NCBI GenBank assembly: GCA_015064185.1
Contig: SVSS01000004.1
Location: 71,347-135,346 of the forward strand
Reading direction: 5' to 3'
DNA length: 64,000 nt
Source: Oscillospiraceae bacterium
GTDB taxonomy: Bacteria > Bacillota > Clostridia > Oscillospirales > CAG-272
Both the position numbers and the translations under genes were made by a program. The notes under the pieces are model-generated. The model did not search any database. It saw only the letters and a list, made by a program, of their open reading frames with translations, and was not told the origin of the DNA. Every line of letters begins with the position of its first letter. Position 1 is the stretch's first letter. Positions 1 through 64,000 of the stretch are shown in pieces.

Positions 1-7
1 TTTGCAT
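1..7 (-). CDS. first codons of a CDS running off the left edge (next gene of the polysaccharide cluster)
   Basis: Minus-strand ATG at 7..5 with GGGAGG (17..22) 9 nt upstream, 30 nt after the EpsG-like stop. Only 7 nt are visible, so the product is unknown. Confidence 0.3.
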
Positions 8-37
8 ATCGGTAAACCTCCCTTTTTATACATATTT

Positions 38-1150
38 TTATTGCCAAAAGAAACGGTAGGGCAACGCATCGTACCACAGGGCGCTGCGCAAAAACAAAAT
101 GATCAAGAAATACGCAAGTGCGGCAAGCAGCACGGCGATCTCCTGCACGGGAAAGGCAATATGTCGCTTTTCCTCATGGAAATATGCGGCAGGAACTGCG
201 GCAGGCAGCCACAGCAGATACAGCACCTCAAAATAATTAAATATGCGCTGTAGCTGACCGAAGCCCGTCATCATGGCGGCAACCACAACACCTGCAAGCA
301 TCATCAGCGTTAAAAACGCGCGCTCATCAAGCTCCCCTTTCAGAGCCGCTACGTCACTCACACCTTTCGCAAAATAAAACCGATAAATGCCGTACGCCGT
401 TACGATAAGAAATACCGCAAAGAAGCAATAAAGCGCACCAAAGCTCGTGGGCTCGTACTCGGCATAACGAGGGACAAGCCGGGTGACAAGCTTGAGGATA
501 GGACGCACAAAAGCCATGCCAAGCAAGGCAAGCACACCCGTAACAGGCAAAAGCACCTTTAAGCTTTTTTTGTGGACAGGAATAAAGGTAAGTATTGGGC
601 AAAGCAAAAACAAAAGCGCGCTAACGTGAAAGCTTGCCGCAAGCAAAACGATCAATATATAACGCCAATAGCAGCGCCTTTTTAAAAACTCCCATGCAAA
701 AAGCAGTATCGCAATGGCAAGAGCCTGACGCATGATGTTGAGATAAAAGGGATACAGCATCATGGCAAGATACAGGTAAAACGCGAGATATATGTTTTTG
801 GCATGTCGATAAATAAAGAGCGATACCGAGCCGTTGATCAAAAGCGCGGTTATAACGATCAGCCACTGACCGTTTGCGGTAAAGCGTGAGATCACAAAGC
901 AAAGCACACGAAAGCCCGGCTCGACCCAAGAGGAAAACGCCAAGGTATCAAGAAATCCGCGCCCGTGAAGCTTTTGAAACACATCAAGAAAAAGCGAGGT
1001 GTCGCGCCCCACCTCGGGCGCGCGGCAAGCTGCAATAAAGGTCAGCAAAAGAAAGGAAACGCAAGCAAAAATGCGGCGGGAACGCAAGGTATCCCGCGGC
1101 AAAAGGAACCGCATCAGTGCCATTACGATTAAAACAGTTACATATATCAT
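38..1150 (-). CDS. EpsG-family polytopic membrane protein (putative polysaccharide polymerase)
   Basis: 370-aa ORF that is almost entirely hydrophobic helices. It has an EpsG/Wzy-like N-terminal GRDTSLFLDVF region and is adjacent to a GT1 glycosyltransferase. Confidence 0.6.
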   Translation of the reverse strand: MIYVTVLIVMALMRFLLPRDTLRSRRIFACVSFLLLTFIAACRAPEVGRDTSLFLDVFQKLHGRGFLDTLAFSSWVEPGFRVLCFVISRFTANGQWLIVITALLINGSVSLFIYRHAKNIYLAFYLYLAMMLYPFYLNIMRQALAIAILLFAWEFLKRRCYWRYILIVLLAASFHVSALLFLLCPILTFIPVHKKSLKVLLPVTGVLALLGMAFVRPILKLVTRLVPRYAEYEPTSFGALYCFFAVFLIVTAYGIYRFYFAKGVSDVAALKGELDERAFLTLMMLAGVVVAAMMTGFGQLQRIFNYFEVLYLLWLPAAVPAAYFHEEKRHIAFPVQEIAVLLAALAYFLIILFLRSALWYDALPYRFFWQ

Positions 1151-1172
1151 AGGTGCGCGCTCTCCTTCCCCT

Positions 1173-2261
1173 TTATGCTTTAGAACGGTAGAATTGATAA
1201 AGCTCTTCTACAATCTTATCAAGGAAGTAGCCTGCCTCCGCAACCCTTGCGGCATAGGCATCACGCGTTTGGCTTACAGGTGCCGCAAGCGCCTGCACCC
1301 AATCTGCGGTTTTATCAGTGCTCAAAAATGTGGTAATGCCGCAAACGTCACCCTCGCGGGTAACCGTATCCGCAACAACGGCAGGCAGTCCGCTTGCCTG
1401 TGCCTCAATGAGCGTAATCGGCAAGCCCTCAAAGCGCGAGGGCAAAATAAAGCGATCCATGGTGCTGTACAGTGCCTGCATATCGGTACGCACGCCAAGA
1501 AAACGCACCGCATGCAGCGGTAAAATTTTTTGGGCAAGTGTTTCGATGGAAGCGCGCAGATGCCCGTCGCCCACCAACAAAAGAACAGCGTTCGGATGCT
1601 TTTCAAAAAACGCCTTAAAAATAGCAAGCGCTGTGATATGATTTTTTTGGGGGCTAAAGCGCGCCACCATACCGATAACCGTTTGATCCTCACCAATGCC
1701 AAGCTCCGCGCGTGTGTGGCGACGCATTGCCTCACTGTAAGCAAAGCCTGCAACGTCAATTCCGTTTTTTATAATTTTGACCTGCCCTGCGGCAACAGCC
1801 CTATTACCAAAGGCTGTCTGTGCCGCAGCCGTGCCGCAAGCAAAATAATCGGTAGCAGCCCGCCTTGCCCACGCAAACGACAAGCTGTGTGCAAGACGCA
1901 AAAACAGATTTTTTTCCTTTCGTGCGGCATGCGAGTGCTGAATACGGCAGGGTACGCCTGCTTTTTTGGCAACCGAAAGCGGAATGGCTCCCCATTCTGT
2001 GGTGTGCACGTGCACTACATCGGGGCAATAGTTGCGAAAGAGTGAACGCAATGCCTTGCAATGCTTTAGGAGATGCTTGCGCGATGGAATAAGATGGATC
2101 GTTACGCCTTTTGCACGAAAGCGCTCCGCACATGCGGGAACAACGATCTCCTGCGCCACGATATGGAATTCAATATCCTGCGGCATATGAGAGATCCAAC
2201 GGTAGATCAATGTTTCCACACCACCGTTCTCAAAGCCCGATATCACATGAAATATGCGCAC
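1173..2261 (-). CDS. glycosyltransferase family 1 (GT-B fold, GT4-like)
   Basis: N-terminus VRIFHVISGFENGGVE and C-terminal PSRFEGLPITLIEAQASGLP (E-x7-E region). I prefer GTG at 2261 with AAAGGGG 8 nt upstream over the longer track start at 2315. Confidence 0.8.
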   Translation of the reverse strand: MRIFHVISGFENGGVETLIYRWISHMPQDIEFHIVAQEIVVPACAERFRAKGVTIHLIPSRKHLLKHCKALRSLFRNYCPDVVHVHTTEWGAIPLSVAKKAGVPCRIQHSHAARKEKNLFLRLAHSLSFAWARRAATDYFACGTAAAQTAFGNRAVAAGQVKIIKNGIDVAGFAYSEAMRRHTRAELGIGEDQTVIGMVARFSPQKNHITALAIFKAFFEKHPNAVLLLVGDGHLRASIETLAQKILPLHAVRFLGVRTDMQALYSTMDRFILPSRFEGLPITLIEAQASGLPAVVADTVTREGDVCGITTFLSTDKTADWVQALAAPVSQTRDAYAARVAEAGYFLDKIVEELYQFYRSKA

Positions 2262-2421
2262 GCATCTCACCCCTTTCTGTATAAACATTATACTACAACT
2301 TATCCGCAAATGCAATAGAAAAGAGGTTGATTCGTTTGCCGATAGGCAAAAAGCAGAAAAGATCCGCCTTCTTCCCTGCTATCACAACAAAGAAAGCGGA
2401 TCTTAATACGGGACACTGCCC

Positions 2422-3516
2422 TTATTTTTGTTCTTCACTCTCACAAGAAGCGAGATAAAACTCCTTATCCTCCTCGGGCATAACGGCAACAAATGCCATG
2501 ATGGCACATTCGATCATATCCTCATCCGGCTCGCGCACCGTAATGCGCTGCAGCCACATACCGGGAGCGGAAATGATACGGGTAAAGAGATTATCATAGC
2601 GCCCTGCAAGCTTTAACAACTCATAGCCAATGCCCATCATCACCGGGATCAGCAGGATCTTAACGGCGGCACGCACCACAGTGTTCAGCACACCCGTAAG
2701 GCTGCCGAATTGGGCGGGTACGAACAACCCGATCACGATACTGACAAGCAGCATCAAAATCAGGAAGGAAGTGCCGCAACGGGGGTGAAAACGCCGCTGT
2801 TTTTTCACATTTTGGACAGTGAGAGGCAAGCCGTTCTCGTAGCAAAAGATGGTTTTATGCTCTGCACCGTGATACATAAACGTGCGTCGGATATCCTTCA
2901 TGAGCGACACCAGCGCCATATAAAGCACCAAAATAAAAATCTTAAAAAGACCCTCAAATACCGAGCGCGTCAGACGGCTTGTGGCAAAGCTCTCGGGCAG
3001 CACATGATCAGCAAGCAATTGATACACAAAGGTAGGCAGCCAAAAGAAAAGCCCCAGCGCCATTGCCACTCCAAGCACGGTGGCTATGACCATGATAGCG
3101 GTCATGGTGGCTTTGCCAAATGCGCTTTTCGGCTCCTCGGCCTCCTGCGTGGTTGCCGTCACTGCCACATTCTGCTCGGTTTCCTGCACAGCTGCTTCCT
3201 GTTCAGATTCGGCATCGCATTGAACTTGCGTACCGTCCTCCTCGCAAAAGATCTCAGCAGAGCGCATTAAATACTTATACCCAATGCGCATGGAATCCAC
3301 AAATCCAAACACACCGCGAACAAACGGAAGCCGACAAATGCGCGGGCGTGCTTTTTTTTCATTCTGCTCTTCCTCAAAAAAGATCTTGCCGTTGGGGCGG
3401 CGCACCGCCATGGCGCTCTTTTCGGTGCCGCGCATCATAATGCCCTCCATCAGCGCTTGACCGCCGATAGAGGTCTTACGGCAAGTATCCTTTTTACAGG
3501 TTGCTTTTTCCTTCAT
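2422..3516 (-). CDS. DUF1385 family membrane protein
   Basis: GGQALMEGIMMRG and YHGAEHKTI motifs plus C-terminal TM helices. I chose ATG 3516 (MKEKATC) with GAAAGGTAG upstream because the track start 3537 lies inside the upstream terminator stem. Confidence 0.75.
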   Translation of the reverse strand: MKEKATCKKDTCRKTSIGGQALMEGIMMRGTEKSAMAVRRPNGKIFFEEEQNEKKARPRICRLPFVRGVFGFVDSMRIGYKYLMRSAEIFCEEDGTQVQCDAESEQEAAVQETEQNVAVTATTQEAEEPKSAFGKATMTAIMVIATVLGVAMALGLFFWLPTFVYQLLADHVLPESFATSRLTRSVFEGLFKIFILVLYMALVSLMKDIRRTFMYHGAEHKTIFCYENGLPLTVQNVKKQRRFHPRCGTSFLILMLLVSIVIGLFVPAQFGSLTGVLNTVVRAAVKILLIPVMMGIGYELLKLAGRYDNLFTRIISAPGMWLQRITVREPDEDMIECAIMAFVAVMPEEDKEFYLASCESEEQK

Positions 3517-3534
3517 ATTACTACCTTTCAAAAG

Positions 3535-3561
3535 CACGCGCCGTCTTATCGACGGCGCGTG
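3535..3561 (-). terminator. intrinsic terminator after the Prs-like gene
   Basis: CACGCGCCGTC / GACGGCGCGTG forms an 11-bp stem with a 5-nt loop, followed on the minus strand by CTTTTGAAA. Confidence 0.7.
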
Positions 3562-3571
3562 ACCTTAAAAT

Positions 3572-4723
3572 TTATTTTTTCTTGTTAAAGTCGATCTGCA
3601 TCTGACCGCCCTGTGCTTTTTTATGCTTCTCAACCAGCTTATGTATACGCTTAGCGGGATCGAGCAGGTTGCTAATGGTATCGTCATGATTGAGGGTATC
3701 AATAATATATGCAACATACTTGCACATATTTACCTCAACGTACCATTCCTTAGACAAAAGCTCGGGTGTACGGTACACAAGGTTGGTGGTAAAGATGCGG
3801 TCGATAAGTCCTTCCTTAAATGCCTGATCAAACTTATCAAACGCATCGGTAAACAAGCCAAACGTTGCAAAGTTAAAGATACGCTTTGCGCCCTTTGCCT
3901 TGAGCTGCTTGGCAACGTCAAGAAGCGACTCACCGGAAGAAATCATATCGTCAACAATGATCACATCCTTGCCCGTGAGATCCTTGCCGAGATACTCGTG
4001 CGCTTCAATGGGATTTCTGCCGTTTACGATACGAGAGTAATCACGGCGCTTGTAGAACATACCGATATCAAGCCCCAATACCGAGGAGAAGTACATGCAA
4101 CGACCCATTGCGCCCTCATCGGGAGAAATGATCATCAGATCTTCTTTATTAAGCGAAATATCAGGATACTGACGAACCAACGCCTTAATCATTTGGTAGG
4201 TAGGACGCACGTCGTCAAATCCGCTGAGGGGGATAGCATTTTGTACGCGAGGATCGTGTGCATCAAAGGTAATAATATTCTTAACACCCATGCCCACAAG
4301 CTCCTGCAGCATCAGTGCACAGTCAAGAGATTCGCGTGCCGAACGCTTATGCTGACGTCCCTCATAAAGCATGGGCATGATAACCGATACGCGGCGTGCC
4401 TTGCCCGCAATTGCAGCAATTACACGCTTTACATCCGCATAGTGATCATCGGGACTCATCGGAACCTCGCGACCGTACATCTTGTAGGTTACACCGTAAT
4501 TGAAGGGATCACAAATGATATACACATCATGCCCGCGCAAAGAATCGTGCAAAAGAGCTTTTCCCTCACCCGTGCCGAATCGGGGGCATTCTACATTTAC
4601 AACGAAGGACTCGTCGCCACCGTGCCGTCTCCATTCCTTGAGGTAATTGTCTACTTGGGTCACGAACGGCTCGCAGCCGCGCATTCCGATAACGCTTAAT
4701 TCTCCGTAAAGTGCTTCCTTCAT
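3572..4723 (-). CDS. ribose-phosphate diphosphokinase (PRPP synthetase) family protein, long divergent form
   Basis: PRPP-binding loop DVIIVDDMISSGESL, and a region VSVIMPMLYEGRQHKR in place of the canonical YxRQDR loop. At 383 aa it is longer than a classical Prs. A TTCAAA-17-TATAAT-like promoter lies at about 4770-4800. Confidence 0.7.
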   Translation of the reverse strand: MKEALYGELSVIGMRGCEPFVTQVDNYLKEWRRHGGDESFVVNVECPRFGTGEGKALLHDSLRGHDVYIICDPFNYGVTYKMYGREVPMSPDDHYADVKRVIAAIAGKARRVSVIMPMLYEGRQHKRSARESLDCALMLQELVGMGVKNIITFDAHDPRVQNAIPLSGFDDVRPTYQMIKALVRQYPDISLNKEDLMIISPDEGAMGRCMYFSSVLGLDIGMFYKRRDYSRIVNGRNPIEAHEYLGKDLTGKDVIIVDDMISSGESLLDVAKQLKAKGAKRIFNFATFGLFTDAFDKFDQAFKEGLIDRIFTTNLVYRTPELLSKEWYVEVNMCKYVAYIIDTLNHDDTISNLLDPAKRIHKLVEKHKKAQGGQMQIDFNKKK

Positions 4724-4898
4724 TGTAAATCCTCCGCGCCAAAATGAAATTGTACGGCAAATGTTTGCCTAATATAACAGTATTATAACATAAGTTTTTT
4801 ACTTTGAAAAGAGTTTTTGTAAAAAAAATAGAATTCGGTATTTTTTATTATTTTTCCACATTTACCGATGCTTGAAATTCGCGTTTTTTCACAAAAAA

Positions 4899-7289
4899 TC
4901 ATTTAAGTTCTACAACGGTTACACCACCATCGCCCTCACCGTATCTGCCGATGCGGAAGGATTTCACGCGCCGATCCTTTTTCAGGTAATTCCAAAGCGC
5001 CGCGCGCAAGGCGCCGGTACCCTTACCGTGCACCAGCCGTACGTTTTTAAAGCCGGCAATGATGGCGGTATCAAAATATTTATCGACCATAAACCAAGCC
5101 TCATCACCCGTATGGCCGCGCAGATCGATCTCATCGCGAAAATCACGTGAAATGCTGAGTTTAAAGTCACGTGCGGGGGTCTTTTTCTCACCGGGAGCGC
5201 CGATGCCGGGCTCGTTTTCAATAAGACGCAAATTTTCCACCTTAGAGCGCGTGCGAATGATGCCTGCTTGCACCTGCACGTTACCGCTTTTATCGGGATC
5301 ACAAAGCAGAACACCCTTTTTATCAATATCCACAAGGTATACCTCATCGCCCTTCTTGAGGGGGCGCGGCAGCTTGTATTCCTTATTGCTGCGCTCCTCC
5401 ACAGGGTTAAAGCGTGCCTCGTTCTCTCTCAAATGCGCACGTACTGCACGGCGCGTTTTATCAAGCTGCTCGCCAAGGTCTTCCCTCTCTCTTGCACGGC
5501 GCACCTCCTCAAGCTGTGCAAAAATATACTCACTTGAGGCACGTGCACTTTCTACCAGCCCTACTGCCTTTGCCTGTGCTGCCTCAAGGGCTGTCGCAGC
5601 GCGTTTCTGAAGAAGCTCTGCTTCACGCTTAGCGCCCTCTCTTGTTGCCTCAAGCTCGGCACGCAAGCGCGCTACCTCTTCTCTGTCGCGATCGGCGGCA
5701 AGACGCGTGCTCTCCAGCGCTTCGATCACGCGCTCAAAGCGTCTGTTTTCTTCACTGATGCGGGACTTTGCATCCGCCACCACATCGGCGGGCAGCCCCA
5801 GCTTTTCGGAAATGGCAAACGCATTGGATTTGCCGGGTGCACCGATGATCAAGCGGTAGGTGGGGCGAAGCGTTGATACGTCAAATTCACAGGAAGCATT
5901 CTGCACGCCCTTGGTTTCAAGCGCAAACGCCTTAAGCTCGGCATAGTGCGTGGTGGCAACCGTCAATGCACCCACTCGCCGCACATGTGAAATAATAGAA
6001 ACCGCCAATGCCGCACCCTCGATAGGGTCTGTGCCGGCACCCAATTCATCAAAGAGCACCAAGGAATTTGAGGTTACGCTTTTGACAATAGACACGATAT
6101 GCACCATGTGTGAGGAGAAGGTAGAGAGCGATTGCTCAATACTCTGCTCATCGCCAAGGTCGACCAAAATACGGTCAAACAGACAAAGCTCCGACCCTTC
6201 ATCGGCGGGGATATGAAGCCCCGATTGTGCCATTAGCGCAAACAGCCCCATGGTTTTAAGCGTAACGGTCTTACCGCCCGTATTGGGGCCGGTAATCACG
6301 AGCGTATCCCACTCCCCACCAAGCGAAACGCCAACGGGAACTACGCGATCGGGGGCGATCAGCGGGTGGCGGGCACGCAGCAACCGCACGCATCTGGTAT
6401 CGGTGATGATCGGCTGTGTCGCTTGCATTTTTTCGGCAAGCTTGCCACAGGCAAACACAAACGCCAGCTCGGTGATATTGCGATAATTCAAGTTGATTGC
6501 CCCCGACATGGCAGCAACCGCTGCTGAGAGCTCAGCCAGCACACGCTCGATCTCGCGCTGCTCCTTCACCTCAAGCATGCGCAGCTCGTTGTTTGCATCT
6601 ACAACAGCCATAGGCTCGACAAAGATCGTTGCCCCTGACGAGGATGTGTCGTGGATCAGACCCTTGATCTCATTTTTGCTTTCCACACGCACAGGGATCA
6701 CGTATCTGCCGTTACGCATGGTCACGATGCTCTCCTGCAGGTGCTTGGCATAGGAGCCCGCGGTGATATAATGCTGCAGCGTTTCCTTAATACGGTTATT
6801 TGCAATACGGATCTTGCGCCGAATGTCTCCTAGCGCGGGGCTTGCCTCATCGGCGATCATATCCTCGGCAATAATGGCACGGTAGATCTTTTCCTCCAGC
6901 CGCTTGTCTGTGAGCAAGCGCTCAAAGATCTCATCAAGCACCGTTTCGAAATGGCGATTGGTGCGGCTGTAATCAAGAAGTCCGCGTGCCGTGCGCAGCA
7001 CGTTACCGATATCCAAAAGCTCGCGCGGCGAGAGCGTAGCGCCCTTAGCGGCGCGATCAAGCGCATCGGCGGTATCGATTACCATGCCAAAGGACGGCAT
7101 GCCCTTATCATCAAGCAAACGGCGTGCATCCTGCGTACGCACAAGGCGGCGCAACACAACCGTTTTATCGTCATCGGGCAAAAGCGCCAGCGCCATCTCC
7201 TTTGCACCTGCAGTTGGTGCAAGAGTGGCAAGCATTGACAGTATTTTATCGTATTCCAGTGTTCGTAATGTTTTTTGATCGATCTGCAT
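4899..7289 (-). CDS. mutS2: endonuclease MutS2 (MutS domain V ATPase plus C-terminal Smr)
   Basis: Walker A GPNTGGKT, DELGAGTDP, and a C-terminal Smr domain (DLRGHTGDEA...LVHGKGTGALR). 796 aa. Confidence 0.92.
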   Translation of the reverse strand: MQIDQKTLRTLEYDKILSMLATLAPTAGAKEMALALLPDDDKTVVLRRLVRTQDARRLLDDKGMPSFGMVIDTADALDRAAKGATLSPRELLDIGNVLRTARGLLDYSRTNRHFETVLDEIFERLLTDKRLEEKIYRAIIAEDMIADEASPALGDIRRKIRIANNRIKETLQHYITAGSYAKHLQESIVTMRNGRYVIPVRVESKNEIKGLIHDTSSSGATIFVEPMAVVDANNELRMLEVKEQREIERVLAELSAAVAAMSGAINLNYRNITELAFVFACGKLAEKMQATQPIITDTRCVRLLRARHPLIAPDRVVPVGVSLGGEWDTLVITGPNTGGKTVTLKTMGLFALMAQSGLHIPADEGSELCLFDRILVDLGDEQSIEQSLSTFSSHMVHIVSIVKSVTSNSLVLFDELGAGTDPIEGAALAVSIISHVRRVGALTVATTHYAELKAFALETKGVQNASCEFDVSTLRPTYRLIIGAPGKSNAFAISEKLGLPADVVADAKSRISEENRRFERVIEALESTRLAADRDREEVARLRAELEATREGAKREAELLQKRAATALEAAQAKAVGLVESARASSEYIFAQLEEVRRAREREDLGEQLDKTRRAVRAHLRENEARFNPVEERSNKEYKLPRPLKKGDEVYLVDIDKKGVLLCDPDKSGNVQVQAGIIRTRSKVENLRLIENEPGIGAPGEKKTPARDFKLSISRDFRDEIDLRGHTGDEAWFMVDKYFDTAIIAGFKNVRLVHGKGTGALRAALWNYLKKDRRVKSFRIGRYGEGDGGVTVVELK

Positions 7290-7295
7290 ACTTCC

Positions 7296-8114
7296 TCACG
7301 ATTTTATCATTTGCTTGCGAATGGCAAGTAAGCGTTTATAGTTTTCAAGCGTGGGAAATCCACGCTCCAAATGATGTAAAAGATATCCCTCTGCCGCACG
7401 CGCAAACAACTCCTCTGCACGCGCGCTTGTCAGGCGAAAGGAAAATACGCGCTTAGGGCTTGTCGTTGCGACAAAGCGCAGTGCCGCGACAGCTGAATCG
7501 CAAAGTGGCAAAAGGATGTGTCGCGCCCCTGTTTCATCGATCTCCGGTACAGGTACCAAGGCCGTTTCACGCGAGAGACATGCGGGGCAAATAAGCGCAC
7601 CGTTCATCACATCAAGATACATATCCTCACCCACGCCACAGCCACAGTGCGCGCAAGCATCAAGTGCGGGCGCAAAGCCGCCGATCACCGCCGCACGCAG
7701 CTCAAAGGCTGCCTTGATGCGGGCATCGTCATTCTTTGTAATCGAAAGCACGTGCATGGCATTCAGGCAAAGCGGCAAAATATCGCCCGCAGGCGACTTT
7801 TCATCGGAAAGCTCATACACTACATCGGCAAAATACGCCGCCAAAAACAGCTTTTCGCTATCGTATCTCACCCCGGGAAAGGTCTGCACAGCCGTCGCAC
7901 TCTTTACCCACTTAAAGCCGTTTTTTTCGTAAAACTCAAAGCTGCTCCAGGTATAGGGCTCGGTTGCCGCCACCTCTCGGTTTTTCATGGAGTGCCCACC
8001 CTTTAAAATGGCATAAAAGCGCCCTTCCTGAGGGGAGATGAGCGTAAGAAGCTTGTCGCTTGTGCCGCGCAACGTAACGCGCAGCACAAACGCATCGGTC
8101 GAAAGATTTTGCAA
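7296..8114 (-). CDS. recO: DNA repair protein RecO
   Basis: N-terminal OB-fold region (DAFVLRV...), a central Cys cluster CAHCGC...CPAC, and the position directly after era. Confidence 0.85.
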   Translation of the reverse strand: MQNLSTDAFVLRVTLRGTSDKLLTLISPQEGRFYAILKGGHSMKNREVAATEPYTWSSFEFYEKNGFKWVKSATAVQTFPGVRYDSEKLFLAAYFADVVYELSDEKSPAGDILPLCLNAMHVLSITKNDDARIKAAFELRAAVIGGFAPALDACAHCGCGVGEDMYLDVMNGALICPACLSRETALVPVPEIDETGARHILLPLCDSAVAALRFVATTSPKRVFSFRLTSARAEELFARAAEGYLLHHLERGFPTLENYKRLLAIRKQMIKS

Positions 8115-8117
8115 GGC

Positions 8118-9005
8118 TTATTTCTCCTCCCGATAGCCGAAATTACCCACTGCGACACGGCTATCACGCCAATTTTCCTTTACCTTTACCCACAGGTTGA
8201 GATAGACCTTAGTACCAAACAATTTTTCAAGGTCCTGACGGGCATAAGTGCCAACCATTTTAAGCTCAGCGCCGTTCTTGCCGACAATGATTCCCTTATG
8301 CGATGCCTTCTCGCAAAAGATCTCGGCACGAATGCGCACCAAATTGCCCTCATCCTTAAACTCCTCGATGACCACGGCTACACCGTGAGGCACTTCTTTG
8401 TTGAGGGTGCGCAGGAGCTTTTCGCGAATGATCTCAGCAGCGATCTGGCGCTCGGGCTGATCGGTGATCATATCGTCGGGGAAAAACCACTCGCTCTCGG
8501 CAAGCAATTTTTCACATTCATCAAGCACATCAAAGACCTGCTTGCCGTTTTTGGCACAAAGAGGCACCACAGCGGCAAAATCGTGCGCTGCCGCGTAACG
8601 CTTGATCGACTCGGCAATTTCAACAGCCGTATAAAGGTCGGTCTTGTTGAGCGCAAGCACCGCAGGGATACCGGACTGCTTCAAATAGCGTATTACATTT
8701 TCCTCAACTGCGGTAATTTCTCTGCCTGCATCGACCATTAAAACCACTGCGTCTGCTTCTTTCATAGAGGCATTGGCGGTTTCCACCATAAAATCGCCAA
8801 GGCTGTTTTGCGGCTTATGGATGCCGGGTGTATCAATAAACACAAACTGCGCCTCACCACGCGTTAAAATTCCGAGAATACGGTTTCTGGTGGTTTGCGG
8901 CTTGTTTGAAACAATGGCAATTTTCTCGCCAAGCAGGGCGTTGAGCAATGTTGATTTTCCAACGTTGGGGCGACCTACGATCGCGATGTATCCCGATTTT
9001 TTCAT
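8118..9005 (-). CDS. era: GTPase Era
   Basis: G1 GRPNVGKSTL, G3 DTPG, G4 NKTD, and a C-terminal KH domain. Its start overlaps the ybeY stop by 4 nt. Confidence 0.95.
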   Translation of the reverse strand: MKKSGYIAIVGRPNVGKSTLLNALLGEKIAIVSNKPQTTRNRILGILTRGEAQFVFIDTPGIHKPQNSLGDFMVETANASMKEADAVVLMVDAGREITAVEENVIRYLKQSGIPAVLALNKTDLYTAVEIAESIKRYAAAHDFAAVVPLCAKNGKQVFDVLDECEKLLAESEWFFPDDMITDQPERQIAAEIIREKLLRTLNKEVPHGVAVVIEEFKDEGNLVRIRAEIFCEKASHKGIIVGKNGAELKMVGTYARQDLEKLFGTKVYLNLWVKVKENWRDSRVAVGNFGYREEK

Positions 9006-9472
9006 TTGTCCTTCTCCTTTATCCCTAATCCCATTTTGGCAACGATCTTCGTTTGCCGCGCGCGCATGTCACGCTCATCCTCCTCGCTCGTTACATGATC
9101 GTACCCAAGCAGGTGCAGTGTGGAATGCACCGTTAAAAAGGCACATTCGCGCGCAAAACTGTGCCCAAACTCCTGTGCCTGTGCAGCACACCTTTCAAGT
9201 GAAAGCACAATATCGCCAAGCATTACCACACCGTCTACGCTTTCCTCAAAGAGCGGAAAGGAAAGCACGTCAGTCGGCGCATCGATATCCCGATGCGCAC
9301 GGTTGATCGCGCGGATACCTTCGTTGTCGGTAAAGGTGACCGAAACCTCAGCGCTTTTTTCTAAATTCTCAAATGCAAGCGTGGCACGCACGGCACGGCG
9401 CACAAGGCGGCGCAAGGCAAACCCCGTTTTATGCTTGTCCTGCACATTTTCAAAATAGATCTTTAATCTCAT
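9002..9472 (-). CDS. ybeY: rRNA maturation endoribonuclease YbeY
   Basis: Zinc motif HSTLHLLGYDH. 156 aa. Translationally coupled to phoH and era. Confidence 0.93.
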   Translation of the reverse strand: MRLKIYFENVQDKHKTGFALRRLVRRAVRATLAFENLEKSAEVSVTFTDNEGIRAINRAHRDIDAPTDVLSFPLFEESVDGVVMLGDIVLSLERCAAQAQEFGHSFARECAFLTVHSTLHLLGYDHVTSEEDERDMRARQTKIVAKMGLGIKEKDK

Positions 9473-10497
9473 TTTTCTCTTGGCTTCCTTCCCCCACCCT
9501 TGGCGGATCTTGTCTGCTCTCTCGTGCGTGACTGCTCGCGCTCGTATCGCTCGTAGGCAAGAATGATCTTTTGCACCAGCTTGTGGCGCACTACATCCCG
9601 ATCGGTAAAATAGTGTATCTTGATATCGGGAATGCCCGCAACGATCTTTACCGCAGCGGCAAGCCCGCTTTTGGTGCCTGTAGGTAGGTCGGTTTGCGTG
9701 AGGTCACCGGTCACGATCGCCTTTGACTGAAAGCCAAGGCGCGTTAAAAACATTTTCATTTGCTCGGGCGTGCAGTTTTGCGCTTCGTCCAAAATGATAA
9801 AGCTGTCATCAAGGGTCCTGCCGCGCATATAAGCAAGAGGGGCTATCTCGATCACCTGCTTTTCAAGCAGCTTTCCGTAGTTTTCCGCACCCATCATCTC
9901 ATAAAGCGCATCGTAAAGCGGGCGCAGATAGGGATCGATCTTACTTTGAAGGTCACCCGGTAAAAAGCCTAGCTTCTCACCTGCCTCAATGGCGGGTCTG
10001 GTAAGAATAATGCGGCTGACCTCCTTGGCACGCAGTGCCTTTACAGCCATGGCAACGGCAAGAAAGGTCTTGCCCGTGCCGGCAGGTCCAACACCGAAAA
10101 CCACGGTGTTATTTTTGATCGCATCGATATACTGCTTTTGCCCCACGGTTTTTGCTTTGATGGGCTTGCCTCGGCTCGTCAGGCACACGGTGCTGTCATC
10201 CAGCGCCGCCAAATGCGTGCTCTGCCCGTCGCGAATCATACCCACGACATAGGAAACACGCTGCTCGGGTATTTCGCTCTCGGCTGCCTCCTCACGCAGG
10301 CAGCGCAACACCTCGGCGGCAAGGCGCACATTTTCGGCATCGGCGCCCGTTATGGTAATAGCGTCGCCGTCAGCAGTTGCGCGATTTTTAATATCAACGC
10401 CAAAGGCACTCTCAATTTCCTTGGCATAGGCATCGCAAACACCAAAAATACGCGCGGTAACCTCGCTGCTGGCAGTGTGAATGATCTCTTTATGCAT
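9469..10497 (-). CDS. phoH: PhoH-family ATPase
   Basis: Walker A GPAGTGKTFLA, Walker B FIILDEAQN, and the canonical position upstream of ybeY. Confidence 0.92.
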   Translation of the reverse strand: MHKEIIHTASSEVTARIFGVCDAYAKEIESAFGVDIKNRATADGDAITITGADAENVRLAAEVLRCLREEAAESEIPEQRVSYVVGMIRDGQSTHLAALDDSTVCLTSRGKPIKAKTVGQKQYIDAIKNNTVVFGVGPAGTGKTFLAVAMAVKALRAKEVSRIILTRPAIEAGEKLGFLPGDLQSKIDPYLRPLYDALYEMMGAENYGKLLEKQVIEIAPLAYMRGRTLDDSFIILDEAQNCTPEQMKMFLTRLGFQSKAIVTGDLTQTDLPTGTKSGLAAAVKIVAGIPDIKIHYFTDRDVVRHKLVQKIILAYERYEREQSRTREQTRSAKGGGRKPREK

Positions 10498-10563
10498 AAA
10501 ACCTCCTGACCGTAAGGGCCTTATTTAAACCTCGAAAATACGCCGAGCGAGTGTGACACAGCT

Positions 10564-11742
10564 TCAAGGGGATACGGAAAACTCCGACACGGTGGCAATA
10601 TCCTCCTCAAAGGCAGCGGTACACAAAAGCGTAACGCCATCCTCATCCACTACTACCTCAACCGTTGTGGCAAGCAAGGTACGCGCTTCGCTTGCGGTGG
10701 CAAGGCGAGCGGCAAGCTCGCGATGGGCAAGTGAGAGTGCCTCGGTTGCAGTGCGCCTTGCGGCTTGCTCAGTATATTCGTAATACTGTAAAACCGAAAA
10801 ACCAAAGGGCAACGTATGCGCGCCTGCGTAAAATTTTTTCTCATACTGTATTATATCACAACTGTTTGTTATATTTCTAGTGTTTTTAAAAACTTTTCCG
10901 TCAAAACCGAAAAAAGAGGCCTCGATTTCACAAAAAACGCGCCCCGTCAAGAGCTTTTCATGATAACCAAAGGGTACGCTTACGGTAATTGTTTCCTCGG
11001 TGCGTGCCAGCACCTGCCCCGAAGCACGCGTCACACGAAAGCCACCCGCCTCGGTATCAATGATCCCCGATGCCAGCACCTGCCCCGCGCGCACATACTC
11101 CCCTGCCTGTACCAAGCACTCCCCTTCAAAGATCAAGGGCAACACAACGGCACCGTCCTTTTTTGCAACAAGATTTGCAGGAGAATTGGGTGCCTTTGTC
11201 ACTTCCGGCTCGGCTTCTCTGATCTGCACATGTGCGACCGTTCCCATGAGATTCATAGTGGCATATGCAATGCGACTGTCGCTTTGGCGCAAGGCAAGCG
11301 TTATGGCATCACCGTCAAGGCGAGGCAAAAAGCTCCCACAGGAAAGGCCGACTTCGGCAAGCTCCTCCTTCACCTCACGCTCAGTGAGCATCTCACACCC
11401 CGTAACATCCACATCCCACACAAAAAGATTTGCCGCCACCAAAAGCACAAGCGCCGTAATCGTTCCAAAGGCGATACCCGGACGGTGGATAAAGCGTAGC
11501 CACAACGAAGGAACGCCACCTGTTTTACAAACCGTAAGAGCAATCTCCCTTTGTGCGGCAAGCGCCATAACGCGCACCGCAGAAAAACGGCTAAAGCGGC
11601 AAATAACATCCTTGCTTTTTCCTGCGCGCCTTGTGCCCCTTGGGGTGACACCAAGCACGCGGCAGATCTCAAAAAAATCAGTCATTGCCGCCACGGGAAT
11701 ACAAAGATCGGTATAGCCAATGAAAAAAAGGAATGCGTTCAT
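10564..11742 (-). CDS. yqfD: sporulation protein YqfD
   Basis: 392 aa with a central TM segment. It overlaps the preceding yqfC by 4 nt and sits in the conserved yqfC-yqfD-phoH order. Confidence 0.8.
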   Translation of the reverse strand: MNAFLFFIGYTDLCIPVAAMTDFFEICRVLGVTPRGTRRAGKSKDVICRFSRFSAVRVMALAAQREIALTVCKTGGVPSLWLRFIHRPGIAFGTITALVLLVAANLFVWDVDVTGCEMLTEREVKEELAEVGLSCGSFLPRLDGDAITLALRQSDSRIAYATMNLMGTVAHVQIREAEPEVTKAPNSPANLVAKKDGAVVLPLIFEGECLVQAGEYVRAGQVLASGIIDTEAGGFRVTRASGQVLARTEETITVSVPFGYHEKLLTGRVFCEIEASFFGFDGKVFKNTRNITNSCDIIQYEKKFYAGAHTLPFGFSVLQYYEYTEQAARRTATEALSLAHRELAARLATASEARTLLATTVEVVVDEDGVTLLCTAAFEEDIATVSEFSVSP

Positions 11743-12023
11743 TTCTTCGCCTCCTCAAAGGTAAGCGACACGATCCTACCCGTAACTGTTACGCACCGCG
11801 CGCCAAACGCGGTGCAAAAAAGCTTCTCACCGTGGATCTCAAGCACCGTCTTGCCAAGCGCCAACGCAATACATTCCTTGTCATAAGAAAGTATTTTTTT
11901 GCAGCCGCGCACCACAAGCTCATGCTGCCCCGACAGCGTCATACCAAAGCTGCCCGGCAGCGCCTCACGCGGAATATCCAGCTTCGCCCCGAAGCGGGTT
12001 AAAAAGCCTACCTTTTTGGGCAT
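11739..12023 (-). CDS. yqfC: sporulation protein YqfC (YabP family)
   Basis: 94 aa with a YabP-like beta core (LTLSGQHELVVRGCKKILSYD...LEIHGEKL). Paired with yqfD. Confidence 0.8.
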   Translation of the reverse strand: MPKKVGFLTRFGAKLDIPREALPGSFGMTLSGQHELVVRGCKKILSYDKECIALALGKTVLEIHGEKLFCTAFGARCVTVTGRIVSLTFEEAKK

Positions 12024-12092
12024 ACCGCAACCTCCCGTGCCATAAAATTTACTGTTACTTCAAACCTATGGCAAGAATGGGAGGATTATGCG

Positions 12093-13214
12093 TTGAAAGC
12101 AAGGCAATACCCTTACCGCGCAGCATTTGTGGCGACCCTTGGCATTTTTTTGTTCCTGCTGGCTCTAAAAAACACAGAAATAGCGGCAAACGGTATCAAA
12201 AAAGGCATTCATCTTGCCACAAACATGCTCATCCCAAGCCTGTTTCCCTTTTTAGTCATATCCGACCTCGCACTCGCCGCCGGTGTGGGAGATCTTGCAA
12301 CAAGGCTTTTCGCGCGCCCTTCCCATGCCCTATTCGGCTTAACGGCAAAGGGTACGGCAGTTTTAATGCTCGGGTGGCTGTGCGGTGTGCCCGTTGGCAC
12401 GGTTAGTGCCATAACGATGCTGAAAAACGGGCAAATATCAAAGCAGGAATTTGAACGGCTGCTCCTGTTTTCCAACACCCCAAGCACGGGGTTTTTGATC
12501 GGTGCTGTCGGCGCTTCGCTATTCGCAAGCAAGGAAGCAGGCATTGTGTTGTTTTTTATCACGCTGTTTGTTTCGTTTATCACGGGGGTGCTTTTGAAAT
12601 GCTTGAGCGGCAATCTCACACCGATAGTAAGCAGCCACACAGAAGGCTTAAAGAGCGGCATATCGGCAACCCAATTTACAAGCGCCGTACAACGGGGTTT
12701 TTTTACCCTGTTGCAGGTATGCGGCTTTGTGCTTTTTTTCTCGGCAATAACCGAATGCGTAAAATCACTTGCAAAGGCCCTTTCCCTACCCCCACTTGCC
12801 GCAACCGTTTGCGCGGGTCTGCTTGAGCTGACGGCAGGCGTCAGCGAAGCGGTATTGTGCTTGCAGCCCTATCCCGCATTTGTTCTTTGCGCTTTTTTTG
12901 CAGGATTTTCGGGGCTTTCGATCTGTCTGCAATTATTTTCGATTGCACAAGAGGCCGAGCCAAGACTCCTTCCCTATCTTTTTTCTAAAATGATGCAGGG
13001 CGCACTGTGCGCGTTACTTGCCGCCCTGTATCTTGCTGTAAGAAAGCCACAGCTCAAAACCGCTACCGAGGGCTTTGCCGATTTTGGCGATGCGGCTTTA
13101 AGGCTGCCGCCCGTTATTACGCTCGGCTCGGTATTTTTACTGATCTTATTTATCTATGTATATAACGGCATGCGTAAGCTAAGACTTGTAACCTTCTATC
13201 GGGTAAATAAATGA
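12093..13214 (+). CDS. ylbJ: sporulation integral membrane protein YlbJ (nucleoside-recognition/Gate domain)
   Basis: TTG start with GGGAGGA 7 nt upstream. N-terminal GIKKGIHLATNMLIPSLFPFLVIS and about 10 TM helices, typical of YlbJ. Confidence 0.75.
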   Translation: MKARQYPYRAAFVATLGIFLFLLALKNTEIAANGIKKGIHLATNMLIPSLFPFLVISDLALAAGVGDLATRLFARPSHALFGLTAKGTAVLMLGWLCGVPVGTVSAITMLKNGQISKQEFERLLLFSNTPSTGFLIGAVGASLFASKEAGIVLFFITLFVSFITGVLLKCLSGNLTPIVSSHTEGLKSGISATQFTSAVQRGFFTLLQVCGFVLFFSAITECVKSLAKALSLPPLAATVCAGLLELTAGVSEAVLCLQPYPAFVLCAFFAGFSGLSICLQLFSIAQEAEPRLLPYLFSKMMQGALCALLAALYLAVRKPQLKTATEGFADFGDAALRLPPVITLGSVFLLILFIYVYNGMRKLRLVTFYRVNK

Positions 13215-13245
13215 AAAAAAGAGAGCATTTCTGCTCTCTTTTTTC
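13214..13245. terminator. bidirectional intrinsic terminator (ylbJ / rpmF)
   Basis: AGAGAGCA-tttc-TGCTCTCT forms an 8-bp stem flanked by A7 and T6 runs. Confidence 0.8.
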
Positions 13246-13260
13246 ATCATTGCGCAATTA

Positions 13261-13443
13261 TTAAGCCTCTTGCTTGATAACTTCTTTGCCGTCGTAAGAA
13301 CCGCATGCCTTGCAAACATGGTGAGCAAGTACGTACTCGCCGCATTTTGCGCATTTTACCATACCGGGCATTTCGAGCTTGGAGTTGTTGGAACGTCTCT
13401 TATCTCTGCGCGCTTTGGAAACTTTTTTCTTCGGAACTGCCAT
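13261..13443 (-). CDS. rpmF: 50S ribosomal protein L32
   Basis: MAVPKKKVSKARRDKRR plus CAKCG...CKACG zinc ribbon. 60 aa. Confidence 0.97.
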   Translation of the reverse strand: MAVPKKKVSKARRDKRRSNNSKLEMPGMVKCAKCGEYVLAHHVCKACGSYDGKEVIKQEA

Positions 13444-13492
13444 TTTATCTACACCTCCTTGGGATACTTATACATAATTACAAGTTATTATA

Positions 13493-14011
13493 TCACTCTT
13501 TTTCTTGTTTGTCAACCCATTTTTGCAAAATTGCCAATCTTGGATCAATTTCTTTTTTTGCGCATCCGCAATCACCCAAACGCTTGGGCTTACCGCACCT
13601 GTCGCAAAGCCCCTCACAATCCTCGCTACACAGCAATCGCATGGGAAAGCACATCAAAAGCTCTTCTCTGAGTGGCTCATCCACATCGAGCTTGCCGTCA
13701 CGTATCATCACGTAGGAATCATCCATTTCAGCCAGCTTTTCCTCGGTAATCGAGCCCTCAGGTGCCACGGTGCGCTCAAAATCCAGCACAAATTCACCCG
13801 TTACCGCCTCAAGGCAGCGTGCGCAGCTTCCGCGGTAAGGAAGTGTTGCTCTCAGATACAAGCGCATATAACCGGCATCATCGGTAATATACCCCTTGAC
13901 ATGCGCATTTTCAGGAAAGGTAACATCAAAAACAGGCTCCGGCGCAAGATCGTATTCGATCTCCATGCGGGCAATCTCGCCGCGCAAAAGCGGCCCCATA
14001 TTTAAAATCAC
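13493..14011 (-). CDS. YceD/DUF177 family protein (upstream of rpmF)
   Basis: 172 aa with a C-terminal CSEDCEGLCDRCG metal-ribbon motif. The yceD-rpmF pairing is conserved. Confidence 0.85.
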   Translation of the reverse strand: MILNMGPLLRGEIARMEIEYDLAPEPVFDVTFPENAHVKGYITDDAGYMRLYLRATLPYRGSCARCLEAVTGEFVLDFERTVAPEGSITEEKLAEMDDSYVMIRDGKLDVDEPLREELLMCFPMRLLCSEDCEGLCDRCGKPKRLGDCGCAKKEIDPRLAILQKWVDKQEKE

Positions 14012-14056
14012 GGTATTCCCCTCCTTTTTTCGTCAAACAGCTAATAAGCCGTTACT

Positions 14057-14085
14057 ATTATAATGTGAGAAAAACAGATTGTCAA
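14057..14085 (-). promoter_or_regulatory. sigma-A-type promoter for yceD-rpmF
   Basis: The minus strand reads TTGACA-17 nt-TATAAT (perfect consensus hexamers). Confidence 0.7.
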
Positions 14086-14114
14086 GAGATTTTTCCTTGA
14101 AAATTCGCCATTTT

Positions 14115-14144
14115 TTGCACAAACTCAAATTCTTGTGTTATAAT
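14115..14144 (+). promoter_or_regulatory. sigma-A-type promoter for nnr
   Basis: TTGCAC-18 nt-TATAAT with TG upstream of the -10, about 35 nt before the nnr RBS. Confidence 0.6.
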
Positions 14145-14177
14145 ATGGTTAAAAGAATATAAATGTAGGAGAAGATC

Positions 14178-15662
14178 ATGGAAAAGATACTCACTGCATC
14201 AGAAATGAAGCAATATGATATGGCAACGATCAAGAACGGCACCCCCTCACTTGTATTGATGGAGCGTGCCGCACGAGCTGCTTTTGAAATTTTGATCAAT
14301 GACTTCCCCTGCAGACGGGTGCTGGTTTGCTGTGGCAATGGCAACAACGGCGGCGACGGGCTTGCCATGGCACGCCTGCTTGCCGCACACGGCATACCTG
14401 TTACCGTTTGCTATCTCGGCGCATTTAACAAAAACGGTACGCCAGACACCGCTGCCATGAGCGAGGAATGTGCTACGCAATATACCCAGCTTCCCCCTGA
14501 AATTCCCGTGCTTCCAGCACCCGATTTTCAAGGCGTTAGCGTTGTGGTTGACGCAATTCTTGGCATTGGCATCTCACGCCCGCTTTCCGGAAGGATCCTT
14601 GAAGCCGTGCAAACAATCAATGCTGCAAGGCTACCCGTTTTGGCAATCGATATTCCCACCGGCATCAACGCCGATAGCGGTGCGGTTTTGGGGGGCGCCG
14701 TGGCAGCCACCAAGACCGTAGCGATTGCCGCCAAAAAATACGGACATCTGCTTTTCCCCGGCACACAGCTTTGCGGAGAAGTAATCATCGCCGATATCGG
14801 CATTGAGATAGACGAGGTGCGAGGACGCGTTTTAGAGCAAGCTGATCTCGCAGCACTTCCCCCACGGCCTCGACGTGCACATAAGGGCACCTTTGGGCGC
14901 GTGCTTGTGGTAGGCGGCAGCCCCAATATGAGCGGCGCTGCACTTCTTGCCGCCAAGGCTGCTTATCGTGCAGGCGCGGGACTCGTTGAAATCTTTGCAC
15001 CCGAGGAAAATCGCTTGGTATACCAGATCGCGCTTCCCGAGGCGATCGTTACCTGTTACAATGACCAAAACGCTCCCCAGCAGTTGAAGGATGCCTTGGC
15101 GCGTGCCGATGCCATAGCCCTTGGCATGGGGCTTTCGCAAGGTGACACGGCAAAAATGCTTGTGGAGCACACACTCAACACGCAAGGCATTCCGCTTGTG
15201 ATCGATGCCGATGCCCTCAATCTGATCGCTACGGACATGGCACTGCGCACACGGCTTTACCTGCGTGAGGGCGCTGTGCTCACGCCGCACCCCATGGAAA
15301 TGTCACGCCTTTCCTTATTGCCGCTCTCCGAGGTTATGGGGGATCTGCCGCGCGCGGCGCTATCACTTGCAAAGGATAGTGGAAAGACCGTGGTATTAAA
15401 GGATGCGCACACTATCATTGCGCATGAGGAACGCTTATTCTTTAACACCTATGGCAACAGCGGTATGGCAACCGGCGGCAGCGGTGACGTGCTTGCCGGC
15501 ATCATTGCCTCCTTGGCGGCACAGGGCTCTACACTCCAAACTGCAGCGACCTGCGGTGTTTTGGCTCACGCCTTAGCAGGTGATATTGCAAAGGAACGCC
15601 ACGGCAATCACGGCTTGTTGGCAAGTGACATTGTGGAAGCGCTTTCCTACGTCTTACCTTAA
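14178..15662 (+). CDS. nnr: bifunctional NAD(P)H-hydrate repair enzyme Nnr (epimerase plus ADP-dependent dehydratase)
   Basis: N-terminal YjeF_N domain (CGNGNNGGDG) and C-terminal carbohydrate-kinase domain (GGSGDVLAG). 494 aa. Confidence 0.9.
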   Translation: MEKILTASEMKQYDMATIKNGTPSLVLMERAARAAFEILINDFPCRRVLVCCGNGNNGGDGLAMARLLAAHGIPVTVCYLGAFNKNGTPDTAAMSEECATQYTQLPPEIPVLPAPDFQGVSVVVDAILGIGISRPLSGRILEAVQTINAARLPVLAIDIPTGINADSGAVLGGAVAATKTVAIAAKKYGHLLFPGTQLCGEVIIADIGIEIDEVRGRVLEQADLAALPPRPRRAHKGTFGRVLVVGGSPNMSGAALLAAKAAYRAGAGLVEIFAPEENRLVYQIALPEAIVTCYNDQNAPQQLKDALARADAIALGMGLSQGDTAKMLVEHTLNTQGIPLVIDADALNLIATDMALRTRLYLREGAVLTPHPMEMSRLSLLPLSEVMGDLPRAALSLAKDSGKTVVLKDAHTIIAHEERLFFNTYGNSGMATGGSGDVLAGIIASLAAQGSTLQTAATCGVLAHALAGDIAKERHGNHGLLASDIVEALSYVLP

Positions 15663-15785
15663 ATCGCCAATATTCCAATTTATTTTGTGTTTTTTCCAAT
15701 TTTCAAAAAATATTTTTCTATATTTACTAACATTATCCTCTTTTGTTTTCCATTTATCGACAATCAAGAAGATAATGAAAATAAT

Positions 15786-15830
15786 ATCGCCCGCATTGTG
15801 AATCTTTAAAGCCTTCACACTGCGGGCGAT
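15786..15830. terminator. long hairpin terminator between nnr and the convergent membrane-protein gene
   Basis: ATCGCCCGCA...TGCGGGCGAT (10 bp) plus inner GTGAA/TTCAC, followed by GTTTTATT. Confidence 0.7.
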
Positions 15831-15833
15831 GTT

Positions 15834-16358
15834 TTATTCCTTGGAAAAAATAAAATGTGCCGAGATCAATCCGTATATCAAATAGATCAGAGAAACAGCA
15901 AAGGAAACGAACGCGCCAAACCACAGAACGTGTGTTTCGGCATCCAAGAGATAGATAACGACCATGATCAAGCCCACAAGAAAGCGTGGGATCTCTCTTT
16001 TGGCACGCATCATGTGATTTTCAACCAAAATGATGCGAAGAAGCGGCAGCACCACAGAATAAACACCAAGCAAGAGCAACAGAAACTCGGTCTGCAGCAG
16101 CATCAGTGCGATGCCCAATAAAATAGAGGCAAGCGTCATAAAGAGATTAAGCCCATCGCCACGGCATCTAATACTTTTCACCGCAAAAAACAGCGCTGGC
16201 AAATTCAGCACCGCCGTCAGCAATCCCATGGCAATGACAAGGATATCAAAAACCTCTCTTGCATAGGGTGCCAGCAATATAAGCAATACGCCAATACCCA
16301 CGCCGAACAAGGTTGAGAGAATAAGGCGCATGATGTAATATTTTTTATATCGATTCAT
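15834..16358 (-). CDS. hypothetical polytopic membrane protein
   Basis: ATG 16358 (MNRYKK) with AAGGAG upstream. About 5-6 hydrophobic helices. I recognised no family motif. Confidence 0.6.
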   Translation of the reverse strand: MNRYKKYYIMRLILSTLFGVGIGVLLILLAPYAREVFDILVIAMGLLTAVLNLPALFFAVKSIRCRGDGLNLFMTLASILLGIALMLLQTEFLLLLLGVYSVVLPLLRIILVENHMMRAKREIPRFLVGLIMVVIYLLDAETHVLWFGAFVSFAVSLIYLIYGLISAHFIFSKE

Positions 16359-16423
16359 AAAGATCTCCTTAAATATGATAAAACACACAGCCAATGCTTT
16401 ATACCAAGCAAAGAGTAAGCGCT

Positions 16424-16918
16424 TTACTTGCCCGAAGGCTTGAGAATTCCCTTCAAATCAAGATAGGAAATGACCGCAGCCGAGAGCAACCCGTTCGGTG
16501 CCTCTCCTTCCTTTAGCATATCGCGCACGCGTGTAGACGAAAGATCGGCATATGGCGCTTCAGCCTCCAGAAAAACAGTTCTAGCGCGGGGATTGCGCGA
16601 AAGATTATAGGCGGCCATTTCCTGCTCATACGCAAGATCCGCTTCATTGCGCACGCCCTTGACGATCACATCAGCACCCAAACGATCAAACAGATCTACC
16701 AGCATACCCTCATCTGCTACAACACGCACCTTTGGCATATCGGCAGTGGCAAGGCGTGCCATTTCTGCACGTTCACTGATCGTAAACATATAGGATTTCG
16801 CCGCGTTATTCATCACAGCAACCACAACCTCGTCATAAAGCGCTAAGGCACGCTTCACAATATCAAGATGCCCTAAGGTAATGGGGTCATAACTGCCGGG
16901 CAGCAATGCAAGACTCAT
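16424..16918 (-). CDS. coaD: phosphopantetheine adenylyltransferase
   Basis: PGSYDPITLGHLDIV (T/HxGH nucleotidyltransferase motif). 164 aa. Overlaps the rsmD stop by 4 nt. Confidence 0.95.
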   Translation of the reverse strand: MSLALLPGSYDPITLGHLDIVKRALALYDEVVVAVMNNAAKSYMFTISERAEMARLATADMPKVRVVADEGMLVDLFDRLGADVIVKGVRNEADLAYEQEMAAYNLSRNPRARTVFLEAEAPYADLSSTRVRDMLKEGEAPNGLLSAAVISYLDLKGILKPSGK

Positions 16919-17502
16919 AGCGTGCCCTCCCGATCCGCCACCTCACAAGGGGTAAGCAGGCAAACGTGTGCCGCGCCATAGCGACTGCGGCGAAGAACCG
17001 TATATTGCACTTGAAGTGCCGTGTTATCCGCAAACACCGCATCCGGATCTCCCGTTTCACAAACAACAATGCCACCCGTCGACAGCAGCTTTTTTTCAGC
17101 AATCAAGGCAAGGCATTGCGGCACGATGCCTGCGGCATAAGGGGGGTCAAGAAAGATCAAATGAAAGGGTGCGCCGCGGTAAGATCTTAAAAAGCCAACC
17201 GAATCGGCACGCAAGATCTCTGCCTTGTGGGAAAGTCTTGTATGCGCGGCGTTTTTGGTGATCACATCGATCGCAGACCTTTCATGATCCACAAAAACAG
17301 CATGCGCCGCACCGCGACTGAGCGCCTCAAGCCCCATTTGACCCGATCCGCCAAAGAGATCAAGCACACGGCGATCCGCAAGCTCATTTTGCAGCATAGA
17401 GAATACTGCCTCCTTGGTGCGCTCTGCCGTGGGGCGCGTCAATTCGCCCGTGGGTGCTATCAGCTTGGTGCCTCTTGCGCTCCCCGTAATAATACGCATC
17501 AT
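16915..17502 (-). CDS. rsmD: 16S rRNA (guanine966-N2)-methyltransferase RsmD
   Basis: MMRIITGSARG..., SAM motif DLFGGSGQMGLEALSRGA, and DPPY. Start ATG 17502 with GGGGG RBS. The track's 40-aa N-terminal extension overlaps uvrC. Confidence 0.88.
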   Translation of the reverse strand: MMRIITGSARGTKLIAPTGELTRPTAERTKEAVFSMLQNELADRRVLDLFGGSGQMGLEALSRGAAHAVFVDHERSAIDVITKNAAHTRLSHKAEILRADSVGFLRSYRGAPFHLIFLDPPYAAGIVPQCLALIAEKKLLSTGGIVVCETGDPDAVFADNTALQVQYTVLRRSRYGAAHVCLLTPCEVADREGTL

Positions 17503-17506
17503 AAAT

Positions 17507-19348
17507 TTATTCCCCCTTTCCGTGAAAATAACGATATATGGCAAGTGCCAGCACAGGCCCCACGCCGGGGGCTGCGGCAAGCTCCTGCTCGCTTGCGCGT
17601 TTGATTGCGGCAAGTCCGCCAAAGTGCTTTAATATCACTCTTGCCTTTTGCTTGCCGACACCGGCTATTTTTTCAAGCTCCGATACTCTTACGGTCTTTC
17701 GCTTCGCCTCACTCATACGGCGGATCGAAAAACGGTGCACCTCCTCTTGAATGCGATAAATGACGGTATATACCGCCTGATCAAGTGCAATAGAGATCTC
17801 CTCATGCTCGGTGCAAAGCGCACGGGTCTTATGATATTCATCCTTGACCATGCCAAAAATCGGCACAGTAACCCCATGCTCCTCAGCAACACGACGGGCA
17901 ATGCCCACGTGCGTGCGACCACCGTCAAGCAAAATCAGATCTGGCAGACTTGAAAACGAGCCCTTATCATCGGACAAATGCGAGAAACGGCGCGAAAGCG
18001 CTTCGCGCATAGAGGCATAATCATCCGTTCCGGCAACCGACTGAATGCGGAAGGTACGGTAATCACTCGGCTTGAATTTTCCGTTTTCCCACACGATCAT
18101 GCCGCAGGTCTTATGCTCCGTACCAAGATTGGAAATATCATAGCTTTCAATGCGAGAAGGCACCACCTCAAGCGCCAGAATCGCAGCAAGGCGCACCATT
18201 GTCCCATCGTTTTGCTCAGCCTCACGGCGGGCACTTGCCGCACGCTCGCGCGCATTGCTCACGGCAAGCTCGCAAAGTGTTTTTAATTCTCCACGCTCGG
18301 GCGTATGCACTTGAACCTTACGTCCTGCTGCCTGTGACAAAAAGTCCCCGAGCAAGGCACGGTCCTCCTCATTTTGCGAAAAAGAAAGGAGCACACGCGG
18401 CGGAATATCGGAGCGATGGCGATAATGCTCATAAAGAAACGACAAAATCGCCTCATTCTCATCAAGCATCTCATCAGGGGAAAATACCGTTTCGGTCTTA
18501 TCCACCAAAGCACCCTCGCGCACATAAAACACCGACATAACGGCACTGAAATCATCACGGTAGAAGCCAAAAACATCCTCCGCCGTATCGGGCGATGCCA
18601 CAACCTTTTGCTTTTGCGAAAGATTTTCAAGTGCAAACAGCGTATCGCGCAGCGATGCCGCCTTTTCAAACTCCTCATTTTCAGCCGCAACACTCATTTC
18701 TTCGCGTATACGGCGGCGCGTTGCCGTCGAATTACCACGCAAAATATCTGCGGCACAGCGAATACGCTCGGCATAAGCATCAGGGGTAACATGACCTGCA
18801 CACACACCGCAGCACTGCCCAAGCTGATAGTAAAGGCAGGGACGCTCCTTTTTGATATCGCGCGGAAACTGCCGTTTGCAGGTGGGCAAACCCAGAGTTT
18901 TATTCAAGGTGCGCAGCACTGTTCCTGCCACCGAAGCGCCCGAATAGGGTCCAAAATAGCGCCCCTTATCGGCTTCTCTTGCGCGAGTAAAAACCAATCT
19001 TGGATACAGCTCGTCTGTAATTTTGATATACGGATAGGATTTTGCATCCTTTAAGCGAATATTATATTTTGGCGCATACTGCTTAATAAGTGTATTCTCA
19101 AGCGCCAGCGCCTCAATTTCTGTATCGCACAGAAAATAGTCAAAATCCGCCACCAAAGCGACCATGCGTGCCGTTTTATAATTCTTTTCGCCGTTGTGAA
19201 AATATTGTGACACACGGTTTTTTAGCTTACGCGATTTGCCAACATAAATAACCTTCCCTCTTGCATCGCGCATGAGGTAAACACCGGGAGATAACGGCAG
19301 ACTGTTCGCCTTATCGAGCAATCGCGCACGACATTCTTCAGCTTTCAT
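17507..19348 (-). CDS. uvrC: excinuclease ABC subunit C
   Basis: GIY-YIG N-terminus (GVYLMRDARGKVIYVGKS), UvrBC domain, and C-terminal (HhH)2. Start ATG 19348 with GAGGAGG upstream. Confidence 0.93.
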   Translation of the reverse strand: MKAEECRARLLDKANSLPLSPGVYLMRDARGKVIYVGKSRKLKNRVSQYFHNGEKNYKTARMVALVADFDYFLCDTEIEALALENTLIKQYAPKYNIRLKDAKSYPYIKITDELYPRLVFTRAREADKGRYFGPYSGASVAGTVLRTLNKTLGLPTCKRQFPRDIKKERPCLYYQLGQCCGVCAGHVTPDAYAERIRCAADILRGNSTATRRRIREEMSVAAENEEFEKAASLRDTLFALENLSQKQKVVASPDTAEDVFGFYRDDFSAVMSVFYVREGALVDKTETVFSPDEMLDENEAILSFLYEHYRHRSDIPPRVLLSFSQNEEDRALLGDFLSQAAGRKVQVHTPERGELKTLCELAVSNARERAASARREAEQNDGTMVRLAAILALEVVPSRIESYDISNLGTEHKTCGMIVWENGKFKPSDYRTFRIQSVAGTDDYASMREALSRRFSHLSDDKGSFSSLPDLILLDGGRTHVGIARRVAEEHGVTVPIFGMVKDEYHKTRALCTEHEEISIALDQAVYTVIYRIQEEVHRFSIRRMSEAKRKTVRVSELEKIAGVGKQKARVILKHFGGLAAIKRASEQELAAAPGVGPVLALAIYRYFHGKGE

Positions 19349-19444
19349 CTGTGCATATACCTCCTCAAAATTAAACAAGAAAGGGGCGCACCACGGCGCG
19401 CCCCTCGTCATCAGTGCGGTTATATCCCGCCACGGCTTGTCTTA

Positions 19445-19705
19445 TTATTCAAAATCGTTATGAATGAGCTCCTGCAGCCCGTCAAGTGCGTCTACCTCGT
19501 CAGCGCCGTCTGCGATCAGCTTGATCGTCATGCCCTGCGCAATGCCAAGAGAAAGAACACCAAGCAAGCTTTTTGCATTTACCTTGCGGTCATCCTTTTC
19601 AACCCAAACAGAACTTCTATAGCCGTTCGCCTTTTGAATAAAAAAGGTTGCCGGCCGCGCGTGCAGGCCGATGGAATTTGTAATAGTAACCTCGCGAGAA
19701 ATCAT
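19445..19705 (-). CDS. ptsH: phosphocarrier protein HPr
   Basis: His15 context GLHARPAT and Ser46 context KSLLGVLSLG. ATG 19705 places His at residue 15. Confidence 0.9.
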   Translation of the reverse strand: MISREVTITNSIGLHARPATFFIQKANGYRSSVWVEKDDRKVNAKSLLGVLSLGIAQGMTIKLIADGADEVDALDGLQELIHNDFE

Positions 19706-19865
19706 ATCGGTCAACACTCCATTCTTTCTTACTATTTGCACAAAAACAAATGGGACTTTCGTCTCTTTATAATTAGTATATCAAAAGGTTTTTTAAAAAT
19801 CAATGGGCATTTTTTGGGTATTTTGGCGTCGTTCATGCAAAAAATATGTGCATTTTGACACAAAA

Positions 19866-20348
19866 TCAACGAATTTCGGTGATAGAAATCACTTGAATAT
19901 CAAGGTTGCTTGTTTGTGTCATAACGAAAAGCGGCTTCCCGCTCTCCACTATGAGTTCACTGTCTACAACCAATGCCCCCTCACGCAAAATACCGTGACA
20001 GGACAGTGTGCCGACAAGGTCGACATAAGCATATCTGCTGCCGCCTTCTCCCTGGCGCCAAGTGATCACGGGCTCATCAAGCAGCATGCCAAGCTCAACA
20101 AACCCTTCCTCAGTTTCAACGTAAAAAACAGTACCTGCCGCAAGATCCTCCACCAGATCATATCGCACCGCACTCACCTCAAATGCCACCGCAAAGGAGC
20201 TTTTTGTGCGGTCGTTTTCAAATATATCTGCCAAATTATCCTTTTGCCAGATCGCAAGTACGGTGAGAAGGACGAGCAGAATGATCGCCACATCCAAAAT
20301 GTTTATTTTGGCATGCCTTACGGTTCTGCTTTTTTCATCGTTATTCAT
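19866..20348 (-). CDS. small membrane-anchored beta-rich protein (DUF4330-like)
   Basis: ATG 20348 with AAAGGTGG RBS. One N-terminal TM helix (ILDVAIILLVLLTVLAIW), then a roughly 120-aa soluble domain. The family call is from memory only. Confidence 0.55.
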   Translation of the reverse strand: MNNDEKSRTVRHAKINILDVAIILLVLLTVLAIWQKDNLADIFENDRTKSSFAVAFEVSAVRYDLVEDLAAGTVFYVETEEGFVELGMLLDEPVITWRQGEGGSRYAYVDLVGTLSCHGILREGALVVDSELIVESGKPLFVMTQTSNLDIQVISITEIR

Positions 20349-20352
20349 ACCG

Positions 20353-20961
20353 TTACCACCTTTTTTCAATTGAAACACAAGTGCCCGTAGCAAGCGAGCC
20401 AGCAAAACTGACCGTATAGGAGCCGCCCTTGGCAATACGGGTACCACTTACACTGTAACCGATGCCCTCTTCATATTCCGCGCAAATCGCCACCGTTACC
20501 GAAACGATTTTTGCAGATGCGTGCTCACTCTCCCCTGCCTGCGTTTCCCCTCCGCGCAAAAACGAAGAAGGGAGCGTATAAGGCCTTGATGTAATAGCCA
20601 CGATCTCTCCCATAGTATTTCCTGTTTTGGGATCGATCAGCAATGTTCCTTGTGCAGGTGCTGCACTCAGATCACCGTTCACATCATAAAACTCAAGGGT
20701 ATATAGGATCTCCGCTTCATCCTGGAGAGCCTGCCACCTATCACCAAGGGGTGTAAAGATCAGCAAAAGTAAAAGAAGAACTGCCAAAGCAAAAATTGCA
20801 AGTGCTGCATTGACACCGATATAAAGACCGCGCGAGTAATTTTTGTCGCCGGCATAGCTGTCAGAAAGATTGCGATATGCGACATTCCCTCTTACACCCT
20901 GACCGCTTTTAGAGGGCCTTTGGCGAGAGAAGGAGGGTTTTTGATCATGATAATGCGCCAT
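20353..20961 (-). CDS. small membrane-anchored protein (DUF4330-like), paralog-like partner of the next gene
   Basis: ATG 20961 with AAAGGAGGG RBS. Basic/low-complexity N-terminus, one TM helix (AALAIFALAVLLLLLLIF), then a beta-rich C-terminal domain. Confidence 0.55.
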   Translation of the reverse strand: MAHYHDQKPSFSRQRPSKSGQGVRGNVAYRNLSDSYAGDKNYSRGLYIGVNAALAIFALAVLLLLLLIFTPLGDRWQALQDEAEILYTLEFYDVNGDLSAAPAQGTLLIDPKTGNTMGEIVAITSRPYTLPSSFLRGGETQAGESEHASAKIVSVTVAICAEYEEGIGYSVSGTRIAKGGSYTVSFAGSLATGTCVSIEKRW

Positions 20962-20974
20962 ATTTCGCCCTCCT

Positions 20975-22957
20975 TTAAGATCTTTTCGCACGCGGCGAGC
21001 GCGCGCGATAATCGATTTCAGCACAGGGCTTGCCAAAATCCTCATGCGCGGTAAACTTCACTGCGCGAGAGCAATGATAGCGCATAGCCGTGGCAACCAA
21101 AGCCGTTGCAGCAAAAAACGCAGTTACCGTTGCAGGATCATACCAAACATAATGGAAAAATCCAAAAAAGACCATTGCCGCTACCAAGACAATACCAATG
21201 TAAGCAAAAAGCGGCTTGTCGTGTCCGTTTGATATAGACAATACAGAAAAACAGTTTTGCCACAAAAGCAGCAAAAACAGCGCGAAGATCACAATTCCCA
21301 CAATGCCGTAATCCACTAATATGAATTGCCAAAAATTGTACATATGGTAGCCAAAGGGGACGCTAAGATCGGCAAAGTAAGGATGAAGCGTGTAAAGCCC
21401 ACGGTATCCCGCCCCAAAGAAAAAGCGCAGAAGACTGTTAGAACGGGAGAACATCCCCTCGCCGTTGCCGAAAAGCATACGCCTTACCGCCTCGCTGCCC
21501 TGCTTGCGAAGTGCTGCCAGGACAGGATCGGTAAGATCGCGAAACACACCAAAAACATTGCCGCGCACCTTGCCGGGCAAAAGTGCAAGTGTAACCGAAA
21601 GCGCGCCACCCCCTGCAACAACAAACGGAAGGCTACGATATTCGTATATGAGCAGGAACAAAATGAGGATCAGCGCCAAAGCAAGCCATGCTGTTGACAC
21701 AAAGGTAAGGAACACACACAGAGCCAATACAAGTGCGCAAATGACCGAAATCGCGCGCAAACGCTTGCCAAAAAACGCAACTGTAGGCAAAACAAAGGCA
21801 AACACGATCACCAAATAATACGCAAGAGCCGTGTTATCGGCAAAGCCCGCTGTTACAGCGCCACCATACTTGGTAAAATCAAAGAACGTAGCCCCGTCGG
21901 TATGCAGCATTGCAAGCACAAGTTGACCGATTCCCACCAAGGCTGCCAAAACACCCGATGCAGAAAACACAATGCGAGAAATAAAGATCCAATGAGGAGT
22001 GGAAAGTATATTGACTGCGATCAAATAGGTAACGGCGATCAGAATTTGTACGATAACCGTTTCCCAAACATGCCCTGTTGCAGGCGTGCGCAAGGACAAG
22101 CCAAACAGCAGCACGATGATAAGCACGGGGATATCCTGTAATTCGAGCCTAAAGGATCGGTTGCCCCGCAAAAGCTTACCAAGATAGCCAAACACCATAA
22201 AGGCAAGAAAAGCAACGGTAAGCAGATCGCTGCCAACCAAAAGCTTGGAAAACGGCAATACAAGAATGGCAAGCAAAAATCCCGCCTCCGGCACCGACAA
22301 GATCACAAGCGCCAAGACCACGGCGGCAAGGATGGCTAGAATAGATACAGGTGCGATCAGCAGTCCGATTGCCGCTGTGAGAAGCGCAAGCACACTTGCA
22401 AAAAGATAATGCTGCTCACCCTTCCCCCTTGCCTCCTTGATCAACTCGTCATGTAGGCCGAGCACACCAAAAAGCAAAAAGCCAAGCAAGGAATTTCTGC
22501 CAAGTGCTGCGCCAAGCGAGCGCTCCGAGAACAAAAGCAAAATACCAATGCTCAGCGAAATTGCGCCCGATACAAGGTGATTCCAAGACACGGCTATCCC
22601 GAGTGATACGAATAGTGAAGCACCGTAAAGCGCCACCCACATACCGCCAAGCATAGCAAAGAAAAATCCAATTGTGCGCAAGCTGCAGAACACCAAGGCA
22701 GACACGACCTTTCTTCGCGCGCGAGAAAAAATATTTTGCTCCATGGCGCAGGCAAGCGCACGGCGCACCTTATGGCGACGGATCACACGACCGCGCTCTG
22801 CCCCTTTGATATGCTTATCACGAGAACCGATCACTGCCTCATTGCAGGCCTTATAGGAGGTAAAGAGCTTGCCAATAACGCTTATGGCAATAATATGGTA
22901 GATCAAACGGCTGATACGAAAAACAAAGCGTCCTGCCGCGTTTTTTTCCTTTTTCAT
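20975..22957 (-). CDS. O-antigen ligase / Wzy_C-like polytopic membrane protein
   Basis: 660 aa with at least 12 TM helices and a central larger loop, as in O-antigen ligase-like proteins. RBS AAAGGAGGA. Lies 39 nt after trmD. Confidence 0.6.
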   Translation of the reverse strand: MKKEKNAAGRFVFRISRLIYHIIAISVIGKLFTSYKACNEAVIGSRDKHIKGAERGRVIRRHKVRRALACAMEQNIFSRARRKVVSALVFCSLRTIGFFFAMLGGMWVALYGASLFVSLGIAVSWNHLVSGAISLSIGILLLFSERSLGAALGRNSLLGFLLFGVLGLHDELIKEARGKGEQHYLFASVLALLTAAIGLLIAPVSILAILAAVVLALVILSVPEAGFLLAILVLPFSKLLVGSDLLTVAFLAFMVFGYLGKLLRGNRSFRLELQDIPVLIIVLLFGLSLRTPATGHVWETVIVQILIAVTYLIAVNILSTPHWIFISRIVFSASGVLAALVGIGQLVLAMLHTDGATFFDFTKYGGAVTAGFADNTALAYYLVIVFAFVLPTVAFFGKRLRAISVICALVLALCVFLTFVSTAWLALALILILFLLIYEYRSLPFVVAGGGALSVTLALLPGKVRGNVFGVFRDLTDPVLAALRKQGSEAVRRMLFGNGEGMFSRSNSLLRFFFGAGYRGLYTLHPYFADLSVPFGYHMYNFWQFILVDYGIVGIVIFALFLLLLWQNCFSVLSISNGHDKPLFAYIGIVLVAAMVFFGFFHYVWYDPATVTAFFAATALVATAMRYHCSRAVKFTAHEDFGKPCAEIDYRARSPRAKRS

Positions 22958-22996
22958 TCCTTACTCTCCTCCTTTCGATAAATTCTATGATGGCTG

Positions 22997-23683
22997 TTAT
23001 TGCTCGAGCAGATCGGGGCGCAGGCGTGCTGTTTCCGAGAGTGCCGCCTCGGCACGCCACTTTTCTATGTTGGCATGATGACCCGAAATGAGTACCTCGG
23101 GCACAGATTTTCCGTGAAACTCAAAGGGGCGCGTGTACTGCGGATATTCCACCAAGCCCGATGAGATGCTTTCATTTTCATAGCATTCAGGGGCTGAGAG
23201 CACACCGTCAACAAGGCGCGCCACAGCATCGGTTACAATGCAGGCAGGAAGCTCTCCACCTGTCAGCACAAAATCGCCGATCGATATTTCCTCATCCACG
23301 ATCTCCTCTATCACGCGAGCATCAACACCCTCGTAATGACCGCAAAGGATAATAAGCTGATCAAGCGTTGCAAGTTCCTTTGCCTTATCCTGATTAAACA
23401 CCTTTCCGCGGGGCGACATATAAACAACGCGACGGTGAGCATCCTCCTTGCTTTTTGCCAAAATATCGGCATAGCAATCATAAATGGGGGGTGCCATCAT
23501 CAGCATGCCCTTTCCGCCTCCGTACGGTGTGTCATCCACGCGTCGATGCTTGTCCTTACTGTAATCTCGAATATTATAGGTGTTTACCTCAATAGAGCCG
23601 CTTTTTTGTGCTCTGCCAATGATGCTTTCTCCAAGCACACGCTCCACAAATTCGGGAAACAGTGTCATAATATCAAAACGCAT
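22997..23683 (-). CDS. trmD: tRNA (guanine37-N1)-methyltransferase
   Basis: MRFDIMTLFPE..., SPRG, LICGHYEGVDARV, VLTGGELPA, YTRP. 228 aa. Confidence 0.96.
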   Translation of the reverse strand: MRFDIMTLFPEFVERVLGESIIGRAQKSGSIEVNTYNIRDYSKDKHRRVDDTPYGGGKGMLMMAPPIYDCYADILAKSKEDAHRRVVYMSPRGKVFNQDKAKELATLDQLIILCGHYEGVDARVIEEIVDEEISIGDFVLTGGELPACIVTDAVARLVDGVLSAPECYENESISSGLVEYPQYTRPFEFHGKSVPEVLISGHHANIEKWRAEAALSETARLRPDLLEQ

Positions 23684-24195
23684 TACGAAAACATCCCTTC
23701 TATCGGTGCGATCACAATTCCCTTTTCTATATCCACCTCGCGCACAAACTCTTTTACAACCGGCACCATTGCCTCGCCCTTATCGGTGGCTATCACATAA
23801 ATATCAGTGGCACCCGGATGGATCACATCAGACAGGGTACCGAGCTGCTTGCCGCTCTCAGCGTGCCATACGGGAAGCCCGATCAGCTCTGCCACCAGCA
23901 ACGTGCCCTTAGGGATCTTAAGATCGCTACGCTTGGCATAAAGCACACGGCCACGCAGTGCATCTGCGGCCTCCATCGTATCTACCCCCTCAAGCTCGGC
24001 ACAGACAAAACGGTTGCCAAGCACCGAGGCACGGCAAACGCGCACGGCGGTCATTTCGGTTCCCTTTTTAAAATATACAGTGGGCAGTGCGGCAAAAACA
24101 TGAGGGCTATCGCACCACGGCTCGATCTTCACACCGCCGCGACAGCCGTGGGTATTAATAATTTTTCCACACTCGGGATATTCGATATACGCCAT
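23683..24195 (-). CDS. rimM: 16S rRNA processing protein RimM
   Basis: GKIINTHGCRGGVKI (the RimM N-terminal barrel signature), a PRC-barrel C-terminus, and the position upstream of trmD. Confidence 0.9.
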   Translation of the reverse strand: MAYIEYPECGKIINTHGCRGGVKIEPWCDSPHVFAALPTVYFKKGTEMTAVRVCRASVLGNRFVCAELEGVDTMEAADALRGRVLYAKRSDLKIPKGTLLVAELIGLPVWHAESGKQLGTLSDVIHPGATDIYVIATDKGEAMVPVVKEFVREVDIEKGIVIAPIEGMFS

Positions 24196-24321
24196 AACGT
24201 GTCCACCTCAAACTTTAAACATAATTATAATAATTATATCATAAGCATTTCCATTTTTCAACACTCAAACGCTGATTTTCTTTTCGCCTTGGTATTTTTT
24301 TGAAAATTTTTCCCCAAAGCC

Positions 24322-24350
24322 TTGTAATAAAATCAAAAAAGTGCTATAAT
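24322..24350 (+). promoter_or_regulatory. sigma-A-type promoter for yajC
   Basis: TTGTAA-17 nt-TATAAT with TGc extended -10. Confidence 0.6.
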
Positions 24351-24380
24351 AATTAAAAATATTTTATTGGAGGAACCGTA

Positions 24381-24665
24381 ATGGATCTTTGGGTTACAAT
24401 AGGCATGATCGCCGTTGTGGTCGTTGTGTTCTATTTCTTTGGCGTTCGCCCTCAGAAAAAGCAAGAACAGGCAATGGCACAAATGCGTGACAGCCTGCAG
24501 GTTGGTGATGAGATCACCACGATCGGCGGCATCATCGGAAAGATCGTAAGCATCAAGGAAGAAACGATGATCATCGAAACCGGTCGCGATCACACGCGCA
24601 TCCGCCTGCTGAAGACCGCAGTACGCACCGTTGATGTGCGCGCTGAGGATGCAAAGCAGGACTAA
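24381..24665 (+). CDS. yajC: preprotein translocase subunit YajC
   Basis: One TM helix, then RPQKKQEQ...LQVGDEITTIGGIIGKIVSI. 94 aa. Confidence 0.92.
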   Translation: MDLWVTIGMIAVVVVVFYFFGVRPQKKQEQAMAQMRDSLQVGDEITTIGGIIGKIVSIKEETMIIETGRDHTRIRLLKTAVRTVDVRAEDAKQD

Positions 24666-24671
24666 ATCTTC

Positions 24672-24720
24672 TCCCTCCCTCATAAGATGAATCAAGTCAT
24701 CTTTAGGGAGGGATTTTTCT
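24672..24720 (+). terminator. two-tier hairpin plus T-run after yajC; its 3' arm is the SD of the next gene
   Basis: Outer stem TCCCTCCCT (24672-24680) / AGGGAGGGA (24705-24713). Inner stem AAGATGA / TCATCTT. Then TTTTTCT and ATG 24721. Confidence 0.6.
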
Positions 24721-25176
24721 ATGCAAAAGAAAAAAAGAGCCACAAAAAGGCATGCAACCCCATCACAGGAGGTTTCCTTGACCTCTGTTTGCAAAAGCGT
24801 GTTGCTTACACTGCCCATCATTATGACCATTGGCTTGGTGCTGCTTCTGTGCACCACCGCGCTCTTGCTTGCCACAAAGGATCCCAACGCTTATCACACC
24901 GCGGCAGGGCTTGTACTCCTTTACCTCATCACACTCATTGGCGGCGCGATCGCCACGCGCCTTCACGCACGGCGCACACCGCTTTTTTGTGGAGTTGGCA
25001 TGGGGAGCGCAATGCTTTTGCTCCTGCTTGTACTATCTCTTATTTTACCGGGCAGCGAGCACACCTACAAAAGCACCTTACAGATTGGGCTGCATGCATT
25101 GCTCCTTCCCACAGCAATTGCAGGTGCACTGCTTGGAGCAAGAGAGAAGAAAGCATCGCGTCGGCGCACCAAATAA
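24721..25176 (+). CDS. small integral membrane protein (TIGR04086-like, commonly after yajC in Clostridia)
   Basis: 151 aa with 4 hydrophobic helices and a basic N- and C-terminus. The family call is by context and architecture only. Confidence 0.55.
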   Translation: MQKKKRATKRHATPSQEVSLTSVCKSVLLTLPIIMTIGLVLLLCTTALLLATKDPNAYHTAAGLVLLYLITLIGGAIATRLHARRTPLFCGVGMGSAMLLLLLVLSLILPGSEHTYKSTLQIGLHALLLPTAIAGALLGAREKKASRRRTK

Positions 25177-25179
25177 AAA

Positions 25180-25215
25180 GGAAGCCGTTTCCGTGGCGGA
25201 AGCGGCTTCCTTTTT
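25180..25215. terminator. bidirectional intrinsic terminator
   Basis: GGAAGCCGTTTCCG...CGGAAGCGGCTTCC forms a long stem flanked by an A-run and TTTTT. Confidence 0.8.
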
Positions 25216-25225
25216 CTAAAAAATA

Positions 25226-26083
25226 TCAAAGCTCAACGTCGATATATACAGGTGCATGATCGGAAAGATAAAGATAATAATCGGGCATATGGCGATCAAA
25301 GCGCTTGATTGCCCCTTCGGGGAAATCCTTTACGATAATATGGTCAAAGGTATGCAGGTAATCTAACCCCTCGTACCACTTGCCGGGGCCACGTGTTGAA
25401 AGCGTATTAAAGCCGCCATCCTCAATGGCATAGTCGGTGGCAAGATCGTGGGCATGAAGATATCCACCCTCCCACAATACAGGAATAAGCGCCTCGGAGT
25501 CCGAGCCTCCATTGAGGTCACCCACCAAAACCGTGGGAATATCTCCGTGGATACGACGATATTTCTCGATCATTTGTTTAGCCATGCGAAGCTGGAAGGC
25601 GCGTGCTTCATTCGAGCCGGGGCAATATTTTGGATGCTCGGGATTGCCGCGCTTAAACCAAAGATGAGTGGTAAGGAAAATAAACATTTTCCCGTCCTCC
25701 TTGGTGCGGAACACTGCAAGCGTTGCGCCCTTGCTTCCGGTATCGTTGTATTTTTTGGGCAGGCCCTCGATCAAGCTCGGAAAGCACAGATACTCGGTAT
25801 CCACCAGCTCAAGCTTATCGGAGCGATAGATGATAGGCGTGTAATTGCCCCAGATCAGTGCGTAGTTGGAAAGTCCCGCATCCGCCGCGTAAAATTTAAA
25901 ATACTGCTGCATTTCAGGTGTGATCTCCTGTCCACCAACCACGTCGGGCATCAGATCCTGAAACACGCGGATATGTCCATGCATGCGAGTGGCTGCAGAG
26001 GAATCAAGACCCATCTCCTGCCATTCGGGACGATTATCGCTCCAATACCATTGGTTTTGACTCATCAAACGCAAACTACTCAT
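25226..26083 (-). CDS. endonuclease/exonuclease/phosphatase (EEP) family protein
   Basis: N-terminal LRLMSQN, GQE, internal GDLNG, and C-terminal SDHAPV, the hallmark EEP catalytic motifs. Confidence 0.8.
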   Translation of the reverse strand: MSSLRLMSQNQWYWSDNRPEWQEMGLDSSAATRMHGHIRVFQDLMPDVVGGQEITPEMQQYFKFYAADAGLSNYALIWGNYTPIIYRSDKLELVDTEYLCFPSLIEGLPKKYNDTGSKGATLAVFRTKEDGKMFIFLTTHLWFKRGNPEHPKYCPGSNEARAFQLRMAKQMIEKYRRIHGDIPTVLVGDLNGGSDSEALIPVLWEGGYLHAHDLATDYAIEDGGFNTLSTRGPGKWYEGLDYLHTFDHIIVKDFPEGAIKRFDRHMPDYYLYLSDHAPVYIDVEL

Positions 26084-26100
26084 ACGAAATCTCCTTCAAA

Positions 26101-26916
26101 TTACGGTTTTTGATAGATAAAAATATCCATTTCCGCCTCACAGGTAAGACGCTCACATGTGGCAAGCCGTTCCTGGCCCTGTCTTGAGGTGCGGTAATAA
26201 TAAGGGGTCATCGCAAACAGGCTGCCAATTTCCTTGCCCTTCAACTCCATTGAAAAGGAAAGCGTTTCGTGGGTCAGCTCTGTCATGGAAACAGGAAGAT
26301 CGGCACGAGGCTCATTTTCGTGAGGCTGATCATAAAGCACGCGCTTTAGCGAAAGCAGGTGATTTCTCCCTGCCCCTGCCACAAGCAAAATGCCCCCCGG
26401 CTTTAGCACACGCAAAAATTCCTGCTCGGCAACAGGAGCAAACAGGCTGATCACGGCATCAACCGAGGCATCCTGCAAGGGGAGCGTATAAATGCCCGCT
26501 ACTGCAAAAAATGCATCTACACCTTCTCTTGTGGCGCGCTTTGCCGCAGCACGAACACCACGCTTAGAAAGATCAAAGCCATAGCACTGAAAGCCCGCAC
26601 CCGCCAAGCGACAGGTATAATAGCCCTCTCCGCACCCTGCATCTACCACCGTGCTTCCCTTGCTATATGTACGCAAAAGCTCCGAAATGCGCGCGGCAAA
26701 GGGTTCATAATGACCGCCACTGAGAAATGCCGTGCGTGCCGCAATAAGGGTGGCGTCATCACCGCCGCCCGTTGCCTTTGATGCGGCAAGATTCACATAT
26801 CCATCTGCCGAAAAATCAAAGCAGTGCCGACGTGTACCGTGACAAAAAAGACTATTGCTCTGTTTTGAAGTTGCAGCACCACATATCGGGCAACGCAAGC
26901 CACTGCTCCACCACAT
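26101..26916 (-). CDS. class I SAM-dependent methyltransferase, RlmA (23S rRNA G745/G748)-like
   Basis: N-terminal Zn ribbon CPICG...C..., then SAM motif VVDAGCGEGYY. Confidence 0.75.
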   Translation of the reverse strand: MWWSSGLRCPICGAATSKQSNSLFCHGTRRHCFDFSADGYVNLAASKATGGGDDATLIAARTAFLSGGHYEPFAARISELLRTYSKGSTVVDAGCGEGYYTCRLAGAGFQCYGFDLSKRGVRAAAKRATREGVDAFFAVAGIYTLPLQDASVDAVISLFAPVAEQEFLRVLKPGGILLVAGAGRNHLLSLKRVLYDQPHENEPRADLPVSMTELTHETLSFSMELKGKEIGSLFAMTPYYYRTSRQGQERLATCERLTCEAEMDIFIYQKP

Positions 26917-26928
26917 AAAAACCTCAAC

Positions 26929-26965
26929 AAAATTTCAAAAGCCCCTCGCGCTTTGCGCGAGGGGC
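26929..26965 (-). terminator. intrinsic terminator of the htrA-RR-HK operon
   Basis: GCCCCTCGCGC-ttt-GCGCGAGGGGC forms an 11-bp stem, followed on the minus strand by TTTTGAAATTTT. Confidence 0.8.
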
Positions 26966-27028
26966 AAAACTTTATTTTATTATAGCATACAATTTTCCAA
27001 AAAACAACTCTTATTTTTTGTTTTATCT

Positions 27029-28513
27029 TTATTTTACAAGGGGTAACTCAAACCAAAATACACTGCCAACGCCAACGGCACTTTCCACGCCGTAAAGCGC
27101 ACCGTGTGCCTCCAAGATCCCTTTTACAATAGATAAGCCAAGGCCTGTACCGATCACGGCACGGTTATGCACCTTATCCACGCGGTAATAGCGATCCCAA
27201 ATATGATCGATCTTATCGGGTGAAATGCCCTCTCCGTCATCTGCCACGGAAAGTCGCACGCTATCCTCCCCCAGTACAATCGACACACGAACACGCAGAC
27301 TTTCACCTGTGTAATTCACGGCGTTATTGATAAGATTATAGATCACCTGCAAAATCATGCCGCGATCTGCCTGCACCTGTGCTTCGCCCTGTGTTTCAAA
27401 AAGAATGCGGTATCCGTTGTGTCGAATAAGGGTATCATAGCGCCGCATAGTATCCTGTGTCAAGGCACTCAGATCAAACACCTCGGGCTCGGGCTTTTTG
27501 GTGCCCGCCTGCAGCTTGGAAAGATCAAGCAGATCACTTACCAGCTCCGACAGGCGCGTGGTTTCATCTATGATGATCTGCGCGTTTTCGGCATTGTTTT
27601 CACCGGGTAGATCGCGCATGATCTCGCTATACCCCTTAATCATGGTAAGCGGTGTGCGCAGATCGTGAGAAATATTGGCAATAAGCTCCTTTTGCAAATT
27701 ATCGGTAGCGCCGATCTCGCGCGCGGCAAAATTCAGCGTTTCGGCGAGCTCGGCTATCTCACGGTAGCCACGCCCTTCAAAATCCGCCGTATAGTTCCCC
27801 ACCGCAAGCCTTCTCGCCTTTTCCGTAATGGCAGAAAGGGGCGTTGCAATGATACGCGAAAGAATGAAAGCAAACAGAATTGCACCGCAAAGCAGGAAAA
27901 ATGCAGTCCACAAAAATTGCACCTGCAGGGTTTTTACCGTTGCACTGACAGGCGTAAGCTCACAGTCAAGCAAAATAAAGTACTCCGCGCCATCCTTCTC
28001 TATCAAGCGCGCACAAATGGCGTTGACAGTATCGGCAGGCTGAAGCAAGCCCGGCAAATAAAAATTCTCGGCATCTCCTGTTACGAAATCGGTGTTAAAC
28101 TCCATGCGCTTATCATAGACACCGTTATTCATCTTCGCGTTGACATAAAGATCCTCCAGCAGGCTCGAGGACAAATGATGGACCATACAGTTCACACCCG
28201 CATTGCCATCTCCCACCGCCTTTGCCATACCGTCTATAATGGTAAACACGCGGATGCATATTCCATTTTCCTCAGCGGTCTTTTGCAATTGATCGGTAAA
28301 ATTTTTGTCGCCGATATACGTGCAAATATCAAGATATGTCTCTTCAAGCTCGGAAAACTTTTCACGCTCGTAAAAATAACTGAGAAGCCTGATCTGCAGG
28401 ATCCAGATCGCAAGCAACACCAAAACGGTAAATGCCACAAGCGCAATGACGAGCTTTACACGAATACCGGCACTCCGTTTTTTAACTTGTGTTGCGGTAT
28501 TTTTCGTGCTCAT
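27029..28513 (-). CDS. sensor histidine kinase (two TM, extracytoplasmic loop, HAMP, HisKA, HATPase_c)
   Basis: H-box ISHDLRTPLTMI, N-box LINNAVNYT, and G2 GTGLGLSIV. Overlaps the response-regulator stop by 4 nt. Confidence 0.9.
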   Translation of the reverse strand: MSTKNTATQVKKRSAGIRVKLVIALVAFTVLVLLAIWILQIRLLSYFYEREKFSELEETYLDICTYIGDKNFTDQLQKTAEENGICIRVFTIIDGMAKAVGDGNAGVNCMVHHLSSSLLEDLYVNAKMNNGVYDKRMEFNTDFVTGDAENFYLPGLLQPADTVNAICARLIEKDGAEYFILLDCELTPVSATVKTLQVQFLWTAFFLLCGAILFAFILSRIIATPLSAITEKARRLAVGNYTADFEGRGYREIAELAETLNFAAREIGATDNLQKELIANISHDLRTPLTMIKGYSEIMRDLPGENNAENAQIIIDETTRLSELVSDLLDLSKLQAGTKKPEPEVFDLSALTQDTMRRYDTLIRHNGYRILFETQGEAQVQADRGMILQVIYNLINNAVNYTGESLRVRVSIVLGEDSVRLSVADDGEGISPDKIDHIWDRYYRVDKVHNRAVIGTGLGLSIVKGILEAHGALYGVESAVGVGSVFWFELPLVK

Positions 28514-29202
28514 TTTTGCTCCTCGAAGCGGTAACCGACACCGCGCAACGTAACTACATAAGAGCTGTAACGTCCAAGGCTCTTACGAAGCAGCTTGATG
28601 TGCGTGTCAAGCGTGCGGGCATCGCCAAAGAAATCATACCCCCACACCTCACTGATCAGGCGCTCTCTGGTAAGCGCCACATTGCGGTTGCGAAGCAAGT
28701 AGAAAAAGAGATCGTATTCCTTGGGGGACATTTCCACGCGCTTGTCATCAACATACACAATGCGCGCGGTAAGATCGGCGCGAAGCCCCCCGTTATCAAA
28801 TTCAACAATCTGATTTTCGGTGCGCTCTTGCTCTGCTTTGGGCTTTACACGCTTCATCACTGCCTCCACGCGCAGCATAAGCTCGCGAGGCGAGAAGGGC
28901 TTGATCACATAATCGTCAACACCAAGCTCAAAGCCGTTGATCTTATCATACTCCTCGCCACGGGCAGAAAGCATGATAATAGGCGTTTGCTGTGACTTGC
29001 GGATCTCGCGGCAAGCGGAAAATCCGTCAAGCTCGGGCATCATGATATCGAGAATAATGATATCGAACTGCTCCGCGCGCGCCATGCGCACGGCCTCCAT
29101 GCCGTCGCCTGCCTCAGAAACGGTGTGCCCTTCAAATTCAGCATACTTGCGAATGATCGATCTAATACGAATCTCATCATCTACAACCAGAATGTTATAC
29201 AT
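28510..29202 (-). CDS. OmpR/PhoB-family response regulator
   Basis: Receiver domain (VVDDE..., DIIILDIMMPELDG, K in VIKPF) and winged-helix output domain (LRGVGYRF). Confidence 0.93.
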   Translation of the reverse strand: MYNILVVDDEIRIRSIIRKYAEFEGHTVSEAGDGMEAVRMARAEQFDIIILDIMMPELDGFSACREIRKSQQTPIIMLSARGEEYDKINGFELGVDDYVIKPFSPRELMLRVEAVMKRVKPKAEQERTENQIVEFDNGGLRADLTARIVYVDDKRVEMSPKEYDLFFYLLRNRNVALTRERLISEVWGYDFFGDARTLDTHIKLLRKSLGRYSSYVVTLRGVGYRFEEQK

Positions 29203-29227
29203 TTCGTATTTCCTTTCAAAAGTCGTA

Positions 29228-30661
29228 TTAATTAAAGTTTACGGTGCTATTTTGGGGGATATATTCAATGAGTGTTACCTCTACCGTTTGCTGTTGGTTG
29301 TTGCGATAAATGGTAAGAGTAACGGTATCGCCAACATTTTTTGTGCGGATCAAACGCTTCAAGGCACTAACGGTGGAAACAACAGTACCGTCGACCTGAT
29401 AAATGAAATCGCCTACCTCCAAGGGTGAACCGTTATCCACGGCATATACATAAGGCATGTTCACAAATTGCCAATAGCCCACCTGCATCGAATTATCCAC
29501 AATCGTAGCGCCAATGGCAGGTACGCCGGGGATATAGCCGTGATCAAGCAAATCATTGATGGAAAGAATGGCTGTATCCACGGGAATGGCAAAGCCAAGC
29601 CCCTCAACACCCGATGCCGAATACTTGGCATTAACCACGCCGATCAACTCGCCCGCCATGTTAAAAAGTCCGCCGCCAGAGTTACCCGAATTGATCGCCG
29701 CACTCGTTTGGAGCAGCGTCATCACCGTACCGTCGCTCATTTCCACCTCGCGCTCAAGCGCACTGATGATGCCCTCAGTCACGGTTCCGCCAAGCTCTCC
29801 CAAGGGATTGCCGATGGCAAACACATCCTCGCCCCACGCAAGTGCCGCACTGCAGCCAAGCTTAGCAACAGTCAAGGTTTCTCTTGGCGTGATCTTCAGA
29901 ATTGCAATATCGTTTTCCTCATCGGTTCCGCGCAGATAAGCCTCGTAGGTGTTGCCGTTGGTCAGGCGCACATAGATGTTATTCACACCGTCGATCACGT
30001 GATTGTTCGTCACGATAATACCGTCGGCATGTATGATCACACCGCTACCCGCACCCGCGCTCAGCTGTCCGCGGTTTGATATGGTCGTGGTAGAGATCTC
30101 CACAACGGAATTACGCACCGCAGCAACTGCGGCAATGCGCGTGGTGGCGTTATCACCTGCAGAACCGTTAGGAGAACCGGCAAGCCCCGTGCCATCGTTT
30201 TTGTTGATGACCACGCTTGCATAATCGTAATTCTCCGCATCGCCCACCTCAAATACCGTATCAGAGGTACCGCCGCCGGAAGAGCCGCTTGGCGTTACCG
30301 GTGCGTTGCCATTTAAATCGTCCACATCAAGGCGGTCGTTTACAAGATCTGCAATAAGATAGCCACCAAGACCCGCAACCGCGCAAAACAGCACGCAAAC
30401 AGCCACGATCAGTGAAACAAGCGCAAGCTTGCTGCCGCGCTTTTTGCGCAATTGGGCATGCCCCGCACCAACCATTGGCACGACCACAGGGGGCTGATTG
30501 TTATTTTGATAGGAAATGCTATACCACTGTGTTTGGGGAGTGCTTTGCTCCTCGGTGCGATCGGCAGCCCCTTCGGTTACCGCATTGCCGTCTGCATGCA
30601 CGCTTGCATCATGCTCACGGTCCTGATCGCTCTCAAGATCAAAACGGTCAAACTCACTCAT
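29228..30661 (-). CDS. htrA: membrane-anchored HtrA/DegP-family serine protease with PDZ domain
   Basis: Catalytic His (IVTNNHV), Asp (DIAILK), and Ser (GNSGGGLF), plus a C-terminal PDZ. ATG 30661 with AAAAGGAG RBS is preferred over the track start 30685. Confidence 0.88.
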   Translation of the reverse strand: MSEFDRFDLESDQDREHDASVHADGNAVTEGAADRTEEQSTPQTQWYSISYQNNNQPPVVVPMVGAGHAQLRKKRGSKLALVSLIVAVCVLFCAVAGLGGYLIADLVNDRLDVDDLNGNAPVTPSGSSGGGTSDTVFEVGDAENYDYASVVINKNDGTGLAGSPNGSAGDNATTRIAAVAAVRNSVVEISTTTISNRGQLSAGAGSGVIIHADGIIVTNNHVIDGVNNIYVRLTNGNTYEAYLRGTDEENDIAILKITPRETLTVAKLGCSAALAWGEDVFAIGNPLGELGGTVTEGIISALEREVEMSDGTVMTLLQTSAAINSGNSGGGLFNMAGELIGVVNAKYSASGVEGLGFAIPVDTAILSINDLLDHGYIPGVPAIGATIVDNSMQVGYWQFVNMPYVYAVDNGSPLEVGDFIYQVDGTVVSTVSALKRLIRTKNVGDTVTLTIYRNNQQQTVEVTLIEYIPQNSTVNFN

Positions 30662-30837
30662 ATATTGCTCCTTTTCATTTTCCACATTTATGGTTACAGT
30701 ATAGCTCTTTTATGTGATGATTTGATGATATCGAGGCAAAAATGTGCTGAAAAGCACACGACGTGTATTTTATCCATTGCAATTTTAATTATGTTTTGAT
30801 ATAATTATAACATAACTCACGAAAGGTGGCAACCCCC

Positions 30838-31662
30838 ATGAAAGGCACAGTAAAAAATCTGCTTAGCGCACGTGGCATCACACTCGTTTCACCCGTGCCG
30901 CTTTCTGCGCTCACGCTCACGCGCCCCTATCTCTTGGCGCGGCACGGCATTGAGGGCGGAACAGCTTTTATGTTTGCCGTACCTTATTATACCACAGCTT
31001 GTGATGATCCTGCAAGAAATATTTCAATTTATGCGGTTTCCCGTGATTATCATCGCTTTTTTTCGATGCTTTTTGATGAAATTTTGCCAATTTTAAGAGA
31101 TAAATTTCCCCAAAACCGCTTTGCGGGCTTTACCGACCATTCCCCCATTGCCGAGGGCGAGGCTGCTGTAAAGGCAGGACTTGGTATGTTTGGATGCAAC
31201 CATTTATTTTTGACAAAGGAACACAGCTCCTTTGTTTTTCTCGGTGAGATCATCACCGATGCCGTGCTTGACTGCGATGTGAAGGAGATCTCGGTTTGCA
31301 CCGCCTGCGGCGCGTGCAAGCGTGCCTGCCCCGTAGGGCTTGATGTGACGCGCTGCCTTTCTGCATTGACACAACAAAAGGGCACGCTTGACAGTGATGC
31401 GCAAAAGGCGCTTCTTGCGCACGGTATTGCCTGGGGGTGTGACATCTGCCAGGAGCACTGCCCCGTAACCAAGGCAGCAAAGAAAGCAGGAACACTTTAT
31501 TCCACAATTCCCTTTTTTGCAGAGAACGCCATACCACAGCTTACAACCGAAATGATAAAGGCAATGAGCGATGAGGAATTTGCCGCGCGCGCCTACAGCT
31601 GGCGCGGGCGCGAGGTCATTTTGCGCAACCTCGCCTTGCTGGAAGGGGGCGAGATGCTATGA
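30838..31662 (+). CDS. QueG-like epoxyqueuosine reductase family Fe-S protein (short form)
   Basis: DUF1730-like SRDYHRFF, FVFLGEIITD, and two ferredoxin motifs (CTACGACKRACP and CDICQEHCP). ATG 30838 after GAAAGGTGG. The stop overlaps the addB start by 4 nt. Confidence 0.7.
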   Translation: MKGTVKNLLSARGITLVSPVPLSALTLTRPYLLARHGIEGGTAFMFAVPYYTTACDDPARNISIYAVSRDYHRFFSMLFDEILPILRDKFPQNRFAGFTDHSPIAEGEAAVKAGLGMFGCNHLFLTKEHSSFVFLGEIITDAVLDCDVKEISVCTACGACKRACPVGLDVTRCLSALTQQKGTLDSDAQKALLAHGIAWGCDICQEHCPVTKAAKKAGTLYSTIPFFAENAIPQLTTEMIKAMSDEEFAARAYSWRGREVILRNLALLEGGEML

Positions 31663-34600
31663 TACGGTTCCTTTATGGCGGCAATACTGCGGGGCGGGAA
31701 GCCGCGCTGCTCCGCCACATAAACGAAAACATAAAAGCAGGAGAAAAGGCGATCCTTCTTGTTCCCGAGCAGGAAACCGTTACCGCCGAGCGACTCATGG
31801 TAGAAGCTCTGCCCCCTGCCGCACAGCTCACCTTTGAGGTATCCAATTTTACCCGTCTTGCAAACCGCACCTTCCGCGCGGTAGGCGGTCTTTCCTATCG
31901 CTATGCCACACCTGCGGCTTCTGCGCTTATCATGTGGAAAACACTGCGTGCCATTGCACCGCAGTTAACGCAATATGCGGCTCATGCCGCAAGCGATCTG
32001 CGCTTAACGGATCGCATGCTCTCTGCCATTGCGCAGTTTAAGGCATATTGCATCACCCCCGAGGTGCTGACCGAAACGGCAGAAGCGCTGCCAGAGGGCG
32101 ACCCTCTAAAGGCGAAGCTTCAAGATCTTGCATTGGTGCTTGCCACCTATGAGGCAGAGCTGCACACCAGCTTTGCTGATGCGGCTGACGACATTTCGCG
32201 CGCAACGGCATTGATCGCCGCAAACAAGCACCTCTTTTCCGACACGCACATCTACATCTCCTCCTTTACCGATTTTACCGCGCAGGAGTTGGCTCTTATC
32301 AAGGTGCTCATGGAGATCTCCCCCAGCCTCACTGTTGCGCTTCCTCTTGCCTCAAGAGCGCACGAGGGCATCCATCTTGCCTCAGCGACCGCCACGGCAA
32401 AGCGCTTGATCCGCATTGCCAAAGCTCTTGACAAGCGCATTTTTGAAGAGGTTTTGCCTGCCGAAAAGCCCAAAACCGCACTTGACTATATCCACCGTGA
32501 CTTATTTGACATGAATGCGGAGCCTGCCCCCGTGGGGCTTGCTGAGGGCGACGAGATCACGCTCACGGTTGCGGCCAACCCCTACGAGGAGGCGGAGCAT
32601 GCCGCCACCGTGATCGCCAAGGCCGTGCGCGAGGGCGCGCGATACCGCGATTTTGTTGTAGTGGTACGTGATGCCTCAAACTACATTGGCATTATTGATG
32701 CGGCACTTGAAAAGGAGGGCATTCCCTTTTATCTTGCCGAAAAAACCGATATCACCGTGCGCCCCCTCATCAAATTACTTCTGTTTGCGCTACGTATCGT
32801 ACGCTACAATTGGCAAAAGGAGGATGTGGTCGGCTATCTCAAAACAGGCCTTACGGGCATTGATGCCGATGATATCAACTTTTTTGAGGAATACGCCGAG
32901 GTCTGGCACATCAGCGGCAGGGCAACGCTTGAAAAGCCCTTTACCATGAATCCCGACGGCTACACCGAGCGCACCTCGGCACGCGCAGCGCGTATTCTTG
33001 AGGGTGCAAACCGTGCAAGAGCCGCACTTGTCCCCCCGCTCGCCGCTTATTTTGAGGCGCTTGACAGCGCCACGACCGCCAAGGATCTTGCCGCGGCAAC
33101 CTATCATTTTCTTGCTTCAATTGGAGTGCCCGAAGCCATGAAGGCCCGCGCGGCGGCGCATCTCGTTGCAGGCGAGCGACGGGAGGCGGAGGAGGACACC
33201 CGCCTTTGGGGCGTTGTTATTGATGCGCTGGAGGTGCTTGCCTCCACGCTTGCAGGTGAGCCCCTTGACATCGCTTCGTTTGCGGATGCCCTGATGCTGC
33301 TCTTTAACAGCACCGACATCGGCTCTATTCCCACCTCTGCTGACGAGGTTATGATCGGTTCTGCCGCAACACTGCGTACAGCCCCCCCGCGCTATGCCAT
33401 CGTTATGGGGTTAAATGACGGCATCTTCCCCAAGATCGCATCGGATACGGGGCTACTTTCCGATGCCGAAAAGCGCCGCCTTGCGGCACTTGGCATCGAG
33501 CTTTCTGCCGATCTTGCCACAGTTGCCTCCGATGAGCTCTTTTACGTGCATCGCGCCCTGACCTTACCCCAAGAAAAGCTATATCTTTCTTACTCAAAAG
33601 CGGCCAGCGACGGCAGAGCCGCCGAGCCCTCCATTGCCATTACGCGCATAAAGGCGCTGTTTCCACAGCTTCATGAAACGGATTTTGAGGCAATGCCCGC
33701 GTCGGAAAAGATCTTTACACGCGAGGCGGCGCTCGAGCACCTGCGCGAGCTTTCGCCAACAGAAGCGCAAGCGCTCTTTTCCCTACTAAAAGAGGATGTG
33801 GAGCAAGCAAGCAAAATAGAAAATCTCCTTTTGTCCGTACAGGACACTGCGGCAAGCGTTTCCGCTAAGCGCGCGGCAGGGTTATTTACTCCCAACTCCT
33901 TTAACCCCACAGGTCTTGAGAAATTTGTTTCCTGCAGATTTGCCTATTATTGCAGCAAGATCCTGCGACTGCGTGAAGAGCCCACCGATACACTGGATGC
34001 GGCGGCGGTCGGCACCTTTATTCACTACGTGCTGGAAAACACGCTGGCGGCAATCACAAGGGCACAAAAGCCCTTTGCCGACTATACCGAAGCCGAGATC
34101 GATGCGATCGTAAAGGAAAGCCTTACCGCCTACCGCGCATATTTGGTAGAGGCGGGCGGCGGCATCACACCGCGTGCAGAGGGGCTGATCACACGGCTTT
34201 CCTCGCTTGCACGCATTGTAGTGGGCGCATTGATTGCCGAATTTGCTGACAGTGATTTTGCTCCTGCATTTTTTGAGCTTGACCTTAGCCGCGAGGGCAC
34301 GGGTGCCCCCATTGCTTTGCCTGACGGCACCAAAATTCCGCTTTCCGGTAAGGTTGACCGTGTTGATTGGTACCGCGGCGAAGACAACAAGGTATATTTA
34401 CGCGTTGCCGACTATAAAACAGGGCGCAAGACCTTTAAGCGCGAGGATATAAAAAAGGGCTACTGCCTGCAAATGCCGCTTTATCTTTTGGCGCTGTGCA
34501 ACGGCACGCACCCACAGCTTGCAAAAAAGCTGGGCTTGCCCGAAAACACGCAATTCGAGCCTGCTGGCGTGACCTATCTTTCCACCGCCGTTGGCAACGA

Positions 34601-34940
34601 AAACACGCCCGCGCGCGTGGAAAAATCCGCAGCGCTCGAGAGCGCGGCGGGGCGACTGAAGCGCGAGGGACTTTTACCCGACAGCGCCGAGCTGCTGCAT
34701 GCCATTTCAAGATCGGGCAGCACCGCCATTCTCGGTGCGCCCACAACACGTAAGAGCAAGCTTGTTTCAAGCGAGGGATTTACCGCGCTTTTTGAGGAGC
34801 TTGCCACGACTGTTTCAAGCATTGCAACAGACATGAAGAGCGGCAGTGCAAGCATTGCGCCTACCGAGCACAACGGGCAGACCGCCTGCAAATTCTGCGC
34901 ATACGCCGCCGTTTGCCGCGCAGCCGACAAGAAAAAGTAA
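31659..34940 (+). CDS. addB: helicase-exonuclease AddAB subunit AddB (RexB)
   Basis: 1093 aa with an inactivated-helicase fold and a C-terminal RecB-type nuclease with Fe-S cysteines (CRFAYYC ... CKFCAYAAVC). Located immediately upstream of addA. Confidence 0.9.
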   Translation: MIRFLYGGNTAGREAALLRHINENIKAGEKAILLVPEQETVTAERLMVEALPPAAQLTFEVSNFTRLANRTFRAVGGLSYRYATPAASALIMWKTLRAIAPQLTQYAAHAASDLRLTDRMLSAIAQFKAYCITPEVLTETAEALPEGDPLKAKLQDLALVLATYEAELHTSFADAADDISRATALIAANKHLFSDTHIYISSFTDFTAQELALIKVLMEISPSLTVALPLASRAHEGIHLASATATAKRLIRIAKALDKRIFEEVLPAEKPKTALDYIHRDLFDMNAEPAPVGLAEGDEITLTVAANPYEEAEHAATVIAKAVREGARYRDFVVVVRDASNYIGIIDAALEKEGIPFYLAEKTDITVRPLIKLLLFALRIVRYNWQKEDVVGYLKTGLTGIDADDINFFEEYAEVWHISGRATLEKPFTMNPDGYTERTSARAARILEGANRARAALVPPLAAYFEALDSATTAKDLAAATYHFLASIGVPEAMKARAAAHLVAGERREAEEDTRLWGVVIDALEVLASTLAGEPLDIASFADALMLLFNSTDIGSIPTSADEVMIGSAATLRTAPPRYAIVMGLNDGIFPKIASDTGLLSDAEKRRLAALGIELSADLATVASDELFYVHRALTLPQEKLYLSYSKAASDGRAAEPSIAITRIKALFPQLHETDFEAMPASEKIFTREAALEHLRELSPTEAQALFSLLKEDVEQASKIENLLLSVQDTAASVSAKRAAGLFTPNSFNPTGLEKFVSCRFAYYCSKILRLREEPTDTLDAAAVGTFIHYVLENTLAAITRAQKPFADYTEAEIDAIVKESLTAYRAYLVEAGGGITPRAEGLITRLSSLARIVVGALIAEFADSDFAPAFFELDLSREGTGAPIALPDGTKIPLSGKVDRVDWYRGEDNKVYLRVADYKTGRKTFKREDIKKGYCLQMPLYLLALCNGTHPQLAKKLGLPENTQFEPAGVTYLSTAVGNENTPARVEKSAALESAAGRLKREGLLPDSAELLHAISRSGSTAILGAPTTRKSKLVSSEGFTALFEELATTVSSIATDMKSGSASIAPTEHNGQTACKFCAYAAVCRAADKKK

Positions 34941-34953
34941 AGGAGGATATCAA

Positions 34954-37900
34954 ATGGCACGCAATTGGACCCCCGCGCAAAGATCTGCGATCGATGAAAG
35001 AAGCCGTACCCTTTTGGTATCCGCCGCCGCAGGCTCAGGCAAAACAGCGGTACTGACCGAGCGCATTATCAGCTCACTCACAGACCCCGAAAATCCAACT
35101 GACATCTCACGCCTTTTGGTGGTGACCTTTACCCGCGCCGCCGCCCAAGAAATGCGCGCGCGCATTGCGCGTGCCTTGGGAGATGCCATAGCACTTTACC
35201 CCAATCATACGGGGCTGCGCCGCCAGCTGATGCTGCTGGGCAGCGCAAAAATATGCACCATCGACTCCTTTTATCTCGATCTGGTGCGCGCTAATTTTCA
35301 AGAAGCAGGCTTTTCCCCCTCCTTTCGCTTAGCAGATGAGGGCGAGCTTCTTTCCCTGCGGCAGGACACCATGAATGCCGCCATTGACCGCATGTATGCC
35401 GCACACCCCGAATTTGTTGCGGTTGCCGACCTGTTTTCCGACGTGCGCAACGAGCGATCCTTAACCGACACGCTCTTAAAGCTTGAAGAAAAGCTGCAAA
35501 AGCTGCCCGAGGGCCTTGAGCTTCTCCTTCGCTCTGCCAAAGAAAACGAGGAAGCCTATCAAGCGCCCTTTTCAAGTGATTTCGGAAAGGTACTTTTCGG
35601 TGCGCTTGACAAAACGGTATCAGACGGAATTGAGCTTTACGATACCGCTCTTTCCATGATGACCGCCGAGGAGTATACCGACAAGCTGCAAAGCAAATTC
35701 GGCAAGGCTTACAGTGAAATGCTGGAAAGACTGCAAAGCATAAAGCATGCGCTTGATGCCCAAAGCACCGATGACCTCTCCCACCTTCTCATCGCGCCCT
35801 TGACCGAGCGTGTGTCCTCGGCAAAGCTGCCGCCCTGCAGTGAGGATTTTGCCCTGAGCGCCGAGGCTTGCAAGGCATTTCGCGAGAAATGGCGCGCCAC
35901 CGCCGCAACGCTTGGTGTATTTCACACCGAGGAGATCCGCGCGGGTGGCACCGAGGCGGCAGAGCTTCTGCGCCTGACCTATCTTGTGCTCGCTGATTTT
36001 GACAAAAGCTACCGCGCCGCAAAGCGCGAAAGAGAGGTTGCCGAGTTTGGAGATATTTCCCGTGCTGCCTATCATCTGCTAATAGACAAGGACGGCAAGC
36101 CCACCTCGCTTGCAAGCGCTCTTGCCTCTTCCTTTGATGCCGTTTATATCGATGAATATCAGGACGTGGATGCGATGCAGGATGCCACCTTCCGCGCCAT
36201 TTCAACACCGCGCAATCGCTTTATGGTAGGCGATATCAAGCAAAGCATTTACCGATTTCGCGGCGCTGACCCGGCTGTTTTTGCAGGCTACCGCGGCGCA
36301 TTTCCCGACCTGCAGGAGGCCAAGGCAGAAGACACTGCCGCCACGGTCTTTATGTCAAACTGCTTTCGCTGTGATGAAAACATCATCAAATTTTCAAACA
36401 CCGTTTCGGGATATCTTTTTGCAAGATCGGCACAAAGCATCGGCTACAAAAGTGAGGATGATCTTTGCTTTAGCAAGGCTCTGCCCCGCCCCGATTACAC
36501 CTCTCCCAAATGCCGCGTGCTGATCTATGATGACAAAGCACAGGAAGGCGCCTCTGACGCCAAACAGGATGAGAATGAAACAAGCACCGTGATCGATGAT
36601 GCCGAGGCAAAAATGATCGTAAAGGAGATCAAGCACCTGCTCTTAAGCGAAAGAAAAGCGGACGGCACACGCATCACCCCGGGTGATATCGCCGTGCTTG
36701 CGCGCGGCTCTGCCTTTGCCGCTCCCCTTGCAAAGCTTTTAAGGCAGGCGGGGATCCCCGTAAACGACACCTCTCGTGAAAACTTTTTTGAGAACCCTGA
36801 GGTGCTTTGCATGTATTCACTCCTCGCTGTGATCGACAACCCTTTCCGTGACGTTTACCTCGCGGCTGTGATGCGCTCTCCCTTTTTTGGCTTTACCCTT
36901 GAGGAGCTGGTAAGCATTCGCACCGCCACCGACTCCTCTCTTTCCCTTTGGGAGGCCACAAAGGCTGCCGCCGACATTCTGCCCGAAAAGGCATTGTGCC
37001 GCCGCATTAACACCTTTCTTGCAAAGCTTGCGCAGTACCGTGCCAAGGCAGAGCTTTTACCCGTTGATAAGCTGCTTCGCTTTCTGTACCGTGATACGGC
37101 AGTGCTCTCCTTTGCAGGTAATGGCACGGGCGAGGATCATGCATACAAAAACAAGCGACAAAATCTTTTGCGCCTTTACGAATATGCGCGCTGCTTTGAA
37201 GCAGGCGGCTTTAAGGGGCTTTATCGCTTTGTGCGTTATGTTGAGGATATCATGCAAAACGATACCGAAATGCCAACGCCCGAGGGCCCGCGCGATGCTG
37301 TATCTCTTATTACCATTCATCACTCCAAGGGGCTTGAATATCCCGTTTGTTTTGTAGCAACCACGGGCAAGACCTTTAACGCCGATGACTTCAAGGAGCC
37401 TTTGCTTCTTGACGGTGTGCTTGGATGTGGCACACGCGTGCCGAATGTTGGTGCATTTTCCCGCGCCAACACCTTTGCGCGCGAGGCGATAAAGGAGCGC
37501 TTAAAGCAGCTCTCGCTGGAAGAGGAGATGCGCGTGCTTTACGTTGCCATGACACGCGCAAGAGAGCGCCTTTACATTACGGGAAAGCCACGCTACGGCA
37601 TGAAAAACGTGCAAAAGCACATTGCGCTTGCCACCTGCCCCGCAACCACTCATTTCGAGCTGCTTGGCAACTCCTACCTCGAGTGGATCCTGTTTGCGCT
37701 TGAAAAAGCCGAGCACAGCGCGTTCTGCGAGGTAATTACCGTGCACCCCGAGGACCTGCTGGAGCAGGATGCCCCGTCCTCCCCCGCCACTGATGACGGC
37801 GATAAGGCCGTTGAGGAAGCCGCATATCAAGCAACAAGGGAGCAATTTGCAAAGCGCTTTGATTTCACCTATCCCGCCGCGCATCTCACCCGCCTGCCCG

Positions 37901-38607
37901 CAAAGCTTTCGGTTTCCCGCTTAACACCCGAGATCCTTGATGTTTACGACAAGGAATCGATTGGCGAAGCGGCTTTAAGGGACCCTGACGTTGAAACGCT
38001 GCTGCACACCTTTGAGCGCACGCCGCAATTTGAAAAAGACACGCAAGCTACCCAACTAAGCGCCGCCGAGCGCGGCACGGCAACGCATGAATTTTTGCAG
38101 TTTTGCGATTTTGCGCGCGCGAAAAACGATCTTGATAACGAAATGGAGCGCTTGATCGAGGCACGCTTCCTCCCCCCCGAGGCGCGCGATGCCATTCGCC
38201 ACGAGGAGCTGAAACGCTTTTTTGTAAGTGATTTTTACAAAGCTCTTGAAAACGCGCGTGACATCCGCCGAGAAACACGCTTTAACGTGTTTTTGCCCGC
38301 CGCCGATTTCACCGAGAACGAGGAATTGAAAGCACAGCTTAAGGATGAAAAGCTGCTTGTACAAGGTGTCATTGACCTGTTTTTCACCGATGAAAACGGC
38401 AATTTGGTGCTTTGCGATTACAAAACCGACCGCTTGCCAAAAGAAGCAATGAAAGACCCCGCGCTTGCCGCAAGCTTTCTGTTTGCGCGTCACAAGCAAC
38501 AGCTTTCTTACTATAAGCAGGCTTTAAAAGCAATCTGCGGAAGAACACCCGACAAGACCGTGATCTATTCTCTGCCCCTTGGTGAGGCACTGGAAGAAAC
38601 ACTGTAA
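34954..38607 (+). CDS. addA: helicase-exonuclease AddAB subunit AddA
   Basis: UvrD/Rep motifs (AAAGSGKT, DEYQDV) and a C-terminal RecB nuclease (GVIDLFF...DYKTD). ATG 34954 after AAAGGAGGA. The track's upstream extension overlaps addB. Confidence 0.93.
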   Translation: MARNWTPAQRSAIDERSRTLLVSAAAGSGKTAVLTERIISSLTDPENPTDISRLLVVTFTRAAAQEMRARIARALGDAIALYPNHTGLRRQLMLLGSAKICTIDSFYLDLVRANFQEAGFSPSFRLADEGELLSLRQDTMNAAIDRMYAAHPEFVAVADLFSDVRNERSLTDTLLKLEEKLQKLPEGLELLLRSAKENEEAYQAPFSSDFGKVLFGALDKTVSDGIELYDTALSMMTAEEYTDKLQSKFGKAYSEMLERLQSIKHALDAQSTDDLSHLLIAPLTERVSSAKLPPCSEDFALSAEACKAFREKWRATAATLGVFHTEEIRAGGTEAAELLRLTYLVLADFDKSYRAAKREREVAEFGDISRAAYHLLIDKDGKPTSLASALASSFDAVYIDEYQDVDAMQDATFRAISTPRNRFMVGDIKQSIYRFRGADPAVFAGYRGAFPDLQEAKAEDTAATVFMSNCFRCDENIIKFSNTVSGYLFARSAQSIGYKSEDDLCFSKALPRPDYTSPKCRVLIYDDKAQEGASDAKQDENETSTVIDDAEAKMIVKEIKHLLLSERKADGTRITPGDIAVLARGSAFAAPLAKLLRQAGIPVNDTSRENFFENPEVLCMYSLLAVIDNPFRDVYLAAVMRSPFFGFTLEELVSIRTATDSSLSLWEATKAAADILPEKALCRRINTFLAKLAQYRAKAELLPVDKLLRFLYRDTAVLSFAGNGTGEDHAYKNKRQNLLRLYEYARCFEAGGFKGLYRFVRYVEDIMQNDTEMPTPEGPRDAVSLITIHHSKGLEYPVCFVATTGKTFNADDFKEPLLLDGVLGCGTRVPNVGAFSRANTFAREAIKERLKQLSLEEEMRVLYVAMTRARERLYITGKPRYGMKNVQKHIALATCPATTHFELLGNSYLEWILFALEKAEHSAFCEVITVHPEDLLEQDAPSSPATDDGDKAVEEAAYQATREQFAKRFDFTYPAAHLTRLPAKLSVSRLTPEILDVYDKESIGEAALRDPDVETLLHTFERTPQFEKDTQATQLSAAERGTATHEFLQFCDFARAKNDLDNEMERLIEARFLPPEARDAIRHEELKRFFVSDFYKALENARDIRRETRFNVFLPAADFTENEELKAQLKDEKLLVQGVIDLFFTDENGNLVLCDYKTDRLPKEAMKDPALAASFLFARHKQQLSYYKQALKAICGRTPDKTVIYSLPLGEALEETL

Positions 38608-38624
38608 CAAAAAGGAGTTACATC
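38608..38624. repeat. left half of a 17-bp perfect inverted repeat (CAAAAAGGAGTTACATC)
   Basis: Starts 1 nt after the addA stop. Its exact reverse complement lies at 40144-40160. Confidence 0.9.
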
Positions 38625-38667
38625 ACTTTCTCTGTTGTCCTTAACGGAGAATTTGCGTGCACAAAAT

Positions 38668-38699
38668 ATCGGCAGAGATATTGTTTTCTCTGCCGATTT
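38668..38699 (+). terminator. hairpin downstream of addA (inside the islet); overlaps a possible DUF559 promoter
   Basis: ATCGGCAGAGA / TCTCTGCCGAT forms an 11-bp stem with an 8-nt loop, then TTTG. TATAAT at 38704-38709. Confidence 0.55.
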
Positions 38700-38739
38700 G
38701 TATTATAATGGAAACGATAAAAACTTTGGAGGAGTAAGT

Positions 38740-39117
38740 ATGTCGCTTGATTACAACGAAAAGAATATTACTCTTGCAAAAAATCTTCGTAAAAATGCAA
38801 CACCTCAGGAAAATCATTTGTGGTACGATTTTTTATCAAAACATGAAATCAGATTTCAAAGACAAAAAGCCATAGACAATTTTATTGCGGATTTTTACTG
38901 CCACAAAGCCAAACTGATCATAGAAATTGATGGGTCACAGCATTATACCGAAGAAGGCAGACAAAAGGATGAATTCCGCACGGAAATACTTGAAGGGTAT
39001 GATCTCAAAGTCATAAGGTTTACAAACCGACAAATCAACACAAACTTTCGGGGTGTCTGCGAGTATATCGATGCCACCGTAAAAGTCTCCCTCCGAGAGG
39101 GAGGGGGACCGCGTTAG
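38740..39117 (+). CDS. DUF559 (Vsr-like PD-(D/E)xK) endonuclease-domain protein
   Basis: LRKNATPQENHLWYDFL...RFQRQKAIDNFIADFYC...LIIEIDGSQH...VIRFTN matches the DUF559 pattern. ATG 38740 after GGAGGAG. The last roughly 10 codons and the stop lie in a GC-rich palindrome. Confidence 0.85.
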   Translation: MSLDYNEKNITLAKNLRKNATPQENHLWYDFLSKHEIRFQRQKAIDNFIADFYCHKAKLIIEIDGSQHYTEEGRQKDEFRTEILEGYDLKVIRFTNRQINTNFRGVCEYIDATVKVSLREGGGPR

Positions 39118-39216
39118 CGGTGGAAGGAGCCTGCGTAACTTTAGTTTTGGATAAAACTTATTGTATCGCGCTCTCCCTCAGTCGCCTACGGCGCCAGCTC
39201 CCTCCCGGAGGGAGCC
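39086..39216. repeat. nested GC-rich palindromic element (two inverted ~45-nt modules around an AT-rich spacer)
   Basis: Module A is 39086-39130 and its imperfect reverse complement is 39170-39216. Each module folds into two local hairpins. Details are under findings. Confidence 0.8.
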
Positions 39217-39319
39217 TTAGGACACGCGCAACTATAGGGGTATGGGCTTTGCCCGAAGCATTTGTAATACAACGGCGAAACTGGCGATAAATAAGAATTT
39301 GACAAAGGAGTGTGATTTT

Positions 39320-39721
39320 ATGAAAAAGAGATTTTTATACTTAATTCTTCCAATTACTACATTGATTTTGGAAATCTTACCTTATGGGGCAGTATGTAAT
39401 TTTGCACGCCCCGAAGGTGAACCTTGGAGAAAAACATACTCATACTTCAATTTAACACCTTTCGGTTATGCGAATTTTGCTCCATTTCTTACCGCATTAG
39501 CAACTTGTGTTATTTTCATATTATTATTGGTTTATTTGTTTACAGACAAACCTCGTATACTGTCTCTCACAAAAGTTTTTCTTTGCATAGGTGCAGCAGT
39601 GTCATTATGTCCGTTGCTCTATGGCATTAAATTCTTCTCCGTTTTGGGTGCAGTGATTACGGCATCTCTAATTGCTGAATTGGTCTTACTATTGATTGTT
39701 TCAAAGCAAAGCAAAACTTGA
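39320..39721 (+). CDS. hypothetical 4-TM membrane protein
   Basis: ATG 39320 after AAAGGAG. 133 aa with four hydrophobic helices, low GC, and no recognised family. Confidence 0.6.
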   Translation: MKKRFLYLILPITTLILEILPYGAVCNFARPEGEPWRKTYSYFNLTPFGYANFAPFLTALATCVIFILLLVYLFTDKPRILSLTKVFLCIGAAVSLCPLLYGIKFFSVLGAVITASLIAELVLLLIVSKQSKT

Positions 39722-39735
39722 ATTTGGAGATTATT

Positions 39736-39939
39736 ATGCGTAAGTGTGTTAGATGCAATATAGCAATGATTGAAAATTGCGGTATCAAAGTAAAAGGCGC
39801 AGCCTATGGTTTAGTCTTAACCGATGACGAAAACAAGTGGTGGAGTGGAAGAATGGATCAACCGAAAGTGGCTATTTGTCCTCAATGCGGAGAGGTTTCC
39901 ATATATTTGGAAAATGTCGATAAACTGAAAAATAAATAA
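39736..39939 (+). CDS. hypothetical small Zn-ribbon protein (CxxC...CxxC)
   Basis: ATG 39736 after GGAGA. 67 aa with CVRC...CPQCG. Lies 14 nt after the 4-TM gene. Low GC. Confidence 0.55.
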   Translation: MRKCVRCNIAMIENCGIKVKGAAYGLVLTDDENKWWSGRMDQPKVAICPQCGEVSIYLENVDKLKNK

Positions 39940-39972
39940 ACAAATTCCAACTTGTCTAACAGAATAAAACAA

Positions 39973-40006
39973 ACCCCGACAGACCTAAAAATTTAACTGT
40001 CGGGGT
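39973..40006 (+). terminator. hairpin after the Zn-ribbon gene
   Basis: ACCCCGACAG / CTGTCGGGGT forms a 10-bp stem with a 14-nt loop and a weak T-rich tail. Confidence 0.55.
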
Positions 40007-40043
40007 ATCTATTTGTTTTCTGCGGATCAAATTTTGCTTGTCC

Positions 40044-40091
40044 GTAGGGACGTTCTGTGAACGCCCGCGGGTGAACGCAGTTCGCCCCTAC
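40044..40091. repeat. GTAGGG...CCCTAC imperfect palindrome with an internal GTGAACGC direct repeat
   Basis: GTAGGGACG (40044-40052) pairs with CGCCCCTAC (40083-40091). GTGAACGC occurs at 40057-40064 and 40071-40078 around CCCGCGGG. Confidence 0.7.
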
Positions 40092-40143
40092 CATGTGTTA
40101 GGCAAGTATTTTATGATTTCTCCGATAAGAACATCACCCATTG

Positions 40144-40160
40144 GATGTAACTCCTTTTTG
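40144..40160. repeat. right half of the 17-bp perfect inverted repeat (GATGTAACTCCTTTTTG)
   Basis: Exact reverse complement of 38608-38624, 10 nt beyond the sbcC stop. Confidence 0.9.
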
Positions 40161-40170
40161 CTTGCACAAA

Positions 40171-42810
40171 TTATGCATCATATTCTGCACGCACGGTGCT
40201 ACCCGTTTGGGTACGGGTAATGACCAGCTTATTTGTAATACGCTCGCGCAGCTCGGCTACGTGTGAGATCACGCCGACCGTGCGCTTTCCGTCAGAAAGT
40301 CGGCAAAGCAGCTGCATCGCTCGCGTGAGCGTATTCTCATCAAGCGACCCAAACCCTTCATCAATAAACAGCATATCAAGACGCACGTTTCCGCTGTTGT
40401 TTTGCACCACGTCGGAAAGCCCTACGGCAAGCGCAAGCGATGCCATAAAGCTCTCACCGCCCGACAGGGTGCTCACGTCACGCCACCTGCCCGTGCTGCG
40501 ATCCAGAACCTCAAGGTCAAGCCCTGTTGCCCGCCTTAGATCACGCGCGCTTTCGCGACAGCGCAATACAAAATTTCCGTCGGTAAGCAGCTGTAAGCGG
40601 CGATTTGCCGCAACGATCACTTCTTTAAAATAGTAGCGCTGCACATAACTTTCAAGTGAGAGCTTTTCGCGCCCATTGGCACCCCTGCCGCCAACTGTGC
40701 GGCTGAGTGTATCGATAACACTCCACTCAGCATTTAACTTCTTCGTATCGCGCGCGACCTCACACAGTGCTGCACTTGCTCTTTCGTTGAGTGCAAGCAA
40801 GCGTTCAATAGAAGACAATTCTCGAGCAAGCACCTCCTCAGCCTGCGCAAGCTCCTCTTGGCGCAGCTGCATTTGGGCAATATCGACAGGTGCGCGCCCC
40901 GCAACGGTATGCTCAAGCTCTGCTATCTTGCCACCCATATGTGCCGCTTGCGCATCGGCTTGCTGCAGCGCCAAGCGCCGCACCTCAAGCTCTGCCTCAT
41001 CCAGCAGAGCCGCACGGTATGCCTCATAAGAAACAAACTCCGCCGCCAAAAGCCGCGCGTCAAAGTCAGATCTTGCCGCTTCCATGGCATGCTGTGCATC
41101 ACTCACGCGGGTGTTGGCTGCCGCAAGTGCTGCCGTGGCAGCTGCAAGCTCCTCAGCAGATTGCTTATGCACAGCGGTGGCATTGGCGAGCTCGTTTTTC
41201 AAATTCTCGCACAAGCGCAGCTTTTCAGCCAAGCTCTTTTCAATGTCTTTTTCCGTTTCGGGCGTGATTTCCAAAACACCCTGCTCAAAAAGCAGTGCCT
41301 CGGCGGCACCAACTGCCTCACTTGCAGCCTGCTGCTCTGCCACCGCCACGGCACGCGCACGCTCACATACGCTCCGCTTTTGCTCTGCTCCTTCCAGTGT
41401 TTTTTGGTCGGGAGTGCTTTCAGCCTGCACGGCAGGTGTCGGGTGAGCAAGAGAGCCGCAAACAGGACAAGGCTCACCCTCACAAAGTCCTGCCGCAAGC
41501 AAGCCCGCTTGACCGAGAAAATAGTGCGCGCGCAGCTCTGCGCAATGCTCCTCGGCGGTCTTTGCCGCATGTACGGCGTGCGAAAGTGCCTCGTTTGCCG
41601 CAAGCAAGCGTTCTTTGGCGCCAACAAGCCTTTCAAATGCCACCTGTGCGCCCTCAAGCGCGCGGATCTCGGATTCCAGCAAAGGGAGACCTTCTCCCTG
41701 CAAGGTTGCGTCAGATAGCTTCTTTTTGGCATCGCGCTCCGCGCTCTGCTTCAGCAGCAACGCTTCCATAGCGGCAGCTTTAGCAGAAAGTGCCACGTCG
41801 GCTGCTCTCTTTGTTGCCTCAAACACCTTTTCCTGCGCGCGAATGTGCAACGCCTTTTGTGCAAGCGCAAGATACGCGCGCTCCCTCTCACGCCCCATTA
41901 CAGCCTCGGGCGAAAGCTCGTTTGCACCGCGAAGCGATTGCAGTGCCGCTATGGTGTCGTTTAAGCTTTTTCCTTCTTTTAAGTCAAGCTCCGCCTTGCC
42001 GCACGCCGCTCTTACGCGCTTTGCCTGTGTGCGCTTTTCCTCGATCGCGCTTGTAAGCTCGACACAGTAAAGCGCAAGCATTTCGGCAAGGGCTGCAGGG
42101 TCCTCTGCGGCATTCTTTTTGGCGCGCAAAAAGGTTTCAAGGCGCGCATCACTCTCCTGCATTTGAGCAGAATTTGCCGCGATCTGCGCGCGTGCGGCAA
42201 GCTCCTCGCGCTTTTTACTGCAGGTTGCCGCACGCTCCTTTAATAGTTGCTCAGCACGCGCATACAGCTCGGTATGAAACAAATGCCCAAACATTGCCTT
42301 ACGCTCAGCGCTTGTGGCATTGAGAATACGCAAAAAATCGCCCTGCGCGATCATTACCGTTCTTGAAAACTGTTGGCGGTCAAGCCCCACGATCTCGCAT
42401 ATACGCGCATCCACATCCTCCATGCGAGAGAGCACACGGTCCGCCCCCTCCTCAATGAGAAGCGCTGTTGCAGGCGAGAGCGTAGTGCCCTCACCTCTTA
42501 GCTTGGGACGCTCAAATTCGGGGCTTCGTTCCACGGTATAGCGCCGCCCACCCTGCGAAAAGGTAAATCTGACAAAGGTCTTTGTGTCCGCTTTGGCAAA
42601 ATCCGAGCGAAAGGACTTGCCGCTTCTGCGATCCTTGCCGCCGCTGGCTTCGCCGTAAAGCGCAAAGGAAATGGCATCAAATATACTAGTTTTACCCGCG
42701 CCCGTTTCACCTGTAAGCAAAAACAAGCTCCCCAAAAAGGGTTCGAAATCAATAACAGTTTGCGCGGCAAAGGGGCCAAACGCGGATATTTCAAGTAAGA
42801 TCGGCTTCAT
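40171..42810 (-). CDS. sbcC: exonuclease SbcCD, ATPase subunit SbcC (Rad50-like)
   Basis: Walker A GETGAGKTSIFDAI, long Ala/Glu-rich coiled coil, zinc hook CPVCG, signature LSGGESF, and Walker B LFIDEGFGSLD. Confidence 0.92.
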   Translation of the reverse strand: MKPILLEISAFGPFAAQTVIDFEPFLGSLFLLTGETGAGKTSIFDAISFALYGEASGGKDRRSGKSFRSDFAKADTKTFVRFTFSQGGRRYTVERSPEFERPKLRGEGTTLSPATALLIEEGADRVLSRMEDVDARICEIVGLDRQQFSRTVMIAQGDFLRILNATSAERKAMFGHLFHTELYARAEQLLKERAATCSKKREELAARAQIAANSAQMQESDARLETFLRAKKNAAEDPAALAEMLALYCVELTSAIEEKRTQAKRVRAACGKAELDLKEGKSLNDTIAALQSLRGANELSPEAVMGRERERAYLALAQKALHIRAQEKVFEATKRAADVALSAKAAAMEALLLKQSAERDAKKKLSDATLQGEGLPLLESEIRALEGAQVAFERLVGAKERLLAANEALSHAVHAAKTAEEHCAELRAHYFLGQAGLLAAGLCEGEPCPVCGSLAHPTPAVQAESTPDQKTLEGAEQKRSVCERARAVAVAEQQAASEAVGAAEALLFEQGVLEITPETEKDIEKSLAEKLRLCENLKNELANATAVHKQSAEELAAATAALAAANTRVSDAQHAMEAARSDFDARLLAAEFVSYEAYRAALLDEAELEVRRLALQQADAQAAHMGGKIAELEHTVAGRAPVDIAQMQLRQEELAQAEEVLARELSSIERLLALNERASAALCEVARDTKKLNAEWSVIDTLSRTVGGRGANGREKLSLESYVQRYYFKEVIVAANRRLQLLTDGNFVLRCRESARDLRRATGLDLEVLDRSTGRWRDVSTLSGGESFMASLALAVGLSDVVQNNSGNVRLDMLFIDEGFGSLDENTLTRAMQLLCRLSDGKRTVGVISHVAELRERITNKLVITRTQTGSTVRAEYDA

Positions 42811-43916
42811 TGCTCCACCTCCGCTTCCTTTAAAATATCCCGCATCAGTGAGAGCTGCTTTTCGGTTGGCGGTGTGCCGTTTTGCGCCTCAAAAAACTCA
42901 GCAAAGAGCGCAAGCGGATCGCGCCCCTCAACCCCTTCTGTGCAAGAGATCTCCTCTTGTGTTACGGTGTGTGAATTTTCTACAGCAAAGCGCATGAGAT
43001 TGGGGTAAACGGCACGCAAGGTCATGCGTGCATCGGGCGCAACCTCCTCATCGGTGACAACGGCGCGAATATAATCCTCACTGTAAGGGGCTGACATCAG
43101 CTCCTCCATGCTGCCCTTCACCTCTCGCATGGCATGTATCGGCACCAGAGGCAGACGGCATGTGGTAACGCCCTTGCTTGTAACCTCAAGTAACACTGCG
43201 CTTTTTTGCTGTCCCACCTCGGAAAAGGAGTAGCAAAGCGGCGAGCCTGCATACACCACGCTTCCAAAAGACTGCGGACGGTGCAAATGCCCAAGCGCCA
43301 CATAATCAAAACAGGAAAACATCTCACTCGGCACAGCATCCACCGTGCCGATCACGGGAAGCTCGCTATCCGAGGTCACGCTACCGCTGACAAACAGATG
43401 GGCAAGCAGCACGTGACGGTCGGCAATGCCGAAATCAATGCCCGAAAGCATGGCACGCAGTGCTTGCTCCGAGCTCTCAAAGCGCGTGCCGTTAAAATAC
43501 GGCAACAGCGCAGCAGGGCGAAAGTGCGAGAGTAGATGCACCGCAACTCGGCATCCTTCTTCTTCAAGCATCACCACCTCGGGCTTACCGCGGCACTCGC
43601 CTGCCACATGCACGCCCTGCTTTGCAAGCAGCGGCGAGGCAAAACAAAGGCGATCTGCGCTATCGTGATTTCCTGCTATCATCAAAGCCGCAATACCTGC
43701 CCTATGCAGTTGCTCCAAAAAATCAGAAAACAGCGCAACCGCTTCTGCGGGCGGTACGGGACGGTCATAAATATCGCCCGCAATCAGCACAGCGCGAGCA
43801 CCCTCGGTCACCGCCTGCTCCACTATGGTGGCAAGAACGGCTTTTTGCTCCTCAAGCATGGAATATTCGCAAACACGCTTGCCAAGATGCAGATCGGCAA
43901 TATGTAAAAATTTCAT
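42807..43916 (-). CDS. sbcD: exonuclease SbcCD, nuclease subunit SbcD (Mre11-like)
   Basis: Calcineurin-like phosphoesterase motifs IADLHLG, GDIYD, GNHD, and GHLH. 4-nt overlap with sbcC. Confidence 0.92.
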   Translation of the reverse strand: MKFLHIADLHLGKRVCEYSMLEEQKAVLATIVEQAVTEGARAVLIAGDIYDRPVPPAEAVALFSDFLEQLHRAGIAALMIAGNHDSADRLCFASPLLAKQGVHVAGECRGKPEVVMLEEEGCRVAVHLLSHFRPAALLPYFNGTRFESSEQALRAMLSGIDFGIADRHVLLAHLFVSGSVTSDSELPVIGTVDAVPSEMFSCFDYVALGHLHRPQSFGSVVYAGSPLCYSFSEVGQQKSAVLLEVTSKGVTTCRLPLVPIHAMREVKGSMEELMSAPYSEDYIRAVVTDEEVAPDARMTLRAVYPNLMRFAVENSHTVTQEEISCTEGVEGRDPLALFAEFFEAQNGTPPTEKQLSLMRDILKEAEVEQ

Positions 43917-43964
43917 TTTATATCCTCTTTCAAGGCTGCTTCATTCGGATCAAACACAAAATTA

Positions 43965-44005
43965 CCCAAAAACCGCTTTCTCTGTTTTATGAGAAAAAGC
44001 GGTTT
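43965..44005 (-). terminator. intrinsic terminator after the lipoprotein gene
   Basis: AACCGCTTTCTC / GAGAAA(AA)GCGGTT stem, followed on the minus strand by TTTTGGG. Confidence 0.7.
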
Positions 44006-44055
44006 GTTGTTTGTTTTGTGTTTTATTTGGCACAAATGAAAGAGCCCTTTATTTT

Positions 44056-45558
44056 TTATTCTTCAAACGCAAACGGCGCAAGCAGGTATGCAATGACCGC
44101 TTCACTTGTAATGGCACTGCGGTCAAGCTCCTCAAGAAAGGCGGCGTACGCTTCCCTCGCGCGCTTGGCAACAGGGTCAATGCGCTGCTCGGTCACTGTG
44201 GGAAGATTGACGTATTGCGGCGCCTCGGGCGCGCTTGCCTCTGCCTTGACAGTCAGCGCAAGACGGAAATTGGTTTCGACTTCCCCCGTCTTTACTTTAT
44301 CAATTTGGAGTGCGCACGCGTCGCTATCACAGTAAAACATGCCGCTAACGGTTTTCAAAGCGCCGTTTTTGCCGATCGTTAAGGTAAAGATATCGGTTTT
44401 CTCATTAAGGAAAAATTCACCCTGCCAAACATCGGGAGAGCTTTCTCCCTGTTCTACCTTGTAGGTATAATCCGCAGCCACGGTGCGCCAAGCACTATCC
44501 ACCACATGAACGGTAAGACTGCGCTTAACTCCGTCCAAAAGCAGGCTGATATCAAAGGCATCCTTCTCGGAAATGTCAAGCGAAAACGCAGTGACAGCAT
44601 CACCTGCGGTGTGAGTGAGATCAAAATAAAGCAGCTTACCCGTCAGTCTTTTGACGGTAGCATTCATTTGAACGGTAAAGGGCTCTGCCGCATCGATCCT
44701 TGCGCACAGCGCCTCAATTTCTGCATTATTGAGAAGCCAAGCCTCTACCTTGTTGGTCCATTCGGTTGAAACCACACCGTCTATGGCAGATTGCATGGCA
44801 TCACGCGTTTTGGCAACCTCACGCACACGGCGCGCAAGCGCCTTATCCTTTGCCGCCCTTGCCCAAGTATCACGCAAAGCGCGGGAGAGCATGCTGTTAT
44901 CCACCGAAAGATAGATCTTTACCCTTCCGTTTTCGGTATAGCGTGTGTAGCTTGCATATTGAGTGAGATATTTGAGAAAAACATCAAGGTACTCATCGAG
45001 CAGCTCGGGCATATCCTCAAAAGAGCCAAAGAGCTCATAAAAGCCCTCGACCCACGTTAAAACGGCAGCGGCACTGCTCTCATTGATCTCGGGCACGGCA
45101 TAAGCCGTACCGCTGTTATTGCGGAATATAGAATGTGTAATATCCTGCTTTAATGTATCAAAGCTTGCACCAAGCGTGGTAGAGCCAAGAAACGCAGTGG
45201 AGCTAAGCACCGCCTCACGCGAGGAGAACCAAAGCTTTGCATCATAGCTCTTTTCCCCCACCAAAAGTGCCGTATCGGCTACGATCTGCTTTCCGTCGGT
45301 ATCAAAATATAACGAAAGATCAAGGGCCTTGGCGCCGCCAAGATCACTATCGCTTGACAGAGAAAGATCAAGCGAGCCCTCCCCCAATGCATCCAAAAAA
45401 AGAGATGCCACCTCACCTAAAAGTGACTGCTTAAAAGTGCGCTCGGCAGAGGACTTCAAATAAGCCAACGGGCGCTTATGATAGGCGCATCCACCAAGAG
45501 GCACCACCAGCAGGCAAAGCGCCAGCACAAACGATAAAATGCGAATTGTATATTTCAC
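44056..45558 (-). CDS. hypothetical lipoprotein
   Basis: Signal peptide with lipobox-like VVPLGGC at residues 18-24. 500 aa, soluble. No recognised domain. Confidence 0.65.
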   Translation of the reverse strand: MKYTIRILSFVLALCLLVVPLGGCAYHKRPLAYLKSSAERTFKQSLLGEVASLFLDALGEGSLDLSLSSDSDLGGAKALDLSLYFDTDGKQIVADTALLVGEKSYDAKLWFSSREAVLSSTAFLGSTTLGASFDTLKQDITHSIFRNNSGTAYAVPEINESSAAAVLTWVEGFYELFGSFEDMPELLDEYLDVFLKYLTQYASYTRYTENGRVKIYLSVDNSMLSRALRDTWARAAKDKALARRVREVAKTRDAMQSAIDGVVSTEWTNKVEAWLLNNAEIEALCARIDAAEPFTVQMNATVKRLTGKLLYFDLTHTAGDAVTAFSLDISEKDAFDISLLLDGVKRSLTVHVVDSAWRTVAADYTYKVEQGESSPDVWQGEFFLNEKTDIFTLTIGKNGALKTVSGMFYCDSDACALQIDKVKTGEVETNFRLALTVKAEASAPEAPQYVNLPTVTEQRIDPVAKRAREAYAAFLEELDRSAITSEAVIAYLLAPFAFEE

Positions 45559-45652
45559 GGAAAACTCCTTTTTGTTGCTTTATTATTGCTTTTATTATAA
45601 TGCATATCTATATATTTGTCAATTGTCGTATACAGAATAATTTTCCCAAATC

Positions 45653-45682
45653 AAAAAAGCCGACATCCCTGTCGGCTTTTTT
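45653..45682 (-). terminator. intrinsic terminator directly after the Zn-ribbon membrane-protein gene
   Basis: GCCGACA-tccc-TGTCGGC flanked by A6 and T6. Abuts the stop codon. Confidence 0.8.
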
Positions 45683-47162
45683 AATCCTGTGCTGACCCGG
45701 CAACAAAGGCTTTTGCACAATTTTCTGCTACGGTAGCAAACAAGATAGAAAGGGCGGAAAACAGCACGCATCCTGTGTAAAGAGGCGCACAAAACTTGAC
45801 CCATGCGATCAACAGATAAACAACCGCAAGGGTATCCGAAACCGATGCAATCTCAACGTGCGATTTGGCGCCCACGGCTAGCAAAAGCAGCACTGCCAGC
45901 ACGCAGAACACCACATATAATGTCAGCAGCCGGATAGCGTTGCCGCGCAACACCTTGCCCGTGCGCATCAGCGCTTGGCGGCGGCGCTTTTTCACTGCTA
46001 TTTTAGAGGGCTTTGCCAATAGGAGCCGAAGCGTTGCCATAACCGCGCGCAACGTGGAGAATACCGCGAACAGCAATAACAGTAAAATCATCAAGCCATA
46101 CAAGCCTTGACAAAGCTTTGTAATATCACCACCGTCAAAAATGCCAAGCAAGGCGGTAATATTAGTGTCAACGCCCTCAATATAAATGCCAATTTCCTCC
46201 GTGATCTGTGCGGTCAGCGCAAAAAGAGAAAGACCGATCGCCAAAAGCGCTGACAACACACCAAGGAAGCGTGTTAAGCCGATTTTTTTACCAAGCAAGC
46301 GGTAGGGCGCGGTAAGATAGATCCCCTCCCCCGCGACGGCACGACGCAGCGACCGCACAGCAGGCAGCATTAACGTTAGGGATATGCCACACAGCAAAAT
46401 GACTTCAATCGAATATCCAAACAGGCACATGGCGGCATCAGCACCCGCCAAACCGCCCGAAAGCACATAAGGAACGCGGAACAAAATACCCGCAAATAAC
46501 GGAGCAAGCGCACCAAGCAAGCCGCCCATTACCACAGTGTCGGCAACGGCACGCACACGCAATACCTTGCCCCCGCTAAAGAGTGTAACAATACCGCAGA
46601 TTGCACTGAGAACCGAAAGAACAGCAAGCAACGCCGCAGGAAGCACAAAGGGACGGTAAGTATCCGTAGCACTCAAAATCTCTTTGACAGTGAGGGTGTC
46701 AAGCAAGGCTGCGTTACCACCAAAATTCGCTATGATGAGATCGGAAACAGGATTTGCCGCAAACTCCGCACTTGCAAGCCGCACAATAAAGTGGGAGAGC
46801 GCGCTGACACCGTCCTGCTGCACATAAAGTGCATCCGAATAACAAACAAAAACATCTAAAAAAAGATAAAAAAGCGGCAAAAACAGCATCAGCGACGGGA
46901 AAAATATCTGCCGCATTCTAATTTTAGGGTATGATTTATTCTGCTTTTTCTTACGCTTGGCGCGCGTTTTACCAACACTACTCGGTGCTTTTTCAACCGA
47001 TACAGGTGCTGTTGAAGCAGCTGCCGTCAATGTAGAGCTTGATGCATTATCCGTCAAGGGGACGGGCGCGGGCGGAGCAGAAAATGCTTCGTTTACAAGA
47101 GGCGCACCGCAATGTGAACAATGCGTGCCACGGCACTCGGTACCACAGGATTTACAGATCAT
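45681..47162 (-). CDS. hypothetical polytopic membrane protein with an N-terminal Zn ribbon
   Basis: MICKSCGTEC...CSHCG, an Ala/Pro/Ser-rich linker, a basic patch KRKKKQNK, then about 10 TM helices. A TTGACA-17-TAAAAT promoter lies upstream. Confidence 0.65.
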   Translation of the reverse strand: MICKSCGTECRGTHCSHCGAPLVNEAFSAPPAPVPLTDNASSSTLTAAASTAPVSVEKAPSSVGKTRAKRKKKQNKSYPKIRMRQIFFPSLMLFLPLFYLFLDVFVCYSDALYVQQDGVSALSHFIVRLASAEFAANPVSDLIIANFGGNAALLDTLTVKEILSATDTYRPFVLPAALLAVLSVLSAICGIVTLFSGGKVLRVRAVADTVVMGGLLGALAPLFAGILFRVPYVLSGGLAGADAAMCLFGYSIEVILLCGISLTLMLPAVRSLRRAVAGEGIYLTAPYRLLGKKIGLTRFLGVLSALLAIGLSLFALTAQITEEIGIYIEGVDTNITALLGIFDGGDITKLCQGLYGLMILLLLLFAVFSTLRAVMATLRLLLAKPSKIAVKKRRRQALMRTGKVLRGNAIRLLTLYVVFCVLAVLLLLAVGAKSHVEIASVSDTLAVVYLLIAWVKFCAPLYTGCVLFSALSILFATVAENCAKAFVAGSAQD

Positions 47163-47318
47163 TTCCTATCTCCTTTCCACTAATGTTTCACACTTTATAT
47201 TTTAATTTATATTGTCTGTTTTGTCAAGCAAAATCCGCATCTGTTTATGAATAGCAAGCGCGAGGTGAAACAAAAATCGACGGCAAAAAACATTTTGCAA
47301 AAATATTTCAAAAAACTA

Positions 47319-47347
47319 TTGACAAGCCAACACCTTTTTGCTATAAT
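47319..47347 (+). promoter_or_regulatory. consensus sigma-A promoter for tRNA-Thr
   Basis: TTGACA (47319-47324), 17 nt, then TGcTATAAT (-10 at 47342-47347). Confidence 0.8.
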
Positions 47348-47378
47348 ATCAAACGTCGCCGCACTCTGTGCGCTCGAT

Positions 47379-47454
47379 GCTGCTATAGCTCAGTCGGTAG
47401 AGCACGTCATTGGTAATGACGAGGTCATCGGTCCGAATCCGATTAGCAGCTCCA
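47379..47454 (+). tRNA. tRNA-Thr (anticodon GGU), CCA encoded
   Basis: Cloverleaf by hand: acceptor GCTGCTA/TAGCAGC, D stem GCTC/GAGC, anticodon stem CGTCA/TGACG with loop TTGGTAA, and T stem ATCGG/CCGAT with loop TCCGAAT. Confidence 0.9.
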
Positions 47455-47457
47455 TAC

Positions 47458-47487
47458 AAAAAAACCCGCCAATCGGCGGGTTTTTTT
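47458..47487 (+). terminator. intrinsic terminator after tRNA-Thr
   Basis: AAACCCGCC-aatc-GGCGGGTTT followed by TTTTT. Confidence 0.85.
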
Positions 47488-47590
47488 GCATGGTGTCGTT
47501 CCTCGGGACGAGGAGCGATGTGAAAGATTCAACCCGATGTTTAAAATTTACGTTGATATTTAAGTTTCCCAAAAATTCCTCTTATTTTCG

Positions 47591-47619
47591 TTGACAGTTC
47601 CCACAGGATATGTTATACT
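47591..47619 (+). promoter_or_regulatory. sigma-A promoter for valS
   Basis: TTGACA (47591-47596), 17 nt, then TGtTATACT. Only about 40 nt of leader precede the valS RBS. Confidence 0.75.
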
Positions 47620-47662
47620 AATTAATAATATTTTTGTATTACATGCTATCGGAGGTTTTATT

Positions 47663-50377
47663 ATGACCGAAAATCACGAGCTCCCCAAAACATACGCCCC
47701 CGGCGACTTTGAGGAGCGCATTTATAAAAATTGGTGCGACAAGGGCTATTTTACCGCCAAGATCGATAAAAAGAAAAAGCCCTACACCATTGTGATTCCG
47801 CCCCCAAACATCACGGGTCAGCTCCACATGGGCCACGCGCTTGACAACACCCTGCAGGATATCCTCATTCGCTACAAGCGCATGAGTGGATTTGCCACGC
47901 TTTGGCTCCCCGGCACCGACCATGCGTCCATTGCCACCGAGGCAAAGATCGTAGAAGCTATGCGTGCAGAGGGTGTAACCAAGGAGCAGATCGGGCGCGA
48001 AGGATTTCTCAAGCGCGCTTGGGCATGGAAGGAGCAATACGGTGGACGCATCGTTTCGCAGCTGAAGCGTCTTGGATCCTCCTGCGACTGGTCGCGCGAG
48101 CGCTTTACCATGGACGAGGGCTGCTCTGAGGCGGTAAAGGAAGTATTTGTGCGCCTGTTTGACAAGGGGCTGATCTACCGCGGCAACCGCATGGTAAACT
48201 GGTGCCCTACCTGTGTGACCTCCATTTCCGATGCCGAGGTTGAATACGAGGACAAGCCCGGTAACTTCTATCACCTGCTCTACCCCGTAAAGGAAACCGG
48301 TGAAATGCTGGAGCTTGCAACCACGCGCCCCGAAACTATGCTGGGCGATACCGCCGTTGCCATTAACGCGGAGGATCCGCGCTATCAGCACCTGCACGGC
48401 TGCCATGTGATCCTGCCTTTGATCAATCGCGAAATCCCGATCGTATGCGACGAGCATGCAGATATGACCAAGGGTACGGGCGTTGTAAAGATCACACCCG
48501 CACACGACCCCAACGACTACGAGGTTGGTGCACGCCATGATCTGCCGTTGGTGCGTGTATTCACCTATGACGGCAAAATGACAGGCGCTGCGGATAAGGC
48601 AGCCGCTGATAAGCTTCGTCAAAGCGGCACCGCTGCCGTGGGCGAGCCCGAGGTGCTGGATTGCGGCAAATACGCGGGGCTTACCACCGCCGAAGCACGC
48701 AAGGCGATCCTTGCCGACCTTGAGGCGGCAGGGCTTTTGAAGAGTGTAGAGCCCCTTGCCCACAACGTGGGCACCTGCTACCGTTGCCACCAGGTGATCG
48801 AGCCCATGGTATCCAAGCAATGGTTTGTAAAAATGGAGCCGCTTGCAAAGCCTGCTATTGCGGCAGTACGCGAGGGCAGAACCAAATTTGTGCCCGAGCG
48901 CTTTGAGAAAAACTATTTCCACTGGATGGAAAACATCCGCGATTGGTGTATCTCCCGTCAGCTTTGGTGGGGTCATCGCATCCCCGCCTTCTACTGTGAC
49001 GCTTGCGATGAGATCACCGTCACCAAGGAAGCAACGGCTAAATGCCCCAAGTGCGGCTGCGAGATGCGTCAGGATCCCGACACGCTTGACACCTGGTTCT
49101 CCTCGGCGCTCTGGCCCTTCTCTACCCTCGGCTGGCCGAGAAAAACAGAGGATCTCGACTTCTTCTATCCCACCAACACGCTGGTAACGGGCTACGATAT
49201 CATTACCTTCTGGGTATCGCGCATGATCTTTTCGGGCCTTGAATACACCGACAAGGAGCCCTTTGATACCGTGCTCATCCACGGCTTGGTGCGTGATGCA
49301 CAGGGTCGCAAAATGTCAAAATCCCTTGGCAACGGCATCGATCCCCTGCAGATCATCGATCAATACGGTGCCGATGCACTGCGCTTTGCACTTGCCACAG
49401 GCAACTCGCCCGGAAACGATATGCGCTTCTCTGATGAGAAGATTGAGGCGGCGCGTAACTTTGCAAACAAGCTTTGGAACGCCTCTCGCTTTGTACGCAT
49501 GAATCTTACCATTGACAAAATCGCTCTGCCGCAAGCCGAAAAGCTTGCCGCTGAGGACAAGTGGATTCTCAACGCCTACAACAACACCATCAAAACAGTG
49601 CGCAACGCGCTGGATAACTTTGAGCTTGGTGTGGCGCTTTCCACCCTTTACGATTTCCTTTGGGATATTTTCTGCGATTGGTATATCGAGCTCTCTAAGG
49701 CTCGCTTGGCAGACAAGGATACCGAAGCAAACCTGATTGCACAAAACGTGCTGGCATACGTGCTTGTAGGTACGCTTAAGCTTCTGCATCCCTTTATGCC
49801 CTTTATTACCGAGGAGATCTACGGCTCGCTGCCGCACGATTGCGAGAGCATTATGATCGACACCTATCCCGAGGCAAGCGCTGCCTTTGATTTTGCTGCA
49901 GATGCTGCCCAAATGGAGCGCGTGATCGCTGCCATTCGCGCCATCCGCCAGCGCCGCAACGAGATGAACGTGCCTCCCTCTCGCCGCGCCAAGGTGTATA
50001 TTGCAACCAAGCACCTTGACAGCTTTGGTGAGGCTACAGCACCCTTCTTTGCCCGTCTTGCCTCCGCCTCCGAGCTTGAAGTAGCCGAAAGCTTTGAGGG
50101 CGTGATCTCGGGTGACACCGCCGTGCAGATCGTAACCGATTCGGCAACAATCTTCCTGCCCTTGTCGGATATCATTGACACCGAAAAGGAAAGAGCGCGC
50201 CTTACCGCAGAGCAGCAAAAGCTGCTTGGCGAGATCGAGCGCGTGGAGAAGAAGCTGCAAAATGAAAGCTTTGTTGCAAAAGCACCTGCCGCTGTGGTAG
50301 ATGCCGAGCGCGAAAAGCTGCAAAAATACCGCGCAAACCTTGACGGCGTGCTTGCCGCCTTGGCTAAGCTTGGTTAA
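47663..50377 (+). CDS. valS: valine--tRNA ligase
   Basis: HIGH (PNITGQLHMGHAL), KMSKS, a CP1 editing domain, and a C-terminal coiled coil. ATG 47663 after GGAGG. Confidence 0.97.
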   Translation: MTENHELPKTYAPGDFEERIYKNWCDKGYFTAKIDKKKKPYTIVIPPPNITGQLHMGHALDNTLQDILIRYKRMSGFATLWLPGTDHASIATEAKIVEAMRAEGVTKEQIGREGFLKRAWAWKEQYGGRIVSQLKRLGSSCDWSRERFTMDEGCSEAVKEVFVRLFDKGLIYRGNRMVNWCPTCVTSISDAEVEYEDKPGNFYHLLYPVKETGEMLELATTRPETMLGDTAVAINAEDPRYQHLHGCHVILPLINREIPIVCDEHADMTKGTGVVKITPAHDPNDYEVGARHDLPLVRVFTYDGKMTGAADKAAADKLRQSGTAAVGEPEVLDCGKYAGLTTAEARKAILADLEAAGLLKSVEPLAHNVGTCYRCHQVIEPMVSKQWFVKMEPLAKPAIAAVREGRTKFVPERFEKNYFHWMENIRDWCISRQLWWGHRIPAFYCDACDEITVTKEATAKCPKCGCEMRQDPDTLDTWFSSALWPFSTLGWPRKTEDLDFFYPTNTLVTGYDIITFWVSRMIFSGLEYTDKEPFDTVLIHGLVRDAQGRKMSKSLGNGIDPLQIIDQYGADALRFALATGNSPGNDMRFSDEKIEAARNFANKLWNASRFVRMNLTIDKIALPQAEKLAAEDKWILNAYNNTIKTVRNALDNFELGVALSTLYDFLWDIFCDWYIELSKARLADKDTEANLIAQNVLAYVLVGTLKLLHPFMPFITEEIYGSLPHDCESIMIDTYPEASAAFDFAADAAQMERVIAAIRAIRQRRNEMNVPPSRRAKVYIATKHLDSFGEATAPFFARLASASELEVAESFEGVISGDTAVQIVTDSATIFLPLSDIIDTEKERARLTAEQQKLLGEIERVEKKLQNESFVAKAPAAVVDAEREKLQKYRANLDGVLAALAKLG

Positions 50378-50408
50378 AAAAGGGCTGCGCCAAGCGCAGC
50401 TCGCTTGG

Positions 50409-50447
50409 AAACGGTATAGCATTTCGATGCTATACCGTTTCTTTTTT
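50409..50447 (+). terminator. intrinsic terminator after valS
   Basis: AAACGGTATAGCAT-ttcg-ATGCTATACCGTTT forms a 14-bp stem, then CTTTTTT. A second small hairpin GGCTGCGC/GCGCAGC lies just upstream. Confidence 0.85.
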
Positions 50448-50531
50448 ACTTCCTCAAACATACATGCGTCGGTATAGAATTCCCCCTTGCCGAATATACT
50501 TTGTTTGAGAATGTTTTTTAAAGGTGATATT

Positions 50532-51056
50532 ATGAAACGATCGATTGGACTTTGGCAGTTCATGGGCTTTGCCGTGACCTCGCTTGCAGGTACACTTTTA
50601 CACTTTCTATACGATTGGCTTAACAAGGCCAAATGGATCGCGCCCTTTTCGGGTGTCAATGAATCCACGTGGGAGCACATGAAGCTGCTCTTTTGGCCTA
50701 TGCTCCTCTACGCTACCGTACAGAGCTTTTTCTTCGAGGATCGCTCCGATTTTTGGTGCGTAAAGCTTAAGGGAATATTGCTGGGGCTTGCCTTGATTCC
50801 CGTCATTTTTTATACCTATAACGGTGTGATCGGCAAATCTCCCGATTGGATCAACATTGCCATCTTCTTTATTTCCGCTGCCATTGTTTATATCTATGAA
50901 ACCAAACGATTTCAAAAAGGCACGTGCCCTTGCAAAAACCAAAAGCTTGCGATTGGTGTACTTTTTGGGGTTGCCGCTTTGTTTGTTGTGTTCACCTTTA
51001 AAACACCCGAAATAGGCATTTTCAAGGATCCGATTACGGGCACGTACGGTATATAA
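50532..51056 (+). CDS. small polytopic membrane protein (DUF6512-like)
   Basis: ATG 50532 after AAAGGTG. 174 aa with about 5 TM helices. The start MKRSIGLWQFMGFAVTSLAGTLLHFLYDW resembles DUF6512 proteins (from memory). Confidence 0.55.
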   Translation: MKRSIGLWQFMGFAVTSLAGTLLHFLYDWLNKAKWIAPFSGVNESTWEHMKLLFWPMLLYATVQSFFFEDRSDFWCVKLKGILLGLALIPVIFYTYNGVIGKSPDWINIAIFFISAAIVYIYETKRFQKGTCPCKNQKLAIGVLFGVAALFVVFTFKTPEIGIFKDPITGTYGI

Positions 51057-51065
51057 GAGTAAAGT

Positions 51066-51105
51066 AAAAAAGATCGCACGGGATCTAACCCGTGCGATCT
51101 TTTTT
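51066..51105. terminator. bidirectional intrinsic terminator
   Basis: AGATCGCACGGG-atctaa-CCCGTGCGATCT forms a 12-bp stem flanked by A5 and T6. Confidence 0.85.
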
Positions 51106-51115
51106 GTCGCAATTA

Positions 51116-52147
51116 TTACTGCTTTTCAGCGGATTTCAAAAATTTTTGAAAATACTCTATTAGCGTGGCGAAGTATTTTCGGTTAATGCTGTAAAGCATC
51201 GACTTTTTTACAGTCCTTGCTCTCACAACACCGCATTTTTCAAGCGTGTTTACATGATGATATGCGGTTGACGCAGGCAAGCCAAGCATTGCCTCAAGGT
51301 CCTTACAGGTGCACTCTCCCTTTTGCCTTATCACCTCAAGCATTTTTACACGGTTGACATCAGACAGTGCCGCGCCGAATTGCTCGGGAATAAGATCAAT
51401 ATGTTTTTTCTTCAACCGCTCAAGAGTAGTACGATAGTCGATCCCGATAAGATAGAGCATTTGTGAATGGCACCTAAGCTGCAAAAGATTTTTATTCAAA
51501 AGGCAAAATGAAAGATATATATTATTTTCGGTTTTCGGATGCTCAAGAAAGCCAAATCTCTCTTGCAGCAATTCATAATTCAGCTCATTATACACATCAA
51601 GTATCTTGGCATAATTTCTTTCGTAGTACGATGAAAGCTGAATATCCTTAGCCATAAGCTCATACTGCAGCAAACGAATATAAAACTCGGGGTCCATGAA
51701 AAATTCATACAGCTTAGCCTTTAATTTATCATCATAATCCGATTTTTTTACAATCTCAAATAAACGCTTTTTGGATAGTATACACTCATTTACTTCATTA
51801 TCGTTCAAATCCTCAAAATAGTATTTGATAACGTTTTTTGTAAACGAATCGTAATCAGACACTTCCCTTTGCAAAAAAGCAAGATCATACTCGGTGGTCA
51901 ATACCTGTGCATGGTTGTGAAAAAAGTTTAAGGTAAAGAAGCAATGTTTATCCGATGCGACTCTGAAAAAAATATACAGATCATCCGAGATCGGTTCAAA
52001 GAGCTTGAAATTCTCGGAAAAATATTTCATATCCTCTTCGTTGGCTTCAAACAATTCGGGAAACAGATCGACATTATATTTGTAGAAAAACAAAAAAATA
52101 AGGTCGTAAATATATCCGGGATTTTTGATAAGCTTTAAATCTGGCAT
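51116..52147 (-). CDS. ArsR-family wHTH regulator with a large uncharacterised N-terminal domain
   Basis: The C-terminal 90 aa (LSDVNRVKMLEVI...CTCKDLEAMLGLPASTAYHHVNTLEKCGVV) is an ArsR/SmtB HTH. The N-terminal roughly 250 aa is unassigned. Low GC. Confidence 0.7.
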   Translation of the reverse strand: MPDLKLIKNPGYIYDLIFLFFYKYNVDLFPELFEANEEDMKYFSENFKLFEPISDDLYIFFRVASDKHCFFTLNFFHNHAQVLTTEYDLAFLQREVSDYDSFTKNVIKYYFEDLNDNEVNECILSKKRLFEIVKKSDYDDKLKAKLYEFFMDPEFYIRLLQYELMAKDIQLSSYYERNYAKILDVYNELNYELLQERFGFLEHPKTENNIYLSFCLLNKNLLQLRCHSQMLYLIGIDYRTTLERLKKKHIDLIPEQFGAALSDVNRVKMLEVIRQKGECTCKDLEAMLGLPASTAYHHVNTLEKCGVVRARTVKKSMLYSINRKYFATLIEYFQKFLKSAEKQ

Positions 52148-52180
52148 TGCTTTACTCCTTTCCCAAGATCCTTCCCATAC

Positions 52181-52209
52181 ATTTTAACATGAAGCAGCTG
52201 ACTTGTCAA
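52181..52209 (-). promoter_or_regulatory. sigma-A promoter for the ArsR-like gene
   Basis: The minus strand reads TTGACA-17 nt-TGtTAAAAT. Confidence 0.65.
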
Positions 52210-52294
52210 GTTTTTACTTCCATTTATATTTTTAATAATTCATGAAAAGTTTTTTGAATTTCCAACACATGTTGAAAATAATAATTATTATCTC

Positions 52295-52308
52295 TTAACA
52301 ATTGTTAA
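52295..52308. promoter_or_regulatory. perfect 14-bp palindrome TTAACAATTGTTAA (candidate operator)
   Basis: Lies between the divergent promoters, 19 nt upstream of the XRE/ABC -35. Confidence 0.45.
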
Positions 52309-52326
52309 AATATACGCGCAATTCTA

Positions 52327-52355
52327 TTGACGATATCCGATATTTGTGATACAAT
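52327..52355 (+). promoter_or_regulatory. sigma-A promoter for the XRE/ABC operon
   Basis: TTGACG-17 nt-TGaTACAAT. Confidence 0.65.
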
Positions 52356-52410
52356 ACAAAAGAACTGCAATTATGATAGCTCATACCAATTTCGCAAAGG
52401 AGACATAACG

Positions 52411-52620
52411 GTGCTCGATATAAAAAATTTCGGAAAAAGGCTTTTCCACCTTCGTCACACAGCACACTTGCGGCAACAGGACGTGGCGCAAAGATGCTTC
52501 GTTTCGATTCAAGCCGTTTCCAAATGGGAACGTGGGCAAAGCTGCCCGGATCTTCTGATGCTGGATGACCTTGCCTCGGCACTCGGTGTTGAGATCAAGG
52601 ATCTGTTTGAAGAAAATTAA
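52411..52620 (+). CDS. small XRE-family HTH transcriptional regulator
   Basis: GTG 52411 after AAGGAG. Motif LRQQDVAQRCFVSIQAVSKWERGQSCPDLLMLDDLASALGV. 69 aa. Confidence 0.75.
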   Translation: MLDIKNFGKRLFHLRHTAHLRQQDVAQRCFVSIQAVSKWERGQSCPDLLMLDDLASALGVEIKDLFEEN

Positions 52621-52643
52621 ACATTTTGTCAGCGAGGTAAAAA

Positions 52644-54491
52644 ATGTCAAAGAATCCCAAAGAAAAGAAGAAAAAGCTTTCTTTTAAGCGAAATATCTCA
52701 AACAACCTTTTTGCGCTGAAAACAATATGGATCGCATCACCTTTATATTTATTTGTCTATCTGTCTTCCTCGGTCTTATACGGTGCCCTTGATTTCCTTT
52801 CAGGTACTTATCTTTTGAGGAAAATCGTCAACGGCATCTCAAACGGCGACCCCATAGCCAATATTTTGATGTTTACGGCAATACTTGGCACCGTTACGTT
52901 GATTACATACACATCTCTGCAATGGTTTTGGAATGTAACTTCTCAAAAAATGCACAGAAAAATTTCGATACATATCCAGAAGATGGTGTTTAAAAAAGCC
53001 GCAACGGTAGAGCTTGCATGCTATGAAACCCCTTCCTTTTACGACAAATATGTAAAAGCGATGGATGAAGCGCAAGAACGCATTATAAAAGTTATGCGTA
53101 CTCTTGACGGTTTGATACAAAAATTCACCGCGCTTTTTGCAAACTCTCTTTTGCTTTTTATCATTGACCCCGTACTTATTCTGTTTGGTCTGTTCCCTTT
53201 GTTGCTGGGCTTTTTCAGACGACTTGAAAATATCACCGCGCATAAATACAAAACCGAAAAAAAGCCCCTCAACCGCCGCAAGGAATATGTGCTGAGAACC
53301 TTTTATCTTAGCGAATACGCCAAGGAGATGCGTATTGGCAGTATGCATGAAAATATGCTGCGTGATTTCAGAGAAAGTATACACGATTTTTGCACGATTA
53401 CAAAAAAATACGGCACACGCAAGGCAATCTTCGGGTATATCCGAAAAGTAGGTCTTGAGGTGGTTACGGTACTGGGCGCTACGCTTTATGCAGTATGGAG
53501 CAACATGGTGATAGGTCCGCAAAACGGAGGCATGAACGTCGGCGACTGTATCGTTGTGATCGGTTCTATCGGCACAATATCTTATTGCCTGAACAACCTT
53601 ATTCAAAACTTTGCCGAATTTGGCGAGCACGCGCTTTTCCTTGAGGATATGCGCTTCTTTCTCGATTATGAGCCTACCATTGTTGACGGTGCGCTTGTCG
53701 CACCCGGCAGCGGCGAGGATATCACGGTAAAAAACGTTTCCTTTCAATATGACGGCGCGGCGCACGACACATTGAAAAACATCAGCTTTACCCTGCGAAA
53801 GGGTGAACGTATCGCACTTGTGGGAAGCAACGGGGCTGGCAAAACCACTCTGATCAAATTGATGCTGCGTCTGTATGACCCCAAAGAGGGAGAGATCATG
53901 CTCGGCGATAAAAACATAAAGGATTTTTCGCTCTCATCATATCGCAATTCCTTTAGCACGGTTTTTCAAGATTTTAAAATGTTTTCCATGAGTGTTAAGG
54001 ATAACGTCCTGCTCCGCCCCGAAAAAGGGGGAGATCGAGAGCTTGTAGAAAACGCGCTCAGGGAAAGCGGCGCCATGCAACGCATAGAACGCATGGAAAA
54101 CGGCATTGACACGGTGCTCACACGCGAATTTGACAAAAAAGGAGAAAATCTCTCGGTGGGCGAACAGCAAAAGCTGTCACTTGCAAGGATATTTGGGGAC
54201 AGCACACCTTATGTTATTCTCGATGAGCCTTCCAGTGCGCTTGACCCGATCGCCGAATACAAAATGTTTGAAAATATGATGCGCGCCACCGAGGGCAGAA
54301 GCGTTATATTCATCTCTCACAGACTTTCATCCGCCGTGCTTGCCGACAGAATCCTTCTTATGGAAAACGGCAGCATCACAGAGTCGGGAACTCACCGGGA
54401 GCTTATCGATCAAAACGGAAAATACGCCGAGATGTTTAGACGACAGGCGCAAAATTATCTTGGAAGCGAGGTGAGTTCAGATGCGCAATAA
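52644..54491 (+). CDS. ABC exporter, fused permease/ATPase subunit (heterodimer partner 1)
   Basis: Six-TM N-terminal domain, Walker A GSNGAGKTTL, signature LSVGEQQK, Walker B VILDEPSSALD, and H-loop ISHRL. Confidence 0.9.
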   Translation: MSKNPKEKKKKLSFKRNISNNLFALKTIWIASPLYLFVYLSSSVLYGALDFLSGTYLLRKIVNGISNGDPIANILMFTAILGTVTLITYTSLQWFWNVTSQKMHRKISIHIQKMVFKKAATVELACYETPSFYDKYVKAMDEAQERIIKVMRTLDGLIQKFTALFANSLLLFIIDPVLILFGLFPLLLGFFRRLENITAHKYKTEKKPLNRRKEYVLRTFYLSEYAKEMRIGSMHENMLRDFRESIHDFCTITKKYGTRKAIFGYIRKVGLEVVTVLGATLYAVWSNMVIGPQNGGMNVGDCIVVIGSIGTISYCLNNLIQNFAEFGEHALFLEDMRFFLDYEPTIVDGALVAPGSGEDITVKNVSFQYDGAAHDTLKNISFTLRKGERIALVGSNGAGKTTLIKLMLRLYDPKEGEIMLGDKNIKDFSLSSYRNSFSTVFQDFKMFSMSVKDNVLLRPEKGGDRELVENALRESGAMQRIERMENGIDTVLTREFDKKGENLSVGEQQKLSLARIFGDSTPYVILDEPSSALDPIAEYKMFENMMRATEGRSVIFISHRLSSAVLADRILLMENGSITESGTHRELIDQNGKYAEMFRRQAQNYLGSEVSSDAQ

Positions 54492-56292
54492 AGCCCCCAA
54501 AAAGAAACAAAAGATATCATCCATACTCAAAAACAATCTTTTTATGATAAAAAAGATTGCCAGATACACACCCGACTACTTTTTGTTTATGATCCTTGAG
54601 GGTGTTATCTGGGGATTTATCAATTCTGTTTCGGCATATTACACGTTTCATCTTTTGAACACCGTAAGCAAAGGTAGGGATTTTGCATACGCTGTCAAAA
54701 TAATTGCTCTCATGGCTTTATTCTATATCCTTGCTTACATGTTTGATCGGTGGTATTGGAGCGTACACAATCCCATATTGCGTCAAAAGCTGTATCTGAA
54801 GCTGCACGAGGAGCTTTTTGTAAAATCGCGCTCCCTTGATCTCGCTTGCTTTGACGATCCCGAATTCTACGACGATTACGTATGGGCAATGAATGAATCA
54901 CACACACGTGCCATAGAGGTGCTTGAGGATACAGGAAAGCTGATAAACCGAATTGTGGCTTCCACAACGCTGATCAGTCTGCTGATCAGCATAGATCCCG
55001 TTATTGCTTTGATCCTGCTTATATCCTCTGCCATCACTGTCATCTGCAATCTGATCGGAAATAAAGTAAGCTTTCGGTACAGCAAGGAATCAAATCCGCT
55101 TTGGCGAAAGAATTCCTATATAAACCGCATATATCGCCTTCCCGATTATGCCAAGGAACTTCGCATCAGCCGTGCCAATGATCTCATCATGAAGGAATAC
55201 GAAAAAAACGCAGGAAAAATCATCGAGGTTGATGTCAAATACGGCAAAAAATATTTTCTTCTGTACGGTATTGGCTGGAATGCCGCATTCAATCTTACCT
55301 ATTCTCTGATCCTTATATACATGATCATCATGCTTGGCAACGGTTCTCTTTTGATCGGTGGATTTGCAGCAAGTGCTACCGTAGTTGGAAAGATACGCTG
55401 GATGCTAACAGACCTTACGGAAAGGCTGACCAAATATGCAAAGCATTCCTTGTATGTAGAAAAATACCGCGAGTTTTTAAGATTTACCCCCCACATGAAA
55501 AAGGGCGCGCTACCATTGCCGATATTTGAAACACTTGAACTGAGAAACGTAAGCTTTTCCTACGAGTTTTCCGCCCACCCCAAATATCTTTTTCACGATG
55601 AAGATCATGTTGCGCAAAAAAAAGAAAACGAAAACAAGGATGCGCTGAAAAATGTCAATCTCACGATACGTGCGGGAGAAAAAATAGCGATTGTGGGATA
55701 TAACGGTGCAGGAAAAACCACGCTGATCAAGCTTATCATGCGTCTTTACGACCCAACCGAGGGGGAGATCCTTTACAACGGTATTAATATAAAGGAATTT
55801 GACACCGACGAATACCGCAAAATGATAGGCACTGTTTTTCAGGATTTCAAAATATTTGCTACCACTGTAGCAGAAAATGTTATGAACGGCAGTTATCATG
55901 CAACACAAGACGAAACAACCGTGCTAAATGCACTCAAAGCAGCAGATTTCACCGAAAAGCTCTCAGATCTTGCCGATGGAATACACACGCATCTCACACG
56001 CGAATTCAATGACAAAGGCACCAATCTTTCGGGTGGGGAAGCGCAAAAGGTAGCGATTGCACGTGTGTTTGCCAAGGACCACACCATTGTGATAATGGAC
56101 GAGCCCTCCAGTGCGCTTGATCCTATGGCTGAGTACAATCTTAACCAATCAATATTGCACAACACAGATAACAAAACCGTCATTTTTATCTCACACAGAC
56201 TTTCAACAACGCGCATTGCCGACAAAATATATATGTTTGATACAGGCAGGCTGATTGAAGAAGGCAGTCATAAAAAGGGGCGGATAAATTGA
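54481..56292 (+). CDS. ABC exporter, fused permease/ATPase subunit (heterodimer partner 2), C-terminus shorter than its partner
   Basis: Walker A GYNGAGKTTL, LSGGEAQK, VIMDEPSSALD, and ISHRLS. It ends ...EEGSHKKGRIN about 30 aa earlier than the paralog. Confidence 0.85.
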   Translation: MRNKAPKKKQKISSILKNNLFMIKKIARYTPDYFLFMILEGVIWGFINSVSAYYTFHLLNTVSKGRDFAYAVKIIALMALFYILAYMFDRWYWSVHNPILRQKLYLKLHEELFVKSRSLDLACFDDPEFYDDYVWAMNESHTRAIEVLEDTGKLINRIVASTTLISLLISIDPVIALILLISSAITVICNLIGNKVSFRYSKESNPLWRKNSYINRIYRLPDYAKELRISRANDLIMKEYEKNAGKIIEVDVKYGKKYFLLYGIGWNAAFNLTYSLILIYMIIMLGNGSLLIGGFAASATVVGKIRWMLTDLTERLTKYAKHSLYVEKYREFLRFTPHMKKGALPLPIFETLELRNVSFSYEFSAHPKYLFHDEDHVAQKKENENKDALKNVNLTIRAGEKIAIVGYNGAGKTTLIKLIMRLYDPTEGEILYNGINIKEFDTDEYRKMIGTVFQDFKIFATTVAENVMNGSYHATQDETTVLNALKAADFTEKLSDLADGIHTHLTREFNDKGTNLSGGEAQKVAIARVFAKDHTIVIMDEPSSALDPMAEYNLNQSILHNTDNKTVIFISHRLSTTRIADKIYMFDTGRLIEEGSHKKGRIN

Positions 56293-56298
56293 AAGCAA

Positions 56299-56344
56299 AA
56301 CGCCAAAGAGCTTCCTGATCATTATACAGGGGCTCTTTGGCGTT
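56299..56344 (-). terminator. hairpin terminator shared by the convergent ABC and CN-hydrolase genes
   Basis: AACGCCAAAGAGC / GCTCTTTGGCGTT forms a 13-bp stem with a 20-nt loop. A T-run (TTTTGCTT) is present only on the minus strand. Confidence 0.65.
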
Positions 56345-56404
56345 GCTATAAAGCATGCTGATATGCGGTTTTTATTGAAAACAAGATTGCTGCTTAAACT
56401 AAAA

Positions 56405-58060
56405 TTACTGTTTAGACAGCGGATCGCGATAATAGCGCTTATAGCACTTGGCTACAGTAGCAATGCGATAATAATCGTTGGTAAGAACAGTATCTGCGCC
56501 AAGATCAAAGTAGTGCTTTGCTTCCTCGGGGTCATCGGCAAAGAAAACATTACAAGTAATGCCGTTTTCGTGTGCGCGCTGAATGGTTTTTTCCACATAA
56601 TCGGGTGCGTTATGCTCGAAATGAGGCTTAAACAACTGAATTTTGCGCGCGCCCGTTTCAATTGCCTTTTCAACAAGATCCTCAAACGGATCTGCCGAAG
56701 CGCCTGCGCAGCGAGCGATATCAGGAGCCAGCACGCGAAGCTGCTTCAAAACCGTTTTGTTTCCGCACATGAAATACACGTACTTACGGCAATCGTACAG
56801 ATCAATCAGACGAATGAGCTCAGTGAGATAATTCTGCGGCAATGGATCTGTAGCATTTGGCGTTTTGATGTGCATATTCATAACCGTGTGGCAAGCAAAT
56901 TTCTTTAAGATCTCCTCAAGAGTAGGGATCCGCATACCCTCAAACTGCACGCCGTATTTTGCCCCGAAATCGTATTGCATAATTTCATCAAACGTGAGCT
57001 CCCAGATATTTCCCTCACCCGCAATATCGTGCGCCAATCTTCTATCGTGGAAGGAAACAAACTTGCCGTCAGCAGTCTGCCAGAGATCAAATTCGATCTC
57101 CTCGGCACCCATCGCGACTGCCGCGCCAAAGGCGGGCAGGCTGTTTTCGGGTGCAATTGCGCTAAAGCCGCGGTGTGCACAAACACGGGGATAAGTCATC
57201 ACATCATTGTGCGGCACAATTGCACTGCCGCCCGGGCGATACTGCCAGGGTCTGCGCCCTGCCTCGATATACGCGTGATGCGTGGCGGGCTCATTGCCAA
57301 AGCCTGCCGCCTTGAGGTAGCGCGCGTGGGGATCAAATTCCACCACACCCATGCTTGCCTCATTTTTAAGGTTCAGAAGCACCTGCCCATCGGGGGCTAC
57401 CACCATGCTACATCCACCCACGGGAGAGTTTTCACCAAGGCTGACCGAGGAGCGCACCACGTAAGCGTTACAGTTATAGGCACAGAACTGTGCCATGATC
57501 TCAAGTGCACGGTGTGTATCACTGCGCTGATAAGCACAGGCAATGATCACATCGGGATTATAACGTGCGATATTTGCAAATGCCTCATAGAAATAAAAAT
57601 CGTAACAGATAAGGAAACCGTAACGCACGCCATCGATCTCAAGGATCGTGGGGGCTGCATGCTCATAGGTATAGTCACGGTCAAGCTCGTACTCATGCAT
57701 TTCGGAGTTCACCAAATGCCGCTTATAATACTGCCCTACCATTTCACCCGCCTTATTAAACGCAACAGTAGTGTTGCGCTTGCCCGTGGGGGTTTCCACG
57801 ATACAGTTTACAAAAAGTGTGGCAGAGCAACGCTTGGCGGTTTCAGATGCCTTTTGCAGCAATACCTCCCCATACTTTTCAAAGCTCTGCTCCATTTCTG
57901 CCTTGGTTTTGGCAAGGCAAGGTACATTGGAGTATTCGGGCAAAACAATAAGATCCATATCAGGTGTGCAACGGTCAAGCGCATCAAGCTCCCATGTAAA
58001 ATACATATCTGATTTGCCAAAATCCATACAGTAAGGGGGCTGAATTACACAAGTCTTCAT
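56405..58060 (-). CDS. fusion protein: N-terminal carbon-nitrogen hydrolase (nitrilase superfamily) plus C-terminal glycerophosphodiester phosphodiesterase (GDPD)
   Basis: CN-hydrolase E-K-C contexts are LIVLPEYS, YYKRHL and FLICYDFYF. GDPD motifs are CAHRGFS..PENS, EIEFDLWQTADG and SFHDRRL. Confidence 0.8.
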   Translation of the reverse strand: MKTCVIQPPYCMDFGKSDMYFTWELDALDRCTPDMDLIVLPEYSNVPCLAKTKAEMEQSFEKYGEVLLQKASETAKRCSATLFVNCIVETPTGKRNTTVAFNKAGEMVGQYYKRHLVNSEMHEYELDRDYTYEHAAPTILEIDGVRYGFLICYDFYFYEAFANIARYNPDVIIACAYQRSDTHRALEIMAQFCAYNCNAYVVRSSVSLGENSPVGGCSMVVAPDGQVLLNLKNEASMGVVEFDPHARYLKAAGFGNEPATHHAYIEAGRRPWQYRPGGSAIVPHNDVMTYPRVCAHRGFSAIAPENSLPAFGAAVAMGAEEIEFDLWQTADGKFVSFHDRRLAHDIAGEGNIWELTFDEIMQYDFGAKYGVQFEGMRIPTLEEILKKFACHTVMNMHIKTPNATDPLPQNYLTELIRLIDLYDCRKYVYFMCGNKTVLKQLRVLAPDIARCAGASADPFEDLVEKAIETGARKIQLFKPHFEHNAPDYVEKTIQRAHENGITCNVFFADDPEEAKHYFDLGADTVLTNDYYRIATVAKCYKRYYRDPLSKQ

Positions 58061-58072
58061 AAAGATCTCCTT

Positions 58073-58531
58073 TTATTTCTCAATTTGGTATTTTTGAAGC
58101 AATGCATCAAAATTATCACACAGCTTATATAGAATATGATAAAAATGATCGAGCGCGGCACCGGGTATATTTTGACTCACAGTTTCCTCGATCTCATCAA
58201 ATGTATAACTGATATCAAGCGCAGCCTCTCTGCCCTCGGGCGTTAGAAGGTACTTTTGCTTATAGCGCCGCGCCTGTTCTGCCTCTCGCAAAACAAAGCC
58301 CTTTTCAGCTAACTCTGCCATGCACCGCGAAATCTGCGCCTTATCGATCTCACAAACCGTTGCAAGCTCGGTAGCGGTAAGCCCGCACTCGCTTTCCAAC
58401 ACGCGGCAAAGGCAGATGGCATTGGTACCCTTCAAACCATACTCAGCCATTTTACGCGCCTTTAATGCCTGCACCGACCTTACCAGCCGCATAACCGAAG
58501 TCGAAAAAATTTCAAAACGGTCTTTTTTCAT
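58073..58531 (-). CDS. MarR-family transcriptional regulator
   Basis: wHTH core LTATELATVCEIDKAQISRCMAELAEKGFV. 152 aa. Lies 12 nt upstream of the fusion enzyme gene. Confidence 0.85.
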   Translation of the reverse strand: MKKDRFEIFSTSVMRLVRSVQALKARKMAEYGLKGTNAICLCRVLESECGLTATELATVCEIDKAQISRCMAELAEKGFVLREAEQARRYKQKYLLTPEGREAALDISYTFDEIEETVSQNIPGAALDHFYHILYKLCDNFDALLQKYQIEK

Positions 58532-58622
58532 AATATTTCCCTCGCATAGCTTTCATAGAAATACCTTGTAGTGGGGATATTATTATACACCTTTTTTGTT
58601 GTAAAGTCAAGATTTAAGCATC

Positions 58623-58653
58623 AAAAAACCCCCAACGCCCTAAGCATTGGGGG
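58623..58653 (-). terminator. intrinsic terminator after the Zn-ribbon gene
   Basis: CCCCCAA...TTGGGGG stem, followed on the minus strand by TTTTTTG. Confidence 0.75.
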
Positions 58654-58668
58654 AATTTTGAAGCACAA

Positions 58669-58986
58669 TTATTGTGCGTTTTTTCTTGCTTCGAAGCAAG
58701 CGCTGCAGTAAACGGGTCTGTCGCTAGAGGGCTGGAAAGTAACCTTTGCCTCGCCGCCGCACTCTGCGCAGGTGGTAATGAAGTACTCTCTTTGTGCCTT
58801 GCCGGCGTTCTTCTTTGCATCGCGGCAAGCTTTGCAGCTCTTGGGCTTGTTCAGAAATCCTTTTTCCTTATAAAACTTTTGCTCGCCGGCGGTGAAAACA
58901 AATTCATTGCCGCACTCTTTGCAAACAAGAGTTTCATCCTCAAAGATTTCGTCGGTTGCGCCAACCAGGGTGATTTCTTCGTTCAT
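58669..58986 (-). CDS. double Zn-ribbon protein with an FxFTAGEQxFYxxKGF motif (uncharacterised widespread family)
   Basis: ATG 58986 after GAGGTAAC. CKECG...CKAC and CAECG...CSAC. 105 aa. The track's 46-aa N-terminal extension is unsupported. Confidence 0.75.
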   Translation of the reverse strand: MNEEITLVGATDEIFEDETLVCKECGNEFVFTAGEQKFYKEKGFLNKPKSCKACRDAKKNAGKAQREYFITTCAECGGEAKVTFQPSSDRPVYCSACFEARKNAQ

Positions 58987-59101
58987 TGTTGTTACCTCAC
59001 TTTTTAAATTGAGAATGATTTTGCCCTTAGACGGATTTCCACCGACACCTTTGAGAAATAAATTCAACGCTCTTGTTAAGCTACCGGGGCATATAGATGC
59101 G

Positions 59102-59674
59102 TTATCTGCAATCATGCAAAGCACGTCTTAGCTTTTGACGAATGCGATAAACGGCATTTTCAACGGAATGAGGATCCTTTGCTAACTGATGCGCGATCTC
59201 TCCGGAGCGATACCCTGCGGTATAAAGCGTCCATACACGAAGTTCATACGGTGAAAGCACGGCACGAATACGCCCGCGAAGGATTGCCAATGCCTCCTCC
59301 TCCATCACGCGAGTTGCGGGATCGTCAACAACAGAGCCCTCAAGCTGCTCAGACAAGGGAAACTCCATCTTGCGGCGACGCAACACACGCAGCTGCGAAA
59401 CAAGCGCATTGGAAATGCAAATTTTAGCATACAAGCCAAATTCAACATCGCTTTGCGTAAGATCAAACCCCAAAGCAGCACGGTAAAGTGCAACAAGCGC
59501 GATCTGGTGCAGATCCTCTGCATCCTCACGACTGAGGTCTGCTGAATGGCGCGACACCTCTGCTTGCAAAAGGGGCTCATATGCCTTTGCCAACTGTGCA
59601 AACGCAGCCTGCTCGCCTGTACGGATAAGGTGGATAATTTCTTCTGTTGTTTGATGCATTTTTTCAGTTTTCAT
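59102..59674 (-). CDS. sigma-70 family RNA polymerase sigma factor (regions 2 and 4 only, ECF-sized)
   Basis: Region 2 is DLHQIALVALYRAALGFD. Region 4 HTH is SGEIAHQLAKDPHSVENAVYRIRQKL. 190 aa. Confidence 0.8.
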   Translation of the reverse strand: MKTEKMHQTTEEIIHLIRTGEQAAFAQLAKAYEPLLQAEVSRHSADLSREDAEDLHQIALVALYRAALGFDLTQSDVEFGLYAKICISNALVSQLRVLRRRKMEFPLSEQLEGSVVDDPATRVMEEEALAILRGRIRAVLSPYELRVWTLYTAGYRSGEIAHQLAKDPHSVENAVYRIRQKLRRALHDCR

Positions 59675-59725
59675 GATACCTCTTGACCATAAAAAGATGC
59701 ACTTATCTTTTTACATCACATTACA

Positions 59726-59753
59726 ATTATAACATAAAAATATGGTTTGTCAA
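59726..59753 (-). promoter_or_regulatory. sigma-A promoter for the sigma-factor gene, with a long A/T-rich upstream tract
   Basis: The minus strand reads TTGACA-16 nt-TATAAT (TGt extended), preceded by about 100 nt of A/T runs. Confidence 0.65.
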
Positions 59754-59887
59754 TGGATTTTTGGAGATTTTTTTAATTTTTTTTGAAAAAACAAAGAAAA
59801 TTTCGTTAAATTTGCCGATTTTTTTATTTTTTTCCATATTTTTCTACAAAATCACCAAAATTTGGTTTACTTTAGTGCGCGAAAGCG

Positions 59888-59917
59888 AAATCGGGAGGCA
59901 AAAATGCCCCCCGATTT
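59888..59917 (-). terminator. hairpin after the DUF4364-like gene
   Basis: AAATCGGGAGGC / GCCCCCCGATTT imperfect stem with a 6-nt loop and a weak T tail. Confidence 0.5.
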
Positions 59918-59920
59918 GAC

Positions 59921-60469
59921 TCAATCAAACAAAAAATTCATGTTGCCGGCAAGCAGCGCGTGCACGCCGCGATAGATCACCTCAGGGCGATCACGGAAGT
60001 TCTCTGCCATGCGTCGCGCACGATCTGCGCTGTCTACCGTAAGCGTATTAGAAAAGATGACCTTGCCACGCTCGATAAGCTGGCAGTTGACCTCAAAAGC
60101 GCCCTCATTCTGTTTGGTGGTGGTGCATTTTGCTTCGATACCGCGTTTTTTAAAATCAAGATAGCGAAGCGCCGCCGCAAGGCTTTTGTCAAGAATGGAG
60201 GAAAGCACGTCGCTGGATAGATTTTCCGCCACGCATATGCCCTTTTCGGTGATCTCGTACATTTTATCGCCGTCAATTTCCCCCGCCTCACGGATGAGAT
60301 CGCCGTCGAGCATTTGCCCAAACGCCTCAGCAAAATCAAGATACATGATATAATCGGTCTGCATAACGATATCGTTAAGCGTGATAAAATCAAGCGCACG
60401 ACCGAGATTTTGCATCAAATACAGCACAAATATTTTTACATTTTTCATTCCGCCGACAGCAGAAGCCAT
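59921..60469 (-). CDS. DUF4364-like protein
   Basis: The roughly 180-aa N-terminus ...KIFVLYLMQNLGRALDFITLNDIV... resembles DUF4364 proteins of Clostridia (from memory). ATG 60469 after AAGGGAG; ATG 60448 is an alternative start. Confidence 0.55.
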   Translation of the reverse strand: MASAVGGMKNVKIFVLYLMQNLGRALDFITLNDIVMQTDYIMYLDFAEAFGQMLDGDLIREAGEIDGDKMYEITEKGICVAENLSSDVLSSILDKSLAAALRYLDFKKRGIEAKCTTTKQNEGAFEVNCQLIERGKVIFSNTLTVDSADRARRMAENFRDRPEVIYRGVHALLAGNMNFLFD

Positions 60470-60617
60470 GATGCTCACTCCCTTTACTGATTTTCTTTTT
60501 ATATTTTAACATATTTTTTTGTTTTTTTCAACACTTTTATTTGCATTATTTGGAAAAGTGTGCTATAATAATACATTATAAGATTTTTGTGCGCGCGTGC
60601 GCAGAAAGGACCGTAAA

Positions 60618-61832
60618 ATGATCTATGTTGCCATTCTTGGCTTTGGTGTGGTTGGCAGCGGTGCCGCAGAGGTGATTGCAAGCAATCACGCTGTAATTGA
60701 AAAAAATCTTGGCAAGGCAGTTGCAGTCAAGCGCATTCTTGACCTGCGCGAGTTTCCCGATAGCCCCTTTGGGCACCTTGTCACACATGATTTTAACGAT
60801 ATTTTAAATGACCCCGAGATCTCCGTTGTTGCCGAAATGATGGGTGGCTCTCACCCTGCATACGATTTTACCAAGGCATGTCTTGAGGCAGGCAAGCACG
60901 TTGTAACCTCAAACAAAGAGGTGGTTGCACGCTTTGGCGCGGAGCTTTTGGAGATTGCGGCCGCACACGGCGTTCGCTATCTTTTTGAGGCCAGCGTTGG
61001 CGGCGGTATTCCCGTCATTCGCCCTATGGTAAATGATCTTGCCTCCAATGAGATCGAGCGCGTTGACGGCATCCTCAACGGCACCACCAACTATATTCTT
61101 ACGCAAATGATCGCAGGCGCCACCTTTGAAAATGCATTAAAGGAAGCACAGGCAAAGGGCTATGCCGAAGCAAACCCTGCCGCTGATGTAGAAGGGCTTG
61201 ATGCCGCACGCAAGATCGTGATTCTGGCAGCACTTTCCTTTGGTACCCTGCTCTCGCCTGACAAGATCCACTGCGAAGGCATCACCAAGCTGACGCTTGC
61301 CGACGTAGCAGTGGCAAAGGCACTTGGCTGCTCCATTAAGCTGATCGGTCACACCGAGCGCTCAAACGGCAAGGTTCTTGCCATGGTCAGCCCTCGCCTC
61401 GTCCCGCTTGACAATCCCCTTTCGGGCATTACAGATGTATTTAACGGTATTCTGGTTGATGCCAACATGGTCGGCAAGGTCATGTTTTACGGCGCGGGTG
61501 CGGGCAAGCTCCCCACCGCAAGCGCTGTGGTTGCCGATATTATTGACATTGTGGCACATATGGAAAGCGACAACGTGCGCGCCCCCAAGTTCACCGTGGC
61601 AACCGATGCGGATTATGCGGATTTCTCCGCTTATGCTTGCCGCACCTGCGTAGCGTTTGAGAATACCGCGGGCGCAGCAGAAAAGATCACCGCTGTGTTT
61701 GGTGAGGTTAAGACTGTAACCGAGGGTGACCGTATCGCCTTTATCTCGGACGAAATGACCGAGAAGACCCTCACCGACTTGATCGCAAAAACAGATCTCA
61801 CCCTGTGCTCACGCATTCGCGTGCTTGGGTAA
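60618..61832 (+). CDS. hom: homoserine dehydrogenase (with C-terminal ACT-like domain)
   Basis: NAD motif ILGFGVVGSG, VTSNKE, and GILNGTTNYIL. ATG 60618 after AAAGGA. Confidence 0.92.
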   Translation: MIYVAILGFGVVGSGAAEVIASNHAVIEKNLGKAVAVKRILDLREFPDSPFGHLVTHDFNDILNDPEISVVAEMMGGSHPAYDFTKACLEAGKHVVTSNKEVVARFGAELLEIAAAHGVRYLFEASVGGGIPVIRPMVNDLASNEIERVDGILNGTTNYILTQMIAGATFENALKEAQAKGYAEANPAADVEGLDAARKIVILAALSFGTLLSPDKIHCEGITKLTLADVAVAKALGCSIKLIGHTERSNGKVLAMVSPRLVPLDNPLSGITDVFNGILVDANMVGKVMFYGAGAGKLPTASAVVADIIDIVAHMESDNVRAPKFTVATDADYADFSAYACRTCVAFENTAGAAEKITAVFGEVKTVTEGDRIAFISDEMTEKTLTDLIAKTDLTLCSRIRVLG

Positions 61833-61847
61833 GATACGGAAAGCAGG

Positions 61848-61891
61848 AAAGGGAGAGAGGTCCTTTTGCAAAAGGACCTCTCTCCCTTTTT
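61848..61891. terminator. bidirectional terminator with a 19-bp perfect stem
   Basis: AAAGGGAGAGAGGTCCTTT-tgca-AAAGGACCTCTCTCCCTTT, followed by TTTG. Confidence 0.85.
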
Positions 61892-61952
61892 GTTTTGCTC
61901 TGCAAAACAAATTCACCCACCTGAAAGCTTTGCTATCATTTTGCAGAGCGTT

Positions 61953-63326
61953 TCACGAAGCATCAGATCTTATTTTGGTACGCTTATTGCGGGACGTCGA
62001 GGCGCCGTCCCCTACAATGTTCCCTTCAAAAAACGCCTTGGTTTCTGCCTCAATGCGGCAGTGGGAGAAAACCAGCGCCGCAAGGTTTAAAAGCGTCATT
62101 ACGGCAAGCACAATGTCTGTCAGCTCCCACACGAGGCTTGGGGCTGCGATGCTGCCGAGCACCGTTGCCGCAAACGCGCCACCAAGCAAAAAGCGCGGCG
62201 CGTGGCGGTGTTTGGTGAGATAATGCACTGCCTCGCTACCGTAATGCGACCAGCAAAGCACCGTGGCAAACGCAAAAAATGCAACCGATATGGCGACAAG
62301 CGGCGGTGCAACGTCGCCAAGTACTGCGCCAAAAGCGCTGATTGCGGTAAACACACCGCCGCCCGACTGCTCTACGCCGCTCACAAGGATCACAAGCGCC
62401 GTAAGGGTGCAGAGCAGTACCGTATCCACAAACACCTCAAATATGCCCCAAAATCCCTGCTGCGCGGGGCTTTTGGCATTGGCGGCGGCGTGGGCAATGG
62501 GCGCTGTACCGCAGCCTGCCTCGTTGGAAACAAGTCCACGGGAAACGCCATACCGTACCGCTTTATTTGTCAAAACACCCACAATACCGCCCATGCCACC
62601 CTGCAAGGTAAACGCCCCCTTAAAGATCGCGCCAAAGGCCGCGGGCAATGCAGCGCGCTGTAAAAAAAGAACAGCAAAGGAAAGCACGCAAAACAGCAAG
62701 CACACAAAGGGCACCAATACGGCACACACACCCTCAACACGCGCCGCGCCCCGCCAAAGAATAATGACGGCTATCCCCCCCATCACGACACCCGTGACGA
62801 GAGGCGGAACCCCAAACACCCCCGAAAGGGCTTCGGCGGCGGCATTCGCCTGTATCATGGTGCCAAGCGTTAGGGTGCAGAGCACGCAAAGAACGGCAAA
62901 CACAGAGGCAAGCACGCGCCCGAGCCGCCCGCGAAAGGCTTCTTTTATATAATACATAGCGCCGCCGTGCGCTGTGACACATGAGCCCCCCTCACATTGG
63001 CGCGTGAGCTGTGCCAGCACGATCTCCGCATATTTTAGCGCCATAACAAGGAGCGCCGCTACCCACATCCAAAACACAGCGCCCGCGCCACCAAGCATAA
63101 TGGCAGTTGCAACGCCTGCAATATTCCCTACCCCCAGCGTACCGGCAAGTGCTACCGTCAGCGCCCGCACGGGCGAAGTGCCCCCCTGCCCCTGTGAGTG
63201 AAGCATGCCAAGCACGGTTTTTTTAGGGTATCTCAAAAAGCACGTGCCTATTTTAAAAGTGAAGTATCCTCCCGCCAAAAACAAGCAAAACGGCAGCAGT
63301 ACACCCGATAAAACTTGAACGATCAA
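61953..63326 (-). CDS. alanine/glycine:cation symporter (AGCS family)
   Basis: GGAGAVFWMWVAAL and GVSRGLVSNEAGCGTAPIAHAA motifs. About 11 TM helices. TTG start at 63326 after AAAAGGAG. Confidence 0.88.
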   Translation of the reverse strand: MIVQVLSGVLLPFCLFLAGGYFTFKIGTCFLRYPKKTVLGMLHSQGQGGTSPVRALTVALAGTLGVGNIAGVATAIMLGGAGAVFWMWVAALLVMALKYAEIVLAQLTRQCEGGSCVTAHGGAMYYIKEAFRGRLGRVLASVFAVLCVLCTLTLGTMIQANAAAEALSGVFGVPPLVTGVVMGGIAVIILWRGAARVEGVCAVLVPFVCLLFCVLSFAVLFLQRAALPAAFGAIFKGAFTLQGGMGGIVGVLTNKAVRYGVSRGLVSNEAGCGTAPIAHAAANAKSPAQQGFWGIFEVFVDTVLLCTLTALVILVSGVEQSGGGVFTAISAFGAVLGDVAPPLVAISVAFFAFATVLCWSHYGSEAVHYLTKHRHAPRFLLGGAFAATVLGSIAAPSLVWELTDIVLAVMTLLNLAALVFSHCRIEAETKAFFEGNIVGDGASTSRNKRTKIRSDAS

Positions 63327-63413
63327 AACAGCATCTCCTTTTTGTTAACAATGTGTGAACAATACAAAATACACTTGATTTTTCCAGCATTTGGTGTAAA
63401 ATAATCTTATGAG

Positions 63414-63440
63414 TTAGCACTCCCACGATATGAGTGCCAA
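63414..63440 (+). promoter_or_regulatory. CIRCE operator (HrcA binding site) upstream of groES
   Basis: TTAGCACTC-N9-GAGTGCCAA has one mismatch to the consensus TTAGCACTC-N9-GAGTGCTAA. A TTGATT...TAAAAT promoter lies just upstream. Confidence 0.9.
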
Positions 63441-63486
63441 AATTCTACAAGCTTTTGCAATAAACATGTTAAAGGAGGCAAAAAAC

Positions 63487-64000
<514 letters not shown>

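Follow-up and report, generated by a model that had tools for sequence, protein, structure and literature searches.

REPtrons, TIRtrons and REPIN-RAYT systems are among the known systems most similar to the element described here (Di Nocera 2013, PMC3733652; Bertels & Rainey 2011, PMC3116915; Bertels 2017, PMC5581495). In 2013, reports of GTAG REPs were limited to Proteobacteria, Cyanobacteria, Chloroflexi and PVC (Di Nocera 2013, PMC3733652). Terminator-like hairpins are enriched upstream of IS200/IS605 elements (PMC13548323), and for the terminator-like hairpin of the IS200 left end, compared below, we rely on Beuzon 1999 to the extent that it is cited in PMC13548323. Intergenic hairpins also serve as safe harbours for IS3/IS110-type IS elements in REPs (PMC1525189; ISPpu9, PMC12288879) and for group IIC introns (PMC1702495), which are retroelements; these bring enzymes or a ribozyme of their own.

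Here, we describe a segment located between addA and sbcC in a 64-kb stretch of DNA (the window). This segment (approximately 38627-40141) is very probably a mobile cassette of a modular family, inserted into the loop of the addA/sbcC terminator. No description of the cassette family was found in the literature searched.

Pfam searches confirmed the assignments of AddA, AddB, SbcC and SbcD, and the features of the junction are listed in Table 1. The sequence CAAAAAGGAGTTACATC follows directly 3' of the addA TAA, and its reverse complement lies 10 nt from the sbcC stop codon. A repeat search returned this pair as 17 nt long and 100% complementary, with a spacing of 1,519 nt, and all coordinates of the perfect 17-bp inverted repeat that the earlier note had placed between the two stop codons were confirmed. 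The 17-mer is no common word either: allowing up to three mismatches, it has three matches in the 64 kb, the third being a 3-mismatch match at 58922, where shuffling predicts 0.14 and none of 100 shuffles reached three.

The closest relative, L001 (94% nucleotide identity), carries the two 17-mers 5 nt apart without the insert and represents an empty site. Its junction (L001:11201-11260) reads TAA-CAAAAAGGAGTTACATC-ACTTG-GATGTAACTCCTTTTTG-CTTGCACAAA-TTA, and between the two stop codons contains a hairpin (L001:11204-11242) of an 11-bp stem and a 5-nt loop, preceded by an A-run and followed by a T-run, folding at -26.6 kcal/mol. Near-adjacent 17-mers forming one hairpin are what the earlier note had predicted for an empty site, and L001 agrees with its main reading, that of a shared addA/sbcC terminator hairpin with DNA inserted in the loop. 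Its figure of 1,519 bp holds for the spacing between the 17-mers but not for the inserted DNA, of which the net gain is 1,514 bp, the loop ACTTG being host sequence. Since the 17-mers are 5 nt apart in L001, 1,514 bp entered this loop and no host bases were lost. The insert ends are ambiguous by +/-1-2 nt, because T/TT also occurs in the loop, and are compatible with a target duplication of 0-2 bp. The structure predicts that the host site is a bidirectional intrinsic terminator of the convergent genes; addA is the upstream gene whose terminator was split and sbcC its former co-owner. In the window, the hairpin halves lie 1.5 kb apart and local pairing is no longer possible. A role of the 17-mer as a shared ribosome-binding region was considered and rejected, as L001 shows both copies pairing as one hairpin. 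The 17-mer contains GGAG, and a minus-strand ATG then opens a 17-codon ORF (40141-40088).

Two alternatives from the earlier note fit this comparison poorly. That the 17-mers are terminal inverted repeats of a small element would account for their perfection and for their exact coincidence with the AT-rich segment's borders, and is nevertheless highly improbable: L001 has both without the element, no further copy of the 17-mer exists in the window or the first 80 loci, and other family copies have different outer flanks and common inner ends. Being present without the insert and unique to the locus, the 17-mers are host terminator halves rather than repeats of the element. The second alternative, an invertible phase-variable segment with the 17-mers as recombination sites, has in its favor that the segment contains a promoter and lies between the arms of a perfect inverted repeat; we regard it as next to impossible, as no recombinase is located nearby, the approximately 16 independent metagenome contigs carrying the insert show a single orientation relative to addA/sbcC, and a split terminator already explains the repeat.

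An ancestral islet that L001 lost through a precise deletion is also very unlikely. Recombination between the 17-nt inverted arms, or replication slippage across the hairpin, can delete intervening DNA, but a deletion between repeats that are inverted rather than direct would not leave behind a complete hairpin with its 5-nt loop. Moreover, L001, L002, L004 and L005, successively more distant, all lack the islet, its [G + C] content is 34-44% compared to 50% for the host, and copies 95-98% identical occur at other loci. L002, L004 and L005 have different A-run/stem/T-run hairpins at the same addA/sbcC junction, which argues against the L001 hairpin being an excision footprint.

Table 1. Features of the addA/sbcC junction and of the inserted element (positions in the window).
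Feature	Position	Strand	Details
addA (context)	34846-38607	+	Pfam UvrD-helicase/UvrD_C/PDDEXK_1; stop TAA 38605-38607
Left half of predicted host bidirectional terminator (CAAAAAGGAGTTACATC)	38608-38624	+	A-run CAAAAA + stem GGAGTTACATC; perfect 17-nt inverted repeat
Inserted element, 1,514 bp net	38627-40141	+	Window compared with L001 empty site
Left end (LE), type A	38628-38651	+	Imperfect hairpin TTCTCTG..CGGAGAA; subterminal inverted repeat 38633-38651
Terminator-like hairpin	38668-38697	+	11-bp perfect stem, then TTTGT; fold -20.6 kcal/mol
Predicted element promoter	38681-38709	+	-35 TTGTTT (38681-38686), 17-nt spacer, -10 TATAAT (38704-38709)
DUF559 (Vsr-like PD-(D/E)xK) nuclease gene, 125 aa	38740-39117	+	PF04480, E = 3e-28
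G1, GC-rich structured palindromic element	39082-39218	+	Covariance model match, 148.7 bits
Conserved leader	39237-39291	+	GGGGTATGGGCTTTGCCC..TTTGTAATACAA..GGCGAAACTGGCGATAAA; upstream of cargo RBS
Cargo ORF 1, 133-aa membrane protein	39320-39721	+	~4 TM (hydrophobic) segments; no known family
Cargo ORF 2, 67-aa protein	39736-39939	+	Two CxxC motifs (zinc-ribbon-like); no known family
Cargo slot 3' boundary (CAAATTCCAAYTTGTCKAAC), conserved	39941-39960	+	Partial mirror of AAGAATTTGAC (39293-39303)
Predicted bidirectional terminator of the element	39966-40019	.	Stems CCCCGACAG (39974-39982) and CTGTCGGGG (39997-40005); T-rich runs on both strands
G2, REPIN-like doublet	40044-40091	.	Two inverted GTAG-tagged hairpins (GTAGGGACG...CGCCCCTAC)
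Right end (RE), type A	40114-40141	+	Hairpin TGATTTCT-CCGATA-AGAACATCA, then CCCAT
Right half of predicted host terminator	40144-40160	+	Stem GATGTAACTCC + T-run TTTTTG; perfect 17-nt inverted repeat
sbcC (context)	40171-42810	-	Pfam AAA_23, SbcC_Walker_B; stop codon 40171-40173

The insert was described in the earlier note as AT-richer than its flanks, as encoding a DUF559 nuclease and a 4-TM/Zn-ribbon gene pair, and as lacking a recognizable transposase, integrase or recombinase. All of this is borne out. The [G + C] content of the insert is mostly 34-44%, whereas that of the adjoining genes is 50-58%; Pfam identifies the nuclease, and the two cargo ORFs show the hydrophobic segments and CxxC motifs (Table 1). 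No transposase or recombinase is present in the insert, and no transposase anywhere in the window. The order of the parts is an end hairpin, the terminator-like hairpin with the promoter, the DUF559 gene, G1, the conserved leader, the cargo ORFs, the bidirectional terminator, the REPIN-like palindrome G2 and a second end hairpin. Beyond a break of 7-8 nt, an inverted repeat resumes inward of the 17-mers, with TGTTGTCCTTAACGGAGAA (38633-38651) matching 40118-40136 at 16 of 19 positions. This inner repeat is part of the insert, not of the host. It is subterminal, complementarity being absent from the outermost 5-8 nt of LE and RE. The same type A LE is found at other loci with unrelated flanks, and the same type A RE in L161, L137 and L112. 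The element's predicted terminator, conserved across the family, folds at -20.0 kcal/mol on the plus strand and -21.1 kcal/mol on the minus strand. G2 is the sole REPIN-like element in the window, with homologous doublets in L065 and many other family copies.

Neither cargo protein has a Pfam, NCBIfam, PADLOC or PHROG family, and a homologue of the first (49% identical) is an ordinary chromosomal gene in L077. G1 has inverted arms of approximately 20 nt, two internal hairpins and a central stem, the loop of which is AT-rich and variable. Compensatory changes occur in the P3 and P4 stems as well as in the arms. RNAalifold favors local arm hairpins over the long-range P1; as the arms are palindromic, these data do not separate the two folds. 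Rfam holds no family for G1, G2 or the leader, giving chance-level matches only (insert at E <= 5, and the whole window). The last ~10 codons of the DUF559 gene lie within the 5' arm of G1. Its homologues number 7,033, and 13 that were retrieved from the top 120 mostly end in ...SLREGGGPR or a close variant.

The earlier note treated the insert as a stand-alone islet; it belongs to a large family of modular elements from gut Clostridia. Scanning gut metagenomes with a 28-nt pattern (26 specified bases) from the hairpin/promoter region yielded 100 related loci with diverse cargo, many of them at contig ends. Further copies of the insert itself, a possibility the earlier note had raised, were also found: identical DUF559 and TM4 proteins, with 95-98% identical DNA, are located downstream of Band_7 and MFS genes. 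A family unit consists of LE, a terminator-like hairpin overlapping a sigma-70-type promoter, a slot, the leader, one or two variable cargo ORFs, a bidirectional terminator, an optional REPIN and the inverted end RE. Left ends begin with TTTCTCTG or TTCTCTCTG. The promoter is kept in 100 of 100 copies, partly by construction as it formed part of the search pattern. The slot holds a RAYT-type HUH tyrosine transposase, the REPIN-like remnant G3, G1, or DUF559 with G1, and the leader is kept in copies with G1, G3 or RAYT. The inverted ends occur in three interchangeable types, of which type C has inverted arms of 19-80 nt and a REP beside both ends. A fuzzy search for right ends gave false matches inside RAYT genes, where sequence coding for YIYENP resembles RE type C, and was dropped; right ends were then located by anchoring on the 3' module.

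Cargo and ends are swapped within the family. Cargo differs between copies at one and the same site, and L065, whose AddA is only 38% identical, shares the hairpin/promoter (93%), G1 (79%) and the terminator with REPIN (82%), but has other cargo and no DUF559. Relatives outside the LE/RE frame are found downstream of tRNA-synthetase, TrkH and YajC-cluster genes. No real match was obtained in plasmid and phage collections.

DUF559 is present in 7 of 92 family copies and missing from 85, and is an optional module, not the family's defining gene. This bears on the idea that it is a free-standing homing endonuclease, spreading by cleavage of empty alleles and gene conversion. The gene encodes an intact Vsr-like nuclease with weak PHROG matches to homing endonucleases and has conserved genes on either side; DUF559+G1 is a very abundant unit with a fixed junction to G1 and also occurs outside the LE/RE frame, and the mosaicism of the family indicates frequent recombination. 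We nonetheless consider homing improbable, as most copies lack DUF559 yet share the ends and the kind of site, L065 has the frame without it, and the sites are alike in hairpin shape alone, so that homing into such non-homologous loci would not work.

What the insertion sites have in common is a hairpin shape, with no sequence homology. A run of at least five A residues ends 7-25 nt before LE in 58 of 75 distinct left flanks (77%), compared to 8.3% of 40-mers drawn at random from these contigs. Among complete copies, the host flanks are complementary over 16-19 nt at five independent sites (L109, L139, L154/L170 as one locus, L195 and the window), against a mean of 8.4, a 99th percentile of 14 and a maximum of 18 for mismatched pairs; in several further complete copies this complementarity is weak or absent. 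The hairpin occupied by L139 has a stem matching that of the family's terminator. The family is biased towards A-run/stem...stem/T-run sites. No conserved tetranucleotide precedes LE (CAC, GCC, AGA, ACA, CGC and others were found). Left neighbors are co-oriented with the element in 45 of 57 cases, a figure that tells little, since at convergent junctions both orientations produce this outcome.

The window and L001 are the sole true empty/filled pair found. BLAST of all left flanks against all loci in the analysis gave no second pair, nor did look-ups of Band_7 orthologues: contigs with an identical Band_7 protein have another family variant at the same half-hairpin, and an 89% orthologue is followed by a different terminator.

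The earlier note considered the position between two DNA-end-processing operons notable in itself. The likeliest reason for this position is the target itself, a bidirectional terminator between two convergent genes. Among addA loci, four of five G1 copies lie just 3' of addA, which had suggested a functional link to addA/sbcC; the ending of addA at such a terminator is the more likely cause.

A RAYT (REP-associated tyrosine HUH transposase) replaces DUF559/G1 in the slot of 13 of the 92 copies. It matches Pfam Y1_Tnp and NCBIfam REP_Tyr_transpos (NF047646; 82.7 bits, cut-off 80), compared to 21.6 bits for the IS200-clade model NF033573. The RAYT ORFs hold both REP arms inside the coding sequence. 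The hairpin/promoter module is the native 5' region of plain RAYT loci too, and the hairpin at 38668-38697 is likewise kept there and across the family. As the RAYT of sister copies is absent from the window copy, the latter is non-autonomous. We propose that the family arose from REPtron/TIRtron-like RAYT loci, that a RAYT-type enzyme working on single-stranded DNA moves window-type copies in trans, and that these integrate where an extruded terminator hairpin exposes its loop. This joint proposal is tentative, and we rate its chance at a little below even. DUF559 and the membrane/zinc-ribbon pair would be passengers, not mobilizing machinery. The LE hairpin and the 3' bidirectional terminator are predicted to end the addA and sbcC transcripts now; both replacement terminators fold at about -20 kcal/mol, and with them the insertion may be nearly neutral for the host.

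Other observations point away from RAYT. Three exact RAYT alleles that were looked up each occur at one locus, in a plain REP-RAYT (REPtron) layout without LE/RE. Such single-locus behavior is that of domesticated RAYTs and lends no support to autonomous IS-like mobility. Nor is the type of LE/RE coupled to that of the REP within the RAYT gene. Both findings, as well as the three interchangeable types of real inverted ends, suit a MITE or MIC, that is, a non-autonomous element with terminal inverted repeats moved in trans by a DDE transposase, RAYT being merely a passenger. The enzyme could be IS30- or IS3-like, palindrome-preferring and recognizing 19-25-bp LE/RE inverted repeats. The junctions of the window (TT), L195 (GC) and L154 (GC) are compatible with a 2-bp duplication, which would fit a DDE enzyme better, or equally with none. 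We judge this explanation rather unlikely: approximately 100 family copies or their cargo slots contain no DDE transposase (ORFs <= 250 aa), the terminal 5-8 nt are not complementary and each end folds alone, as in IS200/IS605-type ends, and the hairpin/promoter module is native to RAYT loci.

With mobilization by RAYT taken as the working proposal, the family might represent a new class of hairpin-loop-targeting mobile elements, in which RAYT moves 0.6-1.6-kb units (promoter, leader, ORF, terminator) into terminator loops; this broader reading is doubtful. As a corollary and by analogy, DUF559 with G1 would be a second nuclease/palindrome pair like RAYT/REPIN. Integration into terminator loops would, if true, be a target specificity not found described in the literature searched, the recognized feature being a structure (A-run/stem/loop/stem/T-run) and not a sequence. 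No gene is disrupted at such sites, and both neighbors receive predicted replacement terminators from the element. It would also offer a mechanistic reason for the long-known placement of REPs downstream of genes and at convergent junctions, and would widen the role of RAYT, so far seen as a domesticated single-copy gene dispersing only REPINs of ~100 nt. Gut Clostridia would then possess a dispersed, integron-like shuffling of small accessory genes at transcriptionally insulated safe harbors. In practice, the family breaks metagenome assemblies, with many copies at contig ends and hybrid junctions (e.g., L087), and the spurious C-terminal ORF tails (...SLREGGGPR) that it creates are relevant to annotators of gut Clostridia MAGs. 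Structure-guided safe-harbor integration with its own expression cassette would be of engineering interest.

Compared to known systems, the L001 host site resembles a bidirectional rho-independent terminator, from which the window hairpin differs in being split by 1.5 kb. With REPtrons, TIRtrons and REPIN-RAYT systems the family shares GTAG-tagged hairpins arranged as inverted doublets (G2, G3), a RAYT in the homologous slot of sister copies, type C ends that are long terminal inverted repeats including a REP, and a niche downstream of genes and at convergent junctions. In contrast to these systems, the window copy lacks RAYT, the units contain a promoter, leader, variable cargo ORFs and a terminator, copies are split-inserted in terminator loops, and the REP arms lie within the RAYT coding sequence. 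IS200/IS605 elements have Y1 HUH relatives of the enzyme and asymmetric ends with subterminal hairpins, and the IS200 left end likewise carries a terminator-like hairpin just inside, upstream of the gene; unlike in IS608-type elements, there is no conserved target tetra- or pentanucleotide 5' of LE, and the family has true inverted repeats as ends, cargo genes and a RAYT-clade enzyme. MICs and MITEs are similar in being bounded by terminal inverted repeats, without transposase, with passenger genes and many assembly-breaking copies, but lack the preference for hairpin loops and the built-in expression cassette with cargo swapped at conserved boundaries. The intergenic hairpin as safe harbor is common to REP-targeting IS elements and group IIC introns, yet the cassette has no RT, ribozyme (no Rfam match), DDE or DEDD gene, and group IIC introns insert after the hairpin while the cassette lies inside the loop. 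Finally, as in integron cassettes, small, highly diverse, promoter-dependent ORFs are exchanged at conserved boundaries and the sites are palindromic; unlike those cassettes, the units have no integrase, attC architecture or array, and are dispersed singly, each with its own promoter and terminator and with its cargo between short motifs.

A repeat search of the window identified an inverted repeat of 17 nt, 100% complementary and with a spacing of 1,519 nt, around the DNA between the convergent addA and sbcC genes (see the table). The earlier note had described this perfect repeat at both junctions, and its coordinates, complementarity and spacing were reproduced. Allowing up to three mismatches, the 17-mer occurs three times in the 64 kb, against 0.14 occurrences expected from shuffles. 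The enclosed DNA has a GC content of 34–44%, compared to 50–58% in the genes on either side. Pfam matches were obtained for AddB, AddA, SbcC, SbcD and a 125-aa DUF559 protein; the other two ORFs of the insert, of 133 aa (approximately four hydrophobic segments) and 67 aa (two CxxC motifs), gave no family match in searches of Pfam, NCBIfam, PADLOC and PHROGs. A 17-codon minus-strand ORF (MGDVLIGEIIKYLPNTW, 40088–40141) that starts 9 nt past the GGAG of the right 17-mer and extends into the REPIN-like doublet G2 is probably fortuitous. The window also contains two tRNA features (47379–47451 and 59022–59090), one a clear tRNA (71 bits) and the second a borderline tRNA-like match on the minus strand (30.4 bits, threshold 29). 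The latter adjoins the sole other near-match to the 17-mer (three mismatches, 58922–58938), presumably by chance.

Features of the addA/sbcC junction and copies of the GC-rich palindromic element G1 (L-numbers denote other genome or metagenome loci)
Feature	Position	Strand	Remark
addA	34846–38607	+	stop TAA 38605–38607
Left 17-mer CAAAAAGGAGTTACATC	38608–38624	+	directly 3' of addA stop
Right 17-mer	40144–40160		reverse complement of left; 10 nt past sbcC stop on minus strand
Imperfect inner inverted repeat	38633–38651 and 40118–40136		16/19 complementary; just inside the 17-mers
Cargo slot bound AAGAATTTGAC	39293–39303		5' side
Cargo slot bound CAAATTCCAACTTGTC	39941–39957		3' side
G2	40044–40091		REPIN-like doublet
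G1, window	39082–39218
G1, other loci	L065:11374–11513; L049:1973–2108; L075:11360–11489; L078:1991–2154

Relatives were found with the C-terminal 400 residues of AddA, taking one genome per species, and the proteins of the window were mapped onto 80 loci. Among these, four close relatives have convergent addA and sbcC genes only 53–101 bp apart. In the closest, a sheep-colon Clostridia MAG (L001; 93.9% nucleotide identity on the addAB side, 87.8% on the sbcCD side), the junction reads TAA-CAAAAAGGAGTTACATC-ACTTG-GATGTAACTCCTTTTTG-CTTGCACAAA-TTA, with both 17-mers 5 nt apart in a single hairpin (predicted fold, −26.6 kcal/mol). The main reading of the earlier note, insertion into an ancestral addA/sbcC terminator hairpin, is therefore correct; its alternative, in which the 17-mers are terminal inverted repeats of an element, fails, as the L001 junction identifies them as host sequence. 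The loop bases are kept in the window (ACT... on the left, ...TG on the right), and therefore the loop received 1,514 bp without losing a host base; the comparison fits breaks at AC^TTG, ACT^TG or ACTT^G, with a duplication of 0–2 bp. The same junction in L002, L004 and L005 contains different hairpins, each with an A-run/stem/T-run arrangement. Two relatives with 68–70% AddA identity, L003 (9530–10880) and L026, carry >1 kb of GC-rich REP-like sequence 3' of addA, possibly a further case of a junction that was invaded or has decayed; the sbcC match in L003 is limited to residues 1–519.

In the window the split terminator would no longer fold locally. Read-through from addA would meet a predicted left-end hairpin (38668–38697, −20.6 kcal/mol, then TTTGT), and read-through from sbcC the element's putative bidirectional terminator (39966–40019, −21.1 kcal/mol, minus strand). 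Thus, the cassette apparently provides its own insulation and takes over the termination function that it disrupted.

Exact-protein look-ups showed that the DUF559 and membrane proteins of the insert recur elsewhere. Copies in L088, L093 and L094 are located 3' of NfeD/Band_7 genes, and the copy in L087 has an MFS gene to its left. The DNA of these copies is 95–98% identical to the insert and starts at the same left end (TTCTCT...), with unrelated outer flanks. A more distant locus (L065, AddA only 38% identical) has a related unit 3' of its addA, with 93% identity in the hairpin/promoter, 79% in G1 (with compensatory changes) and 82% in the terminator and GC palindrome; DUF559 is absent and the cargo ORF is different. 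The insert is a mobile element bounded by ends of its own; we regard its insertion and its membership of a family as secure. At the Band_7 site, the same host half-hairpin (AAAAATCACCCCG) precedes three different family variants (L093:5170–5230, L088:540–600, L235:3436–3500), the third of which (L235–L237) has a different end type. Cargo also differs, being the membrane/zinc-ribbon pair in L088 and a 114-aa lipoprotein-like ORF in L093–L095. This indicates that one Band_7 site was hit by repeated insertion, or that its occupants are frequently replaced through recombination. L238, L240 and L242 share exactly the same Band_7 allele, followed by an identical 300-nt spacer and terminator; their contexts part ways inside the terminator T-run, and the downstream genes are all different (flavin reductase, MgtC, xanthine permease). 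L087:1480–3174 is a hybrid, with the MFS gene and an L099-type left end on the left, and a right part 98% identical to the window insert that runs on into the sbcC junction of the window. The locus represents either a recombinant between two copies or a MEGAHIT chimera.

A search of metagenome contigs for the conserved hairpin/promoter motif TTTTCTCTGCCGATTTGTNNTATAATGG yielded 100 loci. In many of them the contig breaks off at the motif, which is the pattern expected of a repeat that disrupts assembly. The order of parts is constant across copies: host flank; left end of one of three interchangeable types (A, TTTCTCTGTTGTCCTTAACGGAGAA; B, TTCTCTCTGCATTCTTAGCGGAGAA; C, GGCTGGTTCTCATAAGGATGTTTAC); an optional GTAG-tagged REP; a hairpin (TCGGCAGAGA..TCTCTGCCGA) followed by TTTGT and TATAAT; a slot; a leader (GGGGTATGGGCTTTGCCC..CCTTTGTAATACAAAGGCGAAACTGGCGATAAA); an RBS with the cargo ORF; CAAATTCCAATTTGTCGAAC; a terminator (CCCCGACAG..CTGTCGGGG); TTTGTTTTCTGCG; an optional REP or REPIN; and the right end. 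Slot content was scored in 92 copies, and consists of G1 in 37, a REPIN-like doublet (G3) in 17, an ORF of 162–185 aa in 13 and DUF559 plus G1 in seven; approximately nine of the 18 unclassified copies additionally carry G1 variants. Cargo ORFs are highly diverse (small membrane proteins, HTH regulators, a GNAT-like protein and many unknowns), and a few may be host genes past a truncated unit. The bounds AAGAATTTGAC and CAAATTCCAACTTGTC, the latter near-palindromic, are kept across differing cargos and may mark the points at which recombination exchanges the cargo. The cassette membrane protein has a 49%-identical homologue (L077:3653–3988) that lacks the zinc-ribbon partner and is an ordinary chromosomal gene with host-like GC, suggesting a host gene family as the source from which the cargo was captured.

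A run of at least five A residues ends 7–25 nt before the left end in 58 of 75 distinct left flanks, compared to 8.3% of random 40-mers from the same contigs. Flank complementarity was examined in the 20 copies with both left end and 3' module anchored. Host flanks are complementary over 16–19 nt in six (L109, L139, L154, L170, L195 and the window), representing five independent sites as L170 is the same locus as L154; mismatched flank pairs gave a mean of 8.4, a 99th percentile of 14 and a maximum of 18. Complementarity is degraded in L150, L161, L175, L169 and L065, and absent in others, possibly explained by further insertions or cut contigs. The stem of the hairpin that surrounds L139 (AACCCCGACA/TGTCGGGGTT) matches the terminator of the family itself, which suggests a nested insertion. 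Both empty and filled states were seen only in the window/L001 pair, and the case that loop insertion would be the family rule is strong but indirect.

DUF559 homologues are numerous (7,033 at E ≤ 1e-10); the best 120 of these are 83–98% identical and mostly 125–127 aa long. Most of 13 fetched from these 120 end in ...SLREGGGPR or a close variant, and therefore the 5' arm of G1 tends to contain the stop codon. DUF559 with G1 is also found outside cassette ends, directly 3' of host genes (L206:4001–4470, L216:3430–4030, L221:3501–4190, L222:3501–3990), sometimes with only the family hairpin/promoter and CCCCGACAG terminator, and is tandemly duplicated in L196:1–1200. The pair is a module in its own right, apparently a selfish one, which has come to occupy the slot of some cassettes. 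Homing driven by DUF559 is unlikely as the family mechanism, as most copies lack the gene and targets are alike in shape, not sequence. G1 itself (~135 nt, GC-rich) has inverted arms of ~20 nt, two internal hairpins and a central stem with a variable loop, in a four-stem, cloverleaf-like layout with compensatory changes in the arms, P3 and P4. It matches no Rfam family, and could be a structured RNA in the cassette 5' UTR or a DNA-level REPIN analogue. In 1.2 Mb of addA-centered loci, four of five strong G1 matches (L065, L075, L078 and the window) are directly downstream of addA, co-oriented and within ~250 nt, in lineages that share only 35–53% AddA identity, possibly since most addA genes run into a convergent junction that has a bidirectional terminator.

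The 162–185-aa slot ORF is a REP-associated tyrosine transposase (RAYT; Pfam Y1_Tnp, 4.6e-6), scoring 82.7 bits against NCBIfam NF047646 (cut-off 80) and only 21.6 bits against the IS200 model. In several family RAYT genes (L127, L174, L177, L179, L184 and the oriented copy of L146, 11570–11597 and 11704–11731) both REPIN arms lie within the coding sequence, as inverted repeats of 26–30 nt, perfect in most copies, each with GTAG and a hairpin, on either side of the HUH motif. The arms vary between alleles with complementarity kept, and are translated as ...VGANCVRP... and ...GRPQVAPT.... We hypothesize that a RAYT-type enzyme moves the cassette in trans, with integration into the single-stranded loop of the terminator hairpin. 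In its favor, RAYT is the only transposase-like gene seen within the cassette frame, and in plain RAYT loci (L223, L232) the hairpin/promoter module likewise forms the native 5' region. REP and REPIN sequences adjoin the cassette ends, which lack symmetry and contain subterminal hairpins. HUH enzymes act by cleaving single-stranded DNA, for which hairpin loops are frequent sites, and AT-rich flanks favor cruciform extrusion, which would explain the preference for A-run/T-run hairpins. However, the three exact RAYT alleles looked up were each found at a single locus without cassette ends, end type does not follow the REP type inside each RAYT gene, no conserved tetranucleotide target precedes the left end, and the junctions are compatible with a 2-bp duplication. 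Mobilization by a DDE transposase, as for MITEs or mobile insertion cassettes, is therefore a serious rival.

The insert is thus a non-autonomous member of a large, modular, terminator-resident cassette family related to RAYT loci. The literature searched contains no description of this family, which is apparently undescribed, or of insertion into terminator loops. Terminator-like hairpins are enriched upstream of IS200/IS605 elements (PMC13548323). Conceptually, the family comes closest to REPtrons and TIRtrons (PMC3733652), REPIN-RAYT systems, the IS200 left-end terminator (PMC13548323), IS elements targeting REPs, group IIC introns and mobile insertion cassettes.
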